Positions 1 to 64,000 of a stretch of DNA of 64,000 nt are shown here, piece by piece. Both the position numbers and the translations under genes were made by a program. The stretch lies in the NCBI GenBank assembly GCA_045659745.1, contig JAZRCL010000089.1:2252-66251 (forward strand), in the 5' to 3' direction. Numbering within the stretch: position 1 is the first letter of the stretch; each line of letters begins with the position of its first letter. The stretch comes from Eubacteriales bacterium (GTDB taxonomy: Bacteria; Bacillota; Clostridia; Oscillospirales; CAG-272). The notes beneath the pieces are model-generated. The model saw nothing but the letters and a program-made list of their open reading frames with translations. It searched no databases and was not told the DNA's origin.

Positions 1-528
1 CTGTGCGTATGGCTCAACACCGTCACGGGTGTGGGAGCGCTTCTGCCTTTTGGCGGAACTATTACCGTTAGCATGCTGCCGATAGCATACTATTCCTTCA
101 GACACGGAATAGGCTGGGGTGTTGGAGTGGGCTTTGTTTACTCGATCTTGCAGATGACACTCGGCTTTTACGTGCCGCCCGCTAACAAATGGTGGGCAGT
201 TGTACTTTGTGTTTTGCTTGACTACGTTATAGCGTTCTCGGTCATAGGACTTGCAGACGTTTTTGCCAAGCTTTTCGGCAAGCGCAGACTTATCGGCTAT
301 GGCACAGGAGCGGTTATAGTATGTCTTATACGATTTGCTTGCAGCTTTTTGTCCGGTGTTATACTTTGGGGAAGCTACGCGCCCGAAAATATGAACGTAT
401 GGGTGTATTCGCTGGTCTATAACGCCTCGTATATGATACCCAACGCTATACTGACGGGGGTTCTCGCAGTTGCGCTCTGCGCGGCGCTTGATCCCAATAC
501 GTTAAGACCTATAAGGAAAAGCGTATAA
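1..528 (+). CDS. thiT: ECF-type thiamine transporter S component ThiT-like membrane protein, 5'-truncated by the window edge
   Basis: Frame 1 is open from base 1. The product is polytopic and hydrophobic, with ThiT-like blocks LDYVIAF, SGVILWGSYAP and YSLVYNASYMIPNAI. It is followed by a terminator hairpin. Confidence 0.6.
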   Translation: MCVWLNTVTGVGALLPFGGTITVSMLPIAYYSFRHGIGWGVGVGFVYSILQMTLGFYVPPANKWWAVVLCVLLDYVIAFSVIGLADVFAKLFGKRRLIGYGTGAVIVCLIRFACSFLSGVILWGSYAPENMNVWVYSLVYNASYMIPNAILTGVLAVALCAALDPNTLRPIRKSV

Positions 529-535
529 AAACAAA

Positions 536-565
536 AATTCCCGACAGACGTCGGGAATTTTTTAT
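536..565. terminator. Bidirectional rho-independent terminator between thiT-like gene and trpS
   Basis: Stem aattcccgac/gtcgggaatt with loop agac, flanked by an A-run upstream and a T-run downstream. Confidence 0.8.
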
Positions 566-573
566 AGAAGATA

Positions 574-1575
574 TTATCTTACCTGAACGAAGCCAAGCTT
601 TTTCTGAACCTTGCCGAGTGTGCGGCGGGCAACATATGACGCTTCCTCGGCGCCTTTCTTCATCTGCGCCTCAAGTCCTGCCTTGTCGGAGAGTATCTCA
701 CTGTATCTCTGCTGAACGGGAGCAAGCGCGTCAGCACACGCCTCGCCGACTGCGAGCTTGAACTCGCCATAGCCACGGCCCTCAAACTCGCGCTCTATCT
801 CGTCAAACTCCTTGCCGGTAAAGCAGGAGTAGATAGTCATCAGATTGTTTATTCCGTCCTTACCCTCGGCATAGCGAACAACGGTGTCCGAGTCTGTGAC
901 AGCTCTCTTGAACTTGCGGATGATGGTATCCTTATCGTCAAGAATATAAACTATCGCATTGGGATTTTCGTCCGACTTACTCATCTTCTTTGTGGGCTCG
1001 GACAGGGACATTATCTTTTTGCCGTTCTTGGAAATTATGGGCTCGGGAATGGTGAACAGATCGGGGTAGAGCTGGTTCATTCTTGTTGCGATGTCACGAC
1101 AAAGCTCAACGTGCTGCTTCTGGTCGATGCCGACGGGAACAACGTCTGTCTGATAGAGGAGAATGTCCGCAGCCATAAGCGCGGGGTAGGTAAACAGACC
1201 TGCGTTGATATTGTCCGAGTGACGAGCAGACTTATCCTTGAACTGTGTCATTCTTGAAAGCTCGCCGAACATTGTAAAGCAGTTGAGGATCCAAGCAAGT
1301 TCCGCGTGCTCGTGAACATGTGACTGAACGTAAAGAGTATTCTTTTCGGGGTCAAGTCCTGCTGCCATGTAGAGAGCGAGAGTCTCGTATGTGCGGCGGC
1401 GAAGGTCTGCGGGGTTTTGACGCACGGTTATGGCGTGTGAGTCAACCACGCAGTAAAAGCACTTGTATTTTTCGGAGTAGGAAGAAAAATTCTTCAAGGC
1501 TCCAAGATAATTTCCTATTGTTAGATTTCCGCTGGGCTGAATACCCGAGAAGGAAACAAGCTGATTTTGAAACAT
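574..1575 (-). CDS. trpS: Tryptophan--tRNA ligase
   Basis: 333 aa class I aaRS. It has an N-terminal SGIQPSG..TIGNYLG motif (HIGH-like) and KMSKS (KKMSKSD). Confidence 0.95.
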   Translation of the reverse strand: MFQNQLVSFSGIQPSGNLTIGNYLGALKNFSSYSEKYKCFYCVVDSHAITVRQNPADLRRRTYETLALYMAAGLDPEKNTLYVQSHVHEHAELAWILNCFTMFGELSRMTQFKDKSARHSDNINAGLFTYPALMAADILLYQTDVVPVGIDQKQHVELCRDIATRMNQLYPDLFTIPEPIISKNGKKIMSLSEPTKKMSKSDENPNAIVYILDDKDTIIRKFKRAVTDSDTVVRYAEGKDGINNLMTIYSCFTGKEFDEIEREFEGRGYGEFKLAVGEACADALAPVQQRYSEILSDKAGLEAQMKKGAEEASYVARRTLGKVQKKLGFVQVR

Positions 1576-1675
1576 ATTAAAAACTCCATTAATTTATAGA
1601 TACATAGAGTATATCACAATATTTTAATAAATGCAAGTGTAATTTTCAAAAATAATACGGCAGACTTTCTGCATA

Positions 1676-1704
1676 TTGACATTGGAATTCCTTTTTGATA
1701 TAAT
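1676..1704 (+). promoter_or_regulatory. Sigma-A-type promoter for the flavin reductase gene
   Basis: TTGACA (1676-1681), 17-nt spacer, TATAAT (1699-1704), about 35 nt upstream of the ATG at 1740. Confidence 0.6.
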
Positions 1705-1739
1705 GTGTGTATAAGTTTATAAAACGTTTGGAGAAATAT

Positions 1740-2312
1740 ATGGCAAAACAGCATTGGAAGGGCGGTACGCTGATCGCCCCCGCGCCTCCCGTTATGGTGA
1801 GCTGCGGCAGCATGGAAAAATCCAATATAATTACGATAGCATGGACGGGAATTATTAACACCATTCCGCCAAAGACCTATATCTCGGTGCGCCCCAGCCG
1901 TCATTCCTATGACATCATCAAGGAGAGCGGGGAATTCGTGATAAATCTCACACCCACCTCGCTTGTAAAATCTGCGGACTATTGCGGAATTTACACGGGC
2001 GCAAAGGTTGACAAATTCAAAAAATGCAATCTGCACAAGGAAGCGGGACAGTACGTATCCTGCCCGATAATCGCGGAGTGTCCTATTTCGCTGGAGTGTA
2101 AGGTCACCGACATCATACCGCTTGGAACTCACGATATGTTTATGGCTGATATTGTGGGAGTGAATATAGACGAGTCCTTGCTTGACAAAAACGGCAAGCT
2201 TTGTATTGAGAAGGCGAATCTTTGCGCATATGCTCACGGAGATTATTATGCTCTTGGTAAAAAGCTTGGCAAATTCGGATTTTCAACAGATAAAAAGAAA
2301 AAGGGCAGATAA
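1740..2312 (+). CDS. Flavin reductase family protein (FMN-binding split barrel)
   Basis: The ORF-track ORF starts at 1707, but the ATG at 1740 follows the RBS ggaga. The motif PPVMVSCG...NIITIAWTG is typical of flavin reductase-like domain proteins. Confidence 0.8.
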   Translation: MAKQHWKGGTLIAPAPPVMVSCGSMEKSNIITIAWTGIINTIPPKTYISVRPSRHSYDIIKESGEFVINLTPTSLVKSADYCGIYTGAKVDKFKKCNLHKEAGQYVSCPIIAECPISLECKVTDIIPLGTHDMFMADIVGVNIDESLLDKNGKLCIEKANLCAYAHGDYYALGKKLGKFGFSTDKKKKGR

Positions 2313-2327
2313 TATGAGCCCTTAGAA

Positions 2328-2362
2328 TAAAAAATCCCATCGCGTCGCGATGGGATTTTTTA
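2328..2362. terminator. Bidirectional terminator between flavin reductase gene and SH3 lipoprotein gene
   Basis: Palindrome atcccatcgcg/cgcgatgggat flanked by an A-run and a T-run. Confidence 0.8.
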
Positions 2363-2376
2363 TTTATCTTAAAATA

Positions 2377-3033
2377 TTACTCTGCTGCCTCGGTGTTGTT
2401 TTCAACAACTTCCTCGGAGTACTCGTGGTAAGCGGAGATGTAGCCGTATTCGTAAGGCTGATCCTCACTTACTGTGAGCTTGATCTTGTACCAGCCCTCT
2501 TCGCCAAGGTCAGCGTTGAAGCCTACTACCTCAACCTCGTTGCCTTCAACGAGAGTAGCGATGGGCTCGTCAGCTGTTCTTGCGGGAACGTATCTTACGT
2601 TAACAGATCCAACTATGATCTTGATGGTCTTGGAGGTTTCCTCAAAGCCGTCAAGAACGTCTACCTCAACGATAAGCTTGTTAGCGATGTAGTATTCCTC
2701 ACCCTCGTAAGTTACCTTACTCCAGTTTGCATCAGCCTGGCTTCTTTCAAGCTCTGTGCCGTTGGGGAGAGAAATGCCTGCTTTTGCATCATCCTCAAAG
2801 GATGTGTCCGTGCGGAGATTTGCTGCACCGTTGGGAGTCATTATGTATACTGTATCGTTCTTGTCTTCAAAATTGCGGTCAACTGCGGGAGTGTTGTCCT
2901 CGGGAGGAGTTTCTACGCCTCCGTTACCTGTAGGAATATTAATGTCGGGATCTTCATTGCCCTGGTCGTTGTTGCAAGCAACGAGAGAGATCATAACGAG
3001 AAGAGCTGCTAAAATAACGAGAATTTTTTTCAT
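2377..3033 (-). CDS. Lipoprotein with SH3b-like domains
   Basis: The signal peptide ends in a lipobox (LVAC). Two SH3b-like segments are present (ANLRTD...; VNVRYVP...WYKI). RBS aggagg lies upstream. Confidence 0.7.
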   Translation of the reverse strand: MKKILVILAALLVMISLVACNNDQGNEDPDINIPTGNGGVETPPEDNTPAVDRNFEDKNDTVYIMTPNGAANLRTDTSFEDDAKAGISLPNGTELERSQADANWSKVTYEGEEYYIANKLIVEVDVLDGFEETSKTIKIIVGSVNVRYVPARTADEPIATLVEGNEVEVVGFNADLGEEGWYKIKLTVSEDQPYEYGYISAYHEYSEEVVENNTEAAE

Positions 3034-3120
3034 GGGTTCCTCCTGATTTCACATCATTTATTTTTACGGTTTTTGGCGTTCGACAAGACTCGTCAAAAGC
3101 CACTTTACAATCTATAAATT

Positions 3121-3149
3121 ATTATAGCATACAAAAAAACGAATGTCAA
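3121..3149 (-). promoter_or_regulatory. Sigma-A-type promoter for the SH3 lipoprotein gene
   Basis: On the minus strand: TTGACA (3149-3144), 17 nt, TATAAT (3126-3121). Confidence 0.55.
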
Positions 3150-3214
3150 TAATCCACGTAAAAAAAGTCATAAATATTTTTATATTATATTATGACTTAT
3201 GGGAATGGATTTTG

Positions 3215-3244
3215 TTGACAAAAAAGTCATATTTGTGGTATAAT
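3215..3244 (+). promoter_or_regulatory. Sigma-A-type promoter with extended -10 for polA
   Basis: TTGACA (3215-3220), 18-nt spacer ending in TGg, TATAAT (3239-3244). Confidence 0.6.
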
Positions 3245-3276
3245 AAACACAGTAAATTCTGAAAGGACACCCGAAA

Positions 3277-5805
3277 ATGAAAAAATTACTTTGCATTGAC
3301 GGAAACAGCATATTGAACAGACAGTTTTACGGCATAAGATACCTGTCAGCCAAGGACGGATTTCCTACAAATGCGCTTTTCGGACTTATAAACGTAATAT
3401 CAAGAGAGATAGACTCGCTCTCACCCGACTACGCAGCGGTGGCATTCGACCTTAAGGCTCCCACCTTCAGACATAAGATGTACGATGCGTACAAGGCGGG
3501 CAGACACGCTACTCCCGAGGCACTTCTTATGCAGATGCCTCCCGCAAAGGATATCTGTCGTGCTATGGGATTTTCCGTGCTTGAGCTGGAGGGCTACGAG
3601 GCGGACGATATTCTCGGTACGCTTGCGGCTATGGCAGAGCAGGCGGCGGCAGACGGCGAAGAGATAGAGGCGTATATCCTCACGGGAGATAAGGACTCCT
3701 TGCAGCTTATATCCCAAAACGTCAAGGTGCTTTTGGCGTCAAATTCCGAGACGACGGTTTATGACGATGCGAAATTTCTTGAAAAATACGGTGTCCACGC
3801 AAAACAGTACGTGGACGTAAAATCCATAATGGGCGACAGCTCGGACAATATCCCAGGCGTTAAGGGAATTGGCGAGAAGGGTGCGTTCAAGCTTATTGCG
3901 GAGTCTGGAAGTCTTGATGCTATTTATGAAAATCTCGACGGCATCAACGCAACTCAAAGCGTAAAGACAAAGCTTATAGACGGCAAGGAATCTGCGTATA
4001 TGTCTCGCACTCTTGCAACTATAAAAAAGGACGTTCCGCTTGGAATAACACTTAAGGATATTGAATTTTGCGGGATCCGCCGCGAGGACGCAAAAAGGCT
4101 TTTCACAAGATACGAGATGTTTGCCGCGCTCAAAAAATACGGACTTGACAGGGAAGAGGATACAGCCGAGGTTGAATCTGCGAGCGCAGAGATAAAGAGT
4201 GTAAAAATATCGGATGTTCTCTCTCTTGAAGGTGACGAATATGCCTTTGAGCTTTGCGGTGAGGAGATATTAGTGTCTGACGGCAAAACTGTTTGGAGTG
4301 CCGAATTTTCTGCGGAAATTTTCGACTTTTTGAACTCTAAAAAGATTGTTGCTTACGACTGCAAGACCTTGTATAAATCCCTTGAGGCGAAAGGCATTGT
4401 TTGGCGCGACTGCTTCTTTGACGTAATGCTCGGCGCGTATGTTGACGACTCATCGCAGGGTAATTACGGTATAGAGCGTCTCTGTACCCACTACCTTGGA
4501 GAAACTCTCTCCGAGAGCACACCGCAGGTATGGTATATCGCGAGAATGAAGTCCGTAATTGAAGAAAGCCTCACGCAGAGCGGTCAGATAACACTTCTTC
4601 GCGAGATAGAAATGCCGCTTGCGAGCGTTCTTTGCAATATGGAACAGAGGGGCGTTAAAGTGGACTGCAAGGGAATTGCTGAGTACGGTGAGCAACTTGA
4701 CAACAGCGCCGCCGTGCTTGAGACCATGATATATGCGGCGTCGGGCTATCAGTTCAACATTAACTCCCCAAAACAGCTTGGCGAGGTACTATTTGATAAA
4801 CTTATGCTTCCTTTTGCGAAAAAGACAAAGACGGGATATTGCACTAATGCCGAAACCCTTGAAAAGCTCCGCAAATATCACCCGATAATAGACGATATAC
4901 TGGACTACAGACAGGTGACAAAGCTCAAGAGCACGTACGTTGACGGACTGCTTCGCGAGGCTGACGCCGAGAGCAGAATACACACCACATTCAAGCAGAC
5001 GGGAACTGCCACGGGCAGACTTTCCTCAACCGACCCCAACCTCCAGAATATTCCGATAAGAACCGAGGCGGGCAGACAGTTCAGAAAGTACTTTGTGCCT
5101 ACCGACGAAAACCACGTGCTTATAGACGCGGACTATTCTCAGATAGAACTTCGCGTGCTTGCTCATATTTCCGACGATAGACATATGATAGACGCATTCC
5201 TTGGCGACGAGGATATACACACCTCCACGGCTTGCCGTGTGTTTGGAGTCACCCCCGACGACGTGACTATCGAGATGCGAAAGAGGGCAAAGGCAGTAAA
5301 CTTTGGAATCCTTTACGGCATGGGCGAATTTTCACTTTCCGAGGACCTAAAGATTTCCATCGCAAAGGCAAAGGAATATATACAAAACTACCTTGACAGC
5401 TATCCGAATATAGAAAAATATCTTTCGGACGTTGTAAGAGAGGCAAAGGAAAACGGCTACGTGACAACTATGTTCGGTCGCAGACGAAACATCCCCGAGC
5501 TTTCCGCGCAGAACAAGAACGTGCAAAAGTTTGGCGAGAGAATCGCGATGAACAGCCCGATTCAGGGAAGCAGCGCGGACATTATCAAGATCGCTATGAT
5601 AAACGTTGAGCGCAAGCTCGTCGAGAGCGGCACGGGCGCGCGACTTATTCTGCAGGTGCACGACGAGCTCCTCATTGAATCTCCCGTGGAATGTGCGGAC
5701 GAGGTTTTGCTGATTCTCAAATCAGAAATGGAGGCTGCGGCAAAGCTTTCGGTTCCGCTTGATGTTGAAGCGAAGATTGGCAGAACGTGGTACGAATGTC
5801 ACTAA
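3277..5805 (+). CDS. polA: DNA polymerase I
   Basis: 842 aa. It has an N-terminal 5'-3' exonuclease (GDSSDNIPGVKGIGEK) and C-terminal family A polymerase motifs (DYSQIELRVLAH, RRRAKAVNFGILYG-like, QVHDELL). Confidence 0.95.
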   Translation: MKKLLCIDGNSILNRQFYGIRYLSAKDGFPTNALFGLINVISREIDSLSPDYAAVAFDLKAPTFRHKMYDAYKAGRHATPEALLMQMPPAKDICRAMGFSVLELEGYEADDILGTLAAMAEQAAADGEEIEAYILTGDKDSLQLISQNVKVLLASNSETTVYDDAKFLEKYGVHAKQYVDVKSIMGDSSDNIPGVKGIGEKGAFKLIAESGSLDAIYENLDGINATQSVKTKLIDGKESAYMSRTLATIKKDVPLGITLKDIEFCGIRREDAKRLFTRYEMFAALKKYGLDREEDTAEVESASAEIKSVKISDVLSLEGDEYAFELCGEEILVSDGKTVWSAEFSAEIFDFLNSKKIVAYDCKTLYKSLEAKGIVWRDCFFDVMLGAYVDDSSQGNYGIERLCTHYLGETLSESTPQVWYIARMKSVIEESLTQSGQITLLREIEMPLASVLCNMEQRGVKVDCKGIAEYGEQLDNSAAVLETMIYAASGYQFNINSPKQLGEVLFDKLMLPFAKKTKTGYCTNAETLEKLRKYHPIIDDILDYRQVTKLKSTYVDGLLREADAESRIHTTFKQTGTATGRLSSTDPNLQNIPIRTEAGRQFRKYFVPTDENHVLIDADYSQIELRVLAHISDDRHMIDAFLGDEDIHTSTACRVFGVTPDDVTIEMRKRAKAVNFGILYGMGEFSLSEDLKISIAKAKEYIQNYLDSYPNIEKYLSDVVREAKENGYVTTMFGRRRNIPELSAQNKNVQKFGERIAMNSPIQGSSADIIKIAMINVERKLVESGTGARLILQVHDELLIESPVECADEVLLILKSEMEAAAKLSVPLDVEAKIGRTWYECH

Positions 5806-5945
5806 GCTCACAATTTTCGGTGGATTTGTAAAAATATTGACTTTTTTTCGCTCAATTTTATTGATTTTTAAGGTTGATTTCAAAAAAGCAAAGTGATATA
5901 CTGAATTAAAGTATAAACGGAGAGGGTATTATCCCGAAAAAGACT

Positions 5946-7106
5946 ATGGAAACAGTAAAAAAATATCTGAAACGTTATTTTATTGATGCCATGGGCGCTA
6001 TGGCGCTGGGACTTTTCGCATCGCTTCTTATCGGTACTATATTTGGCACGGTAGGCAAGTATATAAACGGCGCAAATGTAAGCCATGAATTTCTGAAATC
6101 TCTTGCGGAGATCTTCAACGTCGTGGCAACTTATGCAAAGGCGGCAACGGGCATGGCGATAGGTGTTGCCATCGCACACAAGCTTGGAGCTCATCCGCTT
6201 GTTATGTTCTCCTGTGCGGCAGTTGGCGCTATGTCAAACGCTATGGGTGCTGTTATAAACGGTGGCGTGATAACCAAATGGGCGGCAACGGCAGGAGTTG
6301 GCGAGGGAATATTCTACGCAGCAGGTCCTGCGGGCGCGTTTTTTGCGGTAATTATCGCATGCGAGATAGGAATGCTCGTATCCAAAAAGACAAAGATAGA
6401 TATTCTCGTAACCCCCGTTGTGACCCTCACGGTAGGATTTTTGGCAAGCTTCTTGCTTTGTCCCTTGGTGTCTTACGTAATGTATTATCTTGGCGTGTTT
6501 ATCGCTACTGCGACCACGTTCCAGCCCTTGCTTATGGGTATAGTGGTTTCGGTGGTTGTTGGAATAATACTCACACTACCCATATCCAGCGCGGCCATAT
6601 GCGCTATGATATTCTCGACGTCGGCGTTTGAGGCGGCGGTAGCAAACGGTACAGAAGAAGGATTTTTGCTCGCAGGCGGTGCGGCGGTCGCAGGCTGTTG
6701 CGCACAGATGGTGGGCTTTGCAGTGTCAAGCTTCCGCGAAAACAAGTGGGGCGGCATTGTGTCACAAGGACTCGGTACGTCAATGCTTCAGATGGGCAAC
6801 ATTGTGAGAAATCCGAGAATATGGATACCTCCAACGCTTGCGGCGGCTATCACGGGGCCCATCTCGACTATGGTGTTTGGTCTTAAATGTCAAGGAGTTG
6901 CGGCAGGTATGGGAACGTGCGGTCTTGTAGGTCCTCTCGGCGTTATTGACCAGATGGCGACGGACGGACAGATGAATGACCCTATGGCATGGATTGGACT
7001 TGTGCTTGTTTGCATAGTTCTTCCTGCAAGTTTGTCGCTTTTGTTCAGCGAAATAATGAGAAAGCTCGGTTGGATAAAGAAGGACGATATGCTTTTGGGG
7101 GAGTGA
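5946..7106 (+). CDS. Polytopic membrane protein, PTS EIIC_2-like putative permease
   Basis: 386 aa, about 10 TM segments, glycine-rich. Its resemblance to stand-alone EIIC-type permeases is from memory only, and there is no IIA/IIB partner in the window. Confidence 0.5.
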   Translation: METVKKYLKRYFIDAMGAMALGLFASLLIGTIFGTVGKYINGANVSHEFLKSLAEIFNVVATYAKAATGMAIGVAIAHKLGAHPLVMFSCAAVGAMSNAMGAVINGGVITKWAATAGVGEGIFYAAGPAGAFFAVIIACEIGMLVSKKTKIDILVTPVVTLTVGFLASFLLCPLVSYVMYYLGVFIATATTFQPLLMGIVVSVVVGIILTLPISSAAICAMIFSTSAFEAAVANGTEEGFLLAGGAAVAGCCAQMVGFAVSSFRENKWGGIVSQGLGTSMLQMGNIVRNPRIWIPPTLAAAITGPISTMVFGLKCQGVAAGMGTCGLVGPLGVIDQMATDGQMNDPMAWIGLVLVCIVLPASLSLLFSEIMRKLGWIKKDDMLLGE

Positions 7107-7107
7107 A

Positions 7108-7443
7108 ATAAATGATTTTTTTAGATACTTTTTGTCCGCGTCGACAAAAAGTATCCAAAAAACGCCGCTTAAAAGGGAAGGGTGTTGTAATTTTTCTACC
7201 GAAAAATTTGCTCTGCGAGCATCGAACGACCCCCTTCCCCTTTAAGAATACCCTAACCCCGCGAGTTTGCAAGCAAACTCGAAAAACGGTGAGGTAATAG
7301 AATATCCGTCCTAACTGTAATAAACGTTTACAGAGTAGGCGTTTGTGTAGGATAGGAGTCAAGAGGAAAGGGAGGAATCGCAACCTCCCTTTCCTCTTGT
7401 GGCTTTCTTTGGATACTTTCTGCAGCTATTGGCAGAAAGTATC
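7108..7443 (+). repeat. Multi-hairpin intergenic element, copy A (family shared with 49150-49420)
   Basis: Terminal hairpins lie at 7124-7155 and 7412-7443, both of the form GATACTTT..AAAGTATC. A long hairpin spans 7168-7246, with further hairpins at 7262-7281 and 7360-7399. Copy A shares an identical 22-mer (7188-7209), 20-mer (7370-7389) and 13-mer (7108-7120) with copy B. Confidence 0.7.
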
Positions 7444-7579
7444 ATAAAAGATAGACACTCTCCACTCTTAAGCGGTGTTTTGGTTACGAATTGCATTTCG
7501 CAGAAATGCGAGCTGAAGCGTAGCGCAAGCAGTTGGCACTGTTGACAAAGTAACATAGAAAAAATATTTCAAAAAGCCC

Positions 7580-7608
7580 TTGAAACTTTGCGTCCTTTCT
7601 GCTATAAT
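7580..7608 (+). promoter_or_regulatory. Sigma-A-type promoter for SRP RNA
   Basis: TTGAAA (7580-7585), 17 nt, TATAAT (7603-7608). Confidence 0.65.
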
Positions 7609-7654
7609 AATATAGTATCTTAAAAGATAAAGAAAAAACGCAGCTGTGCTGTGA

Positions 7655-7932
7655 AAGAAGGCCATACCAGCCGGGGAGGTAGCGGAGCCCTGAACCTGAA
7701 ATCCGCTATACAGGGGTGGATCCCGCATTTGAGGGCGGACCCTTTACGAATGAGGCATATCTGTTGTGTTGATGGGCGGGTCTTGCGCAATCAAGAGCTG
7801 TGAATCATGTCAGATGGGGAACCAAGCAGCATTAAGCGGTAAACTTGATGTGCCGTGAGGTTGCCTGCCTTGAGCAGGAGGTATGCAGATCGCGTGGAGG
7901 GAAAACACGAATTTGCGGTGTATGGTCTTCTT
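7655..7932 (+). ncRNA. ffs: Signal recognition particle RNA, long Bacillus-type (scRNA) with Alu domain
   Basis: Blocks match my recollection of B. subtilis scRNA: ggggaggtagcgg.gccctg.acctg.aatccgct, ctgcgcaat, catgtcag..gg.a..aagcagcattaag, and gtgccg..ggttgcctg. A terminal helix pairs 7655-7667 with 7920-7932. The position upstream of dnaX is the conserved Firmicute synteny. Confidence 0.85.
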
Positions 7933-7984
7933 TTGTGGCAGAGTTGCGTTTTTTATTGGAATTTTGTTATCATATTGAAAGGAG

Positions 7985-9625
7985 TTGAATATTTTGCATC
8001 AGGCTTTATACAGAAAGTGGAGACCTGCGACCTTTGACGAGGTTTGCGGTCAGGAGCATATTACCTCTATACTCAAATACGAAATTGACAACTCCAAATT
8101 TTCGCACGCGTACCTGTTTTGCGGCTCGCGCGGAACGGGTAAGACAACGTGCGCAAAAATTCTCGCAAAGGCGGTCAACTGTCTTTCTCCCGTAAACGGA
8201 AACCCTTGCGGCAGATGCGAGGCGTGTCTTTCGGTTGAGGCGGGAACGGCGACTGATGTGCTTGAAATGGACGCCGCTTCAAACAACGGCGTTGACAACA
8301 TACGAGACATTCGTGACGAGGTAGTCTACGCGCCATCGTCGCTCAAATACAGAGTGTACATTATCGACGAGGTACACATGCTTTCCACAAGCGCGTTCAA
8401 CGCGCTTCTCAAAACACTGGAAGAGCCGCCCGAGCACGTTGTATTCATACTTGCGACCACCGAGCTTCACAAGCTCCCCGCGACTATAATCTCGCGTTGC
8501 CAGAGATTTGACTTCCGCAGAATAGCGACGGACGTGCTCAAAAACCGCCTTATGTATATTGCCTCGCAGGAGGGAATAGACTTGTGCGAGAATGCGGCAG
8601 TAATGCTATCTAAACAGGCGCAGGGTGGCATGAGAGATGCGATAAGTCTTTTGGAGCTTTGCGCGGGAAGTCGCGAAAAGATAACTCCCGAGCTTGTAAA
8701 TATTACAGTCGGCTCAAGCGGACGCGAGGAGATGCTCCGCGTGTGTGAGGCGGTCTGCGATAAGGATTACGAGACAATATTTGCATCGGTCAACGAGGTA
8801 GTGCAGTCCTCGCGCGACATAACTGTTTTCTGGCAGGATCTTATATCTGTTTACAGAGATCTTCTCATAATCAAGACCGCTAAAAACGCGGCGGATTATC
8901 TTGATCTTACGGATAGTGAGATAAAAACCATGACGGGCGTTGCGGCAAAATTCTCACGCGAGCAGCTTTCATATCACTGCTCAATGCTTGAGGACGCCTT
9001 GTTCTCAATGCTCAAGGCGAACTCTATACGCAGAATTGTTGCGGAGCTGACGCTTGTTAAGATGTGCGACAGCAGTCTTTCCACGTCAAATGAGTCCTTG
9101 CTTGCGCGCATAGCGGCGATTGAAAATAAGCTTGTGGGAGCGGATATACAATTCAGGGCAGAGCCCATCCAGGACAAGCCAGCAGAGGATCAGTCTGTGC
9201 CTAAAAAAGCAAGACGCGTTGTGCAGAATGATGACGACGAAATGTTCAAGTCCGACGCGCCGATGCCTATTTTTCAAAAGCCCGCCCAACTTCAAAAGAG
9301 CGGCGATGGCGTGAGAAGACTAAAGCCTATGAAGAACAGGGCAGAGGCGCTTGACAAGCTGACCGACACAAATTCTATGGTAGCATCCTTTTATAAGGTC
9401 GCCAAATGGTATTTGTCAGACGATGGAAAAATAGTTTTGAAATTCCCCGCAAAATATTCGGCGGATAACGCAAAGCGCTTTGACGTCAGCGGTGAATTTT
9501 TAAGAGTTATAAACGCCGTATCGGGCGCAAAATACAGTGCTTCGGATATTCTTTATGAGTCCGAGGACATAAAGGTCGAGTCGTCTGTAATAGACGAGAT
9601 ACTCGACGCAGCAAATCAAGAATAA
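7985..9625 (+). CDS. dnaX: DNA polymerase III subunit gamma/tau
   Basis: It has YRKWRP, Walker A GSRGTGKTT, a zinc module CGRCEAC, and DEVHML. The true start may be the TTG at 7994, which lies 9 nt after the RBS aaaggag. Confidence 0.95.
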   Translation: MNILHQALYRKWRPATFDEVCGQEHITSILKYEIDNSKFSHAYLFCGSRGTGKTTCAKILAKAVNCLSPVNGNPCGRCEACLSVEAGTATDVLEMDAASNNGVDNIRDIRDEVVYAPSSLKYRVYIIDEVHMLSTSAFNALLKTLEEPPEHVVFILATTELHKLPATIISRCQRFDFRRIATDVLKNRLMYIASQEGIDLCENAAVMLSKQAQGGMRDAISLLELCAGSREKITPELVNITVGSSGREEMLRVCEAVCDKDYETIFASVNEVVQSSRDITVFWQDLISVYRDLLIIKTAKNAADYLDLTDSEIKTMTGVAAKFSREQLSYHCSMLEDALFSMLKANSIRRIVAELTLVKMCDSSLSTSNESLLARIAAIENKLVGADIQFRAEPIQDKPAEDQSVPKKARRVVQNDDDEMFKSDAPMPIFQKPAQLQKSGDGVRRLKPMKNRAEALDKLTDTNSMVASFYKVAKWYLSDDGKIVLKFPAKYSADNAKRFDVSGEFLRVINAVSGAKYSASDILYESEDIKVESSVIDEILDAANQE

Positions 9626-9646
9626 ATTACAAGGAGATAAACAGAA

Positions 9647-9991
9647 ATGAGAGCAAATGTACCGAAGGGCGCAGGTGGCGCAGGCAATATGCAGGCTATG
9701 ATTCGTCAGGCACAGAAGATGCAGGAGGATATGGCTATAAAGCAGGAGGAGCTGGACGCAAGAGAATACGAGATCAAGGCAGGCGGCGGAGTCGTCTCTG
9801 TTAAGATAAACGGCAAAAAGGAAATTCTTTCTATAGACATTCAGCCCGAGATAGTTGATCCTGACGACGTTGAGACTCTTTCCGATATACTCGTAGCGGC
9901 AGTAAACGAGGCAATAAAGAGAGTTGAAAACACAAATAACGAGGAAATGGCAAAGATAACGGGCAGTATGAATATGCCCGGAATGTTCTGA
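9647..9991 (+). CDS. ybaB: YbaB/EbfC family nucleoid-associated protein
   Basis: 114 aa. It has a MQ..M...Q.MQE leader and sits in the dnaX-ybaB-recR synteny. Confidence 0.9.
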   Translation: MRANVPKGAGGAGNMQAMIRQAQKMQEDMAIKQEELDAREYEIKAGGGVVSVKINGKKEILSIDIQPEIVDPDDVETLSDILVAAVNEAIKRVENTNNEEMAKITGSMNMPGMF

Positions 9992-9992
9992 T

Positions 9993-10592
9993 ATGGCAGA
10001 GTACATAGAGTCGCTTCAAAGACTCGCCGAGCAGTTTGGGCGTCTTGAGGGTGTAGGCAAGAAAAGCGCTATGAGAATGGCGTTTTCGGTGCTTGATATG
10101 TCCGACGAGGACGCGAAAATGCTCGCGCTTTCAATAGTTGAGGCCAAAGAAAGAATACACCTTTGTCCCATATGCCAGAACATAACCGACAGAGATACAT
10201 GTCTCGTCTGCGCGGACGAGGCCAGAGACAAGAGCGTAATTTGCGTTGTCTCCGATCCCAAGGCAGTTATTTCTATGGAAAAGGTAAGGGAATACAAGGG
10301 AGTTTATCACGTGCTTGGCGGAGTTATCTCGCCCATGAACGGAATTACCCCTGATAAGCTCAAAATAAAGGAGTTGCTTATGCGTCTTTCAAACGAGGAC
10401 GTAAAGGAGGTCATAGTTGCCACTAACCCCACAGTCGAGGGCGAGGCGACTGCGATGTATCTATCGAGAATTCTCAAACCCCTTGGTGTTAAGGTGTCAA
10501 GACTTGCATACGGAATTTCCGTAGGAGCTGACATTGAGTATGCCGACGCGGTGACGCTTAACCGCGCACTTGAGGGCAGAAGGGAAATATAA
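9993..10592 (+). CDS. recR: Recombination protein RecR
   Basis: 199 aa. It has a helix-hairpin-helix (LPGVG-like GVGKKSA), a C4 zinc finger CPICQN..CLVC, and a Toprim domain. Confidence 0.95.
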   Translation: MAEYIESLQRLAEQFGRLEGVGKKSAMRMAFSVLDMSDEDAKMLALSIVEAKERIHLCPICQNITDRDTCLVCADEARDKSVICVVSDPKAVISMEKVREYKGVYHVLGGVISPMNGITPDKLKIKELLMRLSNEDVKEVIVATNPTVEGEATAMYLSRILKPLGVKVSRLAYGISVGADIEYADAVTLNRALEGRREI

Positions 10593-10593
10593 T

Positions 10594-10630
10594 AAAAAAT
10601 GACGGAGAATCATTCTCCGTCATTTTTTAT
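10594..10630. terminator. Bidirectional terminator between recR and the DUF4097 gene
   Basis: Stem atgacggagaat/attctccgtcat flanked by an A-run and a T-run. Confidence 0.85.
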
Positions 10631-10652
10631 TATGCCGCAGGGCATTTCATTT

Positions 10653-11621
10653 TTAATTCTCTACGATACTGATCTTAATATCACCCGTATCCGTGGTTAT
10701 CTTGCACTTGCCGCCCGTTGTTGTCTCGGGAACATCCTTCCTGCCCGTGTCGGTATTGGCAATAAATATCTTGTCGGAGAGAAGCGTGCCATTGACGTCG
10801 CCTGTGCCGGTCACAATGGTGATCTCTTCGGCGTCGCATCTCTCAAATCTTACGTCGCCGGTGTTTCTTTCAATAGAGAAATTACCCGACGCGATAACGT
10901 TGTTCATAATAAGCTTTCCAGTGCTTGCTTTTGAGGTGAGGTTTGCGCACGTGATATTTGTGAGTGTTGTATCTCCCGTGGTTGCTCTGAGCTTTATATC
11001 ACCGTCGCATACTACCGAGGAAATACTGACCCTACCCGTTGATACCGAAAGCTCAATCGAACCTACAGAAAGGTTATCAAGCTTTATATCACCCGTGCTT
11101 GTTTTGATACTCATCTTGCCCGAGGTTGAAGCGGAGCAGGTCACGTCGCCAGTGCTTACGATGACGTTTATGCTGTCAAATTTGAAATTGTTTGGAATAG
11201 ATACGTCGCTTGTATCTGCGCCAATGGAAAGGGAGCTGTATTCCGACTGTGGAAGATATACTGTCACGGTAGTTTTTCCAAAGTTAATTCCGATATACTC
11301 GTACCACTTGCGCGTATCTTCGCATTTTATTGTGAGTTTGCCGTCAACCACATCGACCGAGTGATTTATGTTTTCGAGTTCGTTGCAGACTACCTTGCAA
11401 CTCTCATCCTCCGAAGGCAAAAACGTAATGTCGGCAGTATCCGTGTCTATTGCTATACTGTCAAAGGAATCGCTGACAGTGTGAGTGTTGGTTTCAAATT
11501 TATTTGTGTTAAGCTTATTGAAATCCCAATTCAAAGACATCATTACACCTCCGAAAATAATTGCTCCGAGCAGAATCAGAGAAGCCGCAACAACAAGCCA
11601 AGCAATAGTTGATTTTTTCAT
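10653..11621 (-). CDS. DUF4097 (Toastrack-like) beta-strand repeat protein with N-terminal TM anchor
   Basis: 322 aa. An N-terminal TM helix is followed by about 10 repeats of (S/T)TGD(I/V) spaced roughly 20 aa apart. Its ATG overlaps the upstream gene's stop (TAATG). Confidence 0.8.
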   Translation of the reverse strand: MKKSTIAWLVVAASLILLGAIIFGGVMMSLNWDFNKLNTNKFETNTHTVSDSFDSIAIDTDTADITFLPSEDESCKVVCNELENINHSVDVVDGKLTIKCEDTRKWYEYIGINFGKTTVTVYLPQSEYSSLSIGADTSDVSIPNNFKFDSINVIVSTGDVTCSASTSGKMSIKTSTGDIKLDNLSVGSIELSVSTGRVSISSVVCDGDIKLRATTGDTTLTNITCANLTSKASTGKLIMNNVIASGNFSIERNTGDVRFERCDAEEITIVTGTGDVNGTLLSDKIFIANTDTGRKDVPETTTGGKCKITTDTGDIKISIVEN

Positions 11622-12220
11622 TATGCCTTCTCCTTTCTTATAAAGAGACCTTTAAGTCCCAATGCTAATTTTTTAGTGAGCACAATTATACCACGGGTTG
11701 CCGCCTTGCATCCGAAGAACGCAAAAATGGAGAGACCTGCAAGCACCAAGCCCGCGCCTATCATTGCGACGCCTGAGTAGATATTTCCTGTGACAATAAA
11801 CAGAATACCGCCCGCAATACCACCAACAGTACCGCCAATGAGCGCACCAAATGCCGCCCACAATGCTATTATGACAGACCAAAGAGCAATATAGAGTGAG
11901 AGAATAACCGCAACTGCCGCAACGAGCAGGGAAACCCAAATGGGCGAGCCGACACAAAGCAATACTATCTCCCAAGCCTTCATTTTTCTCTTGGGCTTTA
12001 TTTTTTCCTTTGCAATTTTCAGCAGAGGGATCTCCGCTATTATTTGAGATGCTACTTCATCAACGGAACCAATATCCGCAACAGCCTCTTCCTCACTCAT
12101 TCCGTCGTCCATACGGTCGTCTATCATTTCACTGTAAAACAGTATACTTTCTTTTATATTATCATGCGGCAGACCGTTCAGAGCGGCCTGCAGCTCGCAT
12201 AGAAATTCTTGTTTATTCAT
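11621..12220 (-). CDS. DUF1700 (HAAS-like) membrane protein
   Basis: 199 aa. The N-terminal helical domain (FLCELQAALNGLP...EIL.YSEMIDD) is typical of DUF1700. The C-terminal half forms multi-TM segments. It overlaps padR by 8 nt. Confidence 0.75.
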   Translation of the reverse strand: MNKQEFLCELQAALNGLPHDNIKESILFYSEMIDDRMDDGMSEEEAVADIGSVDEVASQIIAEIPLLKIAKEKIKPKRKMKAWEIVLLCVGSPIWVSLLVAAVAVILSLYIALWSVIIALWAAFGALIGGTVGGIAGGILFIVTGNIYSGVAMIGAGLVLAGLSIFAFFGCKAATRGIIVLTKKLALGLKGLFIRKEKA

Positions 12221-12554
12221 TATCTGTATCCTCCTTTGTCACAAACTGATAAATAGCCATTACCTCACGCCATTCCTCCTTGAAGTCCTCAATACGCTTG
12301 ATTCCCGCTTTAGTTATATTATAGTATTTGCGGAGTCTGCCGTTATGCTCTGCGGAGCGGACGGTCAGAAGCTCTGCAACCTCCAAGCGCTTGAGAATGG
12401 TGTATAGCGTGGATTCCGACATTTCAATATACGGCTTCATATCCTTGATTATCTTGTAGCCGTAAGATTCTTCATCTTTGATGGCTGACAGCACACAAAT
12501 GTCAAGCAGCCCTCGCTTTAACTGAACATCCATAGTATAGTCCTCCTTACGCAA
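12213..12554 (-). CDS. PadR family transcriptional regulator
   Basis: 113 aa winged-HTH protein. It has LDICVLSAI...SYGYKII and YTILKRLE motifs. Confidence 0.9.
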   Translation of the reverse strand: MRKEDYTMDVQLKRGLLDICVLSAIKDEESYGYKIIKDMKPYIEMSESTLYTILKRLEVAELLTVRSAEHNGRLRKYYNITKAGIKRIEDFKEEWREVMAIYQFVTKEDTDNE

Positions 12555-12612
12555 TACATCATATCACGAAGTATTGCGCTTGTCAATAGGTTTTTAAAAA
12601 AATTTAAAAAAG

Positions 12613-12648
12613 GGAATAAAAAACCTCCGCAGGATGCTCCTGCGGAGG
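12613..12648 (-). terminator. Rho-independent terminator of the topB operon
   Basis: On the minus strand, stem cctccgcagga/tcctgcggagg is followed by TTTTTTATT. Confidence 0.8.
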
Positions 12649-12731
12649 ATATTATTGCACATAGGGGTGTTTATTTGCAAGCAATTTTTGCGAATCTCCC
12701 GCAAATAATAGGAATTCGATTATTACGCATG

Positions 12732-13328
12732 TCAATCCTGTTTGCTTTCCGTCAATGATTTCAACAGCTTTTTCCTTTGCCTATGCCATATCTTGTGTGC
12801 GAAATAAATGCATGGAAGATAAACTGCCACATTAAATATTATCCAAAGGGGAATTGAAACAGCTATCCAAGGTATATTTGAAAACATTGCGAATGATATA
12901 CACGCCAAAGCTATTCCCGACGTTTCAAGCGCAGGAATAGATAAAACAATAGTCAATATGATAGCCAGCACTAAAAGCCAAACAAGATCAAAAAGACCGA
13001 ATTTCTTAATATGAGCTATAAACGTCTGGCGTGGGGTGCAGTTTTCCTTATCCATGCAAAGAAAGAAGGACTTGTATTCTTGATCTTGCAGAAAGAAGGT
13101 AAAAAAGAATGAAAAGATAAAAACAATTTCAATTACCAAGGACATTATAATACTCAAATTATCGTTTCCAATTGAAAAGTTGGATTCTTCTACGAGACCG
13201 AGATATATCATCCCGAATCCTATTAAGAGATATATCGCAAGTACGTAGACGCAGCTTAAAATATAGAATATTATCCTTGTAATAGCGATTTTAAAGTTTT
13301 CTTTCGTTAAATGTTTTTTGATGTTCAT
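12732..13328 (-). CDS. Hypothetical polytopic membrane protein (orphan, AT-rich)
   Basis: 198 aa with 5-6 TM segments and no motif I recognise. It starts 13 nt after the topB stop and is visibly more AT-rich than topB. Confidence 0.6.
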   Translation of the reverse strand: MNIKKHLTKENFKIAITRIIFYILSCVYVLAIYLLIGFGMIYLGLVEESNFSIGNDNLSIIMSLVIEIVFIFSFFFTFFLQDQEYKSFFLCMDKENCTPRQTFIAHIKKFGLFDLVWLLVLAIILTIVLSIPALETSGIALACISFAMFSNIPWIAVSIPLWIIFNVAVYLPCIYFAHKIWHRQRKKLLKSLTESKQD

Positions 13329-13340
13329 AACAATTTCCTT

Positions 13341-15491
13341 TTACGTAAAATCAAACACAGCCTTATCTCCGTCGAGCTTTAGACGGGCAGAGAACTCCTT
13401 GCCGTTTTTGGACACAAACCCCTGTATCAAAGAGGTCTGCTTTTGCTCGCCGAGAAGCATTTTCGCATTTGCAATAGAGATGGGGCGCTTGCAGATGACG
13501 CCGTTTATTCTGAATTTGCAGCCGTCCTTGTATCCTGTGCAGCCGTAGCCGTACTTGCCCTTGATTACGTCCTTTCCGCAAACGGGGCAGGGACCAATAA
13601 TATCGCCGTAAAATCCCGTGTCGGTGTCAAGCTCAACTGACGTCTCCTTTTTATTGAAAACAAGAGCTATTTCGTCCTCTGCAAGACGAACGCTGTCTGA
13701 CACGGTCATGTCCCCGCGGTACACCTTTTTGAGCGCCTGACCAAGAACACTCGTCTTGTACTTATCCATCGAAATATTCATTATCGTAAGCTGCTCGATA
13801 AGATATTCGCCGTCGGGCAAAATGGTATAGACGTCTTTTTTGAGTTGAATGTATTTGGATTTGCAAGCGTTGTCAATAATACCCGTACGAGTTGCCTCCG
13901 TGCCAAGCTCAAGACCCTCGAAAATTGCGCGGTAGTCCTCGTCGTCGCTCTCGGGAGCGTCGCTGTCGGACTTCTCAGACAGATTTGCCTTGTCCTCGCG
14001 GAAGGGATTTTTCAGATAATTGTTGAGAGTTTCAACGGTGTAGTGCTTTGGCGGGCTGGTCTGCTTTTCGGACGGCTTAAAGTCAATATTGACCTCGTCA
14101 CCTTTCTCAAGCGGGGGAAGTATCTTGTCCTTTTTCTCGGAGTCGTCAAAGCGCATAAAGCCTTTTTGCAGTATGATGATTCCCTTGAGAGTGAACTGCT
14201 CGTAGCCGCCAACGTCGATGACTATTTCGGTCTTTTGTGCGATACAGTCCTCGTCGCAGAATACCGACACGAAACGGCGGAAGACTGTCTGGTAAACAAG
14301 CATCTCCTTGTCGGTCAGATTTTCCTTTTTGGGTATTTTATACGTAGGTGTGAGCGCCGAGTGGCTCTCGATTTTGGAGTCGTCGAAAATACTCTTTTTA
14401 TCCTTGAAAACAACGGGGTAGCCGATATTTTTTATATTATTGATGATTTTCTTTATCTTGTCTTTTTCTGCGGTCGCAAGATATTCGGAGTTTGTTCTCG
14501 GATAGGTCAGATATCCCGCCTCATAAAGCTTTTGAACTATATCAAGGCTCTCGGACATTGACATCTTATACTTTTTGGAGAGAAGATTCTGAAGCTTTGA
14601 AAGAGAGAATAGCTTGCCTGGGTTTATGGTCTCTTTTTTGGTCTTCTTTGAGATGACTATCGCCTTTGATGCATTGTACTTTTCACAAAGAGCCTGAACG
14701 CCCAAGAAGTTATCCTGCTCAAATTTTACCTTTGAGACAAGCTCAATTTCCTCGTCCTTGGTTTTTTCTTTGGATACGGCAACATAATATATGCTGGGGA
14801 CAAAATTTCTTATTGCCATATCGCGCTCGTAAATGGCGCGTACGATGGGCACGATAACTCGTCCCACGCGGAGCAGCGTGCCTGTCTTGAGTGTTGCATA
14901 TCTTGTGAGGTTGACTCCGTAAAGCCAGTCTATATACGTGCGCGCAAAGCCTTCGTTTGCAAGACTGTCGTACTCGCTCTCGTCCTTCATCTCGGTCAGC
15001 GCCTTGCCGACTGTCTCGGGAGTCTGGTCGGGAAGCCAGAGACGAACGAATCTGCGCTTTGGTGCGCCGCTTTCATTCTTTTCGTCAAGTGCGCCAGTGT
15101 GAAGCACGCAAAGACGGACTATTATCTCACCCTCGCGGTCGGAGTCTCCCGCATTGACTATTCTGTCAGTTTCGGGGCGGGTGCAAAGATACTTTATAGT
15201 TTCAAACTGCTTTTGAACTCCCGTGTCCACCTTTTTATCCGCACCAAGACGGAGCTTGAACTTAAAATCCTCGGGGAAGCAGGGCAGACCTTCCATAGAC
15301 CATTTGCCGTTAAGACCCGTGTAATCCTCAATATCGCACAGCGAAAAAAGGTGACCGAAAGCCCACGTCACGACGTAAGCGCCACCCTCAAAATATCCGT
15401 TTTTCTTTTGCATTTGTATGCCAAACGTCTGCGAAATACCAGAAACAATATTTCTCGCAAGGCTTGGCTTTTCTGCAATAATTACCGTCAT
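13341..15491 (-). CDS. topB: DNA topoisomerase III (type IA)
   Basis: It has a Toprim N-terminus (VIIAEKPS, DSDREGE), the active-site region GYLTYPRTNS, and a C-terminal Zn-finger repeat (CPVCG..CTGYKDGCKF). I chose the start at 15491 (MTVIIAEKPS) because it follows the RBS aggtg; the ORF-track start is 15539. Confidence 0.9.
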   Translation of the reverse strand: MTVIIAEKPSLARNIVSGISQTFGIQMQKKNGYFEGGAYVVTWAFGHLFSLCDIEDYTGLNGKWSMEGLPCFPEDFKFKLRLGADKKVDTGVQKQFETIKYLCTRPETDRIVNAGDSDREGEIIVRLCVLHTGALDEKNESGAPKRRFVRLWLPDQTPETVGKALTEMKDESEYDSLANEGFARTYIDWLYGVNLTRYATLKTGTLLRVGRVIVPIVRAIYERDMAIRNFVPSIYYVAVSKEKTKDEEIELVSKVKFEQDNFLGVQALCEKYNASKAIVISKKTKKETINPGKLFSLSKLQNLLSKKYKMSMSESLDIVQKLYEAGYLTYPRTNSEYLATAEKDKIKKIINNIKNIGYPVVFKDKKSIFDDSKIESHSALTPTYKIPKKENLTDKEMLVYQTVFRRFVSVFCDEDCIAQKTEIVIDVGGYEQFTLKGIIILQKGFMRFDDSEKKDKILPPLEKGDEVNIDFKPSEKQTSPPKHYTVETLNNYLKNPFREDKANLSEKSDSDAPESDDEDYRAIFEGLELGTEATRTGIIDNACKSKYIQLKKDVYTILPDGEYLIEQLTIMNISMDKYKTSVLGQALKKVYRGDMTVSDSVRLAEDEIALVFNKKETSVELDTDTGFYGDIIGPCPVCGKDVIKGKYGYGCTGYKDGCKFRINGVICKRPISIANAKMLLGEQKQTSLIQGFVSKNGKEFSARLKLDGDKAVFDFT

Positions 15492-15627
15492 ATATACACC
15501 TGTGATAAGAGTAAATAATATAATATATAATTTTAACATAATTTTGACGACTTGTCAACAATTTGAAAACAAACTCGTTTTGAAAGCCGTTTTATAGGTT
15601 GTCAAATAACAAATATGGCAAAAAGCA

Positions 15628-15656
15628 TTGACAAAATCCAAAACTTGTTGTATAAT
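15628..15656 (+). promoter_or_regulatory. Sigma-A-type promoter for the degV/fakA operon
   Basis: TTGACA (15628-15633), 17 nt, TATAAT (15651-15656). Confidence 0.6.
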
Positions 15657-15731
15657 CAACTTGTAAAATATGATTACAATGGGTAGTTTTGGAACTATCC
15701 GTCCCCATTTTTAAGAGAGGAATTTTACATT

Positions 15732-16595
15732 ATGAGAGATTATGTTATTCTTACGGACTCGTCCAGCGATCTTTCCGCATCCGTTATGCAGGAGCTTGGC
15801 GTAGCCGCTATATCGCTTGAAGTAAACATTGAAGGTGTTGGTACAAAATATAATGACGAGCTTGACCCCAAGGAGTTTTACGACTTTGTAAGAACCAAGG
15901 CGGGCGCAAAAACCAGCGCTGTAAATATGGATAGATTCAAGGAATTTTTCGAGTCTTATCTTAAAGAGGGCAAGGACGTTATTTACGTTGGATTTTCTTC
16001 GGGTCTGTCCGTGACATACACAAACGGCAAAAACGCTATCGAGGAGCTTATCGAGGAATATCCCGATAGAAAGATAGTGGCTATCGACTCTCTTTGCGCA
16101 TCTCTCGGTCAGGGACTTCTCGTGGCTCTTGCAGCAAGAAAGCAGGCTGCGGGCGCTGACTTTGACGAGGTCGTGTCCTTTATAGAGAACACAAAGCTCA
16201 ACCTTTGCCACTGGTTCACGGTTGACGATTTGTTCTTTCTCAAGCGCGGCGGACGCGTGTCTGCGGCTACCGCAGTGCTTGGAACTATGCTCGCGATAAA
16301 GCCCGTTATGCACGTTGACAACGAGGGACACCTTGTAAACGTAGCAAAGGCAAGAGGCCGCAGAGCCGCAATAACCGAAATAGCGAATAAGCTTACTGAA
16401 ACGGGAATCAATCCCGAAAATCAGCTTATATACATCTGTCACGGCGACTGCTATGACGATGCAAAGACACTCTCCGATATGATAAAGGAGAAATATCCCG
16501 ACTGTGAAATTATGATAGACTACACGGGTCCCGTAATAGGAGCACACTCCGGTCCCGGTACGCTTGCACTGTTCTTTATAGGAACACAGAGATAA
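15732..16595 (+). CDS. DegV family fatty-acid-binding protein (FakB-like)
   Basis: 287 aa. It has the DegV N-terminus ILTDSSSDL and lies adjacent to a FakA-like gene. Confidence 0.85.
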   Translation: MRDYVILTDSSSDLSASVMQELGVAAISLEVNIEGVGTKYNDELDPKEFYDFVRTKAGAKTSAVNMDRFKEFFESYLKEGKDVIYVGFSSGLSVTYTNGKNAIEELIEEYPDRKIVAIDSLCASLGQGLLVALAARKQAAGADFDEVVSFIENTKLNLCHWFTVDDLFFLKRGGRVSAATAVLGTMLAIKPVMHVDNEGHLVNVAKARGRRAAITEIANKLTETGINPENQLIYICHGDCYDDAKTLSDMIKEKYPDCEIMIDYTGPVIGAHSGPGTLALFFIGTQR

Positions 16596-16611
16596 TTTTG
16601 GAGGATTTCTA

Positions 16612-18258
16612 ATGGCAATCACAGGAAAACTATTCCGTAGTATGGTGATTTCCGCCGCAAATACGCTTTATACCAAGAGGGAAGAGGCAAACAACCTCAA
16701 CGTTTTCCCTGTGCCTGACGGAGATACGGGAACGAATATGAGCCTTACCATGAGCACGGTTTCCAAGGTGGAGAATGATCTCTCCGTAGGCGCGTGTGCA
16801 GAAAAGGTTGCAGCCCTCATGCTCCGTTCCGCAAGAGGAAACTCGGGCGCTATACTCTCGCTCTTCTTCAGAGGCTTTGCGAAGTCGCTGAGGGGCAAGG
16901 ACGAGTGTACCGCTGAGGATCTCGTTGCGGCATTCAAGAAGGGTACGTCGGAGGCTTACCGCGCGGTAATGAAGCCTACCGAGGGAACTATCCTGACGGT
17001 TATGCGAGTTGCGTCGGAGAACGTCGCCGAGGCTTACGAGGAAGACAGTAGCCTTGATGTTCATATACTTTTTGAAATGTTCGTAAAGTCTGCAGAGTAT
17101 ACTCTCGCGCAGACTCCCGAAATGCTCCCCGTGCTAAAGCAGGCGGGCGTCGTTGACGCAGGCGGCTTTGGTTTTGTCTGCGTTGCCAAGGGAATGCAGG
17201 ACGCGCTTGAGGGTAGAGCCGTCGAGGTCGAGGAGGAAGAGATCAGCGAGGAGAAGCTGTCGAGCGAGTCGGCTAACTTCTCGGAGTTTGAGACGGGCGA
17301 CATTGAGTTTGGTTACTGTACCGAATGTATCATTGATAAAAATGAGCAGTATCTCGGCGAGGATACGTCGGGTGAGCTTTACGACTTTATAAAGAGCATT
17401 GGTGACAGTGCGGTGTTTGTGGACGATGAGAATATTATCAAGCTCCACATACATACGAACGATCCGGGCGCGGTGCTTACAAAAGCAATTCAATTTGGAA
17501 GTCTTGCCACTGTCAAGATTGAGAATATGAGAAATCAGCACACGGCACTCAAGTCGGGCGCTGACAAAAAGGCGGCCAAGGAAGCCAAGGTTAAGATCGA
17601 GAAGAAGTATGGCTTTGTGAGCGTTTGTATGGGCGAGGGAATAAAGAATATGTTTACCGATATCGGTGTTGATACCGTTATTGAGGGCGGACAGACAATG
17701 AACCCCTCAACGCAGGATATTATCGACGCGGTAATGAAGACTCCCTCGGAGTACGTATTCGTGCTTCCCAATAACAAGAATATCTGTATGGTCGCAAGAC
17801 AGGCGGCTGAAATAGTAAAAAAGAGAAAGGTTATCGTGCTTCCCACGGAGACGGTCGCGCAGGGAATGTCTGCTATGATAGCGTACAACCCCGACGGCGA
17901 GCTTGACTCGGTTGTCGCGGAAATGAAGCACGCAATGTCTATGGTGACCTCCATGTCGGTGACCTATGCCGTCAGAGACACGGAAATAGACAGATTCAAG
18001 ATTTCCAAGGGACAGTTCCTTGGTCTTGTTGAAAACAAGATCGCGTGCGTGACTGACACAAGCCAGTCTTGTATGAGACAGCTTATCCGCGGAATGACGG
18101 GCGCGTCGTTCGTCACCGTATTCTACGGCAAGAACGTGTCCGAGTCGGAGGCGTCATATATAGGACGACTTATCTCCGATAAGGTCGGCGGCGGATGTGA
18201 GGTCGCAGTCCTTGAGGGTGGACAGCCTATTTACGATTATATAATATCGGTTGAATAA
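16612..18258 (+). CDS. DAK2 domain fusion protein YloV / fatty acid kinase FakA-like
   Basis: 548 aa. The N-terminal Dak2 domain carries NVFPVPDGDTGTNM and ARGNSG. The length and architecture match FakA/YloV. Confidence 0.85.
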   Translation: MAITGKLFRSMVISAANTLYTKREEANNLNVFPVPDGDTGTNMSLTMSTVSKVENDLSVGACAEKVAALMLRSARGNSGAILSLFFRGFAKSLRGKDECTAEDLVAAFKKGTSEAYRAVMKPTEGTILTVMRVASENVAEAYEEDSSLDVHILFEMFVKSAEYTLAQTPEMLPVLKQAGVVDAGGFGFVCVAKGMQDALEGRAVEVEEEEISEEKLSSESANFSEFETGDIEFGYCTECIIDKNEQYLGEDTSGELYDFIKSIGDSAVFVDDENIIKLHIHTNDPGAVLTKAIQFGSLATVKIENMRNQHTALKSGADKKAAKEAKVKIEKKYGFVSVCMGEGIKNMFTDIGVDTVIEGGQTMNPSTQDIIDAVMKTPSEYVFVLPNNKNICMVARQAAEIVKKRKVIVLPTETVAQGMSAMIAYNPDGELDSVVAEMKHAMSMVTSMSVTYAVRDTEIDRFKISKGQFLGLVENKIACVTDTSQSCMRQLIRGMTGASFVTVFYGKNVSESEASYIGRLISDKVGGGCEVAVLEGGQPIYDYIISVE

Positions 18259-18269
18259 TAAAACAAAAA

Positions 18270-18298
18270 TACGGCGGCAGTGCCGCCGGGTTTTTTTA
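18270..18298. terminator. Terminator between fakA-like gene and the convergent ADH gene
   Basis: GC stem cggcggc/gccgccg followed by TTTTTTT. Confidence 0.8.
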
Positions 18299-18307
18299 TG
18301 TGCTTTA

Positions 18308-19525
18308 TCAGAAATCAACTTCTGTGTCGTAGTAGCAGCACTTAAGAAGCTTTTCCATTTCTTCAACGGAAATTGCTCTGGGGTTAGAGCCTGTGCAAGC
18401 GTCTGCAACTGCGTTCTTTGCAATTTCGGGAAGTCTCTGGAGGAATACTTCCTCGGGAACGAAGCCCTGCTCGCAAGGATAGCTGTCTGCGCCGTAGTGC
18501 TTGATACACTGAGGAATGTTGAGCGCGTCGTTCATGCCACGGAGGAATGCGATGAGGTTTGCAACCTTTTCGTCGTCATTTGCGCCGCCAAGTCCCATGT
18601 AATCAGCGATAACGCCGTATCTTGCCTTAGCTAAGGGATCCTTTGCGTTAAACGCGATAACCTTAGGAAGGTACATAGCGTTAGCCGCACCGTGAATGAT
18701 GTGAGCTCCGTAGTCAGCGAATATTGCGCCGGTCTTGTGAGCCATAGAGTGAACGATACCGAGAAGAGCGTTGGAGAACGCCATACCTGCAAGGCACTGT
18801 GCGTTATGCATGGAAGCACGCTTGGTCATATCTCCGTTGTAAGAGTCAACGAGGTCCTTCTGGATCATCGTGATAGCGAAAATAGCGAGAGGATCGGTGT
18901 ACTCGCAGTTGCAGGTGGAAACATACGCCTCAACTGCATGAGTCATAGCGTCCATACCTGTGTGAGCAACCAGCTTCTTAGGCATTGTCTCAGCAAGCTC
19001 GGGATCAACGATAGCAACGTCGGGAGTGATCTCAAAGTCTGCAAGAGGATACTTGATACCCTTGTCGTAGTCTGTAATTACAGAGAAAGCTGTAACCTCG
19101 GTAGCAGTACCGGATGTAGAGGGGATAGCTACAAACTTAGCCTTCTTACGAAGCTCGGGAATACCGAAAACAACGCACATCTCCTCGAAGGTGATCTCGG
19201 GATACTCGTACTTGATCCACATAGCCTTAGCAGCGTCGATAGGCGAACCGCCGCCCATAGCAACGATCCAGTCGGGCTGGAATTCAGCCATAACTGCTGC
19301 GCCGTTCATAACTGTGGTAACGGAGGGGTCGGGCTCAACGCCTTCAATGATCTTAACCTCCATGCCTGCTTCCTTAAGGTAGCTCTCTGCCTTCTGGAGG
19401 AAGCCGTTCTTCTTCATTGCGCTTCCGCCAACAACGATAACAGCCTTGCTACCCTTAAGATTCTTAAGATTTTCCATTGCGCCCTTGCCGTGATAAAGGT
19501 CGCGTGGGAGTGTAAATCTTGCCAT
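18308..19525 (-). CDS. Iron-containing (group III) alcohol dehydrogenase
   Basis: 405 aa. It has the GGGSPID motif and the metal-binding histidine blocks HTGMDAMTHAVEAY and HSMAHKTG. Confidence 0.9.
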   Translation of the reverse strand: MARFTLPRDLYHGKGAMENLKNLKGSKAVIVVGGSAMKKNGFLQKAESYLKEAGMEVKIIEGVEPDPSVTTVMNGAAVMAEFQPDWIVAMGGGSPIDAAKAMWIKYEYPEITFEEMCVVFGIPELRKKAKFVAIPSTSGTATEVTAFSVITDYDKGIKYPLADFEITPDVAIVDPELAETMPKKLVAHTGMDAMTHAVEAYVSTCNCEYTDPLAIFAITMIQKDLVDSYNGDMTKRASMHNAQCLAGMAFSNALLGIVHSMAHKTGAIFADYGAHIIHGAANAMYLPKVIAFNAKDPLAKARYGVIADYMGLGGANDDEKVANLIAFLRGMNDALNIPQCIKHYGADSYPCEQGFVPEEVFLQRLPEIAKNAVADACTGSNPRAISVEEMEKLLKCCYYDTEVDF

Positions 19526-19565
19526 TTTTTATTTCTCCTTTTTAATTATATTTTTTAGCGTGTAC

Positions 19566-19594
19566 ATTATAACATATCTTGAATTGCTTTTCAA
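19566..19594 (-). promoter_or_regulatory. Sigma-A-type promoter for the ADH gene
   Basis: On the minus strand: TTGAAA (19594-19589), 17 nt, TATAAT (19571-19566). Confidence 0.6.
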
Positions 19595-19599
19595 GATGG

Positions 19600-19617
19600 T
19601 TGTTAAAAAATTCACAA
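19600..19617. promoter_or_regulatory. Candidate Rex (redox repressor) operator
   Basis: TTGTTAA-AAAA-TTCACAA is an 18-bp inverted repeat matching both published Rex half-site variants. It lies immediately upstream of the ADH -35. Confidence 0.55.
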
Positions 19618-19747
19618 TATGAAATCAAAATCGGCATAATCACTAAATACTCTATAAATTTTTTTGGGCATATATGCCAAGTTGATTTAAGGATGTGAGA
19701 AGAAAATCTTATGCTGTCATTTCGGGATAATTGCTTTGCTTGCACGC

Positions 19748-19784
19748 AAAAACAAGGCAGGGTGAAAACCCTGCCTTGTTTTTA
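19748..19784. terminator. Terminator of the HAD hydrolase gene (bidirectional shape)
   Basis: Stem acaaggcaggg/ccctgccttgt with flanking A-run and T-run, directly after the HAD stop. Confidence 0.8.
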
Positions 19785-20618
19785 TATAAGTCCCAATTTT
19801 ACGAATGCGTTATATATGCCGTCGTCGTTGACGTCGGTAGTGACAAGGTCTGCCAACGCCTTTACGTCGTCCGAGGCATTGCCCATAGCAACGCCGATAT
19901 TGGCAAACTCTATCATCTCAAAGTCGTTGCCGCTATCACCAAACGCGATAGTGTCACACAAAGGCGCGCCGACTATCTCCATGAATTTCTCAATTCCGCT
20001 CGCTTTTGTTATGCCGTCAAAATTGACCTCACCGTAATAGGTCTCGATTTTGCCGTCGGGGGCATTGCCGAGGCTGTATGTCACTACCTTGAAATAATCA
20101 CCGAGAATTTCAGAGATTTCCTTTATTCCAAAAGGAGAATGGTAGTATGCGAGTTTTTCGATATTTGTGTGCGCCTTGGGAGCGTCAGTGATTACGGCAG
20201 CGCCGATAACGCTTTCTATCAGCTCGGTGGAGCTTCCGCGCTCAACCATAAAGCTGCGTATCTTTTCAAGGTCGTCTCGTTCAACGTAAAGCGCATCCTT
20301 GGTCTGCAAGCAGTAGTACATACCTTGACTGTGGAAAAAGTCGATAATAAAGCTCAGCTTGTCAGGGGTGCAGTAGGATGAGAATATCTCCTTACCCTGA
20401 TATTCGAGATAAGCGCCGCAGCAGCACAGAAGTCCGTCAAAATCAGCCGATTTTAACAGCTGGGGGTATATCTGCGACTTCTGTCTGCCTGTTGCGATTA
20501 TTATTTTGTGTCCGTTTTTTTGCGCCGCCTTGAGCGCTGTGACGGTTGACTCGGGGATCTGACCCTCAAAATTTACAAGCGTTCCGTCAACGTCAAGAAA
20601 AATATATTTTGTACTCAT
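19782..20618 (-). CDS. Cof-type HAD-IIB family hydrolase
   Basis: 278 aa. It has the DVDGTL nucleophile motif, TGR, and GDSGNDFEM. Confidence 0.85.
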   Translation of the reverse strand: MSTKYIFLDVDGTLVNFEGQIPESTVTALKAAQKNGHKIIIATGRQKSQIYPQLLKSADFDGLLCCCGAYLEYQGKEIFSSYCTPDKLSFIIDFFHSQGMYYCLQTKDALYVERDDLEKIRSFMVERGSSTELIESVIGAAVITDAPKAHTNIEKLAYYHSPFGIKEISEILGDYFKVVTYSLGNAPDGKIETYYGEVNFDGITKASGIEKFMEIVGAPLCDTIAFGDSGNDFEMIEFANIGVAMGNASDDVKALADLVTTDVNDDGIYNAFVKLGLI

Positions 20619-20738
20619 TTACTCCGTCCTTTTTTGCGGAAAATATCTTACCCGCAAAAGCTTGAATTTTGATTATTTCTACTGAATTATATCAAAATTT
20701 TCTACCAATGTCAAGACAGACGCAGTAATTAGTCCGTA

Positions 20739-21665
20739 TTACTCTTGACTTTCGCTCTGCTCGGACTCAAGCTTTCTTCTGCGGTTGCGCTTTTTTATGG
20801 ACTTAACAAGAATGATAATTCCAAGTGTAATCACGCCGCCCGTGATAGTAAAGGGCAGGCAAGCGACGAATGCTATTGCAAGACCCGAGCAGACGTTCAC
20901 AAACGCATCCCAGCCGCCTTCAAGCGCGCCGAATATTTTTTCTCCAAATGTTTCCTTGACCTCAACGTATTCCTCGACCTCACGGATATTCAGATATACC
21001 GTTGAATATGCGATTTTGCTATCGTAAAGGCGAATCTGCGTCTCGTATGACTCTATCTCCGCAATTACATCGTAAAGCTTATTCTGAATCTCAATAAGAT
21101 AACCGATATTGCCGTAGTCGGTGTACTCCTCGTAAAGCTTGGTAAGAGCTTCTTTTTCCATCTCGAGTACTTCTATGCGGGATTTTATATCATAATATGT
21201 GTTTGTGACCTCGTCGGAGTTGCTTGTGGATGACGTGACCTTGAGTATTTCACCCACGCCGTCGTTGAAGCCGTCAAGATTTTCGGCGGGAATACGAATG
21301 GTGTAGTCTGCATAGCGCGATCCGCCCTTACTGTTTATACCGTTGCCTGAGACCGACGAGCTTTCAATATATCCGCCGAGTCTGTCGCAAAGCTCCTCAA
21401 CAAGAGTTACAGACTCCTCAAAATTCAGCGTCTGCGCGGAAATTCGGACGGTTTTTATGATTTTTCTCTGATATTCCGAGTTATCCTCAAGGCTTGAGCC
21501 AATGTTGACGTCAATAGAATCCGACGTGCCGGGAGCCTCGGGCGCTATTTCCGCGCCGCCCATATAAGCGTCATTTTTAGACGCGGCATTGTCGCAGGAT
21601 GTCATTGAAAGGGCAATAACAACAATCAGTATAAGACTCAATGCTAAAATTCTGAATTTTTTCAT
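20739..21665 (-). CDS. DUF4349-like lipoprotein with coiled coil and C-terminal TM segments
   Basis: I chose the start at 21665 (MKKFRILAL...MTSC lipobox) because it follows the RBS ggaagga. The central region is coiled-coil and the C-terminus is hydrophobic. Confidence 0.7.
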   Translation of the reverse strand: MKKFRILALSLILIVVIALSMTSCDNAASKNDAYMGGAEIAPEAPGTSDSIDVNIGSSLEDNSEYQRKIIKTVRISAQTLNFEESVTLVEELCDRLGGYIESSSVSGNGINSKGGSRYADYTIRIPAENLDGFNDGVGEILKVTSSTSNSDEVTNTYYDIKSRIEVLEMEKEALTKLYEEYTDYGNIGYLIEIQNKLYDVIAEIESYETQIRLYDSKIAYSTVYLNIREVEEYVEVKETFGEKIFGALEGGWDAFVNVCSGLAIAFVACLPFTITGGVITLGIIILVKSIKKRNRRRKLESEQSESQE

Positions 21666-21683
21666 AACAGTTCCTTCCCGTCG

Positions 21684-21746
21684 CAAAAAGGCGACCTTAT
21701 AAGCAGATTTGCGGAGCTTTTTTGCTCCTCTACTTATAAGGTCGCC
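21684..21746 (-). terminator. Rho-independent terminator of valS
   Basis: A 14-bp outer stem ggcgaccttataag/cttataaggtcgcc encloses an inner ggagc/gctcc hairpin. A T-run follows on the minus strand. Confidence 0.75.
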
Positions 21747-21785
21747 AAATTTTATATTAGGTTACAAATTTTTTGAAAAAATTTT

Positions 21786-24434
21786 TTATCCGAGCTTGGA
21801 GAGTGCCGAGAGCACGCCGTCAAGGTTCTCTCTGTACTTAGCAAGCTTTGCGCGCTCGCCGTCAATAACTGCTGCGGGAGCCTTGGATACAAAGCCCTCG
21901 TTTGCAAGCTTCTTTTCAATTCTCTCTATCTCACCGATAAGCTTTTTGCGCTCGCCCTCAAGTCTTGCCTTTTCCTTTTCAAAGTCAATTATGTCGGAGA
22001 GGGGAAGGTAGATTGTGCAAGCGTCGGTGATTATCTGTACCGCATTGTCTGCAGAAACTTCACTCTCGTCAAACTTATCTGCCACAACAACTTCGGATGC
22101 GGATGCAAGACGGCTGAAGAATACAGCAGACTGCTCACCGAAAATGCTCTGATACTTAGTTTCAATATAAACCTTTGCCTTGCGGGAGGGAACAACGTTC
22201 ATCTCGCTGCGGCGGGTTCTTATAGCCTTTATCGCGTCGATTATCTTGCCCATCTCGTCAGCCTGCTGAGTAAAGCAGAGGCATTCGCAGAATGAGGGAT
22301 ATTCGGAGATCATGATGCTTTCGCAATCGTGGGGAAGGCTCTGATATATCTCCTCGGTGATAAAGGGCATAAAGGGATGGAGGAGCTTGAGTATTCCTGT
22401 GAGAACGTAAGAGATAACGTTCTGACAGATAAGATTTGCCTCGGTCTCCTTGTCGTTAAGTCTTGCCTTTGCAAGCTCGATATACCAGTCACAGAAGATA
22501 TCCCAAGCAAAGTCATAGATAGCCGAGAGAGCAACGCCAACCTCAAACTTGTCAAGCGCGCCGACTACGTTCTCAACGAGCTTGTTGTACTGATCGAGAA
22601 TCCACTTGTCTTCAAGCGCGAGCTTGTCAGCCTCGGGGAGCTTTATCTCGTCAATGGTGAGGTTCATTCTTACGAATCTCGATGCGTTCCAGAGCTTGTT
22701 TGCAAAGTTTCTTGCCGCCTCGATCTTCTCGTCTGAGAATCTCATGTCGTTTCCGGGGGAGTTGCCCGTTGCGAGCGCAAAGCGGAGAGCGTCTGCGCCG
22801 TAGGTCTTTATAACTTCAAGCGGGTCGATACCGTTGCCAAGAGACTTGGACATCTTGCGTCCCTGAGCATCTCTTACAAGACCGTGAATAAATACGGTAG
22901 AGAAGGGCTTTTCTCCCATGTGCTCAAGTCCCGAGAATATCATACGGGAAACCCAGAACGTGATAATATCGTAACCCGTTACGAGCACGCTCGTGGGGTA
23001 ATATTTCTTGAGGTCTTCAGTGGACTCGGGCCAGCCAAGAGTAGAGAAGGGCCAGAGGGCAGACGAGAACCACGTGTCAAGCACGTCGGGGTCCTGACGA
23101 ACCGCTCCGCCACACTTGGGACAGGTGCAGATATCGGTTTTGGAGACAGTCATCTCGCCGCACTCGTCGCAGTAGAACGCAGGAATTCTGTGTCCCCACC
23201 AGAGCTGACGGGAGATACACCAGTCAAGAATGTTGTTCATCCAGTTAAAGTAGTTCTTGGAGAAACGCTCGGGAACAAAATTGATGCTTCCGTCCTCAAC
23301 AGCCTCAATAGCGGGAGCTGCGAGGGGCTTCATCTTAACGAACCACTGGTCGCTGGTGAGAGGCTCAACTGTCGTGCCGCAACGGTAGCAAACGCCAACG
23401 TTGTGGTCGTGAGGCTCAACCTTAACGAGATAGCCCTGCGCTTCAAGATCGGCAACGAGAGCCTTGCGGCATTCGTATCTGTCCATACCCTCGTACTTGC
23501 CCGCGCCTGCGTTCATCGTAGCGTCGTCGTTCATAACCTTGATCTGCTCAAGGTTGTGTCTTTGGCCTACCATGAAGTCGTTGGGGTCGTGTGCAGGGGT
23601 GATCTTAACGCAGCCCGTACCAAAACCGATCTCAACGTAGTCGTCGGCAATAACGGGAATTTCTCTGTTTACTATGGGAAGAAGAAGCTTCTTTCCTATA
23701 AGGTGCTTTGTCTTTTCGTCCTCGGGGTTGACTGCAACTGCGGTATCACCGAACATTGTCTCGGGACGTGTTGTTGCTACCTCGACGTAGCCGTCCTCAC
23801 CGATAATGGGGTACTTGATGTGCCAGAAAAATCCGGGCTGATCCTTGTACTCAACCTCTGCGTCGGAAAGCGCGGTGAGACATCTGGGACACCAGTTTAT
23901 AATACGATGACCGCGGTAGATAAGTCCCTTGTCGTAAAGGTTTACGAACACCTCGCGAACTGCATGGGAGCAGCCATCGTCCATTGTAAATCTCTGACGC
24001 GACCAGTCACACGACGCACCAAGCTTTTTGAGCTGGCTTGTGATGCGAGCCTCGTAAGTGTCCTTCCAGCCCCATACGCGCTCAAGGAATTTCTCACGGC
24101 CGAGGTCATAACGTGTAAGACCCTCGTCAACGCGGAGTCTCTCCTCAACCTTTATCTGTGTAGCAATTCCCGCGTGGTCTGTGCCGGGTACCCAAAGGGT
24201 ATTGTAGCCCTGCATTCTCTTGTAGCGGACGAGAATGTCCTGCAGGGTCTCGTCAAGCGCGTGACCCATGTGAAGCTGACCCGTAACGTTCGGGGGAGGG
24301 ATAACTACGGAAAATGCGGGATTTTCATTCTTCGCGTCGGGTGTAAAATAACCCTTTTCGCACCAATTTGCATAAATTCTGTCCTCAAACTCGGAGGGAG
24401 AATATGTTTTTGGAAGCTCATTGTAAGAATTCAT
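21786..24434 (-). CDS. valS: Valine--tRNA ligase
   Basis: 882 aa. It has [14 protein letters not shown] (HIGH), KMSKSLGN, an editing domain and a C-terminal coiled coil. Confidence 0.97.
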
Positions 24435-24480
24435 TTTTTAATCTCCTGTATTTTTTGAAATTATTTTTCGATTTTTTGTA

Positions 24481-24655
24481 AAAGTTTTTACGTCGCTTTT
24501 TTCAAAAAGCGACCGCCCATCCAAGGCGCGGAGCGTTGGTCGCCCTCCGCAGATGGCGAAATACCTCTGTCGTTAGAAGCGCCACGGAAGGGGAATGCCA
24601 AGCATTTGGCTTGGCAGGGGGAACCACACAAGTGGGGGGTTCCCCTAAATGTGAT
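24481..24655. repeat. Hairpin-rich insert between the T-box terminator and the valS start; possibly a degenerate relative of the 7108/49150 element
   Basis: Hairpins lie at 24482-24503, 24586-24606 and 24608-24635. The segment gcgccacggaaggggaatg resembles copy B's acgccacttaggaaggggaggatg. Confidence 0.35.
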
Positions 24656-24659
24656 AGAA

Positions 24660-24950
24660 ATAAAAAACGCCCGATATGCACGATGCACATCAGGACGCAA
24701 ATAGCGCGGTACCACCCGAAATTATATTTGTCCAACATTTTAGACGACCGATGGTCGCCCCTACAAATTGGAGCAAATATCTCTCTTATGCTATAACGGA
24801 ACAACCGTCGCAAACTACTTGCAATACTGCTTTCAAATGCGCCGCTCACGGACGACTTCAACTGCTACCCTTGTAGGCTCGCACCGACCGCCCACTCTCT
24901 GCAAAGGACACACAATTTACTACTCCCGCTCAAAGCGTTTTATAAAATTA
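24660..24950 (-). promoter_or_regulatory. T-box riboswitch leader (Val specifier) of valS
   Basis: On the minus strand: AGAGAG..GGTGCGAG stem I elements, GAA-GUC specifier context, an F-box-like CCGTTA, and the T-box AATTTCGGGTGGTACCGCGC (24721-24704). A terminator stem (24698-24668) with TTTTTT follows. Confidence 0.85.
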
Positions 24951-24956
24951 CACTAT

Positions 24957-24985
24957 ATTATAACAAATAAAAATAGGCTTGTCAA
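24957..24985 (-). promoter_or_regulatory. Sigma-A consensus promoter for the valS leader
   Basis: On the minus strand: TTGACA (24985-24980), 17 nt, TATAAT (24962-24957). Confidence 0.7.
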
Positions 24986-24993
24986 TGATTTTT

Positions 24994-25025
24994 CAAAAAA
25001 ATTCTCGGGCAGGATGCCCGAGAAT
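24994..25025 (-). terminator. Terminator of the flavin reductase-rubredoxin gene
   Basis: Stem attctcgggc/gcccgagaat followed by a T-run on the minus strand. Confidence 0.8.
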
Positions 25026-25038
25026 TTAATATTGCGTT

Positions 25039-25641
25039 TTATTCAATCGGTTCAAAATCGGACGCAGGGTGCTTGCAGAGAGGACAGATAAAGTCCTTGG
25101 GGAGCGGGTCGCCCTCGTAAATATATCCGCATATCTTGCACACGTATCCCTTTGTCTTGGGCTTCTGGGGCTTTGGCTTGACGTTTGCATGATAGTAGCT
25201 GTACGTCATAGTCTCGGCTTTGGATATCACCTGAGCGTCAACCACCTTGCAGATAAACATAACGTGCGTGTCAAGGTCGATAAACTTCTCGGTTTCGAGG
25301 GAAATGTACGCGTTTATATATTTTGTCAGATAGCCAAGACCGTTCTTTGAGCGGGGAAGGAACTCGCCACCGAGCTTGTCCGTGTTTCTGCCGCTCTTGA
25401 AACCGAATTTTTCAAAGACGGAAAATGGTGCGTCCACTGTAAGGCAGTTTACGTTCATTTTGCCCGTGTTTTTTACGACCTCGTATGTGTAGTTTGACTT
25501 GTTTATAGTCACTGCAACTCTCGCTGGCGATCCTGTGACCTGCATTATGGAGTTGAGGATACAGCCTGTGTCCTTGACGCCGTCGTTGACGGTCACAACG
25601 TAAAGACCGTAGCCTATTTTGAACAAAGCGGAAAGATCCAT
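25039..25641 (-). CDS. Flavin reductase domain protein fused to a C-terminal rubredoxin
   Basis: 200 aa. The N-terminus is a flavin reductase-like fold (YGLYVVTV). The C-terminus carries CKICGYIY...CPLCKHP, two CxxC pairs as in rubredoxin. Confidence 0.85.
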
Positions 25642-25833
25642 ATATTTGCCTCCTTGGTGTTTGTTGTATTTGTAGTTTTATTATACCATAGAACGCTGGA
25701 GTTTGCAAGAGATTTGGAGATATATATTCAAAAATGTTCGAGGTAGGTGTGTGTTGACAAGATTGGGGAAATATGGTATAATTAAAGTGGAGGATAAGCA
25801 ACATTGAAGCAGGTAAAAAAGAAAGGGGTAAGT

Positions 25834-26550
25834 ATGAAAAGGGGAATAAAAAGAATTGCTGTAGTTATACTGATATTGTTTTTGTTAACTGCTGGCTCCA
25901 TAACGGTATTTGCAGAAGACACGGGTTTTTCGACATCGCCTTTATCCGAAGAAAAAGTTGCTGATATCGTTGAGAATGTAAGCATGACAATGTTTACAGA
26001 AGAACCGCCGAAGCGGAATATACATTGTTTTGACGTTGCAGAAGACGGAACCGTTGCTATTGGTTATAGCAATCTAACAAGTAAAACGATATGTGTTTAT
26101 TCGAGTGATGGTGAGTTTAAATATGGCTATAGTTTTCGAAATGCTGGAAATTTCGGGATTGATATAATCGGTGAATTATTATATGTATGTTCTGTTCGTG
26201 GAGGAGTAGCTATTGCAATTAACTTTGACGGCGAAATAGTAGGCGGTGTTGAAATTCACGAAACACGAGAAAATTCAAGATATTGGCAAAACCATATTTT
26301 CGAAGATAAACGAACTGTTGGAGAAAACGAGTATATTTTAAAAAGAAATAATGAGGTTATATATTTTGAATCTGTGGGCTATTCTCAATTAGTTAAAATT
26401 ACGCCAGACGGTGAAGAAATTGTTATACACAACGCAAAAACTCATCAGCTCATATCTACAATATTTATAATTGTTGGTGTGGTTGTTTTTATTGGAACAG
26501 GTATCACTATTGGTCTTCTGAAAATAAATAAAATTAAGAAAAAAACGTAA
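25834..26550 (+). CDS. Hypothetical secreted protein with C-terminal TM anchor (orphan, AT-rich)
   Basis: I chose the start at 25834 (MKRGIKRIAVV...) because it follows the RBS aagggg. It has a signal peptide, a beta-rich middle region and a C-terminal TM helix with a KKK tail. I recognise no motif. Confidence 0.6.
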   Translation: MKRGIKRIAVVILILFLLTAGSITVFAEDTGFSTSPLSEEKVADIVENVSMTMFTEEPPKRNIHCFDVAEDGTVAIGYSNLTSKTICVYSSDGEFKYGYSFRNAGNFGIDIIGELLYVCSVRGGVAIAINFDGEIVGGVEIHETRENSRYWQNHIFEDKRTVGENEYILKRNNEVIYFESVGYSQLVKITPDGEEIVIHNAKTHQLISTIFIIVGVVVFIGTGITIGLLKINKIKKKT

Positions 26551-26613
26551 AATAGTTGGGCAAGTTTTGTTCGTAATACTGTGGTTTAGCGTATAAAAAC
26601 AAAATGCAAAGTT

Positions 26614-26654
26614 AAGGGCTTTTGAAAAATCCGAAAAATTTTTCAAAAGCCCTT
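26614..26654. repeat. Perfect 17-bp hairpin overlapping the -35 of the tRNA promoter
   Basis: aagggcttttgaaaaat (26614-26630) pairs perfectly with atttttcaaaagccctt (26638-26654). The loop is ccgaaaa. Confidence 0.7.
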
Positions 26655-26681
26655 GACAAACGCAATTTTATTTGATATAAT
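26653..26681 (+). promoter_or_regulatory. Sigma-A consensus promoter for tRNA-Thr
   Basis: TTGACA (26653-26658), 17 nt, TATAAT (26676-26681). Confidence 0.7.
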
Positions 26682-26705
26682 ACACGAGTCGTCACAAAGC
26701 GGCAT

Positions 26706-26727
26706 GCTGGTATGGCTCAGTCGGTAG
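26706..26727 (+). pseudogene. Duplicated 5' fragment of tRNA-Thr (acceptor 5' strand plus D arm)
   Basis: The 22 nt gctggtatggctcagtcggtag are identical to 26784-26805. The two copies are separated by a 56-nt insert containing an accacc-ttcg-ggtggt hairpin. Confidence 0.7.
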
Positions 26728-26783
26728 TTTCACCACCTTCGGTGGTTTCGCGCTACCTCGTTGCGCCACACCACTCATACTTC

Positions 26784-26859
26784 GCTGGTATGGCTCAGTC
26801 GGTAGAGCACGTCATTGGTAATGACGAGGTCATCAGTTCGATTCTGATTACCAGCTCCA
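26784..26859 (+). tRNA. tRNA-Thr (anticodon GGU) with encoded CCA
   Basis: I folded the cloverleaf by hand. It has acceptor GCTGGTA/TACCAGC, D arm GCTC..GAGC, anticodon stem CGTCA/TGACG with loop TTGGTAA, T arm ATCAG-TTCGATT-CTGAT, and a discriminator T followed by CCA. Confidence 0.93.
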
Positions 26860-26860
26860 A

Positions 26861-26896
26861 AGCACCTATGCGAATGCGTAGGTGCTTTTGTGTTTA
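26861..26896 (+). terminator. Rho-independent terminator after tRNA-Thr
   Basis: An 11-bp stem agcacctatgc/gcgtaggtgct with loop gaat, followed by ttttgtgttt. Confidence 0.85.
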
Positions 26897-26898
26897 TA

Positions 26899-27114
26899 TA
26901 TGGCTCAGTCGGTAGAGCACGTCATTATACGTTCGCTTCGCTCACTAATCGAGTTTGCTTTGCAAACATCGGGTAAGGACGACATACGTTCGCTGCGCTC
27001 ACTGCCGCGAGTTTGCTACGCAAACGTCGTCATACGTTCCCTCGCTATGCTCGCTCACTGCCGCGAGTTTGCTACGCAAACATCGGTCACAGGTTCGATT
27101 CTGATTACCAGCTC
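26899..27114 (+). pseudogene. Disrupted second tRNA-Thr copy
   Basis: Homology to the intact tRNA runs from position 6 to U33 (tatggctcagtcggtagagcacgtcatt) and resumes at the variable/T arm (ggtcacaggttcgattctgattaccagctc). The 5' acceptor strand is missing and the T stem is mutated. The anticodon region is replaced by 162 nt of tandem repeats. Confidence 0.7.
26927..27088 (+). repeat. Three tandem 48-57-nt hairpin repeats inside the tRNA-Thr pseudogene
   Basis: The units span 26927-26983, 26984-27031 and 27032-27088. Each begins atacgttc and carries gcgagtttgc-N3-gcaaac. The same module (cgagtttgcaagcaaactcg) occurs in element copy A at 7262-7281. Confidence 0.8.
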
Positions 27115-27117
27115 AAA

Positions 27118-27153
27118 AGCACCTATGCAAATGCGTAGGTGCTTTTGTGTTTA
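27118..27153. terminator. Second copy of the tRNA terminator; also positioned to terminate the convergent ylbJ
   Basis: Stem agcacctatgc/gcgtaggtgct with loop aaat, with a T-run downstream on the plus strand and an A-run upstream. Confidence 0.8.
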
Positions 27154-28230
27154 TTTCCTTTTCTGCACCGCCATCGCCAGAAGCGGTAGAGCCGCACTTA
27201 TAAAAAACAAAATGCAGATATAGAGTCCGTAGCTTCCAAATGATATATCGCTCAACGTCGGGGCGGACGGGCTGATGGACACGGAAAAAAATTTAAGCAA
27301 AATAAAACATATAATCGCGCATAATACACCCTGCAAAAGCTTTTGGAGAACAAAGGCTTTTTTTCTTATGTGTCTGCCGCGGTCAAGCGATATTATCTGA
27401 AAAATGACCGATAGTCCCGAAAATCCCGCAAAAAACGCCGCAAGTATGGGCGAAATATTACCGCCAAGCCCTGCCGCGAAGGACATTCCGTTTGATATTT
27501 CAAGCAATCCTGAAAGTATCACGGGTATAATTTTCGGCGCGCCAATTATATCGCACAGGCGGGTAGCGTACCCGATAAGCACCGAGAAAAAGACCACGTA
27601 TCCGCACACCGTCAGCATAACTGCCGCAGACGAGGACACCGCGCCTGTGAATGCATTCACCGCGTCGGTGTTTTTTTGCGATACAAAGATGGCTTTGCGG
27701 TTGTATTTATATATAAACCTACCCGTTATTCCCAAAATGCACGAGGACAAAATAAGCGAGACAAAGAGAATTATTCCAAGACGCGAGCTTTGAAAAAGCA
27801 GTCCCACCGCGCCGCACACAAATGCGGGAGAGGGTATATTGCAAAAGCTCATTATGTGACTAAGCTCGGTGTGGTTTATTTTGTTTTCCTCGTATAGCTT
27901 GAGCGCGCTTTTAGCTCCTATAGGGAAACCGCATAAAAATCCCAGCAAAACCGCAAACGATCCCTCGCGCGACGTGCCGAAAACAAAGCTCAAGGGTCTT
28001 GAAAACAGGGCTTTCAGAATTTTTCCAGTGTCGCTTGAAATCAGAAAATCCGAAATTATCATAAAGGGAAAAAGCGAGGGGACAAGGCTTTGCACGCATA
28101 GTTTGAGCGAGCCCCTCATATACTCAAAGGAAACTGCGGGGGAGATTAGCAACAGCACGAGCAAAAAAAGCACCAATATAGGCAAGGGTGACACCCGTCT
28201 GCCTGTTTTTTTGAGAACTGTTTTTTGCAT
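27151..28230 (-). CDS. ylbJ: Sporulation integral membrane protein YlbJ-like (nucleoside-recognition domain)
   Basis: It is a polytopic protein with an N-terminal block LKLCVQSLVPSLFPFMIISDFLI, as in YlbJ. I chose the start at 28230 (MQKTV) because it follows the RBS aaggtg; the ORF-track start is 28245. Confidence 0.8.
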   Translation of the reverse strand: MQKTVLKKTGRRVSPLPILVLFLLVLLLISPAVSFEYMRGSLKLCVQSLVPSLFPFMIISDFLISSDTGKILKALFSRPLSFVFGTSREGSFAVLLGFLCGFPIGAKSALKLYEENKINHTELSHIMSFCNIPSPAFVCGAVGLLFQSSRLGIILFVSLILSSCILGITGRFIYKYNRKAIFVSQKNTDAVNAFTGAVSSSAAVMLTVCGYVVFFSVLIGYATRLCDIIGAPKIIPVILSGLLEISNGMSFAAGLGGNISPILAAFFAGFSGLSVIFQIISLDRGRHIRKKAFVLQKLLQGVLCAIICFILLKFFSVSISPSAPTLSDISFGSYGLYICILFFISAALPLLAMAVQKRK

Positions 28231-28285
28231 ACACCTTACCCCCACGGCTTTATCACCTTAATTTTATTTTTGGGAGGGTGAAAAT

Positions 28286-28582
28286 ATGAATACAGAGAGC
28301 AAAAAAGCGGGGAATAACATTTTTCGTGTGGTCGTATCAAAAACACAGCTTCCGTGCGATCTGCTCGAGGGCGAATTCAGACTTGAGATGCGCGGCAGAC
28401 GGGAGCTTTATATTTTCGGAGGTAAAAGAATACTAAAATATTCCGACAATGAAATGGTAATACGCGCCAAAGTATTTGACGTGTTTATAGGCGGGGAGAA
28501 GCTCACGTGCGCTTCATTTCACCAATCGGGAATAGTCATAAAGGGTATTATAAAAAGCATAGAATTGGAGAATTTTGAATGA
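28286..28582 (+). CDS. yqfC: YabP/YqfC family sporulation protein
   Basis: 98 aa. It has the LP.DLL.GE.R.EM.G..ELYI pattern and sits in the yqfC-yqfD-phoH-ybeY-era-recO synteny. Confidence 0.85.
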   Translation: MNTESKKAGNNIFRVVVSKTQLPCDLLEGEFRLEMRGRRELYIFGGKRILKYSDNEMVIRAKVFDVFIGGEKLTCASFHQSGIVIKGIIKSIELENFE

Positions 28583-29769
28583 ATATAACCTATTATTGTC
28601 TGGGATATGCCGAGGTCTTTGCCGAGGGGGAACGCGCGCTTGACCTGATAAATCTGTGTATGAGATACCATCTGCCGTATGGGGAGGCGCGACGCGCGAC
28701 GGGCGGAGTGGTCTTCCTTTTTCGGCTCGGGAGACTCAAGGCTTTGAAGGCTCTTTGCGAAAAGGAGAGAATAGAGATAACTGTAAAAAACACGGGCGGC
28801 TTGCCTGTCTGGTTGCACGCGCGCCGACACAGATACGGACTTATTATGGGGGTACTAGCCGCACTGTTTCTCGTGATATTTATGCAGAATTTTATCTGGC
28901 GCATAGACGTTATGGGAAACAAGAGCGTCACCACCGAGCACATACTTGATATGCTTGATGACTATGGGCTTTTCGAGGGCAGCTATATACCCGGCCTTAA
29001 TACCGACAAGATACAAAACAGGGTGCTGATAGACTCGGACAAAATATCCTGGATATCCGTCAATATAAACGGAAATATCGCATCAGTCGAGGTGCGTGAG
29101 ATAAGCGATGAGCAGCAGCACGTGGACAGCGACGCCCCCGCAAATCTTGTCGCATCAAAAGCGGGGCAGATAGTGCAGGTTCAGGTGCTTGCGGGCAACG
29201 TCATAGTCGCGGGCGGCGATTTTGTCGATGAGGGCGAGCTGCTGGTCAGCGGAATTTTCGATAGTAAGACCGAGGGCTATCGCGTCACGCGCGCCAAGGG
29301 CAAGGTTTACGCGCAGACGTCTGAGGAATTTTACATAAAAATTCCGTATGAATATGAGAAAAAAGTCTATACAGGCAACGAATATTGTGACGAATATATA
29401 AATTTTTTCAATTTTTCGATAAAAATTTCGAAAAACAGTGGAAAAACGTATGCACTTTATGATAAAATAAGTATAGTGGACAGTTATAGCTTTTTGGATG
29501 GAGGCAGACTTCCTATGTCCAAAACCACGCATAAATATCTTGAATATGAAACACAGACCGCAATCCGCACACAAGTCGAGGCAGAGGAGCTTGCATACTT
29601 TGAGTTATCTCAAAGGCTTGGAGAGCTTTCGGGTGACTCTATCCTTGTGCGCAAGGTGATAATGCCCGAAATACACGATGATTTTTTCGCGCTTCGGTGT
29701 GTGATAGTCTGTATTGAGGATATAGCAGAGACGGTGGAGTTTGACGTGGGTATAGCCGAAGAGGGTTGA
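28579..29769 (+). CDS. yqfD: Sporulation protein YqfD
   Basis: 396 aa with a single central TM helix followed by IWRIDVMGN, typical of YqfD. It overlaps yqfC by 4 nt. Confidence 0.85.
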   Translation: MNITYYCLGYAEVFAEGERALDLINLCMRYHLPYGEARRATGGVVFLFRLGRLKALKALCEKERIEITVKNTGGLPVWLHARRHRYGLIMGVLAALFLVIFMQNFIWRIDVMGNKSVTTEHILDMLDDYGLFEGSYIPGLNTDKIQNRVLIDSDKISWISVNINGNIASVEVREISDEQQHVDSDAPANLVASKAGQIVQVQVLAGNVIVAGGDFVDEGELLVSGIFDSKTEGYRVTRAKGKVYAQTSEEFYIKIPYEYEKKVYTGNEYCDEYINFFNFSIKISKNSGKTYALYDKISIVDSYSFLDGGRLPMSKTTHKYLEYETQTAIRTQVEAEELAYFELSQRLGELSGDSILVRKVIMPEIHDDFFALRCVIVCIEDIAETVEFDVGIAEEG

Positions 29770-30053
29770 ACTTATACGCCCTGCGGCGAGTCATTTTAGC
29801 GTCTTTTGCCAAAGCTCGCCTTGCAAGATTGTATATTGCATCGACTCGCTTTGACAAAATCCATCTAAAATTACAACGCCGAATGGTGCTTCGCAGTTTT
29901 GGACGAGAAAATGGTTAGGAGTAGCAAGGAAAAAGTACGAAGCAATATATGATATTGCAAGTGCTTTTGACGCCGCTAATACAACCGTTTTCCGTCCAAA
30001 ACCGTATGAGTTCGACCCTCCTCGGCTATACTTGCAGGAAAGTGAGGATAAGA

Positions 30054-31082
30054 ATGAGCAGTAAGGTAATAAAGGTAGAGGGACAGAATATCGTATCCGC
30101 GATATTCGGTAGCTTTGACGCAAATGCAAAGGTGATAGAGCGTAAGTTTGGCGTCACCCTCAACAACAGGTTGGCTGACGACGGAAACGACGCGATAATA
30201 GTGTCGGGCGACGATGACGGAAGAATAAAGCAGGCGTCGGACGCGGTGGCTTACCTTGTGAAAATGGCAAAATATAACGAGGATATAAACGAGCAGAGCG
30301 TTATATACATCTGTGATATGGTCACAGCAGGTCAGGCAGGCGAGCTTGAGTCTCTTGGAGACGACTGCATTTTCGTGACGATGAAGGGCAAGCCCATCAA
30401 GGCGAAGACTGTTGGACAAAAGCAGTACGTCCGCGCGATACAGAAAAATACTATCGTGATAGGCACGGGCCCTGCGGGAACGGGTAAGACCTTTCTTGCC
30501 GTTGCTATGGCGGTTAAGGCTTTGCGCGAAAAGCAGGTGTCGCGTATCATTCTGACGCGCCCCGCGATTGAGGCAGGTGAAAAGCTGGGATTTTTGCCCG
30601 GCGACCTTCAGAGCAAGATAGACCCTTATCTTCGCCCGCTTTATGACGCGCTCTACGAGATGATGGGCGCGGAGAATTATCAGAAGCAGGTAGAGAAGGG
30701 CGTAATTGAGATAGCTCCGCTTGCGTATATGCGAGGACGAACCCTTGACGACTCCTTTATAATTCTCGACGAGGCGCAGAACTGCACCCCCGAGCAGATG
30801 AAGATGTTCCTGACACGTCTGGGCTTCAACTCCAAAGCGGTTGTAACAGGCGACCTGACGCAGACAGACTTGCCATCGGGACAAAAGAGCGGACTTGCTA
30901 TGGCGGTAAAAATACTTGCGGGAATTGACGATATAGCAATTCATAATTTCTCTGAGCGTGACGTAGTAAGACATAAGCTTGTGCAAAAGATAATTCTTGC
31001 GTACGAGAAATTTGAGCGTGAGCAACATGAAAAATATGCCGCAAAAAAGCAGAACAACCAAAAAAACAATAAAAAGGACTAA
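30054..31082 (+). CDS. phoH: PhoH family ATPase
   Basis: It has Walker A GPAGTGKTFLAVA and Walker B FIILDEAQN. I chose the start at 30054 (MSSKVIKV) because it follows the RBS gtgagga; the ORF-track start is 29949. Confidence 0.93.
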   Translation: MSSKVIKVEGQNIVSAIFGSFDANAKVIERKFGVTLNNRLADDGNDAIIVSGDDDGRIKQASDAVAYLVKMAKYNEDINEQSVIYICDMVTAGQAGELESLGDDCIFVTMKGKPIKAKTVGQKQYVRAIQKNTIVIGTGPAGTGKTFLAVAMAVKALREKQVSRIILTRPAIEAGEKLGFLPGDLQSKIDPYLRPLYDALYEMMGAENYQKQVEKGVIEIAPLAYMRGRTLDDSFIILDEAQNCTPEQMKMFLTRLGFNSKAVVTGDLTQTDLPSGQKSGLAMAVKILAGIDDIAIHNFSERDVVRHKLVQKIILAYEKFEREQHEKYAAKKQNNQKNNKKD

Positions 31083-31097
31083 AGTGAGGACAGTATT

Positions 31098-31592
31098 ATG
31101 AGCAGAAAAATGAAGCTTAAGATATATTTTGAGAACGAACAGGACAAGATCTCCATAACCTACAAGCTCAAGATGCTTATAAGAGAGGCAGTTGAAGCAA
31201 CTCTTGATTTTGAGGATTACAGAAATATATGCGAGGTGTCCGTGACCTTTACGGACAATGAGGGCATCCGCGAACTCAACAACAAGTTCAGACAGATAGA
31301 CAGACCCACGGATGTGCTTTCGTTCCCGCTTTTTGACTTTGACGGTGAGAGCGATGAGCCGCCTGTTGACGACATAATGAATATGCTTGGAGATATAGTT
31401 ATATCTCTTGAAAAAGCGCAGGAGCAGGCAGAGGAATTTGGACATTCCTTTGAGCGAGAGGTCGCTTTCCTTTGCGTTCACTCTATGCTTCATCTTCTTG
31501 GCTACGACCACGAGACAAGCGAGGAGGACGACAAGAACATGCGCGCCCGCCAGAGCGAGATAATGAACATAATAGGACTTGGAGTAAAATGA
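31098..31592 (+). CDS. ybeY: rRNA maturation RNase YbeY
   Basis: 164 aa with the zinc motif HSMLHLLGYDH. Confidence 0.93.
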   Translation: MSRKMKLKIYFENEQDKISITYKLKMLIREAVEATLDFEDYRNICEVSVTFTDNEGIRELNNKFRQIDRPTDVLSFPLFDFDGESDEPPVDDIMNMLGDIVISLEKAQEQAEEFGHSFEREVAFLCVHSMLHLLGYDHETSEEDDKNMRARQSEIMNIIGLGVK

Positions 31593-31609
31593 TTTTGGAG
31601 GTGTAAACC

Positions 31610-32116
31610 TTGAAACCAAGTGAAAGACGCGCATCGAGAGAACAAAAGAGCAGCGCGCAAAAGCAAAAGCCAAGGCGTCGACAGAGCCTGTGGCAGACCT
31701 ATCCAAAGCTTATAACGTTTATAATCTGTATGCTCGTGTTTTTGATATTATTTAACGTCAGGACAATATCCGAGGCGATAGAGGAAAAAAGAAACCGGGT
31801 GGACGATAAAACGAATATATCTATGAAAACCGTATTTCTTTTATCCGATATGGGTGTTGAGGTTGATTGGATACATTTTCAAAAATACAACTATACCGAT
31901 ATAAGCTACAAGATAGACGGCAAAAAATACATAAAGCGCGAATACCCCGTGGGTGACACGGGATATATAATCTGGGTAGGCGGTGCGAGTATGGATGAGT
32001 CGCCCGACTACGTGTACCTTATTGATCTTGGGGGCACGGGAGAGGTTATAGACATTCGAAAAAAGGACGCCGAGGCGTTCGTGAATAAAACAATGCAACA
32101 AAGAGAGGAAGACTAA
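31610..32116 (+). CDS. Hypothetical single-pass membrane protein
   Basis: 168 aa. It has a TTG start after the RBS ggaggtg, a basic N-terminus and one TM helix. Its stop overlaps the era ATG (TAATG). Confidence 0.55.
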   Translation: MKPSERRASREQKSSAQKQKPRRRQSLWQTYPKLITFIICMLVFLILFNVRTISEAIEEKRNRVDDKTNISMKTVFLLSDMGVEVDWIHFQKYNYTDISYKIDGKKYIKREYPVGDTGYIIWVGGASMDESPDYVYLIDLGGTGEVIDIRKKDAEAFVNKTMQQREED

Positions 32117-33000
32117 TGAGCAAGACGGCTTTTATAGCAATAGTAGGCAGACCTAACGTGGGAAAATCCACGCTTATGAATAACATTTTGGGTGAGAAGG
32201 TGGCGATAGTTTCGTCAAAGCCCCAGACCACAAGAAACAGAATAATGGGTATCCACACGGTAGAGGACAAGCAGTACGTTTTCCTTGATACCCCCGGAAT
32301 ATTCAAACCCAGAAATTCGCTCGGTACATTTATGGTAAAGGCGGCAAACTCCACTATGCAGGATGCAGACGCGGTAGTGCTCGTCGCAGACACAGGAAAG
32401 CCCGTGAGCGACATTGAGAAAAAGGTCATTGACTACGTAAAGAGAACAGAGACTCCTTGTATTCTTGCGCTTAATAAAATAGATATGTACCGTCGCGAGC
32501 AGATAGCTGAGACTATCGCCGCGTACGCTTCGCTGCACAATTTTGAGGCGGTAGTTCCGATATGCGCTAAAAACGGTAAGGGGGTTGACGAGCTGCTCTC
32601 AGAATGTGAGCAATTCCTTGCGGAATCAGACTTTTTCTTCCCCGAGGATATGATAACGGACCAGTCCGAGCGTCAGGTCGCGGCGGAGGTAATTCGTGAA
32701 AAGCTGCTCCGTACACTCGACAAGGAGATACCTCACGGAATCGCCGTTGCGATTGAGGAGTTTAAGGTCGAGGGCAAGCTCTGCCGTATCCGCGCGGAGA
32801 TATTCTGCGAGAAGGCGTCCCATAAGGGAATAATCGTGGGCAAGAACGGCGAGGAGCTCAAGAGAGTCGGTTCTTATGCGCGCGCCGATCTTGAAGAAAT
32901 ATTCGATATGAAGGTCTATCTTAACCTTTGGGTAAAGGTTAAAGAGAATTGGAGAGATAGTCAGCGCGGCATTACCGATTTTGGATTTACAGAAGAATAA
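32116..33000 (+). CDS. era: GTPase Era
   Basis: It has G1 GRPNVGKST, G3 DTPG, G4 NKID and a C-terminal KH domain. Confidence 0.95.
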   Translation: MSKTAFIAIVGRPNVGKSTLMNNILGEKVAIVSSKPQTTRNRIMGIHTVEDKQYVFLDTPGIFKPRNSLGTFMVKAANSTMQDADAVVLVADTGKPVSDIEKKVIDYVKRTETPCILALNKIDMYRREQIAETIAAYASLHNFEAVVPICAKNGKGVDELLSECEQFLAESDFFFPEDMITDQSERQVAAEVIREKLLRTLDKEIPHGIAVAIEEFKVEGKLCRIRAEIFCEKASHKGIIVGKNGEELKRVGSYARADLEEIFDMKVYLNLWVKVKENWRDSQRGITDFGFTEE

Positions 33001-33024
33001 ATATAAGATTTAACGAGGGGAGGG

Positions 33025-33825
33025 GTGAATATGCTTTTTGCGACCGACGGAGTCGTCACGCGCGTTAGTGACGCTACGGGAAGCGACAAATTTTTGAATA
33101 TAATCACCCCTAACCGCGGTCGAATTGGGGTGCTTGTAAAGGGATCTCGCTCGCCCGAAAGCAAGACCGCGTCGCTCTCGCAGTTGTTTACATACGGGAA
33201 CTTTGAAATATACGAAAAGAACGGAATGTATTGGCTGCGCGGAGGAATGGTGCTTGACCCGTTTTACAGTCTTTCGGAGGATATTGCGCGTATTGCGGCG
33301 GCGACTTATATGTGCGAGGTTGCAAACGAGCTTACCGATGAGTCCGACGAGTGTGAGGACATACTCCGACTGCTGCTCAATTCAATGTATTTGCTTGGCA
33401 AGGGTAAGAAAAAAATCTCGCTTGTCAAGGCAACCTTTGAGCTTCGCGCTATGGCGCTTTCCGGATATATGCCCGACGTGTCCTGTTGCAAATACTGCAA
33501 ATCGGTTATTGCCGATAATATGTATCTTGACGTGCTCGGCGGACGTATAATGTGCGCGGATTGCTTTAAGGAGCGTGGGGATAAGGTGAAAAACATCTCC
33601 CGCGATTTTGAGGATGTAAGGGAAGCGAGTGTTATTTGTCCTATGACATCGTCGGTAGTTGTTGCACTTAAATACGTGCTGAGCGCTCCGCCCGAAAAGG
33701 CATTTTCGTTTGACATCAAGGACGACGGGGAGCTTGAAATGCTTGCAAAGCTTGCCGAAACCTACGTCACCTCGCACCTTGGCAGAAGCTTTGATTCACT
33801 TGATTTTTACCATGCGGTGAAATGA
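33025..33825 (+). CDS. recO: DNA repair protein RecO
   Basis: 266 aa. It has an OB-fold N-terminus and the zinc motif CCKYC...CADC, and sits in the era-recO synteny. The start could instead be the ATG at 33031. Confidence 0.9.
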   Translation: MNMLFATDGVVTRVSDATGSDKFLNIITPNRGRIGVLVKGSRSPESKTASLSQLFTYGNFEIYEKNGMYWLRGGMVLDPFYSLSEDIARIAAATYMCEVANELTDESDECEDILRLLLNSMYLLGKGKKKISLVKATFELRAMALSGYMPDVSCCKYCKSVIADNMYLDVLGGRIMCADCFKERGDKVKNISRDFEDVREASVICPMTSSVVVALKYVLSAPPEKAFSFDIKDDGELEMLAKLAETYVTSHLGRSFDSLDFYHAVK

Positions 33826-33864
33826 AAAGGCTCATTTTTATTGAAAATAAACAACCGAAAAACT

Positions 33865-33939
33865 GTAGGGCGGGGGCTTGCTCCCGCCGAAAAGAGAATT
33901 TCGTTTTGATGAAACGGCGGGAGTAAACCCCCGCCCTAC
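33865..33939. repeat. REPIN-like inverted doublet of a GTAG-headed 25-nt palindromic unit
   Basis: gtagggcgggggcttgctcccgccg (33865-33889) faces its inverted copy cggcgggagtaaacccccgccctac (33915-33939), which matches 23/25. Each unit is itself GTAG plus an 8-bp hairpin. Together they form a hairpin of about 21 bp. Confidence 0.75.
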
Positions 33940-34047
33940 ATCTCCATTATGTATTTGCAACAAAAGGGCGAACCCGACGGAAAAACGGAATGATAAATAA
34001 GAATTTGACGAAAAGTAAAATCAATCGACGGCGAAAGGAGTTATCTT

Positions 34048-34545
34048 ATGGAACAATATATTTATGAAAATATAACAGGGATTTCGTGTCCAGTTGGTGA
34101 GTTTAGCGTATGTTTTGGGAAGAGTAAAATTCCTTTCAGTATTCGGAAAAACAGCTACGATATTCCGTATTATGATATTACCACAGAGACCAACTATGCT
34201 TTGGATATAGACATCAATCTTTTGGAAATAAACAAACAATACAATGTTGTATTTTCCGAGGGCGGTTTGCGTTTTCAATGCTCGGATGAACACACAAAAT
34301 CGCTTACTAACACTATTGGCAAGTGGTCTGTAGGTATTGGTTCGTTTGATATGAACGATGACTGTTTCCATCAAGACGAGCAATACAAAGGATATGACGT
34401 GTGGCAATCTGAAGACAATTTTGGTTTTTCCTTTGTTCTTTTAGATAGAACGATAGAAAAGATTACTTTTCTCATTGCGTGGATTGAAAATGTACCAAAT
34501 ATAAACATCGATTACGAAGATGCTTTAGGTTTTTGGCTTACATAA
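34048..34545 (+). CDS. Hypothetical cytoplasmic protein (orphan, AT-rich)
   Basis: 165 aa. It has RBS aaaggag and its own terminator, with no TM segment and no signal peptide. I recognise no motif. Confidence 0.55.
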   Translation: MEQYIYENITGISCPVGEFSVCFGKSKIPFSIRKNSYDIPYYDITTETNYALDIDINLLEINKQYNVVFSEGGLRFQCSDEHTKSLTNTIGKWSVGIGSFDMNDDCFHQDEQYKGYDVWQSEDNFGFSFVLLDRTIEKITFLIAWIENVPNINIDYEDALGFWLT

Positions 34546-34574
34546 ACAAATTCCAATTTGTCAAACAGAGTGAA

Positions 34575-34618
34575 AACCCCGACAGACTAAAAAATCTGTC
34601 GGGGTTAATTATTTGTTT
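34575..34618 (+). terminator. Rho-independent terminator of the orphan ORF
   Basis: Stem aaccccgacaga/tctgtcggggtt followed by a T-rich tract. Confidence 0.7.
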
Positions 34619-34619
34619 G

Positions 34620-34644
34620 CGGCGGGAGCAAGCCCCCGCCCTAC
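34620..34644. repeat. REP-like singlet, perfect inverted copy of 33865-33889
   Basis: cggcgggagcaagcccccgccctac is the exact 25/25 reverse complement of 33865-33889. Confidence 0.75.
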
Positions 34645-34657
34645 GTTATCTGATTTA

Positions 34658-35131
34658 TTATCTTCTTCTGCGGCGTCTTTTGCCTGAGCTTGATAAGGAT
34701 TTTGCTCCCAAAAATGAGCCTGCTGCACAACAGAGAATGAGAAGCCCTCGCAATGCAAAAAACCAGAGAGTCGAGAGCGAGCCCGCGTTGGTTGAGGGAA
34801 GCAGGGGATATAGCACCATAGAAACCACGATGTTCATAAGGGCAAATATCACACCGCAGAGCACGGGACTGCCGCGGTATAATTTACAGCTCATAAATCC
34901 CCCGAAAATCGCGCTAGGGAAGCACAAAAATGACGCGATGGGGAGCAAAAATCCCTCGGGGTCGGGTCTTGTGAGCGCAAAAACCGCAAGAATACTTAAC
35001 ATTAAAACAGCCGCTGCAAATGATACCAGCAGTCCGCAGGTGCATGCCCTGATTGCGGTAATAAGAGATACGTCGTTTTCATTTTCACTATGTCTGCCGC
35101 GGTGCGCGGAATGTTTTCTTTTTGTGTCCAT
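34658..35131 (-). CDS. Small polytopic membrane protein (TIGR04086/YrzE-like) with poly-Arg tail
   Basis: 157 aa with 4 TM segments and a C-terminal RRRRRR. Its position downstream of yajC matches my recollection for TIGR04086 proteins in Clostridia. Confidence 0.55.
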   Translation of the reverse strand: MDTKRKHSAHRGRHSENENDVSLITAIRACTCGLLVSFAAAVLMLSILAVFALTRPDPEGFLLPIASFLCFPSAIFGGFMSCKLYRGSPVLCGVIFALMNIVVSMVLYPLLPSTNAGSLSTLWFFALRGLLILCCAAGSFLGAKSLSSSGKRRRRRR

Positions 35132-35196
35132 AAAAAAACCTCCGAATATATATTTTCCACAACTCTGGTAAAATATATGTACTCGAAGGCTTTTTT
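35132..35196. terminator. Imperfect AT-rich hairpin with T-runs on both strands between yajC and the downstream membrane gene
   Basis: Arms 35139-35156 and 35170-35189 pair with 3 mismatches. On the minus strand the hairpin contains ggagg and is followed by TTTTTTT and then the ATG. Confidence 0.45.
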
Positions 35197-35213
35197 ATTC
35201 TTTTCAGAGACAA

Positions 35214-35498
35214 TCAGTCGATGGAGTCCTCAGCCTTAACGTCAACGCGGCTTACAGAGCTCTTGAGAATACGGATCTTGGTGCAGTCACGGGAGGTCTC
35301 GATAACACAAGTCTCCTCCTTGATGCTTACAACCTTACCGATAATACCGCCGATAGTGGTGATCTCATCGCCTACCTGAAGGTTGGAAAGCATGTCCTTG
35401 GTCTGCTTTTCCTGCTTTTTGTTGGAACGCCACATAAAGAAGAACATAGCGCCTATTGCAAGTACCATTATCACCGTGGTGATTATTTCCATTGGCAT
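35214..35498 (-). CDS. yajC: Preprotein translocase subunit YajC
   Basis: 94 aa. One N-terminal TM helix is followed by Q.K....L..L..GD.V.T.GG..G.V. Confidence 0.9.
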   Translation of the reverse strand: MPMEIITTVIMVLAIGAMFFFMWRSNKKQEKQTKDMLSNLQVGDEITTIGGIIGKVVSIKEETCVIETSRDCTKIRILKSSVSRVDVKAEDSID

Positions 35499-35638
35499 AG
35501 CTAAAAATTCCTTTCTTTGAATACATTTTTTCTTTCACATTATTTTACAACAATAAAAGGGGAAATTCAATACCTAATTGTAAATTTTTTCGTAATGACT
35601 GATTATTACGTATTCTGTGAAAAATTTTGGCTTTTAGG

Positions 35639-35667
35639 TTGCATTTTTCTATAAGTTATGCTATAAT
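35639..35667 (+). promoter_or_regulatory. Sigma-A-type promoter for rimM-trmD
   Basis: TTGCAT (35639-35644), 17 nt, TATAAT (35662-35667). Confidence 0.55.
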
Positions 35668-35716
35668 TACTCTGTATTACTATATTTATAATCAAATTAA
35701 GGGTAAGAACAGGAAA

Positions 35717-36229
35717 ATGAAGAAAAATAATTATCTTGAATGCGGTATTATCATAAACACACACGGAGTAAACGGAGACGTAAAGCTGGAGTCTCTTTGT
35801 GACACGCCGAATATTCTCGCGTCGTTTAAGAAGATATATTTTCGCGAGGGAACGGATTATCGTGCAGTAAAGGTGCTCAAAGCATCCGTGTTTAAGAATT
35901 TCGTAATAGCAAGACTTGATGGCGTTGACGATATGGACAAGGCTATCGCGCTAAAAAACACTACCGTTTATGCGGCAAGAAAAGACTTCAAGCTCCCCGA
36001 GGGCAGCTATTTTATCGCCGACCTTATCGGACTTGACGTTATTGATAATATAAGCGGCACGGTCTACGGTCAGATAATCGACGTCCAGAACAAGGGCGCG
36101 TCGGACATATACGTTGTAAAAACTCCCGACGGTGAGAGAATGATGCCCGCCGTAAAGGAATTTGTCAAGAGAACTGACATAGAAAAGGGCGTGTACGTTG
36201 AGGTCATCCCCGGAATGCTTTACGATTGA
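35717..36229 (+). CDS. rimM: Ribosome maturation factor RimM
   Basis: I chose the start at 35717 (MKKNNYLECGIIINTHGVNGDVK), which gives the typical RimM N-terminus (G.I...HG..G). A PRC barrel forms the C-terminus. Confidence 0.9.
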   Translation: MKKNNYLECGIIINTHGVNGDVKLESLCDTPNILASFKKIYFREGTDYRAVKVLKASVFKNFVIARLDGVDDMDKAIALKNTTVYAARKDFKLPEGSYFIADLIGLDVIDNISGTVYGQIIDVQNKGASDIYVVKTPDGERMMPAVKEFVKRTDIEKGVYVEVIPGMLYD

Positions 36230-36240
36230 TCGGAGTAGCT

Positions 36241-36945
36241 ATGAGATTTGATATTATGACGCTTTTTCCCGATATGGTGGATTATATTCTCTCGGAGAGT
36301 ATAATCGGTCGGGCGAGAAAAAACAATTTTATAGACGTCAGACTCCACAATATCCGCGACTATTCCGAGGACAAGCATCGCAGAGTTGACGACACCCCCT
36401 ATGGCGGTGGCAAGGGAATGCTTATGATGGCGCCTCCGATATATAACTGCTACTCGGCTATTCTTGAAAATCAGAAAGCAGAAGGGATTGAGTGCAAGAC
36501 GCGCCGCGTGGTGTATATGTCACCCGCGGGAAGAGTTCTGACGCAGAAAAAAGCCGAGGAGCTTTCGCAAATTGACAACCTCATTATTCTTTGCGGACAT
36601 TACGAGGGAGTTGACAGACGAATTATTGACGAAATAGTTGACGAGGAGATATCCATAGGAGATTACGTGCTTACAGGTGGTGAGATCCCTGCTTGTATAC
36701 TCGTTGACTGTGTGGCGAGACTTGTGGACGGAGTACTGTCCGACCCCGAGTGTCACGAAAAAGAAAGCATTTCCTCGGGAATGCTTGAGTATCCGCAATA
36801 CACAAGACCTTATGAGTTTCACGGCGTAAAGGTTCCCGACGTGCTTATATCGGGACATCACGCCAATATAGACAAATGGCGAGATGAGACCGCCAAAGCG
36901 TTGACTCAGCAGAACAGACCTGATCTGCTTGAAAAAATTGACTAA
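36241..36945 (+). CDS. trmD: tRNA (guanine37-N1)-methyltransferase TrmD
   Basis: It begins MRFDIMTLFPDM and has DDTPYGGG.GM and the SIGDYVLTGGE trefoil-knot motifs. Confidence 0.95.
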   Translation: MRFDIMTLFPDMVDYILSESIIGRARKNNFIDVRLHNIRDYSEDKHRRVDDTPYGGGKGMLMMAPPIYNCYSAILENQKAEGIECKTRRVVYMSPAGRVLTQKKAEELSQIDNLIILCGHYEGVDRRIIDEIVDEEISIGDYVLTGGEIPACILVDCVARLVDGVLSDPECHEKESISSGMLEYPQYTRPYEFHGVKVPDVLISGHHANIDKWRDETAKALTQQNRPDLLEKID

Positions 36946-36969
36946 AACTAATTGGAAAGGAGGATATTT

Positions 36970-38952
36970 ATGGATAGTCAGAAGCGAGTATTTAATTCCG
37001 ATGAAAAAGAGTCCCGATTTTTTCTAGGTAGAATTTATAATAAGATCATAGCTTTTCTGATGTCACTGATACATATGAGCAGAGTTGGACGGTTCTTTGT
37101 ACAGAACGATATGTCCTGTGAAAACAGTCATGTCCGTCGCATGGCTCAGGAGAAAAATCTAGGACGCTCGTCAAAAGTGTTTACGTCAATAAATATCTTC
37201 TTTTCAAAGAGCAGGGTGGCAAGATTTTTCCAAAAGCTGACGTCACTTATGCTTTCAATGTCCGTGAGCGTTTACGGGGTGCTGTTTATGGCTTACGGTG
37301 TTACCGCTATGTTTGCAAGGTATGCCTTGATGTTTATCGAAAAGGCGGATGCCGACATAATAATGGAGCTTGGTGTTCCTTTGGCGGTAGTGCTGCTTTC
37401 TGTGCCGTTGCTGATATCTCAAAAATCCATTACTGAGATAGCATCGTCAAGCATGTTCCTTGGAAAGCTTGTGAGAGAATTTTTGATGATCCCCGATGAA
37501 AAGCTGGTCACGAAAAAAAGAATTGGCGCATACTGGTTAAAGATAATAATCGCCACGGTGGGTGCCAGCCTTGGTGCTATTACATATTTTGTGCCAACTC
37601 TTACAGTGCCGCTCTTATTCCTGGCTGTAATTCTTCTTTTGGTAATTATGTCGCACCCTGAGTCGGGAGTAATGATGATAGCTGTGACGGTACCGTTTTT
37701 GCAGTACACAAAGGAATTACAGTTTATATTCCCGATACTCGTTTGCGTGACGTGCGCTTCATATTTTATTAAGGTGTGTAGCGGTAAACGCGTGGGCGTT
37801 CGATCTACCGAGGGAATAGTACTTTCATTTTTCTGTATATTTATGATAATTGCTTCATCGTTTACAGCAGGTGGTTGGCAGACCTTTGGCGACGGTGTAT
37901 ATGCCGTGATACTGGTAATAGGCGGATTTTACATCACTTACAACCTGATGAGAAACGAGAAAAAGCTCAATACCTGTCTTAAAGCTCTGATGGTATCGTT
38001 TGGCGTATTGGTCTTCATGGGCGCGTTTGACATAGTGTTATCAGTGGTTGAGGACACTATAAGACATGCTCAGAGCAGCATATCGTATATGATATCACAA
38101 AAGATATTCTACATAGCGGATAGCGCGTCTAATTTTGGAATAATAGCCTGTCTGATTTGCCCGATACTTTTTTGCAAGGCATGCGCTAAAAAGAGTGTGT
38201 CGGGAATTACTCTGTCGCTTGTTGGCTTCTGCGCGGCGATTGCAATGTCGTTTATATACGGAACGTACGAGTCACTTCTTGCAATATGCATCGGACTTTT
38301 GATATACTGCATACTCCACAGCAGAAAATCCTTTGCCACGCTTCTGATAATATTTATTATTGCCTGCATAGCAGTAAGCCTTGTATTCTCGTTTGTACCT
38401 GAAAGACTTACAGATAAGGCAATATACATGTTTGAAGGCTTCAGACCCGTAAATCATCCCGACGCCGCAATAAGAGGTGAGCTCAATGAGAGTGTATGGA
38501 ATATGTTGAAAAACGGGAATCTCCACGGTATAGGTGTTGGAGATCACGCATTTTCAGAGATGTTCTACCCGTACGCAACTCAGGCCACAGACGGAGCAAC
38601 ATCTGCAGCTAACCTTTATATGCAGATAATTTGCTGGTCGGGTATAGGAGGACTTGTGGCGTTTTGTCTGTTCTTTGCGTGGGTATTCAAAAATGCTATT
38701 GGATACATACTTGCATGCACGGACAGAAAGGTTCGTAGAACAGTCGTTGCGCTCAGTTGCGGTCTGGTTACTGCGCTGATGCTGGGAACAGTCACAAATT
38801 TGTGGGAAGATATGAGAATTTTCTACCTGTTCTGGATGATGACTGCGCTTCTTTGCGGATACGTGAGACTTGGCAGAGTCCGTGACGAGCGAAAGGTTAT
38901 AGGTTCGACAAGCGAGCCCGACAGAATAGACGTAAACGTTAAATTCCATTAA
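36970..38952 (+). CDS. Large polytopic membrane protein, possibly O-antigen ligase/Wzy-like
   Basis: About 660 aa with more than 12 TM segments. The Wzy/O-antigen-ligase call rests on topology and size only. I chose the ATG at 36970 because it follows the RBS aaggagg. Confidence 0.45.
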   Translation: MDSQKRVFNSDEKESRFFLGRIYNKIIAFLMSLIHMSRVGRFFVQNDMSCENSHVRRMAQEKNLGRSSKVFTSINIFFSKSRVARFFQKLTSLMLSMSVSVYGVLFMAYGVTAMFARYALMFIEKADADIIMELGVPLAVVLLSVPLLISQKSITEIASSSMFLGKLVREFLMIPDEKLVTKKRIGAYWLKIIIATVGASLGAITYFVPTLTVPLLFLAVILLLVIMSHPESGVMMIAVTVPFLQYTKELQFIFPILVCVTCASYFIKVCSGKRVGVRSTEGIVLSFFCIFMIIASSFTAGGWQTFGDGVYAVILVIGGFYITYNLMRNEKKLNTCLKALMVSFGVLVFMGAFDIVLSVVEDTIRHAQSSISYMISQKIFYIADSASNFGIIACLICPILFCKACAKKSVSGITLSLVGFCAAIAMSFIYGTYESLLAICIGLLIYCILHSRKSFATLLIIFIIACIAVSLVFSFVPERLTDKAIYMFEGFRPVNHPDAAIRGELNESVWNMLKNGNLHGIGVGDHAFSEMFYPYATQATDGATSAANLYMQIICWSGIGGLVAFCLFFAWVFKNAIGYILACTDRKVRRTVVALSCGLVTALMLGTVTNLWEDMRIFYLFWMMTALLCGYVRLGRVRDERKVIGSTSEPDRIDVNVKFH

Positions 38953-38976
38953 GATAAAACGAAAGGAATTGCTCAA

Positions 38977-39585
38977 ATGACAGACAACAAAAACATGTCT
39001 CCCGAGGAGAGAAAGAACCTCAAGCACGCAGACATAGACAAGTTCGGTGGAAAGCACATCGTGACTGACAGCTTGGATAAGGGAGATTTCCTGATAAATG
39101 AAAAAAAGACAAGGGGCAAGCAGAATAAAAAATCCCCCGATCAAAAGAGGAGCGTGCCGCTTGCGCTTGACATAATTGTCTCTTTAGTGATAATCCTGAT
39201 AGTTGCGGCTCTTGTTGTTGGCGCATACTTTGTTTTTAAGAACTATACCGGCAGCTATAAAGACGTAAATATTCAGTACACACTGCTTATATCGAACACT
39301 GACGAAATATCCAATCCCGATGCACTCAAGGACAAGGACATATATCTTGACTGCGACGCTAATACATATTATTTTGGCAAAATAACCAACGCAACCGTTA
39401 TTAAGGGAGCGGACGGCAAAAAGCAGATAACTCTTGACGTTTCCGTATCATCTAAATATAGGAAGGGCGAGGGATTCAGTATTGAAGAAAACAGGATTGC
39501 CGTAGGAGCACAATATTCGCTTCGCATTGAAGAGGACGGATTTGACGCTGCCATCGTTGAAATAAGCCGAGGAGGTGGAAATTGA
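38977..39585 (+). CDS. Hypothetical TM-anchored protein (basic N-terminus, beta-rich ectodomain)
   Basis: 202 aa with one TM helix. Its architecture is like that of the next ORF. Confidence 0.5.
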   Translation: MTDNKNMSPEERKNLKHADIDKFGGKHIVTDSLDKGDFLINEKKTRGKQNKKSPDQKRSVPLALDIIVSLVIILIVAALVVGAYFVFKNYTGSYKDVNIQYTLLISNTDEISNPDALKDKDIYLDCDANTYYFGKITNATVIKGADGKKQITLDVSVSSKYRKGEGFSIEENRIAVGAQYSLRIEEDGFDAAIVEISRGGGN

Positions 39586-40055
39586 TGAGTAACAATACGA
39601 AAAAAAGATTTTCATTTAACGTGCTTGACATTTTCATTATTCTTTTGGTGGTAATACTCCTGGCATCTGTAGCATATAAGATGTGGCAGAATATGAAAAA
39701 AGACAAAAATCAGACCAAGCCTGTTTATACCGTTGTTTTTGAGTGTGAGGACTATGAGTCACTTGCAAAATACCTTTCCAATGGGGAAGAGGTATATATC
39801 AGCTCATCGGGCGAGCTTTTGGGATACGTTTACAAGAGCATAACCGTATCCGATGAGAATAATTCGGATTTATACGAACAAGTGAACCTTGAGGGTAGTC
39901 TCAGGCTTAATGGAAACGTCAAAAAAAGTCGCGAGGGAAATTTCTATGTCCTTGATGACTTAAATCTGACTGTCGGCAGTAAAATAGACGTATATACTGA
40001 CGATACTGAATTCACAATAACCGTAAAGCAATTTATAGACAAGAAGGGAAATTGA
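39585..40055 (+). CDS. Hypothetical TM-anchored protein, DUF4330-like
   Basis: The N-terminus KRFSFNVLDIFIILLVVILL resembles the DUF4330 signature as I recall it. The ATG at 39585 follows the RBS ggaggtgg. Confidence 0.5.
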   Translation: MSNNTKKRFSFNVLDIFIILLVVILLASVAYKMWQNMKKDKNQTKPVYTVVFECEDYESLAKYLSNGEEVYISSSGELLGYVYKSITVSDENNSDLYEQVNLEGSLRLNGNVKKSREGNFYVLDDLNLTVGSKIDVYTDDTEFTITVKQFIDKKGN

Positions 40056-40291
40056 AATTTCCCTCGTGCCAATACTTGATTTTCGTTTAGAAAGCATATT
40101 TTTGTGCATTATGACAAAAATAATGCACTCGATATGTGCAAATTTACTCTATATTGTCTCTTGATTTTACGATGTTTTTTTGCTATACTTATTATGGTTA
40201 AAACTGTAATCCTAGCTTTTGCGGGATTGGAGTACACAAGAAAAAATCAGGAGCAGAGTGCCTTGGCGCCTGCCGATAGGGGAGTAAATAT

Positions 40292-40555
40292 ATGAAAACT
40301 CGTGAAGTTGTTATAATAAACGACAGCGGTCTGCACGCAAGACCCGCAACATTTTTCATTCAGAAGGCGAATTGCTATAAATGTTCTATATACGTGGAGA
40401 AGGATGACCGCAAGGTAAACGCAAAGAGCTTGCTTGGAATTCTCTCTCTTGGCATCGCAAAGGGAATGACAATTACCCTTATTGCCGACGGACAGGACGA
40501 GGAGGCCGCTCTTAACGGACTCGCAGCACTCGTAGCTTCGGGATTTAACGAATAA
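40292..40555 (+). CDS. ptsH: Phosphocarrier protein HPr
   Basis: 87 aa. It has the His15 motif GLHARPA and the Ser46 motif AKSLLGILSLG. Confidence 0.9.
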   Translation: MKTREVVIINDSGLHARPATFFIQKANCYKCSIYVEKDDRKVNAKSLLGILSLGIAKGMTITLIADGQDEEAALNGLAALVASGFNE

Positions 40556-40577
40556 TCATGTAAAATAAAAATGGCAC

Positions 40578-40620
40578 GGATTGCTTTAGCATAGCCGTGC
40601 CATTTTTATTTTGATTTTTA
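40578..40620 (+). terminator. Rho-independent terminator after ptsH
   Basis: Stem atggcacgg/ccgtgccat followed by tttttatttt. Confidence 0.85.
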
Positions 40621-40631
40621 GGAGGAGTATT

Positions 40632-42476
40632 ATGCAACAGCCAAGAGATAATATGAAAAATCTTCTTGAAAAAGCCAATACTCTGCCTATGCGCCCCGGC
40701 GTATACATTATGAAGGGAGCAGGTGGTGTTATTTACGTCGGTAAGTCCCGCAAGCTCAAAAACAGAGTGACGCAATATTTCCGTCAGGGCGAAAAAAACG
40801 CAAAAACCGCAAAAATGGTGTCACAGGTCAAGGATTTTGACTATTATGTCTGTGATACTGAAATTGAGGCGCTGACGCTTGAAAACACACTTATAAAGCA
40901 GTACAGCCCAAAATACAATATAAAGCTCAAGGTCGCAAAATCCTACCCGTATATAAAAATACCCGAGATCGAATATCCCGTGTTGACTATGACACGAAAG
41001 AGGGACAACGACAGGGGGAAATACTTCGGCCCTTATTCGGGAGTTTCCACGGTGTATTCCGTGATAAATACGTTGTCCGCAACTCTTGGACTCCCCACCT
41101 GCAAAAGAAAATTTCCAAAGGATATAGGCAAGGAAAGACCATGCATATACTATCAGATAGGACGCTGCTGCGGTGTCTGTACGGGAAATATAACCCCCGA
41201 AGAATATGCAGAAAAGATAAGATATGCAACCGATGTATTGCGAGGTAATACGAGTGAGGTCAAAAGAGAGCTGACAGAAAAAATGTATGAATACGCCGAG
41301 CGTGAAAGATATGAGGCGGCGGCAAAGTGCCGCGACACCATAGCCGCGCTTGACAGACTTAGCCAAAAGCAAAAGGTAGTGGCATCACCCGACACCGAGC
41401 ACGACATAATATCTCTTTATTCTGATGACGTCTGCACGGCAATATCTGTGCTTTATATACGAAACGGCGCAGTGAGCGACAAGAGTGACTACACCTTTGG
41501 CGCGGACAGAATTGTCGACGAGGGAAATATCAGCTCATTTATATGCGAGCATTATCTCAGACGCGAGTATATACCCAAAAGTATTCTCATTTCGTTTGAG
41601 CTTGAGGACGATGAGAGAGAAATGCTTTCGGATTATCTGTCGGAGCGCTCGGGCCACCGAGTAAAAATAAGAACTCCCGAGAGGGGAGATGCGAAAATGC
41701 TCTGCGATATGGCGAGAGATAACGCCGCGGAGCAGGCAAAGCTATATAAAATTGAAAATGAAAAGGACGAAAAAGTGCTTTTGCGCCTCTCGGAGCTTTT
41801 GTGTCTTGAGACTTACCCCGAGAGAATTGAGGCTTACGATATATCCAACCTTGGAAAAGAGCATATCACAGCGGGTATGATAGTGACCGAGGGACGTGCG
41901 TTTAAGAGATCGGACTACCGAAGCTTCAAGATAAAAGGGCTTGGAAATACTACCGACGACTATGCGTCAATGCGGCAGGTCATAGACCGCAGGCTGTCGC
42001 ATCTGTCGGACGAGGACGGCTCGTTTTCCCACCTGCCCGACCTTATTCTGCTTGACGGAGGACGCGGACACGTCTCGACTGTCAAGGAGCTTTTGCGAGA
42101 GCGTGGAATGGAGCATATAGCTGTTTTCGGTATGGTTAAGGACGAGTTCCACAAGACCCGCGCTCTCTGCACCGAAAACGAGGAGATAAATATCTCCCGC
42201 GAGAACGCGGTGTTCGTGTTTATCTATAAGATACAAGAGGAAGTCCACAGATATACGGTATCCAAAATGGATAGCGCAAAGCGCAAGACGCTCACAAAGT
42301 CCTCGTTGACTAAGATAAAGGGCATCGGTGACGCCAAGGCAAAGCTTCTGCTCAAGACATTTGGCGGACTTGCGGGAGTTGAGCGGGCAAGTGTTGAGGA
42401 GCTGACTCAGGTTTCGGGAATTACCGATACGTTGGCGAAAAATATAAGAGAATATTTTGATAAAGGCAAAAAATAA
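40632..42476 (+). CDS. uvrC: Excinuclease ABC subunit C
   Basis: It has a GIY-YIG N-terminus (PGVYIM...VIYVGKS), a UVR domain, and C-terminal endonuclease plus HhH domains. I chose the start at 40632 because it follows the RBS aggagg. Confidence 0.95.
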   Translation: MQQPRDNMKNLLEKANTLPMRPGVYIMKGAGGVIYVGKSRKLKNRVTQYFRQGEKNAKTAKMVSQVKDFDYYVCDTEIEALTLENTLIKQYSPKYNIKLKVAKSYPYIKIPEIEYPVLTMTRKRDNDRGKYFGPYSGVSTVYSVINTLSATLGLPTCKRKFPKDIGKERPCIYYQIGRCCGVCTGNITPEEYAEKIRYATDVLRGNTSEVKRELTEKMYEYAERERYEAAAKCRDTIAALDRLSQKQKVVASPDTEHDIISLYSDDVCTAISVLYIRNGAVSDKSDYTFGADRIVDEGNISSFICEHYLRREYIPKSILISFELEDDEREMLSDYLSERSGHRVKIRTPERGDAKMLCDMARDNAAEQAKLYKIENEKDEKVLLRLSELLCLETYPERIEAYDISNLGKEHITAGMIVTEGRAFKRSDYRSFKIKGLGNTTDDYASMRQVIDRRLSHLSDEDGSFSHLPDLILLDGGRGHVSTVKELLRERGMEHIAVFGMVKDEFHKTRALCTENEEINISRENAVFVFIYKIQEEVHRYTVSKMDSAKRKTLTKSSLTKIKGIGDAKAKLLLKTFGGLAGVERASVEELTQVSGITDTLAKNIREYFDKGKK

Positions 42477-42530
42477 GTGTACAGCGTGAAAGCTACTTCT
42501 TACTAACAGGTAAATCAACTGCTTTACGCA

Positions 42531-42570
42531 TGAATTTCGCCTTAAGGCAAAATTCATTGATTATTATTTG
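42531..42570 (+). terminator. Weak candidate terminator after uvrC
   Basis: Stem tgaatttcgcc/ggcaaaattca with one mismatch, followed by a T-rich tract. Confidence 0.4.
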
Positions 42571-42601
42571 TGCCGCTGCAAGCGGCGAGGTGGAGATTGT
42601 T

Positions 42602-43168
42602 ATGATGAGAATAATCACGGGCAAGGCGAGGGGCGTAAAACTTAAAACTCTTGAGGGAGACGCGACCAGACCCACGTCCGAAAGATGCAAGGAGGCGCTG
42701 TTCTCTATGCTTCAGTTTGACATTGAGGGCAGAGACGTGCTGGATCTTTACGCGGGCTCGGGTCAGCTCGGGCTTGAGGCTCTGTCGCGCGGAGCAAACA
42801 GCGCAACAATGGTGGATAAGTCCAAGCAAGCGACCAAAATTATTGACGAAAATATTATAAAGACCAAGCTGCTTGACGGCGCGAGCGTTATCTGCTCGGA
42901 CATGACGGATTTTATCCGTGCGGTGAGGAACAGAAAAAAATACGATATAGTTTTTATCGACCCGCCGTATGCGCTTCGCTGCGCGGCGCAAAGTGCGAAA
43001 AGTCTTTACGATGCAGGACTTCTCAAGCCCACGAGCATAATCGCTTGTGAGAGTGAGGAAGAGGATATCTTTGAATCCTGCCCCGAGGCAAGAGATGTTT
43101 TCGAGGTGCTCAAGCACAAAAAATTCGGCGTGGCAAACATCACGCTTATAGGCATAAGAAATAAGTGA
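42602..43168 (+). CDS. rsmD: 16S rRNA (guanine966-N2)-methyltransferase RsmD
   Basis: It has MRIITGKARG..L, RPT.ER.KEALF, DLYAGSG and the catalytic motif DPPY. I chose the start at 42602 because it follows the RBS aggtgga. Confidence 0.9.
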   Translation: MMRIITGKARGVKLKTLEGDATRPTSERCKEALFSMLQFDIEGRDVLDLYAGSGQLGLEALSRGANSATMVDKSKQATKIIDENIIKTKLLDGASVICSDMTDFIRAVRNRKKYDIVFIDPPYALRCAAQSAKSLYDAGLLKPTSIIACESEEEDIFESCPEARDVFEVLKHKKFGVANITLIGIRNK

Positions 43169-43183
43169 GAAAGGATAGACAGT

Positions 43184-43690
43184 ATGAATGCACTGATACC
43201 GGGCAGCTTTGATCCCATAACGCTGGGTCACGTAAACATAATTGAGCGCGCCGCCCCTATGTTTGAAAAAATATACGTCGCGGTAATGAATAACGACTCG
43301 GCAGAGCACGACAGCCGTCTCTCCTCAAAAACGCAGTATATGTTCACACCCGAAGAGAGACTTGAGCTTGTGCGCCTCTCAATATCCCATATTCCAAATG
43401 CCGAGGCGGTGATGTGGAGCGGGATGCTTATTGACTTTTGCGATGCATATAATATAGTTGCGGTGGTGCGCGGCGTGCGAAACTCCCGCGATTTTGAATA
43501 CGAAATGATACACGCCAAATATAACCGCGAGCATAACCCCCGCGCTCAAGCGCTCCTTATGCCTGCAGCCCCGAGCTTTGACGGCATAAGCTCGACAAAA
43601 ATCCGAGAAGTTATAGCAAAGGGCGAGCTTTCAGCTCTCGAGGGAAGTATTCACCCCAATGCTTTGGCTTATATGAAAACCTTACACTAA
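43184..43690 (+). CDS. coaD: Phosphopantetheine adenylyltransferase
   Basis: It has PGSFDPIT.GH, and sits in the rsmD-coaD synteny. Confidence 0.95.
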   Translation: MNALIPGSFDPITLGHVNIIERAAPMFEKIYVAVMNNDSAEHDSRLSSKTQYMFTPEERLELVRLSISHIPNAEAVMWSGMLIDFCDAYNIVAVVRGVRNSRDFEYEMIHAKYNREHNPRAQALLMPAAPSFDGISSTKIREVIAKGELSALEGSIHPNALAYMKTLH

Positions 43691-43712
43691 TACAAGAAAG
43701 GAATTAAACAAC

Positions 43713-44330
43713 ATGGCTACAAAGACAAAAAAGAGCGTACTTGCTGAGATTATCATCTCGCTTGTATTCGGACTTATCTTCGGTGGACTTCTTTTGTTCC
43801 TCGCAACTCTTGGCGCGGATACCATTATCAAATGGGTGCTTATTATTGCGGGTATCATCATTGTTGCAACTAACATTGCTCCCCTTATCAGAGGTGTCGT
43901 AAACCTCGTTCACAAGGAAAAGGGCGGCTTGTTCGATACTATCGTTTCTGCTATCGCAATAGCTCTCGGTGTCCTTTTGATAATTAAGCACGGCGGTATG
44001 CTTGCTCTTATCATTAACATTCTTTTGGCGGTTTACCTTATCGTTCTCCCCATTATCAGAATCATCATCGCGCCCTCCAAGAAGGAGCAGCTCTCCAAGG
44101 AATGGCTCAGAATACTTATCGGCGCTATTCTTCTTGCTTTCCTTCCCCTTATTCTCGACGCATCCAACACTATCTTCAGCATTATCCTTACCATAGCAGG
44201 TGTAGTTGTACTCGTTCTCACAATACTCTCCTTCGCTCTTTCTCTCGTTGCTTACATAAAGGCATCAAAGAAGACAGAAGACGCTCCCGTTGAGGTTGAG
44301 GCAGAAGCAACAGAGGAAGCAGCAGAATAA
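43713..44330 (+). CDS. Hypothetical polytopic membrane protein with acidic C-terminal tail
   Basis: 205 aa with about 6 TM segments and RBS gaaagga. I recognise no motif. Confidence 0.6.
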
Positions 44331-44358
44331 TTTTACAAAAAAAGAGAACACTAAAAGT

Positions 44359-46326
44359 ATGGAAAAATTCATTCTTAAAAGTGAATATCAAGCCTCGGGC
44401 GATCAGCCCGAGGCTATTGAGGGACTGGTGCGCGGCATTCTAGAGGGCAAGCGTATGCAGACCCTTTTGGGCGTCACGGGTTCGGGTAAGACCTTTACTA
44501 TGGCAAACGTTATAGCACAGGTCAACAAGCCCACCCTGGTGCTTGCGCACAACAAAACACTTGCGGCACAGCTCTGCTCGGAATTTCGGGAGTTTTTCCC
44601 CGATAACGCAGTTGAGTATTTCGTGTCTTATTACGATTACTATCAGCCCGAGGCGTACATCCCCGGTAAAGATATGTATATCGAGAAGGACGCGCTTATC
44701 AACGACGAAATAGACAGACTTCGCCATTCGGCTACGAGCGCTCTTTTCGAGAGAAGGGACGTCATTATCGTAGCCTCTGTGTCGTGCATATATTCACTTG
44801 GTGAGCCCGATGAGTACAAGGGACTTGTGTTGGCTCTCCGCCCGGGAATGATAATGTCGCGTGAGGAGCTCATACAGAGACTGGTGGCTATCAGCTATAC
44901 GAGAAACGATATGAGCCTTACGCGAGACAGCTTCCGCGTCCGTGGGGATACTCTTGAGATAATCCCCGCAAATATGGACGACAAAGCTATAAGAATTGAA
45001 TTTTTTGACGACGAAATCGACAGAATATCCGAGGTGAATATCGTGACGGGAGAGCTTGTGCGACTGCTTTCCTACGTTGCAATTTACCCCGCAACTCACT
45101 ATGCCGTATCCGACGAAAAGCGCGAGGCGGCGATAGCGGATATAATGAATGAAATGTACGACCGCGTAGAGTATTTTGAGTCCGAGAATAAGCTTATCGA
45201 GGCGCAGAGAATAAAGGAACGCGTCAAATACGATATGGAGATGCTAAAAGAGATAGGCTTTTGCTCAGGAGTTGAAAACTACTCGCGAGTTCTTGCGCGT
45301 CGCCCGGCGGGCTCGACACCATATACGCTTCTCGACTATTTTCCCGATGACTTTATTATGTTTGTGGATGAGTCGCACGTGACTCTGCCGCAGGCAAGGG
45401 GAATGAGCGGAGGAGACACCGCAAGAAAGAAAAACCTTATCGACTACGGATTCAGACTTCCATCGGCATACGACAACCGACCGCTTTATTTTGAGGAGTT
45501 TGAGTCAAAAATAAATCAGGCGATATTCGTCTCCGCAACGCCCGGAGACTATGAAAACATACACTCGGAACAGACCGTTGAGCAGATAATTCGCCCAACG
45601 GGACTTGTTGACCCCGAGCTCGAGGTGCGTCCCATTGAGGGTCAGATTGACGACCTTATGGGAGAGATACGCGAGCGCACCCAAAAGGGTGAGAGGGTGC
45701 TTGTCACCACTCTTACGAAAAAGATGGCGGAGGACCTTACCGAATATCTTGAAAGCAATGAAATTAAGGTCAGATATATTCATCATAACGTGGACACAAT
45801 GGAGAGAATGGAGATAATCCGAGATTTACGTCTTGGAGTTTTTGACGTTCTCGTTGGAATAAATCTGCTCCGCGAGGGACTTGACATTCCCGAGGTGTCG
45901 CTTGTAGCGATTCTTGACGCGGACAAGGAGGGATTCTTGCGTGCGGAGCGGTCACTCATTCAGACCATAGGACGCGCGGCGAGAAATGCCAGTGGAAAGG
46001 TCATAATGTACGCGGACAGTATAACCAATTCAATGGCGGGCGCGATACGCGAGACCGAGCGCCGCCGTAGTATACAGAAGGCGTACAACGAAGCGCACGG
46101 CATAGTGCCAAAGACCATTATCAAGGGAGTGCGCGACATTATCGATATCGGCGCCACAGAGGATACCTCCAAGAAGAAACAGACTAAATCAAAGAAGATG
46201 ACAGCGCAGGAAAAGGATAAGCTCATCGCATCAATGACGGTGGAGATGAAGAACGCCGCTCGCAAGCTCGACTTCGAGCGCGCGGCATACCTGCGTGACG
46301 AGATAAAGAGAATAAGGGAAGAATAA
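44359..46326 (+). CDS. uvrB: Excinuclease ABC subunit B
   Basis: It has GDQP.AI, Walker [13 protein letters not shown] and a C-terminal UVR domain. I chose the start at 44359 ([10 protein letters not shown]). Confidence 0.97.
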
Positions 46327-49157
46327 TGGCAAAACAGATTACTATAAGAGGAGCGAGGGTACACAACCTCAAAAATATTGACGTGGATATACCGCGTGAC
46401 AAGCTCGTTGTGCTTTCGGGACTGTCGGGAAGCGGCAAGTCGTCGCTTGCCTTTGACACGGTCTACGCCGAAGGACACAGACGATTTGTGGAGTCACTCT
46501 CGAGCTATGCGAGAATGTTTCTCGGTCAGCTGGACAAGCCCGACGTGGATATTATTGAAGGACTTTCTCCGTCAATCTCCATAGACCAGAAAACAACGTC
46601 GAAAAACCCCCGTTCCACAGTCGGAACGGTGACTGAAATATACGACTATCTGCGTTTGCTCTATGCCAGAATTGGCGTGCCACACTGTCCTGTCTGCGGC
46701 AAGGAGATAAGACAGCAGAGCGTTGACCAGATAATTGAGCGCGTGACAGCACTCCCCGATGGTGAGAGATTTATGATACTCGCACCCGTTGTTCGAGCGC
46801 AAAAGGGAATGCACGAAAAGGTGCTGTCCGACGCAAAAAAGAGCGGATATGCGCGTGTGAGAATTGATGGCAGTATTTACGACTTGTCCGAAGAAATAAA
46901 GCTTGACAAGAACAAAAAGCATTCCATAGAGATAGTGGTTGACCGTCTTGTTATGAAGGACGGAATACGCTCGCGTCTTGCTGATTCTGTAGAGAGCGCG
47001 CTTTCGGCGGCAGACGGACATCTGCTCGTCGTCACGCTTCCCAGAGACGGTAGCGAGGGCGAGGAATTGAGCTTTTCGCAGTCTTATGCCTGCGAGGAGC
47101 ACGGTATATCCGTCGGCGAGCTTGAGCCGAGAATGTTCTCATTTAACAACCCGCAGGGAGCTTGCCCACACTGTTCGGGACTTGGCGACACAAGACGAAT
47201 CGCGCTGGATAGGGTTATACCTGATAAGTCTTTGTCACTGCGCGAGGGTGCGATAAACGTAAACGGATTCAAGAGCCTTGAGGACGAGAGTTGGAACGGA
47301 CCGCTTTTCTCGGCGGTCGGTGAAAAATTTGGATTTGACCTCAACACTCCAGTAAAGGACTTTTCGGATAAGGCTTATGACGTACTGATGTACGGAAGCG
47401 GCGTGGAAAAATACGACGTCGTAAGATATTTCGGCGGCGAGGCGCACAGACGTCTTGCATCGTTTGACGGCGTAATCCCCATGATCGAGCAGAGAATGGC
47501 AATGGGTATGGCTGCGGAATATTACGAGCAGTTTGTTGAAGAAGCACCCTGTGCGTACTGCCATGGACAAAGACTCAACCCGCTTTCGCTTGCGGTGACT
47601 GTCGGCGGCATAAATCTGCACGAGTTCTGCACAATGTCGGTTGAAAAGGAGCTTGAGTTTGTAAATAACCTCACCCTGACTGAGACCGAGCAGGAAATAT
47701 CCCGCGAGATACTCAAGGAGATAAGAGCAAGGCTTGGCTTCCTTGTCAGCGTTGGACTCGAGTATCTCACACTCTCGCGTAAAGCGGGAACACTCTCGGG
47801 AGGTGAAGCGCAGAGAATAAGACTTGCCACACAGATAGGATCATCTCTTGTTGGCGTGCTTTATATACTTGACGAGCCAAGTATCGGACTCCATCAGAGA
47901 GATAACTCCAAGCTCATAGCAACGCTCAAACGCTTACGCGATATAGGAAATACAGTTATCGTAGTTGAGCACGACGAGGAGACTATGGAGGAGTCGGATT
48001 ATATAGTTGACATTGGCCCCGGCGCGGGAATCCACGGCGGTCACGTGGTCGCCGCGGGTACTCCCGACGAGGTAAAAAACAATCCCCAGTCTATCACAGG
48101 CGCATATCTGTCGGGCAGAAAAAAGATAGAAATTCCCCAAAGCAGACGCGAGGGCAACGGTAATTTTCTGACCGTCAAGGGCGCTTGTCACAATAATCTT
48201 AAATGTATTGACGTGGATATTCCGCTTGGCAAATTCGTTTGCGTGACGGGTGTTTCGGGCTCGGGTAAATCCTCGCTTGTAAACGGCATAATTTATCCCA
48301 AGCTCGCGCACGAACTCAACCGCGCTATTTCTTATCCGGGCAAGAACAATGGGGTTGAAGGACTTGAAAAACTTGACAAGGTCATTTGTATAGATCAGAG
48401 CCCTATAGGACGTACGCCGCGCTCAAACCCTGCAACATACACGGGGCTGTTCACGGACATACGCGACCTTTTTGCGCAGACCAAGGATGCAAAGGCGAAG
48501 GGTTATAGTGCAGGCAGATTTTCCTTTAACGTAAAGGGCGGCAGATGCGAAGCCTGCGAGGGCGACGGCGTAAAGTGCATCGAGATGCACTTCTTGCCTG
48601 ACGTTTATGTGACCTGCGACGTCTGCAAGGGAAAGAGATACAACCGCGATACCCTTGAGGTAAAATACAAGGGCAAAAATATCTTTGATGTGCTTGATAT
48701 GACAGTCGAGGAGGGAATACCCTTCTTTGACGGACTTCCCAAGATTCAGCGCAAGCTACAGACACTTTACGACGTTGGACTTGGATACGTAAAGATAGGA
48801 CAGTCGTCAACGACCTTGTCCGGTGGCGAGGCGCAGAGAGTAAAGCTTGCGACAGAACTTTCAAAGCGTAGCACGGGTAAGACTATTTATATACTTGATG
48901 AGCCCACCACGGGACTCCATACGCATGACGTTGCAAAGCTTTTGGAGGTGCTAAACCGCATCTGCGACGGCGGAAATACCGTGCTTGTAATTGAGCATAA
49001 TCTTGACGTAATAAAAACCGCAGACCATATCATCGACCTCGGTCCCGAGGGAGGTGACGGAGGTGGAACAGTCGTTGCCACTGGTACGCCCGAGGAGGTT
49101 GCAAGAGTACAAGGCTCTTATACCGGTCAGTATTTGAAGAAGATATTGGATAAATGA
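46326..49157 (+). CDS. uvrA: Excinuclease ABC subunit A
   Basis: 943 aa. It has two ABC modules ([23 protein letters not shown], and LSGGEAQR twice) and zinc fingers. Confidence 0.97.
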
Positions 49158-49420
49158 TTTTTATGATACTTTGTCAATAGCGACAAAGTATCCAAAACGC
49201 CACTTAGGAAGGGGAGGATGTCCTAATTTTTCTACCGAAAAATTTTTGCTTTGCAAAACGGACGACCCCCTCGCCCTTCCTAAGAACCATCCCCACCCCA
49301 GCGCGCCTTCGGCGCTAAGCGTTTGTGTGGGTGGGTTTCAAAAGGGCGGGAGGAATCGCAACCTCCCCCCCTTTGCGGCGGTTTTTGCTATACTTTTTGG
49401 CGCTGTTGCCAAAAAGTATA
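49150..49420 (+). repeat. Multi-hairpin intergenic element, copy B
   Basis: Terminal hairpins lie at 49165-49192 and 49389-49420. A long hairpin spans 49203-49284, and another lies at 49339-49375. Copy B shares the 13-mer (49150-49162), 22-mer (49224-49245) and 20-mer (49348-49367) with copy A. Confidence 0.7.
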
Positions 49421-49500
49421 AATATAAAACGAAAAACTTATAGACACACAAGCAAAAAAGTGCTATAATTACCTTGATAAAAAACAAATAGGAAACCAAA

Positions 49501-50271
49501 ATGCTCAACTCCTACCATAACCACACATGCCGCTGCAACCACGCAAGCGGAAGTGAAAGAGAATTCATTGAAAAGGCTATTGCCTCGGGCATAAAAACTC
49601 TCGGCTTTTCCGACCACGCGCCTATGCCGTTTGAAGACGGATACTACTCGCACTTCCGTATGAAACTCAATGAAACAGACGGATATATCAAAACCCTTGA
49701 GGCCCTGCGCGATGAATACAAAAACGATATAAAAATTCATATCGGCTTTGAAGCAGAATACTATCCCGAAATATTCCCCCGAATGATAGAATTTCTATCA
49801 GACTACCCATACGAGTATCTCATTCTCGGTCAGCACGCGCTTGGCAACGAGCAAAACGACCACTACTGCTCAAGAAAAACCACCGACAAAACACATCTGT
49901 CGCGCTACGTTGACCAAGTGATAGAAGGATTTTCAACAGGGCATTTTATCTATATCGCCCACCCCGATATATTGAATTATGTGGGTGACGATGACTTTTA
50001 CAGAGCCGAGATGAGCCGACTTTGCAAGTCAGCAAAGGAGAATGATATACCTCTTGAAATAAATATTCTCGGTATGCGCGAGGGCAGAAATTATCCCAAT
50101 TTTGAGTTCTGGAAAATAGCCGCAGAGCATGGCTGTACTGCAATCCTCGGTCAAGACGCACACCACGTACCCGACGTCACAGCTCCTGAAACCGAGCAAA
50201 GAGCAATAGAGCTTGCACGTCAAGTCGGAATAAATATAATTCAGTCCCTCGAGGACAGATTGGAAAAATAA
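49501..50271 (+). CDS. PHP-family histidinol-phosphatase (HisJ-like)
   Basis: 256 aa. It has an N-terminal H.H motif (SYHNHT), GFSDHAP and further metal-binding His/Asp motifs of the PHP fold. Confidence 0.8.
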   Translation: MLNSYHNHTCRCNHASGSEREFIEKAIASGIKTLGFSDHAPMPFEDGYYSHFRMKLNETDGYIKTLEALRDEYKNDIKIHIGFEAEYYPEIFPRMIEFLSDYPYEYLILGQHALGNEQNDHYCSRKTTDKTHLSRYVDQVIEGFSTGHFIYIAHPDILNYVGDDDFYRAEMSRLCKSAKENDIPLEINILGMREGRNYPNFEFWKIAAEHGCTAILGQDAHHVPDVTAPETEQRAIELARQVGINIIQSLEDRLEK

Positions 50272-51275
50272 TGATTTACACACCGCTTACAAACAAAGCC
50301 ATAAAGCTTATATACAAAGCCCACGGGGGACAGATTGACAAATCGGGATTGCCGTATGTTTTGCACCCGATACATATCGCGGAGCAGATGAAAGACGAGT
50401 ATTCAACGCTTGTTGCCCTTTTGCACGACACCCTCGAGGATACGGATATTACCCCCGAATATCTCCGTGCAGAATTTCCCGCCGAGGTCTGTGATGCGGT
50501 GGAGCTTTTGACAAAGCCCGCTGACGAGGACTATTTTGACTATATCGAGCGTCTTAAATCAAATGACCTTGCACGCCGTGTAAAGCTCTGCGACCTTGAA
50601 CATAACTGTACGCTATCCCGCTTTGATACAGCCCCCGACGACTATGCATTGGCTCGCCAAGAAAAGTATCTTAAGGCAAGAAAAATTCTGCTTGCAGAGT
50701 CAGGTAAGGGTAGGGCAACTCGCAAAGAAAAAAACCACGATAAGCCACATCCTATAAAGCATTTTCGCACTATAACAAAGCATCGTCATAAGGTCATTTC
50801 CCATTGTTTCCGCGCAGGGATAGGCTGGCAGGGACTTTTCCACGACTTGTCCAAATATACCCCCGTTGAATTCTTCGAGGGAGCGCGTCACTACCTTGGC
50901 ACTCGCAGTCCCAACGAGCGTGCTCGTGAGCTTTACGGACATTCACTTGCGTGGATGCACCATAAGGGAAGAAACAAGCACCATTACGAGTATTGGACGG
51001 ACGTTGACCTTAAATCCAAGCAATACGTACCGATAGAGATGCCTTTGCGCTATGTTACAGAAATGTTCTGCGACAGAGTTGCGGCGAGCAAAATATATCA
51101 GGGCGAAAAATATACCGACCGCTCCGCACTAGACTATTTTCTCCGCGGAAGCGCCAAAAATATAATGCACCCCAATACCGCGGACCTACTCGAGTCCTGG
51201 CTCCGTATGCTTGACGCGCACGGAGAGGAAGAGACCTTTGCGTATATAAAAAGCCTCAACAAATCAAAATCATAA
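50271..51275 (+). CDS. Fusion protein: RelA/SpoT-type HD (ppGpp-hydrolase-like) domain plus DUF5662-like domain
   Basis: The N-terminus has AHGGQ.DKSGLPYVLHP and LHDTLEDT. The C-terminus has KHRHKV, FHDLSKY and HHKGRNKHHYEYW, which match my memory of DUF5662. Confidence 0.7.
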   Translation: MIYTPLTNKAIKLIYKAHGGQIDKSGLPYVLHPIHIAEQMKDEYSTLVALLHDTLEDTDITPEYLRAEFPAEVCDAVELLTKPADEDYFDYIERLKSNDLARRVKLCDLEHNCTLSRFDTAPDDYALARQEKYLKARKILLAESGKGRATRKEKNHDKPHPIKHFRTITKHRHKVISHCFRAGIGWQGLFHDLSKYTPVEFFEGARHYLGTRSPNERARELYGHSLAWMHHKGRNKHHYEYWTDVDLKSKQYVPIEMPLRYVTEMFCDRVAASKIYQGEKYTDRSALDYFLRGSAKNIMHPNTADLLESWLRMLDAHGEEETFAYIKSLNKSKS

Positions 51276-51282
51276 AAAACAT

Positions 51283-51326
51283 AAGCTCCTCATACTATTA
51301 TGTAGATAATAGAGAGGAGCTTTTTT
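51283..51326 (+). terminator. Terminator-like hairpin whose 3' arm carries the Shine-Dalgarno of the next gene
   Basis: Stem aagctcctc (51283-51291) pairs with gaggagctt (51314-51322). TTTTTT follows and runs directly into the ATG at 51327. Confidence 0.65.
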
Positions 51327-52520
51327 ATGAAATTTAAGAAATTTTTATGTCTTTTTATGACCGTTATTATTCTTATTTGTCCGCTTTCAATCAATGCAAC
51401 TGACTATGAAATGCCCATAAACGACGATGCACTTTACACATCGGCAGGTGTGTCAGTTGAGGGAAACGAATTTGACTGCAAGAGCGTTATACTTATGGAG
51501 GCCAACACAGGAAAAATAATCTATACCCAAAACGCCGACGAGGCTCTGCCTCCCGCATCCGTCACCAAAGTAATGACGCTTTTGCTCGTAATGGAAGCCA
51601 TAGACGTAGGTAAAATAAAGCTTGACGATATGGTATCCGTCAGCGAGCGTGCGGCATCGATGGGGGGCTCGCAAATATTTCTTGAGGTTGGCGAGCAGAT
51701 GAGCGTGGAGGATATGCTCAAGAGTGTTATAATTGCGTCTGCTAATGACGCGGCTTGCGCCCTTGCCGAGTTCTGTGAGGGTAGTGAGGCGGCTTTCGTT
51801 GAAAAAATGAACAAAAAAGCCACAGATCTTGGAATGAAAAACACGCATTTTGAGAACACAAACGGTCTTGACGACACGGCGGAGAACCACGTCACATCCG
51901 CGCGTGACATAGCAATTATGTCGCGTGAGCTTATAAAGCATGAAAAAATACTTGAGTACAGCTCGATATGGATGGATACCGTCCGTGACGGTGCGTTTGG
52001 GCTGACAAACACAAACCGTCTCGTGCGCTATTATCAGGGCTGTACGGGACTTAAAACAGGCTCGACCGACAAAGCAGGCTTTTGTATCAGTGCGACTGCC
52101 GAAAGAAACGGAGTCTCACTTATCTGCGTAGTTATGGGTGCGCCGACCAGAGATATAAGAAACAACATAGCAACGACTCTGTTCGACCGAGGTTTTGCAA
52201 AATACGAGATGTATTCTTCTGATGGCGACACTATTGAAAATATCAGAATGCTTGGTTCAAAGGACAGATTCGCCACGCTTGAATATCCTCAGTTTACTTA
52301 TCTCGCAGACAAAGGAACGTCGTTCAAGATTACTAAGAATTTGGTTTTGAATGACAATATCTGCGCTCCGCTCTCAAAGGGTGACGTTGTGGGCAAGGTG
52401 AAATATATGCTTGACGGCAAGGAGATAGGCAGTGTTGACGTTGTAGTATGTGACGACGTGGAAAGAATAGGGTATTATACACTTATTTTTAGAGCATTTT
52501 CGCGTTTTTTTCTTAAATAA
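51327..52520 (+). CDS. D-alanyl-D-alanine carboxypeptidase (PBP5 family, DacB/DacF-like)
   Basis: It has a signal peptide and the motifs SxxK (ASVTKVM), SxN (SANDAA) and KTG (KTGST). Confidence 0.9.
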   Translation: MKFKKFLCLFMTVIILICPLSINATDYEMPINDDALYTSAGVSVEGNEFDCKSVILMEANTGKIIYTQNADEALPPASVTKVMTLLLVMEAIDVGKIKLDDMVSVSERAASMGGSQIFLEVGEQMSVEDMLKSVIIASANDAACALAEFCEGSEAAFVEKMNKKATDLGMKNTHFENTNGLDDTAENHVTSARDIAIMSRELIKHEKILEYSSIWMDTVRDGAFGLTNTNRLVRYYQGCTGLKTGSTDKAGFCISATAERNGVSLICVVMGAPTRDIRNNIATTLFDRGFAKYEMYSSDGDTIENIRMLGSKDRFATLEYPQFTYLADKGTSFKITKNLVLNDNICAPLSKGDVVGKVKYMLDGKEIGSVDVVVCDDVERIGYYTLIFRAFSRFFLK

Positions 52521-52545
52521 AGCATAAATAAAGCATAATAAACTA

Positions 52546-52574
52546 TTGCAAAAAATTCACGAGCATGATATAAT
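52546..52574 (+). promoter_or_regulatory. Sigma-A-type promoter for pgi
   Basis: TTGCAA (52546-52551), 17 nt, TATAAT (52569-52574). Confidence 0.6.
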
Positions 52575-52605
52575 GAAATCAGTAAATTGAAAGGAATTTT
52601 GTAAA

Positions 52606-53943
52606 ATGTCAGTTAAGTTAAACGATAAGTATCTTGGCGGATTTATAGAATCCCACGAATATGAGGGCATACGTCCTCTCGTCAGCGCAGCTCACGAGCA
52701 GATAGTAAACAGAAACGGCGCAGGAAATGATTTTCTCGGTTGGGTTGACCTTCCCGAAAATTACGACAAGGAAGAGTTTGCTCGCATAAAAGTTGCGGCT
52801 GAAAAAATCAAAAAAAGCTGTGACGTATTTATTGTTATCGGTATCGGCGGATCGTACCTCGGTGCTCGCGCGGTTATCGAATTTCTCAAGTCCCCCAACT
52901 ATAACAATGTAAAAAAGGACACTCCTGACATATACTTTGCAGGTTGTGATATAAGCGCGGCTTCGATTGCTGAGCTTGTAGAGATATGCGAGGGACGTGA
53001 CGTTTGTATCAATGTTATTTCCAAATCCGGAACGACAACAGAGCCGGCGGTAGCATTCAGAGTTTTCCGCGGGATGCTTGAGAAAAAGTATGGCGTTGAG
53101 GGCGCAAAAGAGAGAATTTTTGTGACCACAGACAAGGCGCGCGGAACTCTCAAGGGCTTCTCTGACAAGATGGGATACGATACATACGTAGTACCCGACG
53201 ACGTTGGTGGAAGATTTTCGGTTCTCACCGCGGTAGGACTTCTTCCCATAGCAGTCGCAGGCATCGATATTGACGCTCTTATGCAGGGCGCGGCAGATGC
53301 GAGAGTTGCTTATTCCGTAAACGATATTGAAAAGAATGACGCATACAGATACGCAGCTATAAGAAATATACTCTATAACAAGGGCAAGACCACCGAAATT
53401 CTTGCGGGATATGAGTCCTATGCGAGAATGTTCAACGAGTGGTTTAAGCAGCTTTACGGCGAGAGCGAGGGCAAGGACAAGAAGGGAATTTTCCCCGCGT
53501 CAGTTATCTTCTCAACAGACCTTCACTCCCTTGGTCAGTATATTCAGGACGGTATGAGAAATCTTTTTGAGACAGTAATTGCTATTGAGGACACAGGTGT
53601 TTCCTTCAATATCCCTTATGACGAGGAGAACATAGACGGACTCAACTTTGTAGCGAATACTGACCTCAACACAGTAAAGAAGCTCGCTATGCAGGGAACG
53701 CTTCTTGCTCACGTTGACGGCGGAGTTCCGAACATTCTTATTGAGGTAGCGGACAGAAGCGCATATTCTATGGGTTATCTTATTTATTTCTTTGAGATAG
53801 CTTGCGCTGTATCGGGATATATGCTCGGTGTAAATCCCTTCAACCAGCCCGGTGTTGAGGCGTACAAGAAGAATATGTTTGCGCTTCTTGGCAAGCCCGG
53901 ATACGAGGAAATGAAGGCCGAACTTGAGGCAAGACTCGGCTAA
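52606..53943 (+). CDS. pgi: Glucose-6-phosphate isomerase
   Basis: 445 aa, the short Firmicute-type PGI. It has [16 protein letters not shown] and GRFSVL. Confidence 0.95.
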
Positions 53944-53999
53944 TGCTCAAAATGCGGCAATTTATTGCAAAAAAAATGAATAAATTGTACTAATAGCAC

Positions 54000-54028
54000 T
54001 TGAAAAATTGTAATTTTTGTGTTATAAT
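54000..54028 (+). promoter_or_regulatory. Sigma-A-type promoter for the mini P-loop gene
   Basis: TTGAAA (54000-54005), 17 nt, TATAAT (54023-54028). Confidence 0.6.
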
Positions 54029-54125
54029 ATGAAAAACAAGACCTAGACCGCATATGCTTTGGTCAAGGTAATGGAGATTTTAAATACTTATATAAAGCCG
54101 CGCTTGCGCGACGAGGAGGTTAATT

Positions 54126-54533
54126 ATGTTAAAGCTTATCATTGGTGTTAAGGGAACGGGTAAGACCAAGGACCTTATTGCAAGAGTAAACGAAGCATCG
54201 GAAAAGTCCGAAGGCACTGTTGTATGTATTGAAAAGGGAATTGGACTTCGTTTTGACGTTAAATACAGCGTAAGACTTATAAATACAAACGAATACCTTA
54301 TTTTTGATGCAGATGCTCTTTACGGCTTCATCGCTGGTATTCTTGCAAGCAATCACGACGTGACCGACGTATTCGTTGACTCTGCGCTCAAGATCGCTAA
54401 CAACGACATCGTTGCATTTGACACGTTCGTTAAGGAGGTTGACGAGCTTTCTAACAACCTCAACGTAAATATCGTTATGACGTCTTCTATCCCCGCTGAA
54501 GAAGCAAGCGATATAGTTAAGAAGTACCTCTAA
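54126..54533 (+). CDS. Hypothetical small P-loop NTPase-like protein
   Basis: 135 aa. It has a Walker A-like GVKGTGKT at residues 7-14, a possible Walker B at YLIFDAD, and a strong RBS gaggagg. Confidence 0.55.
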   Translation: MLKLIIGVKGTGKTKDLIARVNEASEKSEGTVVCIEKGIGLRFDVKYSVRLINTNEYLIFDADALYGFIAGILASNHDVTDVFVDSALKIANNDIVAFDTFVKEVDELSNNLNVNIVMTSSIPAEEASDIVKKYL

Positions 54534-54547
54534 TACTTAAAATGCAT

Positions 54548-54592
54548 CCTTTCCGCTCTGCGCTTTCGCGCAGGGCGGAGGGTATTTTTTAC
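54548..54592 (+). terminator. Rho-independent terminator after the mini P-loop gene
   Basis: A stem of about 15 bp (cctttccgctctgcgc/gcgcagggcggaggg) is followed by a T-run. Confidence 0.8.
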
Positions 54593-54667
54593 ATTTTTTG
54601 AAGAGCTCGGGGATATTCTCCGAGTCTTTGTTTTATAAGGATTTTTCAAATTGAAAGGCAGAAAAAC

Positions 54668-55150
54668 ATGAATACTCAGATTTTGAATTTGCTCGCGAAA
54701 AATGCGCGCTATACGGTAGAAGATCTCGCTGTTATGACGGGACTTGATCAGTCTGCAGTTGAGGCGGAGATAAAGGAGCTTGAGGTTGCGGGACTTATCC
54801 GCGGATACAAGACGGTTATTGACTGGGAAAGACTTGATAACGCATATGTTTCTGCCGTTATTGAGCTTAAGGTCATTCCTCAGGATGAGTATGGCTTTGA
54901 AAAGGTCGCTGAAAATATTATGAAATACGACGAGGTGGAGTCTGTCTATCTTATGTCGGGAACGTATGACCTTTGCGTAATAGTTAAGGGCAGGACCTTC
55001 CACGAGGTGGCTATGTTCGTTGCAAAGGAGCTTGCGACAAAGCGCGAGATAACTTCTACTGCAACTCATTTTGTGCTTCGCAGATACAAGGAGCTTGACG
55101 TTGAGCTTGTAAATACAGAAAAAGATGAAAGAGGAGCATACTCCTTATGA
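54668..55150 (+). CDS. Lrp/AsnC family transcriptional regulator
   Basis: 160 aa with an N-terminal HTH (NARYTVEDLAVMTGL) and a C-terminal RAM domain. Confidence 0.9.
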   Translation: MNTQILNLLAKNARYTVEDLAVMTGLDQSAVEAEIKELEVAGLIRGYKTVIDWERLDNAYVSAVIELKVIPQDEYGFEKVAENIMKYDEVESVYLMSGTYDLCVIVKGRTFHEVAMFVAKELATKREITSTATHFVLRRYKELDVELVNTEKDERGAYSL

Positions 55151-56325
55151 TAGATTATTCCAAGGTGCTTAACAGTGTGGTTAGTCAGGATATAAAGCCG
55201 TCCGGAATACGGAAATATTTTGACATTGCCGAGAGCATGGAGGGGGTAATATCCCTTGGTGTCGGCGAGCCTGATTTTCCCACGCCGTGGCATATAAAGA
55301 GCGCGGGCATACAGTCGCTTGAGCAGAGTAAGACCAAATATACTGCCAATGCGGGACTTGTAGCATTGCGCTGTGAAGTAAGCAAATTCTTTTTGAGAAA
55401 ATACGGAGTTGAGTACGAGCCCAAGAGCGAGATACTTATAACTGTAGGAGGCAGCGAGGGAATTGACAATGCTATACGCGCCATAGTTTCGCGCGGTGAC
55501 GAGGTCATTATTCCTCAGCCAAGCTTTGTTTGCTACGAGCCGCTTGTCAGACTTGCGGGAGGTATTCCTGTAATTATTGACCTTAAGGCGGAAAATGAGT
55601 TCAGACTCATGGCTGACGAGCTTCGCGAAAAAATAACGGACAAGACTAAAATGCTCATTTTTCCGTATCCGTGTAATCCTACGGGAGCGATTATGGAAAG
55701 AGCAGACCTTGAGGCTATTGCGGACGTTCTTCGAGAGACAAATATCTGCGTGCTTTCCGACGAGATATATTCCGAGCTTACATACGGAGAGAACACCCAC
55801 GTGTCCTTTGCGTCAATAGACGGAATGAAAGAGCGCACCATAGTTATAAACGGATTTTCCAAGACCTATTCCATGACGGGGTGGAGACTTGGATACGTCT
55901 GCGCGCCTGCTCCCATAATTCAGCAGATAACAAAGATACATCAGTTTGCTATAATGAGCGCGCCCACTACGGCGCAGTACGCAGCTATCGAGGCGCTAAA
56001 AAACGGCGATGCTGACATTGAGAGAATGAAGGCGGAGTATGACGTTCGCCGTCGTATAATGGTGAACGGATTTCGAAAGCTCGGTATGGATTGCTTTGAG
56101 CCCAAGGGCGCATTCTATACCTTCCCATCCATAAAAATATCGGGACTTTCAAGCGATGAATTTTGCGAGAAATTGCTTTATTCACAAAAGGTTGCCGTTG
56201 TTCCGGGAAGCGCGTTTGGCGCGTCTGGCGAGGGCTTTATCAGAGCGTCCTATTGCTACTCAACCGACCATATCAAAGAGGCTATTGACAGAATAGGGAA
56301 ATTTCTTAAAGAAATAAAATCATAG
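55147..56325 (+). CDS. Class I/II pyridoxal-phosphate-dependent aminotransferase
   Basis: 392 aa. It has the PLP-lysine motif SKTYSMTGWRLGY and overlaps the lrp stop by 4 nt. Confidence 0.9.
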   Translation: MIDYSKVLNSVVSQDIKPSGIRKYFDIAESMEGVISLGVGEPDFPTPWHIKSAGIQSLEQSKTKYTANAGLVALRCEVSKFFLRKYGVEYEPKSEILITVGGSEGIDNAIRAIVSRGDEVIIPQPSFVCYEPLVRLAGGIPVIIDLKAENEFRLMADELREKITDKTKMLIFPYPCNPTGAIMERADLEAIADVLRETNICVLSDEIYSELTYGENTHVSFASIDGMKERTIVINGFSKTYSMTGWRLGYVCAPAPIIQQITKIHQFAIMSAPTTAQYAAIEALKNGDADIERMKAEYDVRRRIMVNGFRKLGMDCFEPKGAFYTFPSIKISGLSSDEFCEKLLYSQKVAVVPGSAFGASGEGFIRASYCYSTDHIKEAIDRIGKFLKEIKS

Positions 56326-56335
56326 GGGATATATT

Positions 56336-57121
56336 TTGGATAAAAATCAACTTAAACTACGCAGAAAACTGAATATATTTTTTGCCGTAAGTATGGCTTT
56401 TCTGTACTGCGTGTATTGCTTTGCGTTGGTACCTCTCGGCAATATTCTTGCAAATAATATTCAGTATATGGATACTGTCTTGCCTACTGTGGTAGAGTAT
56501 ATTTACGATTTAGTTGAAATAGTCGCAATATCACTTGCGTATGCTGTGTCCATCTACTCAATATACAGATATGGCGTTGGCAGAATAGGCATACCCGCTA
56601 TAATTTTTTCACTTGTGACACTGTTCAAGTATGTAATAAACGTGCTTATGACGTGGCTTGATAACGGATTTGAAATTAAGGTCTGGAGCGATATTCGAAG
56701 CATTCTGGTTCCTATGTTTTTCGAGCTTTTGCAGTACTTCGTGGTTATTCTTATAGCATATAGAATATTGTCAGCTTACCTTGATCTTGTTGATAAAAAA
56801 CGCAAGGCGGACAGAAAGCTTGGAAACAAGCCGATCACAGATGGAATATATCCGCTCAGATCATTTATTGATCTGGGAAATCCTATGATCAAGGGCGCGT
56901 TCTGGGCAGGAGTTATCGTCGCTGCAACCAAGGTAGCTCAAAGAATATTTTACGATATACTGTACACGATAATGTACGGTATACCTCAGCTCTCGGAGAT
57001 ACCCGGTATGATAATTTATTATTCGTCGGATATTCTTTGCGGAGTGGCGTGTTATTTTGCAGTTATCTGGCTGTTGATGCTGTTTTTAGAGAAAAAGCTC
57101 AAGCGCGAGCTTTACGAGTAA
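56336..57121 (+). CDS. Hypothetical polytopic membrane protein
   Basis: 261 aa with about 6 TM segments and a TTG start after the RBS agggga. I recognise no motif. Confidence 0.55.
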   Translation: MDKNQLKLRRKLNIFFAVSMAFLYCVYCFALVPLGNILANNIQYMDTVLPTVVEYIYDLVEIVAISLAYAVSIYSIYRYGVGRIGIPAIIFSLVTLFKYVINVLMTWLDNGFEIKVWSDIRSILVPMFFELLQYFVVILIAYRILSAYLDLVDKKRKADRKLGNKPITDGIYPLRSFIDLGNPMIKGAFWAGVIVAATKVAQRIFYDILYTIMYGIPQLSEIPGMIIYYSSDILCGVACYFAVIWLLMLFLEKKLKRELYE

Positions 57122-57136
57122 AATTTAATAAAATTT

Positions 57137-57199
57137 ATCCGCACACCTGTGCTTTGTGACCGAAAAATCGGCGCGAGCGTGGGCGTGCGGATATTTTTT
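57137..57199 (+). terminator. Candidate terminator after the membrane gene
   Basis: An outer stem atccgcac/gtgcggat encloses a 40-nt structured interior and is followed by attttttg. Confidence 0.55.
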
Positions 57200-57252
57200 G
57201 CAAAAACCTTGCAATATATAGTGGAATTTATATATATTATTTCAATAATTGC

Positions 57253-57282
57253 TTGACTTTGAAATAATATATATGTTATAAT
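57253..57282 (+). promoter_or_regulatory. Sigma-A-type promoter for pncB
   Basis: TTGACT (57253-57258), 18 nt, TATAAT (57277-57282). Confidence 0.5.
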
Positions 57283-57355
57283 ATATATTGGCATTTTATC
57301 TTATAATGCCGAAGAATCACCATTTTGAATTTATTTTTAACGGGAGGACGTTGGA

Positions 57356-58807
57356 ATGAAGGATATAAGCAGAAATCTTACAATGCTCTTTGATTTTTAC
57401 GAGCTCACTATGGGTAACGGATATTTCAAGTGCGGATATGCGGATAAAATAGTTTATTTTGATCTGTATTACAGAGACAACCCCGATAACGGCGGATATG
57501 CAGTTGCTGCAGGTCTTGAGCAGATCATAGAATATGTCAAGGACCTCAGATTCGACGAGGACGATATAGCTTATCTTCGCTCCAAGGGTTGCTTTGACGA
57601 GGAATTTTTGAAATATCTCTCCGCCTTCAGATTCACGGGAGATATATGGGCAATACCCGAGGGAACTATCGTATTTCCCGGAGAACCTCTTATAACAGTA
57701 AGAGCGAGAGCAATAGAGGCTCAGTTTATAGAGACCTATCTGCTTCTAATGATAAATCACCAGTCGCTTATCGCGACCAAGGCTGCAAGAATAACCCGTG
57801 CCGCAAAGGGAAGAATCGTCAGCGAATTTGGATCTAGACGAGCGCAGGGCGCAGATGCAGCGATACTTGGTGCTCGCGCGGCTTATATAGGCGGTTGTAA
57901 TTCAACTGCGTGCGCTATATGTGACGAGGTTTACGGAGTTCCCGCAACGGGCACTATGGCTCACTCATGGGTGCAGATGTTTGACGACGAATACACTGCG
58001 TTCAAGACCTACTGCGAGATATATCCCAACAACGCCACACTTCTTATCGACACCTACAACGTATTAAAATCGGGCATTCCGAATGCAATACGTGCCTTTA
58101 ATGAGGTGTTAAAGCCTCTTGGTATAACCAAGTGCGGAGTAAGACTTGACTCAGGAGATATTACGTATCTCACCAAGAAAATGAGAAAAATGCTTGACGA
58201 CGCGGGCTGGACTGAGTGTAAGATCATAGTTTCCAACTCGCTTGACGAGTATATAATCCGCGAGCTTATCCGTCAGGGCGCGGCAGTTGACGGCTTTGGC
58301 GTCGGCGAGAGGCTTATAACGGCGAAGAGCCACCCCGTATTCGGTGCGGTGTATAAGCTCTGCGCTGTCGAGGATTCAGAGGGCAACGTCACCCCTAAGA
58401 TAAAGATAAGCGAGAACGTAGGCAAGATAACCACGCCTCACTTCAAGAAGGTCTACAGACTTCGCGGACGTGACACGGGCAAGGCGGAGGCAGACCTTAT
58501 ATGCGTTTATGACGAGACGGTTGACGATACAAAGCCCATTGAGCTGTTTGACCCCGAGCACACGTGGAAGCGCAAGGTGCTTGAAAACTATACCGCAACC
58601 GAGCTTCTCGTTCCCATTTTCAAAAACGGAGAGCTTGTTTATAAGATGCCCACTCTCAAAGAGATAAGAGAGCATCACGAAAGAGAAATTGAGGGTATGT
58701 GGGATGAAGTGAAGAGATTTACCAATCCTCACAACTACTACGTTGACCTGTCCCAAAAGCTATGGGACATCAAGAATGACCTGCTTACAAAGAGCAGAAA
58801 CAAATAA
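57356..58807 (+). CDS. pncB: Nicotinate phosphoribosyltransferase
   Basis: 483 aa. It has DFYELTM, GSRRA and TMAHSW motifs. Confidence 0.93.
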   Translation: MKDISRNLTMLFDFYELTMGNGYFKCGYADKIVYFDLYYRDNPDNGGYAVAAGLEQIIEYVKDLRFDEDDIAYLRSKGCFDEEFLKYLSAFRFTGDIWAIPEGTIVFPGEPLITVRARAIEAQFIETYLLLMINHQSLIATKAARITRAAKGRIVSEFGSRRAQGADAAILGARAAYIGGCNSTACAICDEVYGVPATGTMAHSWVQMFDDEYTAFKTYCEIYPNNATLLIDTYNVLKSGIPNAIRAFNEVLKPLGITKCGVRLDSGDITYLTKKMRKMLDDAGWTECKIIVSNSLDEYIIRELIRQGAAVDGFGVGERLITAKSHPVFGAVYKLCAVEDSEGNVTPKIKISENVGKITTPHFKKVYRLRGRDTGKAEADLICVYDETVDDTKPIELFDPEHTWKRKVLENYTATELLVPIFKNGELVYKMPTLKEIREHHEREIEGMWDEVKRFTNPHNYYVDLSQKLWDIKNDLLTKSRNK

Positions 58808-58828
58808 TTAACACCCAAGGAGGAAAAC

Positions 58829-59827
58829 ATGCCAAATATAGCAGTATTTTGGAATACGTTGTTTGAGGGCTTCAAGGACTACGTAATTTTCCCCATCATC
58901 AATATAGGCATTATCGATATCATAGACATACTTTTGCTTGCGGGTCTTCTGTATATGGTGTTCAAGTTTATAAGAGACAGACACGTCGGCAGAATAGCGC
59001 TCGGACTCGGAGCGGTTGTGCTCATTTATGTCATCAGTGATATATTCCATATGGTTGCCATAGGCTCTATACTCAAGAATTTCTACGTGGTGGGTATTAT
59101 GGTAGTTTGTATCATCTTCCAGCCCGAGCTTCGCGCGGTGCTTGAGGAGGTGGGCTCCACGTCCCTGAACATTCGAAAAATAAAGGGCAAGAAGGTTGAT
59201 CAGAGTCCCGAGACACTTAAGGTGGTAGAGGAAATTTCCGCGGCGGCATTTGAGCTTTCCGCAAGAGGAGACGGCGCTCTTATAGTTATTGAGCGTTCCA
59301 GCCGTTTGCGCTCCCAGATGACAGAGGGTGTTACTCTTGACGCGAAGGTATCAAGACAGCTTCTGAGTAATATTTTCTTTAACAAGTCACCCTTGCATGA
59401 CGGCGCGGTGATTATACGCGACAACAAGATAATTGCGGCATCTACAAAGTCCAAGAACATCTCTGAAAGTGACGATCCCCAGATGAGACGTCTCGGCACA
59501 AGACACAGAGCCGCGCTTCGCATAACCGAGGTCAGTGACGCCATTGTGGTTGTGGTATCCGAGGAGACGGGGACTATTTCCATTGCAAACAACAAAATAC
59601 TCAAAAGAGGATATCAGGATATAGGCAAGAATGGTAAGCACAAGTCCAACGATCTGCGTGACGACCTTTACACGCTTATGACGGGTAGCTCGGTAAATGA
59701 AGATGTATATATGGCCGTAAATTTTGACAAACTTAAGTTTGCGGGCGATGATGATATTGAGATAATAAATACCGATAACATTGATACCGAAAATTCTGTG
59801 GAAAGTGAGGGCGGCGATTCTGTATGA
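58829..59827 (+). CDS. cdaA: Diadenylate cyclase CdaA
   Basis: Three N-terminal TM helices precede a DAC domain (GALIVIE, HDGAVII, GTRHRAA). The C-terminal tail is extended and acidic. Confidence 0.93.
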   Translation: MPNIAVFWNTLFEGFKDYVIFPIINIGIIDIIDILLLAGLLYMVFKFIRDRHVGRIALGLGAVVLIYVISDIFHMVAIGSILKNFYVVGIMVVCIIFQPELRAVLEEVGSTSLNIRKIKGKKVDQSPETLKVVEEISAAAFELSARGDGALIVIERSSRLRSQMTEGVTLDAKVSRQLLSNIFFNKSPLHDGAVIIRDNKIIAASTKSKNISESDDPQMRRLGTRHRAALRITEVSDAIVVVVSEETGTISIANNKILKRGYQDIGKNGKHKSNDLRDDLYTLMTGSSVNEDVYMAVNFDKLKFAGDDDIEIINTDNIDTENSVESEGGDSV

Positions 59828-60864
59828 AGCAAGTGGATTTTCAAAAAGAGCGTGACGAAAAAGGGCGCGAATCCATAGTTATTGGAAGCCAGAGTAAGAG
59901 ACGAATAGACCTTCTTCCCAGACTTTTGTGCTTGCTTTTTGCAATCACTATATGGATATATTGTGTAAATATCAACGAGAGTGATGTCACTGCAACCTTT
60001 TCCGTAAAGCTTAACGTTGTGGGTGCGGAAAGCATGGACAACGGTATGTCGTTGTACTCAACCCTCAATGTGTCCGAGGTAAAGATAACCGTTCAGGGCA
60101 CTAACAGAGATATAAACAAGTACAGCGCGTCGGATTATTCTGCGTATATTGACGTAAGCCAGATAGACTCTGTGGGATGGTCAACGGTAAAGATAGTGAC
60201 GACCGCCCCCGAGAGCTCAAGCCTTACGATTCTCAGCACGGATATTGACGCAATTTCCGTCTATGCAGACGTTGCGGCAGAGACCACTGTCCCGCTTGAG
60301 ATAAAAGAGGGAAGCATCACACATCCGCTCAACTATAAGATTTCATACAATATTGAGGACGGAGTAAACGAAATAACCATTAAGGGTCCCAAGACTATGA
60401 TAGACGAGATCTCAAGAGCAGAATATCTGCTTGAGGGAGAGTTTAACAAGAGTAAGCTGATTTCGGGCTTCTCGCTCAACTTCTATAACAAGAACGGTGA
60501 GCTTATAAGTGCGAATAACACAAGCGAGCTCTCGCCAAGCTCAATAAGCTACGATACCAGCAAGATGAAGATAAACGTATCTGTCACAGCTCCCGTGGTG
60601 CTTAAGATAAAGGCAGCGGGTAGTGTGCCCAATTATATTTACACTGTAGATCCCGTCACTGCAAACGTTATTGGTGACCCCGAAATGCTCAATGCAATTT
60701 CGGATTACATAATTGATATGGGAGATGCGGGTGTAGGTGTGCATGAGGTCATCGTTACCGCTGAGCAGTTGGGTTATCCTGATGGAGTAAAGCTTGAGGC
60801 GGATAAGATTACTGTGACGGTGCATATAACCGAGAGCGCAGCTGCAGCTCAGCCTACAACGTAA
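59824..60864 (+). CDS. cdaR: CdaA regulatory protein CdaR (YbbR repeats)
   Basis: 346 aa with one TM helix followed by repeated YbbR-like beta domains. It overlaps cdaA by 4 nt. Confidence 0.85.
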   Translation: MKQVDFQKERDEKGRESIVIGSQSKRRIDLLPRLLCLLFAITIWIYCVNINESDVTATFSVKLNVVGAESMDNGMSLYSTLNVSEVKITVQGTNRDINKYSASDYSAYIDVSQIDSVGWSTVKIVTTAPESSSLTILSTDIDAISVYADVAAETTVPLEIKEGSITHPLNYKISYNIEDGVNEITIKGPKTMIDEISRAEYLLEGEFNKSKLISGFSLNFYNKNGELISANNTSELSPSSISYDTSKMKINVSVTAPVVLKIKAAGSVPNYIYTVDPVTANVIGDPEMLNAISDYIIDMGDAGVGVHEVIVTAEQLGYPDGVKLEADKITVTVHITESAAAAQPTT

Positions 60865-62483
60865 TGAATAGAGAAAAGTATATAATTGACGCTATATCAG
60901 TCTCGCCCGATATGGGCGAGACTGAGGCGCTGAATGCGGTCAAAAAAAGACTTGATAAACTTGGCATTTCAAGCATGGAATATGAGCTGTCCATATTCAA
61001 AAAATCGGTTGACGCCAGAAAACGTCAGGACATAAGGCTTGTATATTCGGTTGCTGTGACGGCTGTTGAGGGCAAAAGACTTTCGCAAAAGGTAATTGAC
61101 AAGCTCGGTGCACGAAAAATTCTCAATACTGAAATTGAATTTCGATATGGTGACCGAGAGATGTCCGCGCGCCCTATGGTCGTGGGAATGGGTCCTGCGG
61201 GAATGTTCTGCGCGCTAATTCTGGCGGAGCAGGGATATCGCCCTATAATCATCGACCGAGGTGACTGTGTGACCGACCGAGTTTTAGCGGTTGACAGATT
61301 TTATTCTGACGGTAAGCTTGACACGGATTCAAATATTCAGTTTGGCGCGGGCGGTGCGGGAACCTTTTCTGACGGAAAGCTTCTCACGAGAATAAACGAC
61401 GAAAAATGCTCCTACGTGCTTGACACGTTCAAAAAATTCGGTGCGCCCGAGGATATAACCCTCAAGGCAAAGCCTCATATCGGAACGGATATTTTGCGTG
61501 AGGTTGTGGATAACATTCTCAAGCGTATCGAGGAACTTGGCGGAGAGGTAATATACCGATGCAGAATGACGGATATTACCGAGTTGAGTGACGGTAATAT
61601 AAAAGTGACTACCACCAAAGGAGATTTCCTTTGCGGTGACGTAGTTCTTGCTCTCGGCCATAGCGCTAGAGACACCTATAAAATGCTTATCGAAAAGAGC
61701 TTTGTAATATCTCCCAAACCCATTTCGGTGGGAGTAAGAATAGAGCATCTCAGAGAGGATATAGAGAATATGCTCTATGGGGACTTTGCGGGACATCCTG
61801 CGCTCGGCGCGGCGGAGTACGCGTTGTCCGATACCAAGAGTGAGCGGGGAGTATATACCTTTTGTATGTGCCCCGGAGGTGAGGTTGTAGGCGCGGCGTC
61901 AGAGGAGAATAGTGTTGTAGTTAACGGTATGAGCAGACATGCCCGTGACGGTAGAAACTCAAACTCCGCAATAGCGGTATCTGTTCATCCTGATGATTTC
62001 GAAGCATACGAGGGAAGTGTTGCACTTGGAGCAATAGAATTCCAAAGAAAAATTGAAAGAGCGGCTTATATTGCAGGCGGTAGAGATTATAGTGCTCCTA
62101 TGCAGACGGTAGGAGATTTTATCTCGGGCACGCGAGGCAGTATGCCCTCAAAGGTCATGCCTACTTATATGGGAGGTAAATGCAACGTTGCGGATATGAA
62201 CGATGTTTTGCCTGATTTTGTGACCAGACATTTAAGATACGGTATACAGTCATTTGACAGAAGATTTTGCGGCTTTGCAGATGAGAGCGCAATACTCACG
62301 GGAGCGGAGACAAGAACCTCAGCACCCGTCAGAATATTAAGAACAGAGGATATGAGTGCTATAGGGCATAGCGCAATCTACCCATGCGGAGAGGGAGCAG
62401 GCTACGCGGGTGGAATTACAAGTGCTGCGGTTGACGGCATAAAAACTGCTCTTGCAATAATAAAAAAATATAAGAAAATATAA
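60864..62483 (+). CDS. FAD-dependent protein (COG2509-like oxidoreductase)
   Basis: 539 aa. It has the dinucleotide fold VVGMGPAGMFCAL and a C-terminal GEGAGYAGGI. Its ATG overlaps the cdaR stop (TAATG). Confidence 0.8.
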   Translation: MNREKYIIDAISVSPDMGETEALNAVKKRLDKLGISSMEYELSIFKKSVDARKRQDIRLVYSVAVTAVEGKRLSQKVIDKLGARKILNTEIEFRYGDREMSARPMVVGMGPAGMFCALILAEQGYRPIIIDRGDCVTDRVLAVDRFYSDGKLDTDSNIQFGAGGAGTFSDGKLLTRINDEKCSYVLDTFKKFGAPEDITLKAKPHIGTDILREVVDNILKRIEELGGEVIYRCRMTDITELSDGNIKVTTTKGDFLCGDVVLALGHSARDTYKMLIEKSFVISPKPISVGVRIEHLREDIENMLYGDFAGHPALGAAEYALSDTKSERGVYTFCMCPGGEVVGAASEENSVVVNGMSRHARDGRNSNSAIAVSVHPDDFEAYEGSVALGAIEFQRKIERAAYIAGGRDYSAPMQTVGDFISGTRGSMPSKVMPTYMGGKCNVADMNDVLPDFVTRHLRYGIQSFDRRFCGFADESAILTGAETRTSAPVRILRTEDMSAIGHSAIYPCGEGAGYAGGITSAAVDGIKTALAIIKKYKKI

Positions 62484-62561
62484 AGATGATTGACGGAGCT
62501 TATGTCGGGCAGGTATGCCGATGGATACTTGTTTTGATATGTTTGAGCTTTTGGAGTAGAA

Positions 62562-64000
62562 ATGAATTACACGGATAAAGAAAAAATATGGTCCTTGCGC
62601 TATGTGGAGAGCGCGGAGTCAAGAGAGGCTGTTTTGCGCTTGGCTGCGGAGCTCGATATCTCTCCCATAACCGCAAAGCTTATATATACACGAGGATATA
62701 CGTCGTCTGATGAGGCGAAGGCTTTCATACACACGGATATCAGTAGCCTGCACAATCCTTATTTTATGAAGGATATGCGTCCTGCCGTTGAGAGAATAGC
62801 GAAAGCTATTGAATCAGGCGAGAATATAACGGTTTACGGAGATTACGACGTGGACGGCGTGACCTCGGTAAGTCTTGCGTACCTTTATTTCAAGTCACAA
62901 GACGCAAAAATAGATTATTACATTCCCTCAAGAAACAAGGAGGGATACGGCATCTCAAAGCTTGGAATAGACAAGCTTTGTGAGCGCGGAACTAAGCTTA
63001 TTATTACCGTTGATACAGGAATTACGGCAAACAGCGAGGTTGAATATGCAAAGGAGCTCGGAATAGATACGGTAGTCACCGACCACCACGAGTGCCACGC
63101 TACACTTCCTTTAGCCGAGGCGGTAGTTAACCCCCACAGACCCGACTGTGGGTATCCATTCAAGGAGCTTGCGGGAGTCGGGGTTGTGTTCAAGCTTGTT
63201 TGCGCATTTGAGCAGTATATGCATCCTGAGCTTTCAGCGATAGAGTGCTGGCGCAACATCTGCGAGGACTACGTTGACCTTGTTGCGATAGGCACTGTGG
63301 CTGACGTTATGCCCGTGTGCGACGAGAACAGATTTATAGTTGATATGGGTATTAAAAAAATATCCGCGACTAATAGATGCGGACTTGCCGCTCTTATTGA
63401 AACTGCAAGCTCCACAGATTTCAATTCTCAGCCCGCTGTGGGACATGCGCAAAAGCCTAAAAAGCGCAAGGTAAATACGGGATTTATCGGATTTACGTTA
63501 GCTCCCAGGATAAACGCTGCGGGACGTATAAGCTCTGCCGAGAAGGCTGTTGAGCTGCTTTTGTGTGAGGATTACGATAAGGCGCTTGAGAAAGCACGCG
63601 AGCTTTGTGAGATAAATCACTGCCGTCAGGTGGAGGAAAACAGAATAGCCGAGCAGGCATACAAAATGATTGAGGAGACTCACGACTTTGAATGTGACAG
63701 AGTCATTATTCTTGATGCTGATTCCTGGCAGCAGGGAATAATCGGTATAGTTTCTTCAAGAATAACCGAAAAATACGGACTTCCGTCTATACTTATCTCC
63801 TACGAGGGAGCAACGCGAGGCTTTGCAAGTGATGACGACATAGGAAAGGGATCGGGAAGAAGCATCAAGGGACTTAACCTTGTCGGCGCATTGAGCTATT
63901 GCGAGGATATTCTTGAAAAGTTCGGTGGTCACGAGCTTGCCGCAGGACTTTCAGTCAGACGCGGAAACGTGGATATATTCAGAAAGAAAATAAACGAATA
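62562..64000 (+). CDS. recJ: Single-stranded-DNA-specific exonuclease RecJ, 3'-truncated by the window edge
   Basis: It is not in the ORF track because it has no stop in the window. I translated it by hand from the ATG at 62562 (RBS ggag). It carries the DHH motifs VYGDYDVDG, TVDTG and VTDHH. Confidence 0.9.
   Translation, partial: MNYTDKEKIWSLRYVESAESREAVLRLAAELDISPITAKLIYTRGYTSSDEAKAFIHTDISSLHNPYFMKDMRPAVERIAKAIESGENITVYGDYDVDGVTSVSLAYLYFKSQDAKIDYYIPSRNKEGYGISKLGIDKLCERGTKLIITVDTGITANSEVEYAKELGIDTVVTDHHECHATLPLAEAVVNPHRPDCGYPFKELAGVGVVFKLVCAFEQYMHPELSAIECWRNICEDYVDLVAIGTVADVMPVCDENRFIVDMGIKKISATNRCGLAALIETASSTDFNSQPAVGHAQKPKKRKVNTGFIGFTLAPRINAAGRISSAEKAVELLLCEDYDKALEKARELCEINHCRQVEENRIAEQAYKMIEETHDFECDRVIILDADSWQQGIIGIVSSRITEKYGLPSILISYEGATRGFASDDDIGKGSGRSIKGLNLVGALSYCEDILEKFGGHELAAGLSVRRGNVDIFRKKINE

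Follow-up and report, generated by a model that had tools for sequence, protein, structure and literature searches.

Large mosaic palindromic repeats at gene ends of uncultured Eubacteriales fit a DNA-level non-autonomous mobile element

The window analysed here (the whole stretch of DNA, 64 kb long) contains two hairpin-rich intergenic sequences, copies A and B, and these raise the question whether such folds are maintained as a structured RNA or belong to a repeat that lives as DNA. The copies were 76% identical overall, and the folding energy was -140.5 kcal/mol for copy A (z = -12.8) and -118 kcal/mol for copy B (z = -9.5). All the hairpins named in copy A by an initial annotation of the sequence (H1, H2, the centre, H4 and H5) were recovered at the same coordinates, and their order recurred in copy B, where H1, H2, H4 and H5 were located. 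The stem differences it had quoted between the copies (tttttgtc/gacaaaaa versus tttgtc/gacaaa in H1, cttaaaaggg versus cttaggaagg in H2, and cccaccc/gggtggg in the helix around the centre) were also right. The 22-mer TAATTTTTCTACCGAAAAATTT and the 20-mer GGGAGGAATCGCAACCTCCC were each present exactly twice in the window, once per copy, the number expected by chance being 0. The CodY box is AATTTTCWGAAAATT, and the 22-mer was considered as such a box and rejected because of its wrong spacing. With a probability of about 0.6, copies A and B represent a family of non-coding mosaic palindromic repeats that behaves as DNA and not as an RNA gene.

Copy A covers positions 7116-7450. Its left end (7116-7167, plus strand) is formed by a T-run, the terminal palindrome H1, an A-run and the spacer CAAAAAACGCCG. 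H1 (7124-7155) reads GATACTTTTTGTC-CGCGTC-GACAAAAAGTATC, a perfect stem of 13 bp with the loop CGCGTC; the T-run (7116-7122) belongs to the same terminal palindrome, its pairing partner being the A-run (7157-7162). H1 and its spacer were identical at the orthologous site of one related locus, L042, and nearly so in another, L043. The next part, H2 (7168-7246, plus strand), had been described as one long hairpin; it is present, but as a three-way junction with two inner hairpins, here called a type I arm, which matched the covariance model with 96.5 bits. Its outer stem CTTAAAAGGGAAGGG/CCCTTCCCCTTTAAG has 15 bp with one A.C mismatch, the first inner hairpin AATTTTTC-TACC-GAAAAATT is the core of the 22-mer, and the second is GCTC-TGC-GAGC. 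In the centre (7247-7359, no strand assigned), C-rich and G-rich flanks (CCCTAACCCC ... GCGTTTGTGTAGGATAGG) surround two hairpins, one of them at 7261-7281, and the helix cctaacc/ggatagg, which had been thought to enclose this region, has an A.A mismatch in its middle. H4 (7360-7399, plus strand) is a type III arm hairpin with a perfect 16-bp stem and the loop AATCGCAA; being followed by TGGCTTTCTTTGG, it is terminator-like on the plus strand. The right end (7400-7450, plus strand) includes the spacer GGCTTTCTTTGG, the terminal palindrome H5 (7412-7443; 12-bp stem, loop AGCTATTG) and CATAAAAG, and is an inverted repeat of 7115-7166 (52 nt, 71% complementary).

Beyond H5, a remnant of a further type I arm was found on the minus strand at 7454-7564. 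It retains the spacer CGGTGTTTTGG, of its long stem the 3' half (GACACTCTCCACTCTTAAG), and the terminal palindrome GTTAC...GTAAC, interrupted by an insert of about 48 nt. In L042, L043 and L044 its orthologue is the right end of the element, and with this remnant the repeat-derived DNA reaches to about 7564, where it adjoins the -35 box of the promoter of the SRP RNA.

Copy B (49158-49430) begins directly 3' of the uvrA stop codon TGA (49155-49157). All its stranded parts lie on the plus strand: the left end (49158-49202) with a T-run, the palindrome H1 (49165-49192, loop AATAGC) and the spacer CAAAACGCCA; the type I arm H2 (49203-49284), a three-way junction with the 22-mer that matched the covariance model with 84.1 bits; the type III hairpin H4 (49339-49375), again with the loop AATCGCAA; and the right end (49376-49430) with the spacer CGGCGGTTTTTGC, the palindrome H5 (49389-49420, loop GCTGTT) and an A-rich tail. 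The centre, without assigned strand, is short (49285-49338) and consists of CCCCACCCC, the hairpin GCGCC-TTC-GGCGC and GCGTTTGTGTGGGTGGG. Between copy B and the ATG of a PHP-family gene at 49501, a sigma-70-like promoter was present on the plus strand at 49441-49469 (TAGACA-17-TATAAT, preceded by TG). A derivation of the right flank of copy B and this promoter from the SRP RNA promoter near copy A was considered and found unconvincing, only the short blocks CATAGAAAAAA and TGCTATAAT being shared.

When all copies are compared, the element is a large imperfect palindrome in which two inverted arms surround a variable centre. The five hairpins of the initial annotation are thus real, but they do not form a single unit of fixed order. 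Seventeen arms read from the outside inwards had a common layout of T-run, terminal palindrome, spacer CAAAAAACGCC and long hairpin. The terminal palindrome is perfect, with a stem of 10-13 bp, the core ACTTT/AAAGT and a loop AAYAGC of 6-8 nt, and the left and right palindromes are inverted relative to their loops (AAYAGC versus GCTRTT). At least nine stem variants were found, all still complementary. The foot of the palindrome was TTAT or CTAT in 12 of the 21 arms and YTCT in five, ahead of G(A/T)NAC. The long hairpin is purine-rich on its 5' side and occurs in three interchangeable types: type I is the three-way junction with the 22-mer, type II a long variant, and type III a simple hairpin with the loop TTGCGATT. 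Because the inverted arms are long, the whole element, which measures about 0.27-0.40 kb, is nearly symmetric. It is non-coding and looks non-autonomous, as had been proposed; open reading frames inside it are not conserved between copies, since indels in A1 break the frame.

Further copies, on whose existence the earlier proposal depended, were found in related genomes. The census, which covered about 260 kb of DNA with the 64 kb of the window and some 200 kb from related loci, gave 12 copies at about seven sites, within one narrow clade of MAGs of Eubacteriales: two copies in each of the window, L005 and L044, and one in each of L003, L004, L031, L039, L042 and L043. The density was two copies per 64 kb in the window, two per 20 kb in L044 and two per 8 kb in L005; families of RAYT-mobilised REPs typically number tens to hundreds of copies in a genome. 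The copies are situated 0-10 nt past stop codons or just past intrinsic terminators. Neither blastn nor the covariance model found the element in about 90 kb of four syntenic relatives, and the covariance model of the type I junction detected no further arms in the window or in the 21 other loci searched. An exact scan of a genome collection with the 22-mer gave six matches, of which three were related and came from two Eubacteriales MAGs. The 24 JGI metagenome matches to the core of the 20-mer were confined to the seed and therefore attributed to chance. Four exact-motif scans of viral contigs each gave no matches or one chance match in a coding region, blastn against plasmids gave no match, and blastn against phages gave two hairpin-only matches in unverified human-faecal contigs. 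As far as seen, the family is confined to a narrow clade of uncultured Eubacteriales/Clostridia.

The junction of uvrA and the PHP gene indicates that copy B is an insertion and that the element is insertion-polymorphic between related genomes. The stop codon of uvrA and the ATG of the PHP gene are 2-3 bp apart in L035, L036 and L037 (UvrA 89-90% identical), while the gap is 343 bp in the window, where it contains copy B, and 62 bp in L038. In L039 (93% identical) the site is filled, but the side that carries the type III hairpin is not the same as in copy B. The nearest empty site is about 10% diverged, and a base-precise pair of empty and filled sites was not found. The promoter at 49441-49469 lies within the DNA missing from the empty sites and is conserved in L039. 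Together with the modules common to different copies and species, this insertion argues against the earlier suggestion that the conserved loops and paired stem changes speak for selection on a fold rather than for recent copy-paste.

Site A, by comparison, was filled in all the relatives examined (L042, L043 and L044; DnaX 85-91% identical), and the outer boundaries were the same. H1 and its flank have kept their orientation with 90-94% identity. The interior of the site in the window aligned with the reverse complement of L043 with 78.4% identity over 218 nt (score 164), as against only 64.6% over 79 nt (score 16) in the same orientation, and the centre of copy A is likewise the reverse complement of the centres in L043 and L042. 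As judged from these alignments, the interior of site A was shown to be inverted in place across species. Arm types or the interior were rearranged in all three orthologous comparisons, inversion of the interior being well supported at site A only; the signal for the opposite orientation at site B, in comparison to L039, was weaker. The third comparison concerns L004 and L005, whose orthologous locus has flanks of 81-84% identity; an arm of 96% identity lies on one side of it in L004 and on the other in L005. Here the arms are swapped and the centre aligns equally well both ways. One insert internal to a palindrome also recurs in three separate arms, and the comparisons showed arms and inserts to be exchanged between copies.

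L031 was considered as a strain-level orthologue of copy A and rejected, because the divergence was limited to 7108-7399 and the upstream gene was different. With this orthology, a symmetric deletion between near-identical strains was also dropped from consideration. The limited divergence and the different upstream gene suggest that L031 is recombinant or has a chimeric join inside the element. Part of the data consists of metagenome scaffolds, L031 included, in which repeats can produce chimeric joins.

In the type I junction, 95% of the cells of the alignment were paired, and 18 of the 34 pairs changed on both sides, a number reached by none of the 500 shuffles and compared with at most five in the slid controls. 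Only two of the 340 paired cells were G-U and one-sided changes were almost absent, and one recurrent T.C mismatch was conserved. In RNA families, G-U usually makes up several per cent of the pairs. The observation that pairing is kept through changes on both sides of the stems while loop motifs are conserved was thus upheld. In the aligned arms, the hairpin potential was shown to be maintained by paired changes that are almost exclusively Watson-Crick.

Taken together, the element fits a DNA-level non-autonomous mobile repeat, its closest analogues being REP dimers or BIMEs, ERIC sequences and MITEs. It would be moved or copied in trans by a putative enzyme that, like a REP/RAYT or IS200-type HUH enzyme, recognises terminal palindromes folded from single strands. 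Recombination or template switching between the inverted arms could then produce the inversions, the swaps of modules and some of the seemingly compensatory changes. As a by-product, the GC-rich hairpin and T-run at the far end of each strand may form a transcription barrier or stabilise 3' ends where genes end, and such a barrier would explain the new promoter of the gene downstream of copy B. No mobilising enzyme and no autonomous relative with matching ends were detected in the window and the related loci, and the scan of the 30 open reading frames of the window revealed neither a transposase nor a recombinase.

The alternative that survives best, although we regard it as doubtful, is that the element is a HUH/Y1 element proper, either a REP dimer (REPIN or BIME) with a RAYT as its mobilising enzyme, or a PATE derived from IS200/IS605 that a Y1 transposase would bind at the terminal hairpins and move as single-stranded DNA. 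The PATE had been raised in the initial annotation. This alternative is favoured by the palindromes at both ends, which form an inverted doublet, by the TTAT or CTAT that takes the place of the REP guide at the hairpin's 5' foot, by the lack of an obvious target duplication and by TGAT before the left T-run in six of nine copies. In several copies the TGA of this motif is also where the preceding gene stops. Documented cases exist both of REP dimers whose spacers are long and structured and of REPs that provide a stop codon (PMC3733652). The proposed check for a Y1 transposase found only one in a relative: a protein of L042 (DnaX 91% identical) passed the NCBIfam model of the REP-associated tyrosine transposase with 83.9 bits, the cut-off being 80. 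The gene was, however, rejected as a demonstrated partner of the element, because it and its homologues are flanked by, and even contain, GC-rich REPs of a different, GTAG-tagged type. No GATAC-type palindrome was found near the RAYT of L042 or the homologues in L045-L049, so that no copy of the element flanks a cognate single-copy RAYT there, and GTAG REPs that look like the cognate family of this RAYT are present in the window itself at 33864-33940.

The features of the element itself also diverge from those of known REPs and PATEs. REP dimers, BIMEs and REPINs are well characterised (Bachellier 1994; Bertels & Rainey 2011, PMC3116915; Di Nocera 2013, PMC3733652; Quentin 2018, PMC6006769), and REPs are located at the 3' ends of genes, sometimes touching the stop codon (PMC3733652). 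The present element shares with them this extragenic position, short terminal palindromes (the stem range of REPs is 5-20 bp) paired in inverted orientation and able to form a single large hairpin together, a mosaic of interchangeable motifs with stems that vary yet stay complementary, persistence at orthologous sites and a conserved tetranucleotide at the 5' foot of the hairpin. REPs carry GT[AG]G or CGTC as their tag; here it is TTAT or CTAT, the palindromes are rich in A and T, and the partners stand 250-330 bp apart with large structured modules between them instead of the usual 20-100 bp. With the PATEs it has in common hairpins near both ends, a non-coding sequence, no obvious target duplication and a possible preference for TGAT on the left. 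PATEs and other IS200/IS605 elements are, however, strand-asymmetric, with subterminal hairpins and no terminal inverted repeats; the near symmetry of the present element and its inverted arms of 50-130 bp do not fit such an organisation. No tnpA or tnpB with the ends of the element was seen, nor any Rfam match of the IS605-orfB or omega-RNA type.

Rather unlikely is also a classical MITE, that is, an internally deleted DDE-type insertion sequence whose transposase would recognise its terminal inverted repeats as duplex DNA. In its favour, the element is of small size, codes for no protein, has terminal inverted repeats of 52 nt and is insertion-polymorphic (empty in L035-L037, filled in the window and L039), and its outermost bases are often TA|TG...CA|TA, compatible with TG/CA termini and a TA duplication. 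Several copies (L031, L039 and L042-L044), however, have no TA flank, and inspection of all ends by eye found no unambiguous target duplication; AT-rich 6-9-mers are repeated in the flanks of the copies in L003 and L043, perhaps by coincidence. No related insertion sequence with the same ends was found and no copy in the inspected DNA carries an open reading frame. Furthermore, each terminus is a perfect co-varying palindrome, which a binding site of a DDE enzyme does not require. MITEs such as the Correia elements of Neisseria have structured terminal inverted repeats and can terminate or start transcription. The element resembles them in being non-autonomous and intergenic with terminal inverted repeats and possible TA at the ends, and differs from them in its perfect co-varying termini and in the missing parent insertion sequence.

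A third, quite improbable explanation is a structured RNA, i.e. a 3'-UTR element, a terminator or stabiliser module or an sRNA with hairpins selected as RNA, one of the two folded forms, RNA or single-stranded DNA, that the initial annotation had suggested. The very strong folding z-scores, the covariation in every helix of the type I junction and the position of the copies after stop codons or terminators are consistent with it, as is H4 with its T-run, which scored as a terminator in copy A; this signal is weak, a simple scan flagging copy A only. The minimum free energy as RNA was also slightly lower on the antisense strand of the arm in 17 of 20 arms. Against this stand the differences of orientation or arm type at orthologous sites (copy A versus L043 and L042, copy B versus L039, L004 versus L005), the near symmetry by which both strands fold alike, and the existence of close relatives without copy B. 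The covariation was moreover nearly free of G-U pairs and of one-sided changes, and the single mismatches, read on the sense strand of the arm, were five A.C, two G.T and six others, with no clear strand signal; as a test for RNA, the strand asymmetry of G-U gave weak and mixed signals. That the element belongs to no Rfam family was confirmed, as the covariance search of the whole window at the gathering threshold found only the SRP RNA, a T-box and a tRNA, and that of 7000-7600 with E up to 10 only microRNA-type noise of at most 24 bits. Counting against the reading as a mobile repeat, a function for the host, for example in the binding of RNA or protein, could lie behind the long persistence at site A, the conserved loops and the T.C mismatch.

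A site-specific invertible switch, in which a tyrosine recombinase would flip the interior between lox-like terminal palindromes, has the right geometry (inverted binding arms of 11-13 bp and asymmetric 6-8-bp spacers, opposed at the two ends) and could draw on the three differently arranged orthologous comparisons and the two orientations found between genomes, true inversion being well supported at site A and less so at site B, but it is highly improbable, because the spacers at the two ends differ in most copies (CGCGTC versus CAATAGCT in copy A), a difference that would prevent the exchange of strands, the binding arms are variable and co-varying, inversion leaves the two palindromes perfect, which places the breakpoints inside them at the spacers, no promoter was found in the invertible part, and none of the 30 open reading frames of the window encodes a recombinase.

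The element can also be compared with another group of known repeats. Transcribed intergenic regions contain ERIC/IRU sequences in enterobacteria and bcr1-type repeats in the Bacillus cereus group, both of them imperfect palindromes 0.1-0.2 kb long. Both have been reviewed (PMC3184786). Presence/absence polymorphism, inserts at fixed internal positions and paired changes that preserve the hairpin are found also in the present element, which, unlike them, is two to three times larger, shows no sequence similarity to them, and has arms of three exchangeable types, each with its own nested palindromes and branched hairpin.

More tentatively, the element may be the non-coding partner of an undescribed REPIN-like replicator of Firmicutes, whose arms would be recognised by a putative HUH enzyme or recombinase. 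The terminal palindromes and the branched arms, with the invariant TACC hairpin of the 22-mer core and the conserved T.C mismatch, would then be recognition modules of the folded single strand, and the enzyme, acting in trans, would both spread the element by copying it to further gene ends and flip it in place.

Intergenic repeats of the REP, BIME and ERIC type are well studied in Proteobacteria, and to our knowledge descriptions of them are scarce for the uncultured Clostridia dominating gut metagenomes. The life of the present family, with insertion into an operon junction, long persistence, inversion in place and exchange of modules, is typical of such repeats; its form is unusually large and branched, and it has neither a RAYT next to it nor the GTAG tag that is usual in REPs. 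Such repeats break or mis-join metagenome assemblies, L031 being a likely example, and they mimic structured RNAs in covariation screens, for which the near-zero frequency of G-U pairs is a useful warning. They can also rewire transcription: copy B stands between uvrA and the following gene, and this gene now has a promoter to itself. The mobilising enzyme, if found, could be a new hairpin-recognising DNA enzyme.

The hairpin series that the initial annotation had described at 7108-7443, recurring 42 kb away, was confirmed. In copy A (7116-7450), located between the EIIC gene and the SRP RNA (site A), it consists of H1 (7124-7155, a perfect stem of 13 bp), H2 (7168-7246), a centre hairpin (7261-7281), H4 (7360-7399, a perfect 16-bp stem with the loop AATCGCAA) and H5 (7412-7443). 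The series is repeated at 49165-49420 in copy B (49158-49430), between uvrA and a PHP-family gene (site B). The copies are 76% identical overall and have in common a 22-mer and a 20-mer, each present exactly twice in the window (chance expectation 0). Predicted folding against shuffled controls gave z = -12.8 for copy A and z = -9.5 for copy B. Rfam matched nothing within either copy at the gathering threshold, and microRNA-type noise alone at E-values up to 10 (7000-7600).

Further copies exist outside the window. When the genome collection was scanned for the 22-mer, related copies turned up in two 'Eubacteriales bacterium' MAGs only, and additional ones were gained from loci fetched via UvrA and DnaX homologues. 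Altogether 12 copies at about seven distinct sites were recognized in the window and related loci, the left part of the metagenome scaffold L031 being counted as a separate copy. No copy was detected with blastn or a type I junction covariance model in four syntenic relatives (L035-L038) and L040, together about 90 kb. The relatives named in the protein search were 'Clostridia bacterium' and 'Ruminococcaceae bacterium' MAGs. The 24 matches in JGI metagenomes had the seed alone in common, and viral contigs, plasmids and phages yielded nothing except two hairpin-plus-spacer matches on unverified human-faecal contigs. These 'phage' contigs, MT836407 (L033, ca. 2850-3060) and MT837065 (L034, 1-620), carry analogous units set in GC-richer repeats: an xxACTTT palindrome with the loop AAYAGC, then CAAAAAACGCC, then a hairpin. 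In MT837065 the units form tandem repeats of about 470 bp. They hint that related modules form a broader superfamily in gut Clostridia.

The window represents housekeeping DNA from a spore-former, with PolA, the PTS EIIC gene, SRP RNA, dnaX-ybaB-recR, ValRS with a T-box, YabP/YqfD and uvrCBA. In the region 26706-27154, tRNA-Thr(GGT) occupies 26784-26859. A 22-nt repeat of its 5' end precedes the gene, and behind it lies another tRNA-like copy, interrupted past the anticodon stem by a segment of about 165 nt. This segment contains a tandem array of three units, each about 56 nt long and bearing a CGAGTTTGC..GCAAAC hairpin, and the tRNA 3' half together with its terminator is found again at 27085-27154. 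ARAGORN called one intact tRNA in the region and no other.

A full-length copy, represented by L005 (1305-1700), is a single large imperfect palindrome formed by two inverted arms around a variable centre, which is bounded by C-rich and G-rich segments. From the outside in, all arms have a T-run, a conserved foot (TTAT/CTAT), a terminal palindrome, a spacer and a long hairpin. The palindrome is perfect and 11-13 bp long; its core is ACTTT/AAAGT and its asymmetric loop mostly AAYAGC. The A-run of the spacer, CAAA(A/G)AACGCC, pairs with the outer T-run. The long hairpin is purine-rich on its 5' side and pyrimidine-rich on its 3' side, and three types of it occur: type I, a three-way junction with a junction helix of 4 bp, a first inner hairpin formed by the 22-mer core and a variable second hairpin; type II, a long variant; and type III, a simple hairpin with the loop TTGCGATT. 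H4 is a type III hairpin on the opposite strand. The arms are combined as I+III (copies A and B, the first copy of L005, and L031), I+I (L003 and the second copy of L005), I+II (L004), III+II (L039), III+I (L042 and L043) and III+III (L044). Given this layout and these combinations in the further copies, the five hairpins of the initial annotation are present as such, yet represent a left palindrome, a left arm, a centre, a right arm and a right palindrome.

Beyond copy A, 7454-7564 is a remnant of an additional type I arm, with an insert of about 48 nt interrupting its terminal palindrome. The same insert, 40-48 nt long (..GCATTTCTGCGAAATGC..GCTGAAGCG..), was found in three arms from different sites and genomes (window 7488-7535, L003 ca. 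7775-7825, L044 ca. 795-835), always at the same position within the 3' half of the terminal palindrome. A small hairpin inside the insert co-varies (GCATTTC/GAAATGC vs GCATTTT/AAAATGC). At site A of L042, the loop of the type III hairpin holds an extra insert of about 90 bp (1195-1290) with its own hairpin (GCGCTTTTGTATACAAAAGCGC), which is a further case of nested insertion into the hairpin loops of the element.

At site B, three relatives with 89-90% identical UvrA (L035, L036 and L037) have kept the gene order on both sides, and only 2-3 bp separate the uvrA stop codon from the ATG of the PHP-family gene. In L038 the gap is 62 bp, without the element. In the window it is 343 bp, and copy B begins directly after the TGA. 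Judged from these relatives, copy B is an insertion, which apparently separated the translationally coupled uvrA and PHP genes into two transcription units. A near-consensus sigma-70-like promoter, TAGACA-17-TGcTATAAT (49441-49469, 11 of 12 matches), and a ribosome-binding site lie behind copy B, ahead of the PHP-family gene; both are kept in L039 and missing where uvrA abuts the PHP gene. In L039 (UvrA 93% identical) the site is filled as well, its left side being a type III hairpin and its right side a type II arm, approximately the reverse of copy B.

Site A is an old, occupied site where the interior has flipped. In L042, L043 (DnaX 91% identical to the window in both) and L044 (85%), the space from the EIIC stop codon to the SRP RNA promoter also holds an element, and its outer boundaries coincide with those in the window. 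H1, with its unusual loop CGCGTC, and the spacer are the same in the window and L042, and nearly identical in L043; past the spacer, a type I arm follows in the window, but a type III hairpin in L042 and L043. When the L043 interior was reverse-complemented, window 7167-7400 matched it at 78.4% across 218 nt (score 164); in the same orientation the match was just 64.6% across 79 nt (score 16). The flanks are 84-87% (EIIC gene) and 92-96% (SRP/dnaX side) identical.

In a third orthologous locus, with flanks 81-84% identical, a palindrome-plus-type-I arm (96% identical) lies on opposite sides in L004 and L005. Because the inverted repeats are imperfect and do not reach the length of assembly k-mers, the rearrangements here and at site A are unlikely to be assembly artefacts. 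The scaffold L031 (1-830) is 98-100% identical to window 7108-7460 from 7400 on and about 85% in 7108-7399, with a PFOR gene and terminator upstream in place of the EIIC gene; it is either a true recombinant of two element copies or a chimeric assembly join inside the repeat.

The conserved loops with differing but still paired stems, noted from copies A and B, hold in further copies. In an alignment of 11 type I junctions with a hand-written structure, 95% of the cells were standard pairs, and two-sided changes were found in 18 of the 34 pairs (45 cells). None of 500 column shuffles reached the observed covariation, slid controls gave 0-5 such pairs, and all four helices co-varied, including the junction helix (positions 19/69, 21/67 and 22/66). 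In the terminal palindromes, the outer three base pairs came in nine or more variants and the inner part in many, all complementary, with just two G.T pairs. One-sided changes were nearly absent from the type I junctions and G-U occurred in 2 of 340 cells, a pattern that RNA helices do not usually show. It fits DNA strand pairing, or the copying of one palindrome half from the other, as occurs by template switching in quasi-palindromes. Part of the covariation reflects exchange of whole modules instead of independent double mutation, because identical stem variants recur across copies and species (e.g. H4 GAGAGG/CCTCTC in L005, L031 and L039). Of two weak strand tests, one found the arm-antisense strand to have the lower RNA minimum free energy in 17 of 20 arms, and the other counted single mismatches on the sense strand as A.C 5, G.T 2 and other 6, a recurrent T.C among them. 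The initial interpretation was thus partly supported: the pairing is conserved, but an element that inserts, inverts and exchanges arms, with scarce G-U, speaks against a new RNA.

The search for Y1 transposases proposed in the initial annotation gave a divided result. No transposase was present among the window ORFs scanned. In the window, the 60-bp gap between convergent recR and DUF4097 genes holds a perfect 22+22-nt palindrome (10589-10633). In L042 this gap has a 1.1-kb insert (4585-5742) encoding a 165-aa protein that matches the NCBIfam REP-associated tyrosine transposase (RAYT) model (83.9 bits, cut-off 80) and Pfam Y1_Tnp. Two REP-like sequences of the GTAGGGGCGGAT... type lie inverted and in frame within the gene, and a 126-aa ORF of unassigned function lies behind it. 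Its homologues are numerous, mostly on contigs of 0.7-2 kb, and GC-rich GTAG-tagged palindromes occur in their flanks and even coding regions; the GATAC-type palindrome was absent from both in the homologues examined. GTAG palindromes in these positions have been described for RAYT subclass 2.4 (PMC6006769). The window has a doublet of them in the spacer downstream of RecO (33864-33940; TGTAGGGCGGGGGCTTGCTCCCGCCG, 25 nt, CGGCGGGAGTAAACCCCCGCCCTACA) and a third copy 0.7 kb away (34616-34644), inside or beside ORF 34533-35171. They resemble canonical RAYT-type REPs, a repeat family unrelated to the element and the second one in this genome. As they are the more obvious cognate family, the RAYT link to copies A and B remains a lead only.

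The closest analogues are REP dimers, BIMEs and REPINs, which likewise have inverted palindrome pairs, mosaic structure, structured spacers, a position at gene 3' ends and a supply of stop codons (PMC3733652, PMC6006769, PMC3116915). Further near analogues are ERIC, bcr1-type repeats and Correia-type MITEs. The element differs from REPs and REPINs in having neither a GT[AG]G tag nor a flanking RAYT, from PATEs in its long inverted arms, from DDE-type MITEs in that no target duplication was demonstrated and no parent insertion sequence found, and from invertons in its two unequal loops, with no promoter within and no recombinase nearby. Since membership in each named family fails at least one defining feature or stays undecided, it was filed as a structured interspersed intergenic repeat.

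The comparisons show a non-coding, nearly symmetric, modular DNA element, inserted at some sites that are empty in relatives and persistent at others, which inverts in place, exchanges arms and retains intrastrand complementarity. It is probably non-autonomous and may be copied by a trans-acting enzyme that recognizes the terminal palindromes when these are folded in single-stranded DNA; recombination or template switching between the inverted arms would lead to inversion and homogenization. The far end of each strand has a GC-rich hairpin with GGCGTTTTTTGG behind it, which would form a transcription barrier in both directions, and a simple scan flagged a terminator-like signal in copy A only. 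Such a barrier would account for the location at gene ends and for copy B being followed by a new promoter. The element is real and, as far as libraries show, previously undescribed; it is a family of repeat elements with interesting dynamics and represents neither a new RNA nor a novel kind of system.

Follow-up and report, generated by a model that had tools for sequence, protein, structure and literature searches.

The tRNA-Thr(GGT) gene studied here is followed, behind its terminator, by a second, incomplete tRNA-Thr copy filled with hairpin-forming sequence, which raises the question of what this copy is and how the hairpins came to lie in it. The window, i.e. the whole 64,000-nt stretch of DNA that was analysed, belongs to a genome (G000) from a genus of uncultured ruminant-gut Clostridia. 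The features of the locus are collected in Table 1. ARAGORN, the Rfam tRNA model and ARAGORN with intron search at normal thresholds agreed on one tRNA only, that of the upstream gene, as the first-pass annotation of the window had expected, and a search of 26400–27400 against Rfam 15 with E values up to 10 returned the tRNA and no other family. Neither a functional nor an intron-containing tRNA was called at the second copy, which lacks its acceptor strand and has a broken T stem. Within 26550–27250 there was just one promoter-like site, that of the upstream gene, whose 78-nt leader is also found upstream of tRNA-Thr(CGT) genes in relatives. The single tRNA call, the lack of a promoter and the terminator standing in front of the second copy support the reading of this copy as a pseudogene.

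Table 1. Features of the tRNA-Thr(GGT) locus and of the related palindrome, in window coordinates
Feature	Position	Strand	Basis or content
Sigma-70-type promoter of the tRNA-Thr unit, TTGACA-17-TATAAT	26653..26681	+	Perfect match
Leader	26706..26783	+	22-nt exact copy of the tRNA 5' end (26706–26727) and 56 nt with a UUCG-capped hairpin
Functional tRNA-Thr(GGT)	26784..26859	+	ARAGORN, Rfam
Intrinsic terminator 1	26859..26888	+	Terminator prediction
Pseudo-tRNA, 5' part	26899..26926	+	tRNA positions 6–33: D arm, 5' anticodon stem, U32, U33
Cassette copy 1, between U33 and G34	26927..26971	+	Covariance model, 65.5 bits; comparison with the G031 units
Displaced rest of the anticodon arm	26972..26983	+	GGT anticodon, A37, A38, 3' stem GGACG, AC; sequence, relatives
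Cassette copy 2, at the genus-wide variable-loop position	26984..27029	+	65.9 bits
Cassette copy 3, tandem to copy 2	27032..27085	+	52.9 bits
Pseudo-tRNA, 3' part	27085..27116	+	Variable-loop remnant, T arm, acceptor 3' strand, CAA for CCA
Intrinsic terminator 2, copy of terminator 1	27114..27147	+	Terminator prediction, repeat match
Perfect palindrome CGAGTTTGC-AA-GCAAACTCG, arms equal to the cassette hairpin arms	7262..7281		Sequence

It was largely confirmed that 26899–27147 is a duplicate of tRNA-Thr(GGT) plus terminator which lacks the 5' end and a promoter and holds three cassettes. Its first segment (26899–26926) is identical to 26789–26816 of the live gene at 28 of 28 nt, and 27085–27154, which spans the variable loop, T arm, acceptor 3' strand and terminator, matches 26828–26897 with 93% identity; the two matches bear out the decayed duplication of the tRNA-plus-terminator unit that had been proposed. 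The lesions described earlier could likewise be read in the sequence: the 5' acceptor strand is gone (the first five acceptor-stem bases are missing), the T stem reads ACAGG/CTGAT, for which pairing is impossible, and the copy ends in CAA. The 266-nt region folded far better than its shuffles (z = –4.46). The three units that had been noted each start with ATACGTTC and carry the hairpin CGAGTTTGC-NNN-GCAAAC-N-TCG (repeat families D3, D4, D5 and D7), and TRF missed the array because of indel differences among them. Cassette 1 consists of the head ATACGTTCGCTTCGCTCACT and the hairpin CGAGTTTGC-TTT-GCAAAC-A-TCG. Cassettes 2 and 3 are separated by a TC dinucleotide, and in cassette 3 the region between the half-motifs TACGTTC and GCTCACT is enlarged.

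The earlier statement that 162 nt had replaced the anticodon and the 3' anticodon stem had to be corrected, since GGTAA-GGACG is still present at 26972–26981 and is merely displaced. The whole segment GGTAAGGACGAC was found intact immediately 5' of cassette 2, with a junction identical to that of single-cassette relatives. As GGTAAGGACGAC is the rest of the anticodon arm, just as in the units of G031, G030 and G036, cassette 1 was placed as an insertion between U33 and G34. Cassette 1 differs from cassettes 2 and 3 in the diagnostic linker and loop (CACTAATCGAG..TTT versus CACTGCCGCGAG..TAC) and resembles the dispersed subtype CACTAACCGAG of relatives. A separate insertion fits this subtype difference better than local tandem copying, and the 45 nt of cassette 1 thus give an indication that it may have arrived on its own.

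The locus was compared with a set of 60 relatives by DNA search, in which query positions 132–325 (which run from the tRNA past its terminator and reach the first cassette) were matched in many species of the genus. At least 13 of the genomes sampled from the genus (put at about half of the genus) contain a tRNA-Thr-derived unit with cassette, so that the supposed private destruction of the tRNA copy did not hold: a truncated unit with a cassette in its variable loop recurs among these genomes. Retention of a pseudogene on this scale is unusual for streamlined genomes of 1.6–2 Mb. One to three units lie directly behind tRNA-Thr(GGT) and its terminator in G031, G021, G009, G030, G028 (Clostridia bacterium RGIG4593, from roe deer rectum), G016, G035, G017, G012, G015 and G036, and the relative loci with units (L002, L003, L007–L014, L020, L024 and L037) come from at least 12 other genomes. 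In relatives, the unit comprises the D arm, the anticodon arm (usually with a GGT loop), one cassette, the T arm, the acceptor 3' strand and CCA, and ends in a copy of the terminator of its own species. The usual cassette site is the variable loop, between the anticodon stem and the T arm, with the junction ...CACGTCATT GGTAA(T/G)GACGAC/NTACGTTCGC...TCG/GGTCATCAG, in which the slashes mark the cassette borders. In every relative locus, ARAGORN called the first gene and never the units.

The covariance model of the cassette matched 24 of the 38 genomes of the genus. In 13 further genera of the family it matched nothing, and a scan over 250 genomes of the order gave a single, weak match. A metagenome scan with the generic junction yielded one further relative (L221), and a scan for the junction specific to G000 gave no match. 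Most units hold one cassette; 2+1 were found here, at least four in G006, where the count is interrupted by a contig break, and at least seven in one unit of G021, where it is interrupted by an assembly gap, all these tandem numbers being derived from short-read MAG assemblies. Variation of the tandem copy number, which the annotation had asked to compare across strains, was observed among genomes, from none in the syntenic G011 to one, 2+1, at least four and at least seven. G011 retains synteny on both sides, with a promoter and leader 95% identical and the downstream gene shared, and has an unrelated sequence of ∼165 nt in place of the unit. This exchange indicated that the spot behind tRNA-Thr is a turnover hot-spot, where the presence of the unit and its copy number change fast.

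Within one genome, the tRNA-like parts and the terminator of the unit are near-identical to the live gene, whereas they diverge between species; the terminator stems differ between species with compensatory changes. Such near-identity within genomes against divergence between species points to concerted evolution (gene conversion) or to repeated re-duplication. The anticodon loops of the units read TTGGTAA, CCCGGTAA, TGGTAA, TAGTAA or TTGGCAA, with deletions also occurring, and the T loops are mutated (TTGAATT) or half of the T stem is deleted. It was concluded that the tRNA-like parts of the units are under no constraint as tRNA. A role as T-box decoy or mimic of uncharged tRNA was also considered and rejected in view of how freely the units vary in their anticodon loops and at their 3' ends. 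The 5' limit of tRNA homology falls at position 6, 10, 17 or 19 depending on the species, and in G012 and G015 degenerate remnants of the leader and acceptor are still visible, which is the pattern of a once-complete tandem copy decaying from its 5' end. The cassette is the best-conserved part of the unit outside the tRNA: its mean identity between species was 0.81, as compared with 0.74 in the terminator and 0.43 in the spacer.

From an alignment of 23 diverse copies, the cassette was found to comprise a head of 19 nt, TACGTTCGCTNCGCTCACT, and behind it a hairpin of 9 bp that contains a single bulge; its length is ∼46–54 nt (45 nt in copy 1). The order is NTACGT, a variable middle, TCACT, 2–4 nt, CGAGTTT(T)GC, the loop, GCAAA(A)C, the bulged base and TCG. 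The variable middle is either TCGCTNCGC or a true stem-loop such as GCCGAC/GTCGGC, GCGC/GCGC or GTAAACCG/CGGTTTAC. Copies with an additional T in the 5' arm have a corresponding additional A in the 3' arm (GTTTGC/GCAAAC versus GTTTTGC/GCAAAAC). Among 50 distinct copies, in an alignment that had been fitted to the cassette model, 99.8% of the cells of the hairpin were paired and double changes were seen in five of the nine pairs (19 cells); none of 500 shuffles reached these values, and slid controls were 30–45% paired. This covariation suggested selection on the fold rather than neutral junk. The fold of the cassette is clearly under selection, and the counts are compatible with both RNA and single-stranded DNA. 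A small ORF across the cassette was rejected, as indels break the frame and most copies have no start codon.

Further matches of the model, weaker but clear, were found on other contigs (12 in G030, 11 in G016 and 10 in G035). Twenty dispersed copies were read, and they fell into three contexts: pseudo-tRNA arrays, MITE-like copies and other intergenic positions. In arrays behind other tRNA genes, the cassettes occupy the 3' strand of the T arm and empty sister units stand in the same array; at L074, for example, an empty GGTTCAGATTCCCGGATGGG lies beside a filled GGTTCAGATTC, cassette of 48 nt, CGGATGGG. The MITE-like copies (L080–L086) are framed by inverted repeats (cttaaaacc.../gggttttaag), whereas the tRNA-nested cassettes show no target duplication and no terminal inverted repeats. 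All inserts are bounded by NTACG...TCG(C) and lack a target duplication, which argues for precise insertion and against random scarring. In G000 itself, the covariance model detected two more full cassettes behind tRNA-Trp on contig C69, where an empty sister unit also stands, giving five full cassettes in all, which are tandem in direct orientation with no inverted doublets; a shortened, inverted cassette lies behind tRNA-Arg(ACG) on contig C17, antisense to the tRNA. Filled and empty sites within one array, at L074 and on C69, support cassette insertion. Partial 3' tRNA copies with terminators also follow the Pro(TGG), Leu(TAG), Arg(CCG) and Trp genes of G000, the order after the first three being terminator, partial 3' tRNA copy and second terminator. 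Searches of plasmid and phage collections did not find the cassette.

The hairpin had been linked to an element at 7.1 kb, through CGAGTTTGCAAGCAAACTCG at 7262–7281, and this link was upheld. The palindrome CGAGTTTGC-NN-GCAAACTCG forms a constant part of an element of ∼330 nt with five or so hairpins, which is present in 10 copies, two of them in the window at about 7120–7450 and about 49160–49420. For the 9-mer arm CGAGTTTGC, 49 occurrences were counted in the genome, where ∼13 would be expected, and about half of the 49 lie in hairpins. The direct match of the insert to 7259–7270 is 12 nt and, taken alone, at chance level; a Treponema MAG (L111) carries the identical 20-mer directly after the same 19-nt head. 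The arm excess, the fixed position in a 10-copy element and the Treponema locus together showed that the link is real and not a chance match. A search of G000 for a complete second 162-nt insert (strict regular expression and blastn-short) returned nothing beyond 15-nt matches, which had at first seemed to back chance and was overturned by the covariance-model searches.

The 19-nt head is found far outside the genus. At least 120 stretches and more with TACGTTCGCTNCGCTCACT were counted in species-representative genomes, and a control with the letters reversed gave 17, the chance expectation. Among the matches listed were Burkholderiales (including the complete genome of Piscinibacter sakaiensis 201-F6), Planctomycetota, Poribacteria, Eremiobacterota, Acidobacteriaceae, Prevotella, Muribaculaceae, Treponema, Pseudidiomarina, Hyphomicrobiales, KSB1, Myxococcales, CPR, Halobaculum and nanoarchaea. 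With up to two mismatches, individual genomes from Burkholderiales, Eremiobacterota, Prevotella and Pseudidiomarina yielded 17–21 copies, versus 0–2 for the reversed control. The flanks of the head are lineage-specific, with a cassette-type hairpin following it in Treponema as well as in one unclassified bacterium. Within the head, the two 9-mers ACGTTCGCT and NCGCTCACT differ at every third base only (chance about 0.04). In a nanoarchaeon, the head lies within a putative 37/38 intron of tRNA-Thr(CGU) as read by eye, at a locus where neither ARAGORN nor the Rfam tRNA model called a tRNA.

No association of the head with tRNA genes was seen in 30 loci outside the genus, and no convincing shared neighbouring protein within 1.2 kb of 120 head loci from many phyla; protein clusters beside the head proved to be spurious GC-rich ORFs. 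Rfam returned nothing over the head in other phyla, at gathering score for 18 loci and at E up to 5 for eight loci. Plasmid and phage collections gave no copy of the head. The idea that the head is a constant loop within lineage-specific stems was dropped, because enclosing pairs did not exceed those at random positions of the same loci. A literature search by the letters of the motif found no paper with the head, searches by sequence words found no description of the cassette, and those on tRNA pseudogene repeats gave nothing relevant. A genus-level selfish repeat does not explain the enrichment of the head across phyla.

Genes for a possible enzyme partner were also searched for. In eight genomes of the genus, clear GIY-YIG matches lay in UvrC-sized ORFs (419–670 aa), with one borderline match of 22.7 bits in a 247-aa ORF (G016:C74). 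The Y1 transposase domain (PF01797) was found in 17 of the 38 genus genomes, and its presence does not track the cassette; most of the cassette-rich genomes gave no match to it (G000, G030, G035, G028, G017, G021, G006, G012 and G036).

Taken together, these observations are best accounted for, with a probability of roughly 0.6, by a pseudogene of tRNA-Thr in which a small, structured, non-autonomous repeat resides, with conversion by the live gene, amplification by slippage or unequal exchange and an independent cassette in the anticodon loop. In such a course of events, a once-complete tandem duplicate of tRNA-Thr(GGT) and its terminator would decay from the 5' end, and a cassette would arrive by precise insertion, perhaps through a trans-acting activity or through template switching at hairpins. 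The cassettes in the variable loop may then expand by slipped-strand or unequal recombination, while gene conversion would keep the pseudogene in step with the live gene. The unit would yield no usable tRNA and be transcribed, at most, by read-through of the terminator. Standing against a pseudogene with a selfish repeat are the conservation of the cassette, the covariation of its hairpin, the wide retention of the pseudogene, the head shared across phyla and the searches for a mobilising enzyme, which found none.

Some of these points have a natural place in the main rival explanation, in which the unit works as a non-coding RNA, with a scaffold derived from tRNA-Thr (elbow, T arm, 3' end and own terminator) displaying hairpin cassettes; in a variant of it, the cassette would act as a folded single-stranded DNA site. 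As RNA, the unit could by analogy act as a binding platform or sponge for a protein or RNA, with the number of cassettes tuning its capacity as in CsrB-type RNAs. The identity of the cassette above that of the terminator (0.81 versus 0.74), the strong compensatory covariation including the matched base-pair insertion, the fold of the 266-nt region (z = –4.46), the presence of units, each with its own terminator, in at least 13 sampled genomes, and the 17–21 copies of the head per genome in many phyla would all agree with it. However, the promoter is absent and a strong terminator lies directly upstream, the anticodon loop, T loop, T stem and CCA decay differently in each species, the close syntenic relative G011 does without the unit, the cassette on C17 of G000 is antisense to its tRNA, and no Rfam family was matched; we therefore regard a functional RNA as unlikely, though not to be dismissed lightly. 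Still less probable, and put forward with much reserve, is that the cassette, chiefly its head, is the site of a putative trans-acting factor shared across phyla, for which the tRNA-Thr units would be selected carriers in a tRNA-like fold. Candidates for such a factor would be nucleases, recombinases or RNA-binding proteins that recognise either single-stranded DNA or a folded RNA.

Also weighed was a miniature, CIME-like scar from repeated rounds of site-specific integration and excision at a tRNA-Thr att site, with a displaced, partial tRNA copy left by each round and the cassette as a remnant of an element end. The partial 3' tRNA copies and terminators behind Pro(TGG), Leu(TAG), Arg(CCG) and Trp, as well as the turnover hot-spot behind tRNA-Thr, could be explained in this way, but the duplicate holds the species-specific terminator and tRNA positions 6–76, which is beyond an att core, and the cassette sits inside the tRNA copy, in the variable and anticodon loops, rather than between att copies. 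Moreover, no integrase was seen among those ORFs that were read beside the locus, and compensatory hairpin changes are unexpected in a dead remnant, so that we consider such a scar quite improbable. A private product of random decay, its match to 7262–7281 being due to chance, is hardly credible. No second complete 162-nt copy exists in the assembly and the direct match to 7259–7270 is just 12 nt, as such a product would have it, yet at least 13 sampled genomes across the genus share the unit, two more cassettes lie on C69, the 9-mer arm is four-fold over-represented and fixed in the 10-copy element, and Treponema (L111) has the same head with the same 20-mer; on these grounds the private scar was refuted. 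The cassette is thus a recurring, hitherto undescribed repeat rather than a one-off scar.

REP, BOX, NTS and other small hairpin repeats counted as junk for a long time, and several later turned out to be handles for RAYT transposases or Ssn nucleases. The oddities of the present cassette are its defined nesting in tRNA-shaped scaffolds, its compensated hairpin amid a decaying host and its head in bacterial and archaeal phyla. If there is a partner enzyme for it, the tRNA-Thr locus would offer a compact natural series in which to look for that enzyme, with cassette numbers of 0, 1, 2, 3, at least 4 and at least 7; if there is none, the locus would be a clean case of a live tRNA gene and the dead copy beside it evolving in concert. 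Should the head be a site used across phyla, it would represent a new class of cis element and not lineage-specific junk. Units of this kind also confuse tRNA annotation and break short-read assemblies.

The first-pass annotation had placed the cassettes in a BOX-like, modular repertoire that appeared to be mobile or recombinogenic. BOX elements of Streptococcus pneumoniae have the structure boxA-boxB(n)-boxC, and RUP and SPRITE are similar modular intergenic repeats. The cassette resembles BOX in behaviour, being a short non-coding hairpin module, varying in tandem number between loci and strains, being shared between composites and encoding no transposase. It differs in being unrelated to BOX in sequence and in lacking end modules of the A and C type, in being nested in tRNA-derived scaffolds behind tRNA genes and in a head that reaches far outside the genus. 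Hence the modular character and the variable tandem number were borne out and membership of BOX was not; mobility is suggested by the filled and empty sites, and no transposase or nuclease partner was found for it.

REP, BIME and REPIN elements are mobilised by RAYT transposases of the Y1 HUH type. With REP and REPIN, the cassette shares an oriented head beside an imperfect palindrome, extragenic arrays and clusters and compensatory evolution of the stem, but its head is a 19-mer, TACGTTCGCTNCGCTCACT, as opposed to GTAG, and it amounts to about 5 copies in G000 and about 12 in G030. An assignment to RAYT-mobilised REP/REPIN was rejected on the missing cognate Y1 gene in G000, the head other than GTAG, the direct tandem arrangement and the low copy number. 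The NTS/SRM repeats, which are associated with Ssn GIY-YIG single-strand DNA nucleases, combine an oriented conserved flank with a hairpin and are spread over many phyla (Chenal et al. 2025, PMC11893778), and in each of these respects the cassette is similar. In contrast, one junction checked by eye does not fit the SRM pattern HGTCWY..., and membership of Ssn/SRM was rejected because, the borderline 22.7-bit match aside, no clear small single-domain GIY-YIG (cd10448) gene was found in the eight genomes. The locus resembles bacterial tRNA pseudogenes and partial tRNA duplicates, which arise by tandem duplication or as att-site duplications of integrative elements (CIMEs among them), in its truncated neighbour tRNA with terminator, the hot-spot 3' of a tRNA and concerted evolution. 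Unlike the known tRNA pseudogenes, the unit has, at defined positions in its loops, an insert that is conserved and covarying, and it is kept in at least 13 sampled genomes.

In the genome under study (assembly G000), the 78-nt leader lying directly upstream of the live tRNA-Thr(GGT) gene combines 22 nt that duplicate the tRNA 5′ end with a UUCG-capped hairpin and a stretch that could pair with the tRNA 5′ strand. In relatives, this 78-nt leader preceded tRNA-Thr(CGT), and its 5′ copy matched the tRNA that it preceded every time; G017, a relative from the same uncultured Clostridia genus, carried two such leaders in tandem. The leader is a conserved module. It was also observed that its 3′-terminal bases, CCACTCATAMWTTC, end both of two tandem 43-nt 5′-decoy units upstream of tRNA-Leu(TAG) on contig C30.

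On the 3′ side of many tRNA genes of this genome, a first terminator led into a short structured insert, after which the T-arm and acceptor 3′ end of the tRNA were repeated and another terminator closed the unit. The string CACCGAGCTWCGCGAGGTGAGAGTTC was common to the Pro(TGG) and the Leu(TAG) unit. A dispersed element with about five hairpin modules, framed by GATACTTTCTG...CAGAAAGTATC hairpins, was present in 10 copies in the 1.67-Mb genome; it showed no match to Rfam.

Locations of the leader, the partial tRNA copies and the dispersed element
Feature	Window	Elsewhere
78-nt leader	26706-26783	loci L027, L029, L033, L038
Partial-copy units behind tRNA genes		contigs C90 6620-6740; C30 10112-10230; C78 4120-4250; C69 8700-9040; C22 1890-2100
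Dispersed element, ~330 nt	about 7120-7450; about 49160-49420	contigs C38, C58, C60, C66, C74, C92, C101

The 19-nt cassette head, TACGTTCGCTNCGCTCACT, was at least 7-fold enriched over the reversed control in genome contigs from many bacterial and archaeal phyla (L101-L220), where it lay inside lineage-specific repeats and reached about 20 copies in individual genomes. Its two 9-mers differed at every third base only, and in many lineages this 9-nt period ran on into the flanks (..CTCAC TACGTTCGC TNCGCTCAC TNCGCTC..). In a Nanoarchaeia MAG (L108), a candidate tRNA-Thr(CGU) was read by eye, interrupted at 37/38 by an intron, and in it T36, A37 and the first intron bases appeared to form the head; this candidate was called neither by ARAGORN (bacterial mode) nor, at gathering score, by the tRNA model of Rfam.

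In the close syntenic relative G011 (L026), the stretch from the tRNA-Thr terminator to the conserved downstream flank holds, in place of the unit carrying the cassettes, ~165 nt that include GGAGATTTCTC-GGTAAGC-TCGAAATGAC. Planctomycetota repeats (L112, L118, L126) read CAGATTTCTCCAC-[19-mer]-CCGGTCGAAATGAC. It looks as if one hairpin frame occurs with the head motif in the Planctomycetota repeats and without it in G011.

Follow-up and report, generated by a model that had tools for sequence, protein, structure and literature searches.

The AT-rich single-gene segment behind recO in the genome of a Eubacteriales bacterium (GTDB CAG-272; GCA_045659745.1) is very probably a piece of a larger modular element, delimited on both sides by REP units and tied to a RAYT-like gene system on contig C97 of the same genome. 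The DNA analyzed here, referred to as the window, is a stretch of 64,000 nucleotides from contig JAZRCL010000089.1, and all positions given without a contig number are those of the window. This genome (assembly of 1.67 Mb in 101 contigs, 96% complete) is designated G000; other genomes and contigs are numbered in the same way. The features of the locus and their identity to the most informative related locus, G051:C22, are collected in Table 1.

Table 1. Features of the recO locus in the window and their identity to the G051:C22 locus
Feature	Position	Strand	Description	Identity to G051:C22
recO, left host gene	33025..33825	+	Pfam RecO_N 5.6e-14, RecO_C 2.3e-21	
Left flank, 39 nt	33826..33864	.	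unmatched in relatives and in the G051 copy	38%
REP doublet, REPIN-like	33865..33939	.	REP1, 25-nt spacer and REP2; 75 nt	
REP1	33865..33889	+	perfect GTAG-headed unit, head outward (left)	100%
REP2	33915..33939	-	2 mismatches, both in the loop region; TTTAC loop variant	96%
Truncated module leader	33940..34047	+	diverged L2, then L3, then RBS AAAGGAG	61%
L3 block	33992-34009	+	GATAAATAAGAATTTGAC; 0 mismatches to the family consensus	
Slot-B cargo ORF, 165 aa	34048..34545	+	sole ORF in the segment; predicted all-beta	29%, unrelated (165 aa in G000, 93 aa in G051)
Module trailer, 74 nt	34546..34619	+	T1 CAAATTCCAATTTGTCAAAC and a long imperfect hairpin holding the terminator	73%
Terminator	34575-34606	+	CCCCGACAGA/TCTGTCGGGG, inside the trailer hairpin	
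REP3	34620..34644	-	perfect unit, head outward (right)	100%
DUF3792-like membrane protein gene, right host gene	34658..35131	-	convergent with recO; Pfam DUF3792 4.7e-06, below the curated cut-off	
yajC	35214..35498	-	Pfam YajC 4e-25; beyond the DUF3792-like gene	

REP units and a REPIN-like doublet behind recO

The 25-nt unit GTAGGGCGGGGGCTTGCTCCCGCCG is present in three copies at the recO locus, with 0, 2 and 0 mismatches in their order along the sequence and none expected by chance (100 shuffles). The positions and the matches (23/25 and 25/25 for the inverted copies) reported in the first-pass annotation of this DNA were reproduced, and the outer copies, described there as perfect inverted repeats, lengthen to an inverted repeat of 29 nt that is 97% complementary. 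When folded as single-stranded DNA, the 25-mer adopts the proposed form, GTAG followed by an 8-bp stem, with a 4-nt loop (-7.5 kcal/mol). It is thus built as a GTAG-type REP, that is, an imperfect palindrome of 20-40 nt with GTAG at the foot of the stem. The probability that three of the eight genomic copies fall inside 0.8 kb by chance is roughly ~4e-5.

The two left units form a 75-nt doublet predicted to fold as a single long DNA hairpin (-30.2 kcal/mol, z = -8.3). The initial view of it as a REPIN-like structure was borne out, as the doublet recurs whole in six other genomes (G010, G085, G003, G051, G045 and G090), with full-length matches of 74-89%; its closest relative is the doublet of G010:C35 (89%). 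Two inverted REPs with their heads outward are therefore conserved and dispersed as one unit, as in REPINs. Only one free doublet was found in G000. A recent collapse of a RAYT gene into the doublet was considered and ruled out because the loop types differ: the doublet pairs a CTTG unit with a TTTAC unit, the form recurring in other genomes, whereas both units of the RAYT gene described below are of the CTTG type.

The bracketed segment and its gene

The GC content of the bracketed segment is 33-38%, compared with 46-51% in the flanks and 45.7% genome-wide. In agreement with its first description, the segment is AT-rich and holds a single ORF with its own RBS and terminator. A promoter scan found no plus-strand promoter-like site between REP2 and the ORF; thus the cassette has an RBS and a terminator but no evident promoter, and its gene would now probably be expressed via read-through from recO. 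The leader matches positions 232-296 of the front consensus of the modular element presented below at 80% (BLAST), and the trailer DNA folds at -19.1 kcal/mol (z = -6.9). The notion of a free orphan cassette had to be given up, since leader and trailer both belong to this widespread element.

A search with the 165-aa protein gave 74 homologues, every one from a Clostridia metagenome-assembled genome or a metagenome, and none in 150 other genomes of the family; no record with its exact sequence was found elsewhere. The homologues are encoded in unrelated contexts and are not flanked by REPs of the recO type, a point against an installation with the REPs as ends. Structure prediction with AlphaFold2 (pLDDT 92.8, pTM 0.89) gave a confident model of an all-beta domain. 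No sequence-family relatives of the protein were found in Pfam, NCBIfam or PADLOC, and no fold match to the model in PDB or BFVD (best E 0.3 and 0.01, TM < 0.4). An immunity function was considered on the sole basis of the variable context and of a SUKH-1 neighbour at the G051 locus, and we do not claim it.

Neither a second copy of the cassette nor one of its ORF is present in G000, and movement was therefore not observed. An exact-match scan of genome contigs for a second junction between trailer and REP3 likewise found none.

The recO site in related genomes

The cassette had been placed between recO and yajC. Its left neighbour is indeed recO, but the gene directly to its right is the DUF3792-like gene, with yajC behind it. 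The DUF3792-like gene also adjoins recO in G090, G085, G089 and G057 (recO orthologues of G090, G085 and G089 are 95, 95 and 86% identical, respectively). An empty site of the kind sought in relatives was found in G090, G089 and G057, where the recO stop codon is followed by a short terminator hairpin and then by the DUF3792-like gene. The recO spacer of G085 holds a different insert of ~180 bp. Judged by eye, this insert is similar to the GC-rich element of slot A (see below), but reversed.

Because the spacer is either empty or differently occupied in the relatives, the ~0.83 kb at 33826-34654 is specific to G000, and the spacer itself is a hotspot. The indel relative to G090 exceeds the unit from REP to REP, with 39 nt unmatched on the left and ~10 nt on the right, and there is therefore no clean cut-and-paste footprint. 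The 39-nt left flank is missing from G090 and G089, which have the terminator hairpin in its place. No left terminator arm and no module remnant could be recognized outside the REPs of the recO locus. On the right side we noticed, by eye, a possible remnant of a terminator arm (ATCTGATTT-ATTATCT in G000, TCTGTGATTT...ATTATCT in G090).

The REP family and its RAYT-like gene

A genome-wide count showed that the unit is not confined to the recO locus: G000 holds eight good copies of the 25-mer at five loci, two of the copies being at contig ends. The same 25-mer is present in 11 to at least 53 copies in relatives with a RAYT-like gene (G090, G085, G045, G051, G003 and G012). G057 contains no copy, and the RAYT-like gene is absent from it as well.

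A Y1/HUH gene with the same units, as anticipated in the first-pass annotation, was found at C97:7988-8506. It encodes a RAYT-like protein of 172 aa and contains two perfect 25-mers in frame, which encode VGRGLAPA and AGASPRPT. The ORF was found from the context of the C97 repeat pair; a six-frame search of G000 with PF01797 gave 0 hits, a false negative. By its sequence, the protein appears to be a distant member of the TnpA-REP family that scores below the curated cut-offs, both for NCBIfam REP_Tyr_transpos (NF047646; 3e-17, 62.9 bits against a cut-off of 80) and for Pfam Y1_Tnp (PF01797; 18 bits against 23). It matches E. coli TnpA-REP (PDB 4er8) at 5e-5, with an alignment spanning both motifs, namely the HUH motif NHIH (MPNHIHAI) and the tyrosine motif YIYENP (KYIYENP); the WQ motif reads FQ. 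The gene thus carries units identical to the dispersed REPs, and both are jointly absent from G057, as expected of a cognate RAYT. The REPs are presumed to be the single-stranded-DNA substrates of this enzyme.

In the same bacterial family we found 24 homologues of the RAYT-like gene. Two GTAG palindromes lie at constant positions in each of these genes; they match each other within a gene and differ between genes. In close homologues, duplications that keep the reading frame are found exactly where the REPs lie, and breaks are located there too. Thus, the REPs are recombination-prone.

A housekeeping gene, tpiA, likewise lies between REPs of this family, whose heads face inward there, and a singleton REP on contig C62 is conserved at the orthologous site in four species, being ancestral there. 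REPs therefore settle in spacers independently. The bracketing of a cargo gene, which had been considered unusual, is real at recO, but in view of tpiA and of the ancestral singleton it does not in itself prove mobilization.

A modular element with alternative passengers

The 74-nt trailer is a dispersed repeat that we found in 160 of 400 genomes of the family and in 58 of 97 genera; its copies often lie close to contig ends. Its second copy in G000 lies at C97:8971-9052, just behind the RAYT locus. The module was mapped by aligning 14 loci from 13 genomes (12 other genera and G000 C97); counts out of 15 given below refer to these loci plus the recO cassette.

The order of the module is as follows: promoter block, slot A, leader (L1-L3), slot B and trailer (T1-T3), with ORFs differing between loci. 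The promoter block is a hairpin followed by ATTTGTGTTATAATG. Slot A contains a GC-rich hairpin element of ~230 nt (most copies), a RAYT-like gene or a REP doublet; in G051:C22 and G010:C35 it is filled by a doublet of the recO type. A RAYT gene lies between the promoter block and the leader at no fewer than eight loci, G000:C97 and at least seven in other genera, and the latter carry other REP families. Slot B contains one or two variable small accessory genes (for lipoproteins, membrane proteins and a nucleotidyltransferase) and is enclosed by L3 and T1, which form a conserved inverted repeat. One modular element thus has RAYT genes and AT-rich orphan genes as its alternative passengers.

REPs belonging to the genome's own family are found within ~25 nt after the trailer in 8/15 loci and shortly before the promoter block in 4/15; at locus L134 the two flanking REPs are from different families.

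Two other interpretations of the blocks were not retained. No Rfam family was found for any module block, the only matches being spurious ones of miRNA hairpins to REP doublets, and we dropped the idea of a structured RNA in the leader or trailer for lack of an Rfam match; conservation of L3 and T1 is too high for covariation to show. By inspection, the trailer is not an integron attC site: its outer arms, GTCAAAC and GTTTGCG, are unlike R'' (RYYYAAC) and R' (GTTRRRY). The module cassettes are solitary and do not occur in arrays.

Complete modules as insertions and the truncated copy at recO

At the site corresponding to that of C97, the two host genes of four relatives (G090, G085, G057 and G089) are separated by nothing more than a terminator hairpin, AAAACGCTTGCC-TTTT-GGCAAGCGTTTT. 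In G000 a module of 1.19 kb including the RAYT gene sits inside the loop of this host terminator. Complementary host arms are present on both sides of the module copies in G275 and G073 as well. Four copies (C97, G275, G073 and G051) end in inverted repeats of 16-19 nt, TTCTTAGCGGAGAAAT / ATTTCTCCGCTAAGAA. The C97 copy thus combines a RAYT-like gene, terminal inverted repeats and a discrete insertion, as TIRtron-like elements do. So far, these empty sites contradict the view that the module blocks are mere regulatory sequence of vertically inherited genes. In the sister species G085, whose housekeeping proteins are 95-96% identical, the RAYT is 80% identical and located at another site, and so the module is either mobile or exchanged over short times.

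A BLAST search with the left part of the cassette revealed one locus at which the match runs past the doublet, G051:C22, which belongs to another genus and lies between other genes. Elsewhere, a bracket of same-family REPs with heads outward was found only there. The REPs are the most similar parts of the two loci, the ORFs are unrelated (Table 1), and identity in the outside flanks falls to 38% and 18%, so that the homology stops at both outward GTAG heads. In G051:C22 the element continues beyond the REPs, with promoter block and outer repeats present; the recO copy has neither a promoter block nor the outer inverted repeats TTCTTAGCGGAGAAAT / ATTTCTCCGCTAAGAA. Since these outer parts stand outside the same REPs in G051, the recO copy is a sub-fragment ending at the outward REPs.

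Discussion

The recO copy spans a doublet of the slot-A type, L2/L3, the cargo gene and the trailer up to the REP that follows it, and it sits in the spacer where the terminators of recO and the DUF3792-like gene converge. We consider it somewhat probable that the REPs were the ends of the event that installed the fragment, whether through an enzyme or through homology. Three routes can be envisaged. The RAYT could cut and join at the two outward REPs, which would turn the cassette into a giant REPIN whose loop contains a gene. RecA-type recombination could pass through the 25-29-nt REP identities with a REP or REPIN already present at the site. Alternatively, a whole module could insert and then suffer deletions ending at REPs. 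That RAYT-driven transposition in particular was responsible is unlikely in our estimation.

Several observations could be explained otherwise. The accessory gene with its leader and trailer may have arrived by another route, with the REPs and the REPIN inserted separately on both sides, the bracket being a by-product of the affinity of REPs for convergent-gene spacers and hairpin-adjacent sites. Such separate colonization agrees with the presence of differing own-family REPs next to module ends in many genera, as terminal-hairpin targeting would produce, with the mixed families at L134, with the bracketed tpiA and the stably inherited C62 singleton, and with the published preference of REPs for convergent and unidirectional gene spacers (PMC3733652). 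It leaves unexplained, however, why the promoter block and outer repeats are missing when everything between the REPs is kept, why the homology to G051:C22 ends precisely at the GTAG head on either side, and why the left REP is of the doublet type that resides in slot A inside the G051 and G010 modules. We therefore regard it as a rather improbable account of the locus. Slightly more doubtful still is the decay in place of a complete module inserted into the recO terminator loop, which would later have lost its promoter block and outer inverted repeats, together with the host terminator arms, through deletions that ended at REPs or were stimulated by them. Full modules do insert into terminator loops, three states of the recO hotspot occur among four close relatives, one of them being the lone insert of G085 that resembles the GC-rich slot-A element, RAYT homologues break and duplicate at their recombination-prone REPs, and the possible right terminator-arm remnant seen by eye would fit. 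At least two separate deletions, each ending precisely at a REP head, would nevertheless be needed; outside the REPs there is no left arm or module remnant, and the unmatched 39-nt left flank is left without explanation.

It is also conceivable, with a very low probability, that the repeats are terminators, mRNA stabilizers or insulators recruited by host selection and have nothing to do with mobility. The doublet, a very stable hairpin, stands in for the lost recO terminator, and REPs have been described as transcribed 3' elements (PMC3733652). Yet none of the three REP units at the recO locus is followed by a T-run, a terminator scan of the locus scored only the trailer hairpin and no REP unit, the RAYT gene contains units of identical sequence, and across genomes the presence of the family tracks that of this gene. 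A module fragment bounded by its REPs remains the reading that we favour.

The REP/RAYT system itself, with REPs inside the tnpA gene, is already known. TnpA-REP subclass 2.4 is characterized by NH[IFV]H, by YIxNNP and by REPs inserted within the tnpA-REP genes, and its description is based mainly on Cyanobacteria and Bacteroidetes (Quentin, Siguier, Chandler and Fichant, 2018; PMC6006769). GTAG REPs were listed from Proteobacteria, Cyanobacteria, Chloroflexi and PVC, with no Firmicutes (Di Nocera et al., 2013; PMC3733652). The suggestion that REP-type systems are much less documented in Clostridia does not stand as worded, since systems of this layout are published; in the literature searched, no single paper brought REPINs, RAYTs and Firmicutes together. 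What goes beyond that literature is the occurrence of RAYT and AT-rich orphan genes as alternative passengers within one element, the targeting of terminator loops and the truncation of one copy exactly at REPs.

The system shares with REPtrons of subclass 2.4 (RAYT group 4; see also Nunvar, 2010; Ton-Hoang, 2012) the long GTAG REPs, the small Y1/HUH protein, the REPs within the gene and a patchy distribution consistent with horizontal transfer; here, in contrast, the gene occupies a fixed slot of a larger modular insertion with a cargo slot, placed in a terminator loop. As in REPINs (Bertels and Rainey, 2011), an outward inverted REP pair is conserved and dispersed as a unit, but the outer pair at recO encloses 730 nt with a protein gene, an arrangement without known precedent among REPINs, and copy number in G000 is very low. 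TIRtrons/TIRYT (Di Nocera et al., 2013; PMC3733652) likewise unite a RAYT-like gene with terminal inverted repeats; they differ from our element, which also has GTAG REPs, a promoter/leader/trailer scaffold and passenger genes, and insertion into terminator loops has not been reported for them. Mobile insertion cassettes and palindrome-associated elements of the IS200/IS605 type with passenger genes, which are non-autonomous and moved in trans, also have conserved ends and variable passengers, with or without a transposase. Our element, a putative mobile one, differs from them in its layered ends (inverted repeats, REPs and the inner L3/T1) and in having a RAYT as the candidate enzyme. IS1397 and ISKpn1 are IS3-family elements that target REPs. 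They too insert into the loop of an extragenic palindrome, but in our case an ordinary intrinsic terminator is targeted, and it is the inserted element that carries REPs.

REPs and RAYTs are among the most abundant bacterial repeats, and how they spread is still debated. RAYTs are usually regarded as domesticated single genes, and to our knowledge transposition in vivo has not been demonstrated for any of them. It can be speculated, at a low level of probability, that an active RAYT module enters terminator hairpins at their single-stranded loops, carries passengers in its second slot and has outward REP pairs, inside it or next to it, as alternative ends at which its enzyme could excise sub-fragments and insert them anew. 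If this were true, protein-coding cargo would for the first time be seen to be moved by a REP/RAYT system, with the recO cassette as a giant REPIN containing a 165-aa gene, and the RAYT clade would be a working transposase rather than a domesticated one. Should the REPs not act as ends, the locus would still be a clear case of REPs, terminators and small accessory genes gathering at a hotspot. If they do, these gut-type Clostridia would offer a tractable natural system for testing RAYT-driven DNA movement, and the many AT-rich single-gene islets that follow housekeeping genes in their genomes would be explained.

A Complete Module and its RAYT-Like Gene

The source genome (G000) carries, on contig C97, a complete copy of the module whose parts also make up the window cassette behind recO (see the table below). 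This copy interrupts a host terminator hairpin in its loop and has inverted repeats of 16–19 nt at its own ends, and the same hairpin is unbroken and free of any insert in four comparison genomes (G090, G085, G057 and G089).

The gene for the RAYT-like enzyme in this module was overlooked by a six-frame screen of the G000 genome with the Pfam Y1_Tnp profile (PF01797), which gave no matches at E ≤ 1; calls of "no Y1 transposase" made by this screen are therefore unreliable for this RAYT clade. Among the proteins P0002–P0028, some close homologues of the enzyme contain in-frame tandem duplications precisely at the REP-encoded peptides (VGRGLAPA, present twice, and NEAAGASPRP, present two to four times), and in many genomes the matches to RAYT are broken at about residue 53 and at residues 100–112. 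These duplications and split matches could represent either REP-driven rearrangements or assembly artefacts.

Two REP copies of G000 lie at contig ends or no more than 51 nt from them (C44:1-25 and C85:27-51). The real number of REP copies in this genome is probably above eight.

Location of modules, module pieces and REP-bracketed loci (C-numbers, contigs; L-numbers, loci; G045 and G051, comparison genomes)
Feature	Location	Description
Complete module	G000 C97:~7900-9090 = L001:~1400-2590	Promoter block, RAYT, leader, 121-aa lipoprotein gene, trailer
RAYT-like 172-aa gene	G000 C97:7988-8506 = L001:1489-2007 (outside the window)	Two perfect REP units in frame
Partial module pieces	G000 C36:33223-33356, C86:966-1787	GC-rich slot-A element and promoter blocks
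Leader block L3, GATAAATAAGAATTTGAC	Window 33992-34009	Same block in 14 other loci
Trailer block T1, CAAATTCCAATTTRTC	Window 34547-34566	Same block in 14 other loci
Second REP-bracketed cassette	L094 = G051:C22:48600-50700	93-aa orphan, 35-38% GC vs 60%+ GC context
REP-bracketed housekeeping gene tpiA	L097 = G045:C31:12981-13961	Two REPs, heads inward; tpiA between pgk and transporter gene

REP-Bracketed Loci and Outer Shells

The second REP-bracketed cassette immediately follows an immunity-type gene of the SUKH-1/SMI1-KNR4 family (Pfam, 7e-17). The REPs flanking tpiA belong to the same family as those of the window, and this locus is a useful negative control for the view that bracketing means mobilisation. 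A different outer shell was revealed in seven module copies (L120, L121, L134, L136, L137, L138 and L142), consisting of double-foot REP doublets on both sides in inverted orientation and an additional inverted repeat with TTCTCATAAGGA / TCCTTATGAGAA.

The recO Site and the Cassette ORF

The recO site is an insertion hotspot. In the sister species G085 (L067, contig C22) the spacer after recO is occupied, at the position of the G000 cassette, by another insert, about 180 bp long. By eye, this insert resembles a solitary, reversed copy of the GC-rich slot-A hairpin element.

The closest homologue of the 165-aa window ORF (87% identity) was found in a metagenome contig (L087:1-1788), within an AT-rich array of three genes, with a small membrane-protein gene on either side. 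The array closes with the same terminator hairpin as the window cassette, and the contig ends 10 nt beyond it. In a different genome (L076:2400-4100), three copies of another palindrome, GGGCGGTTTGA...TCAAATCGTCC with a T-run after it, flank a further homologue of the ORF; they look like terminators reused between small cassettes.

In the window cassette and the 14 other loci, L3 and T1 form a conserved inverted repeat enclosing the variable ORF, and a T1-like motif is also present between consecutive ORFs of the metagenome array. This arrangement may represent a cassette junction.
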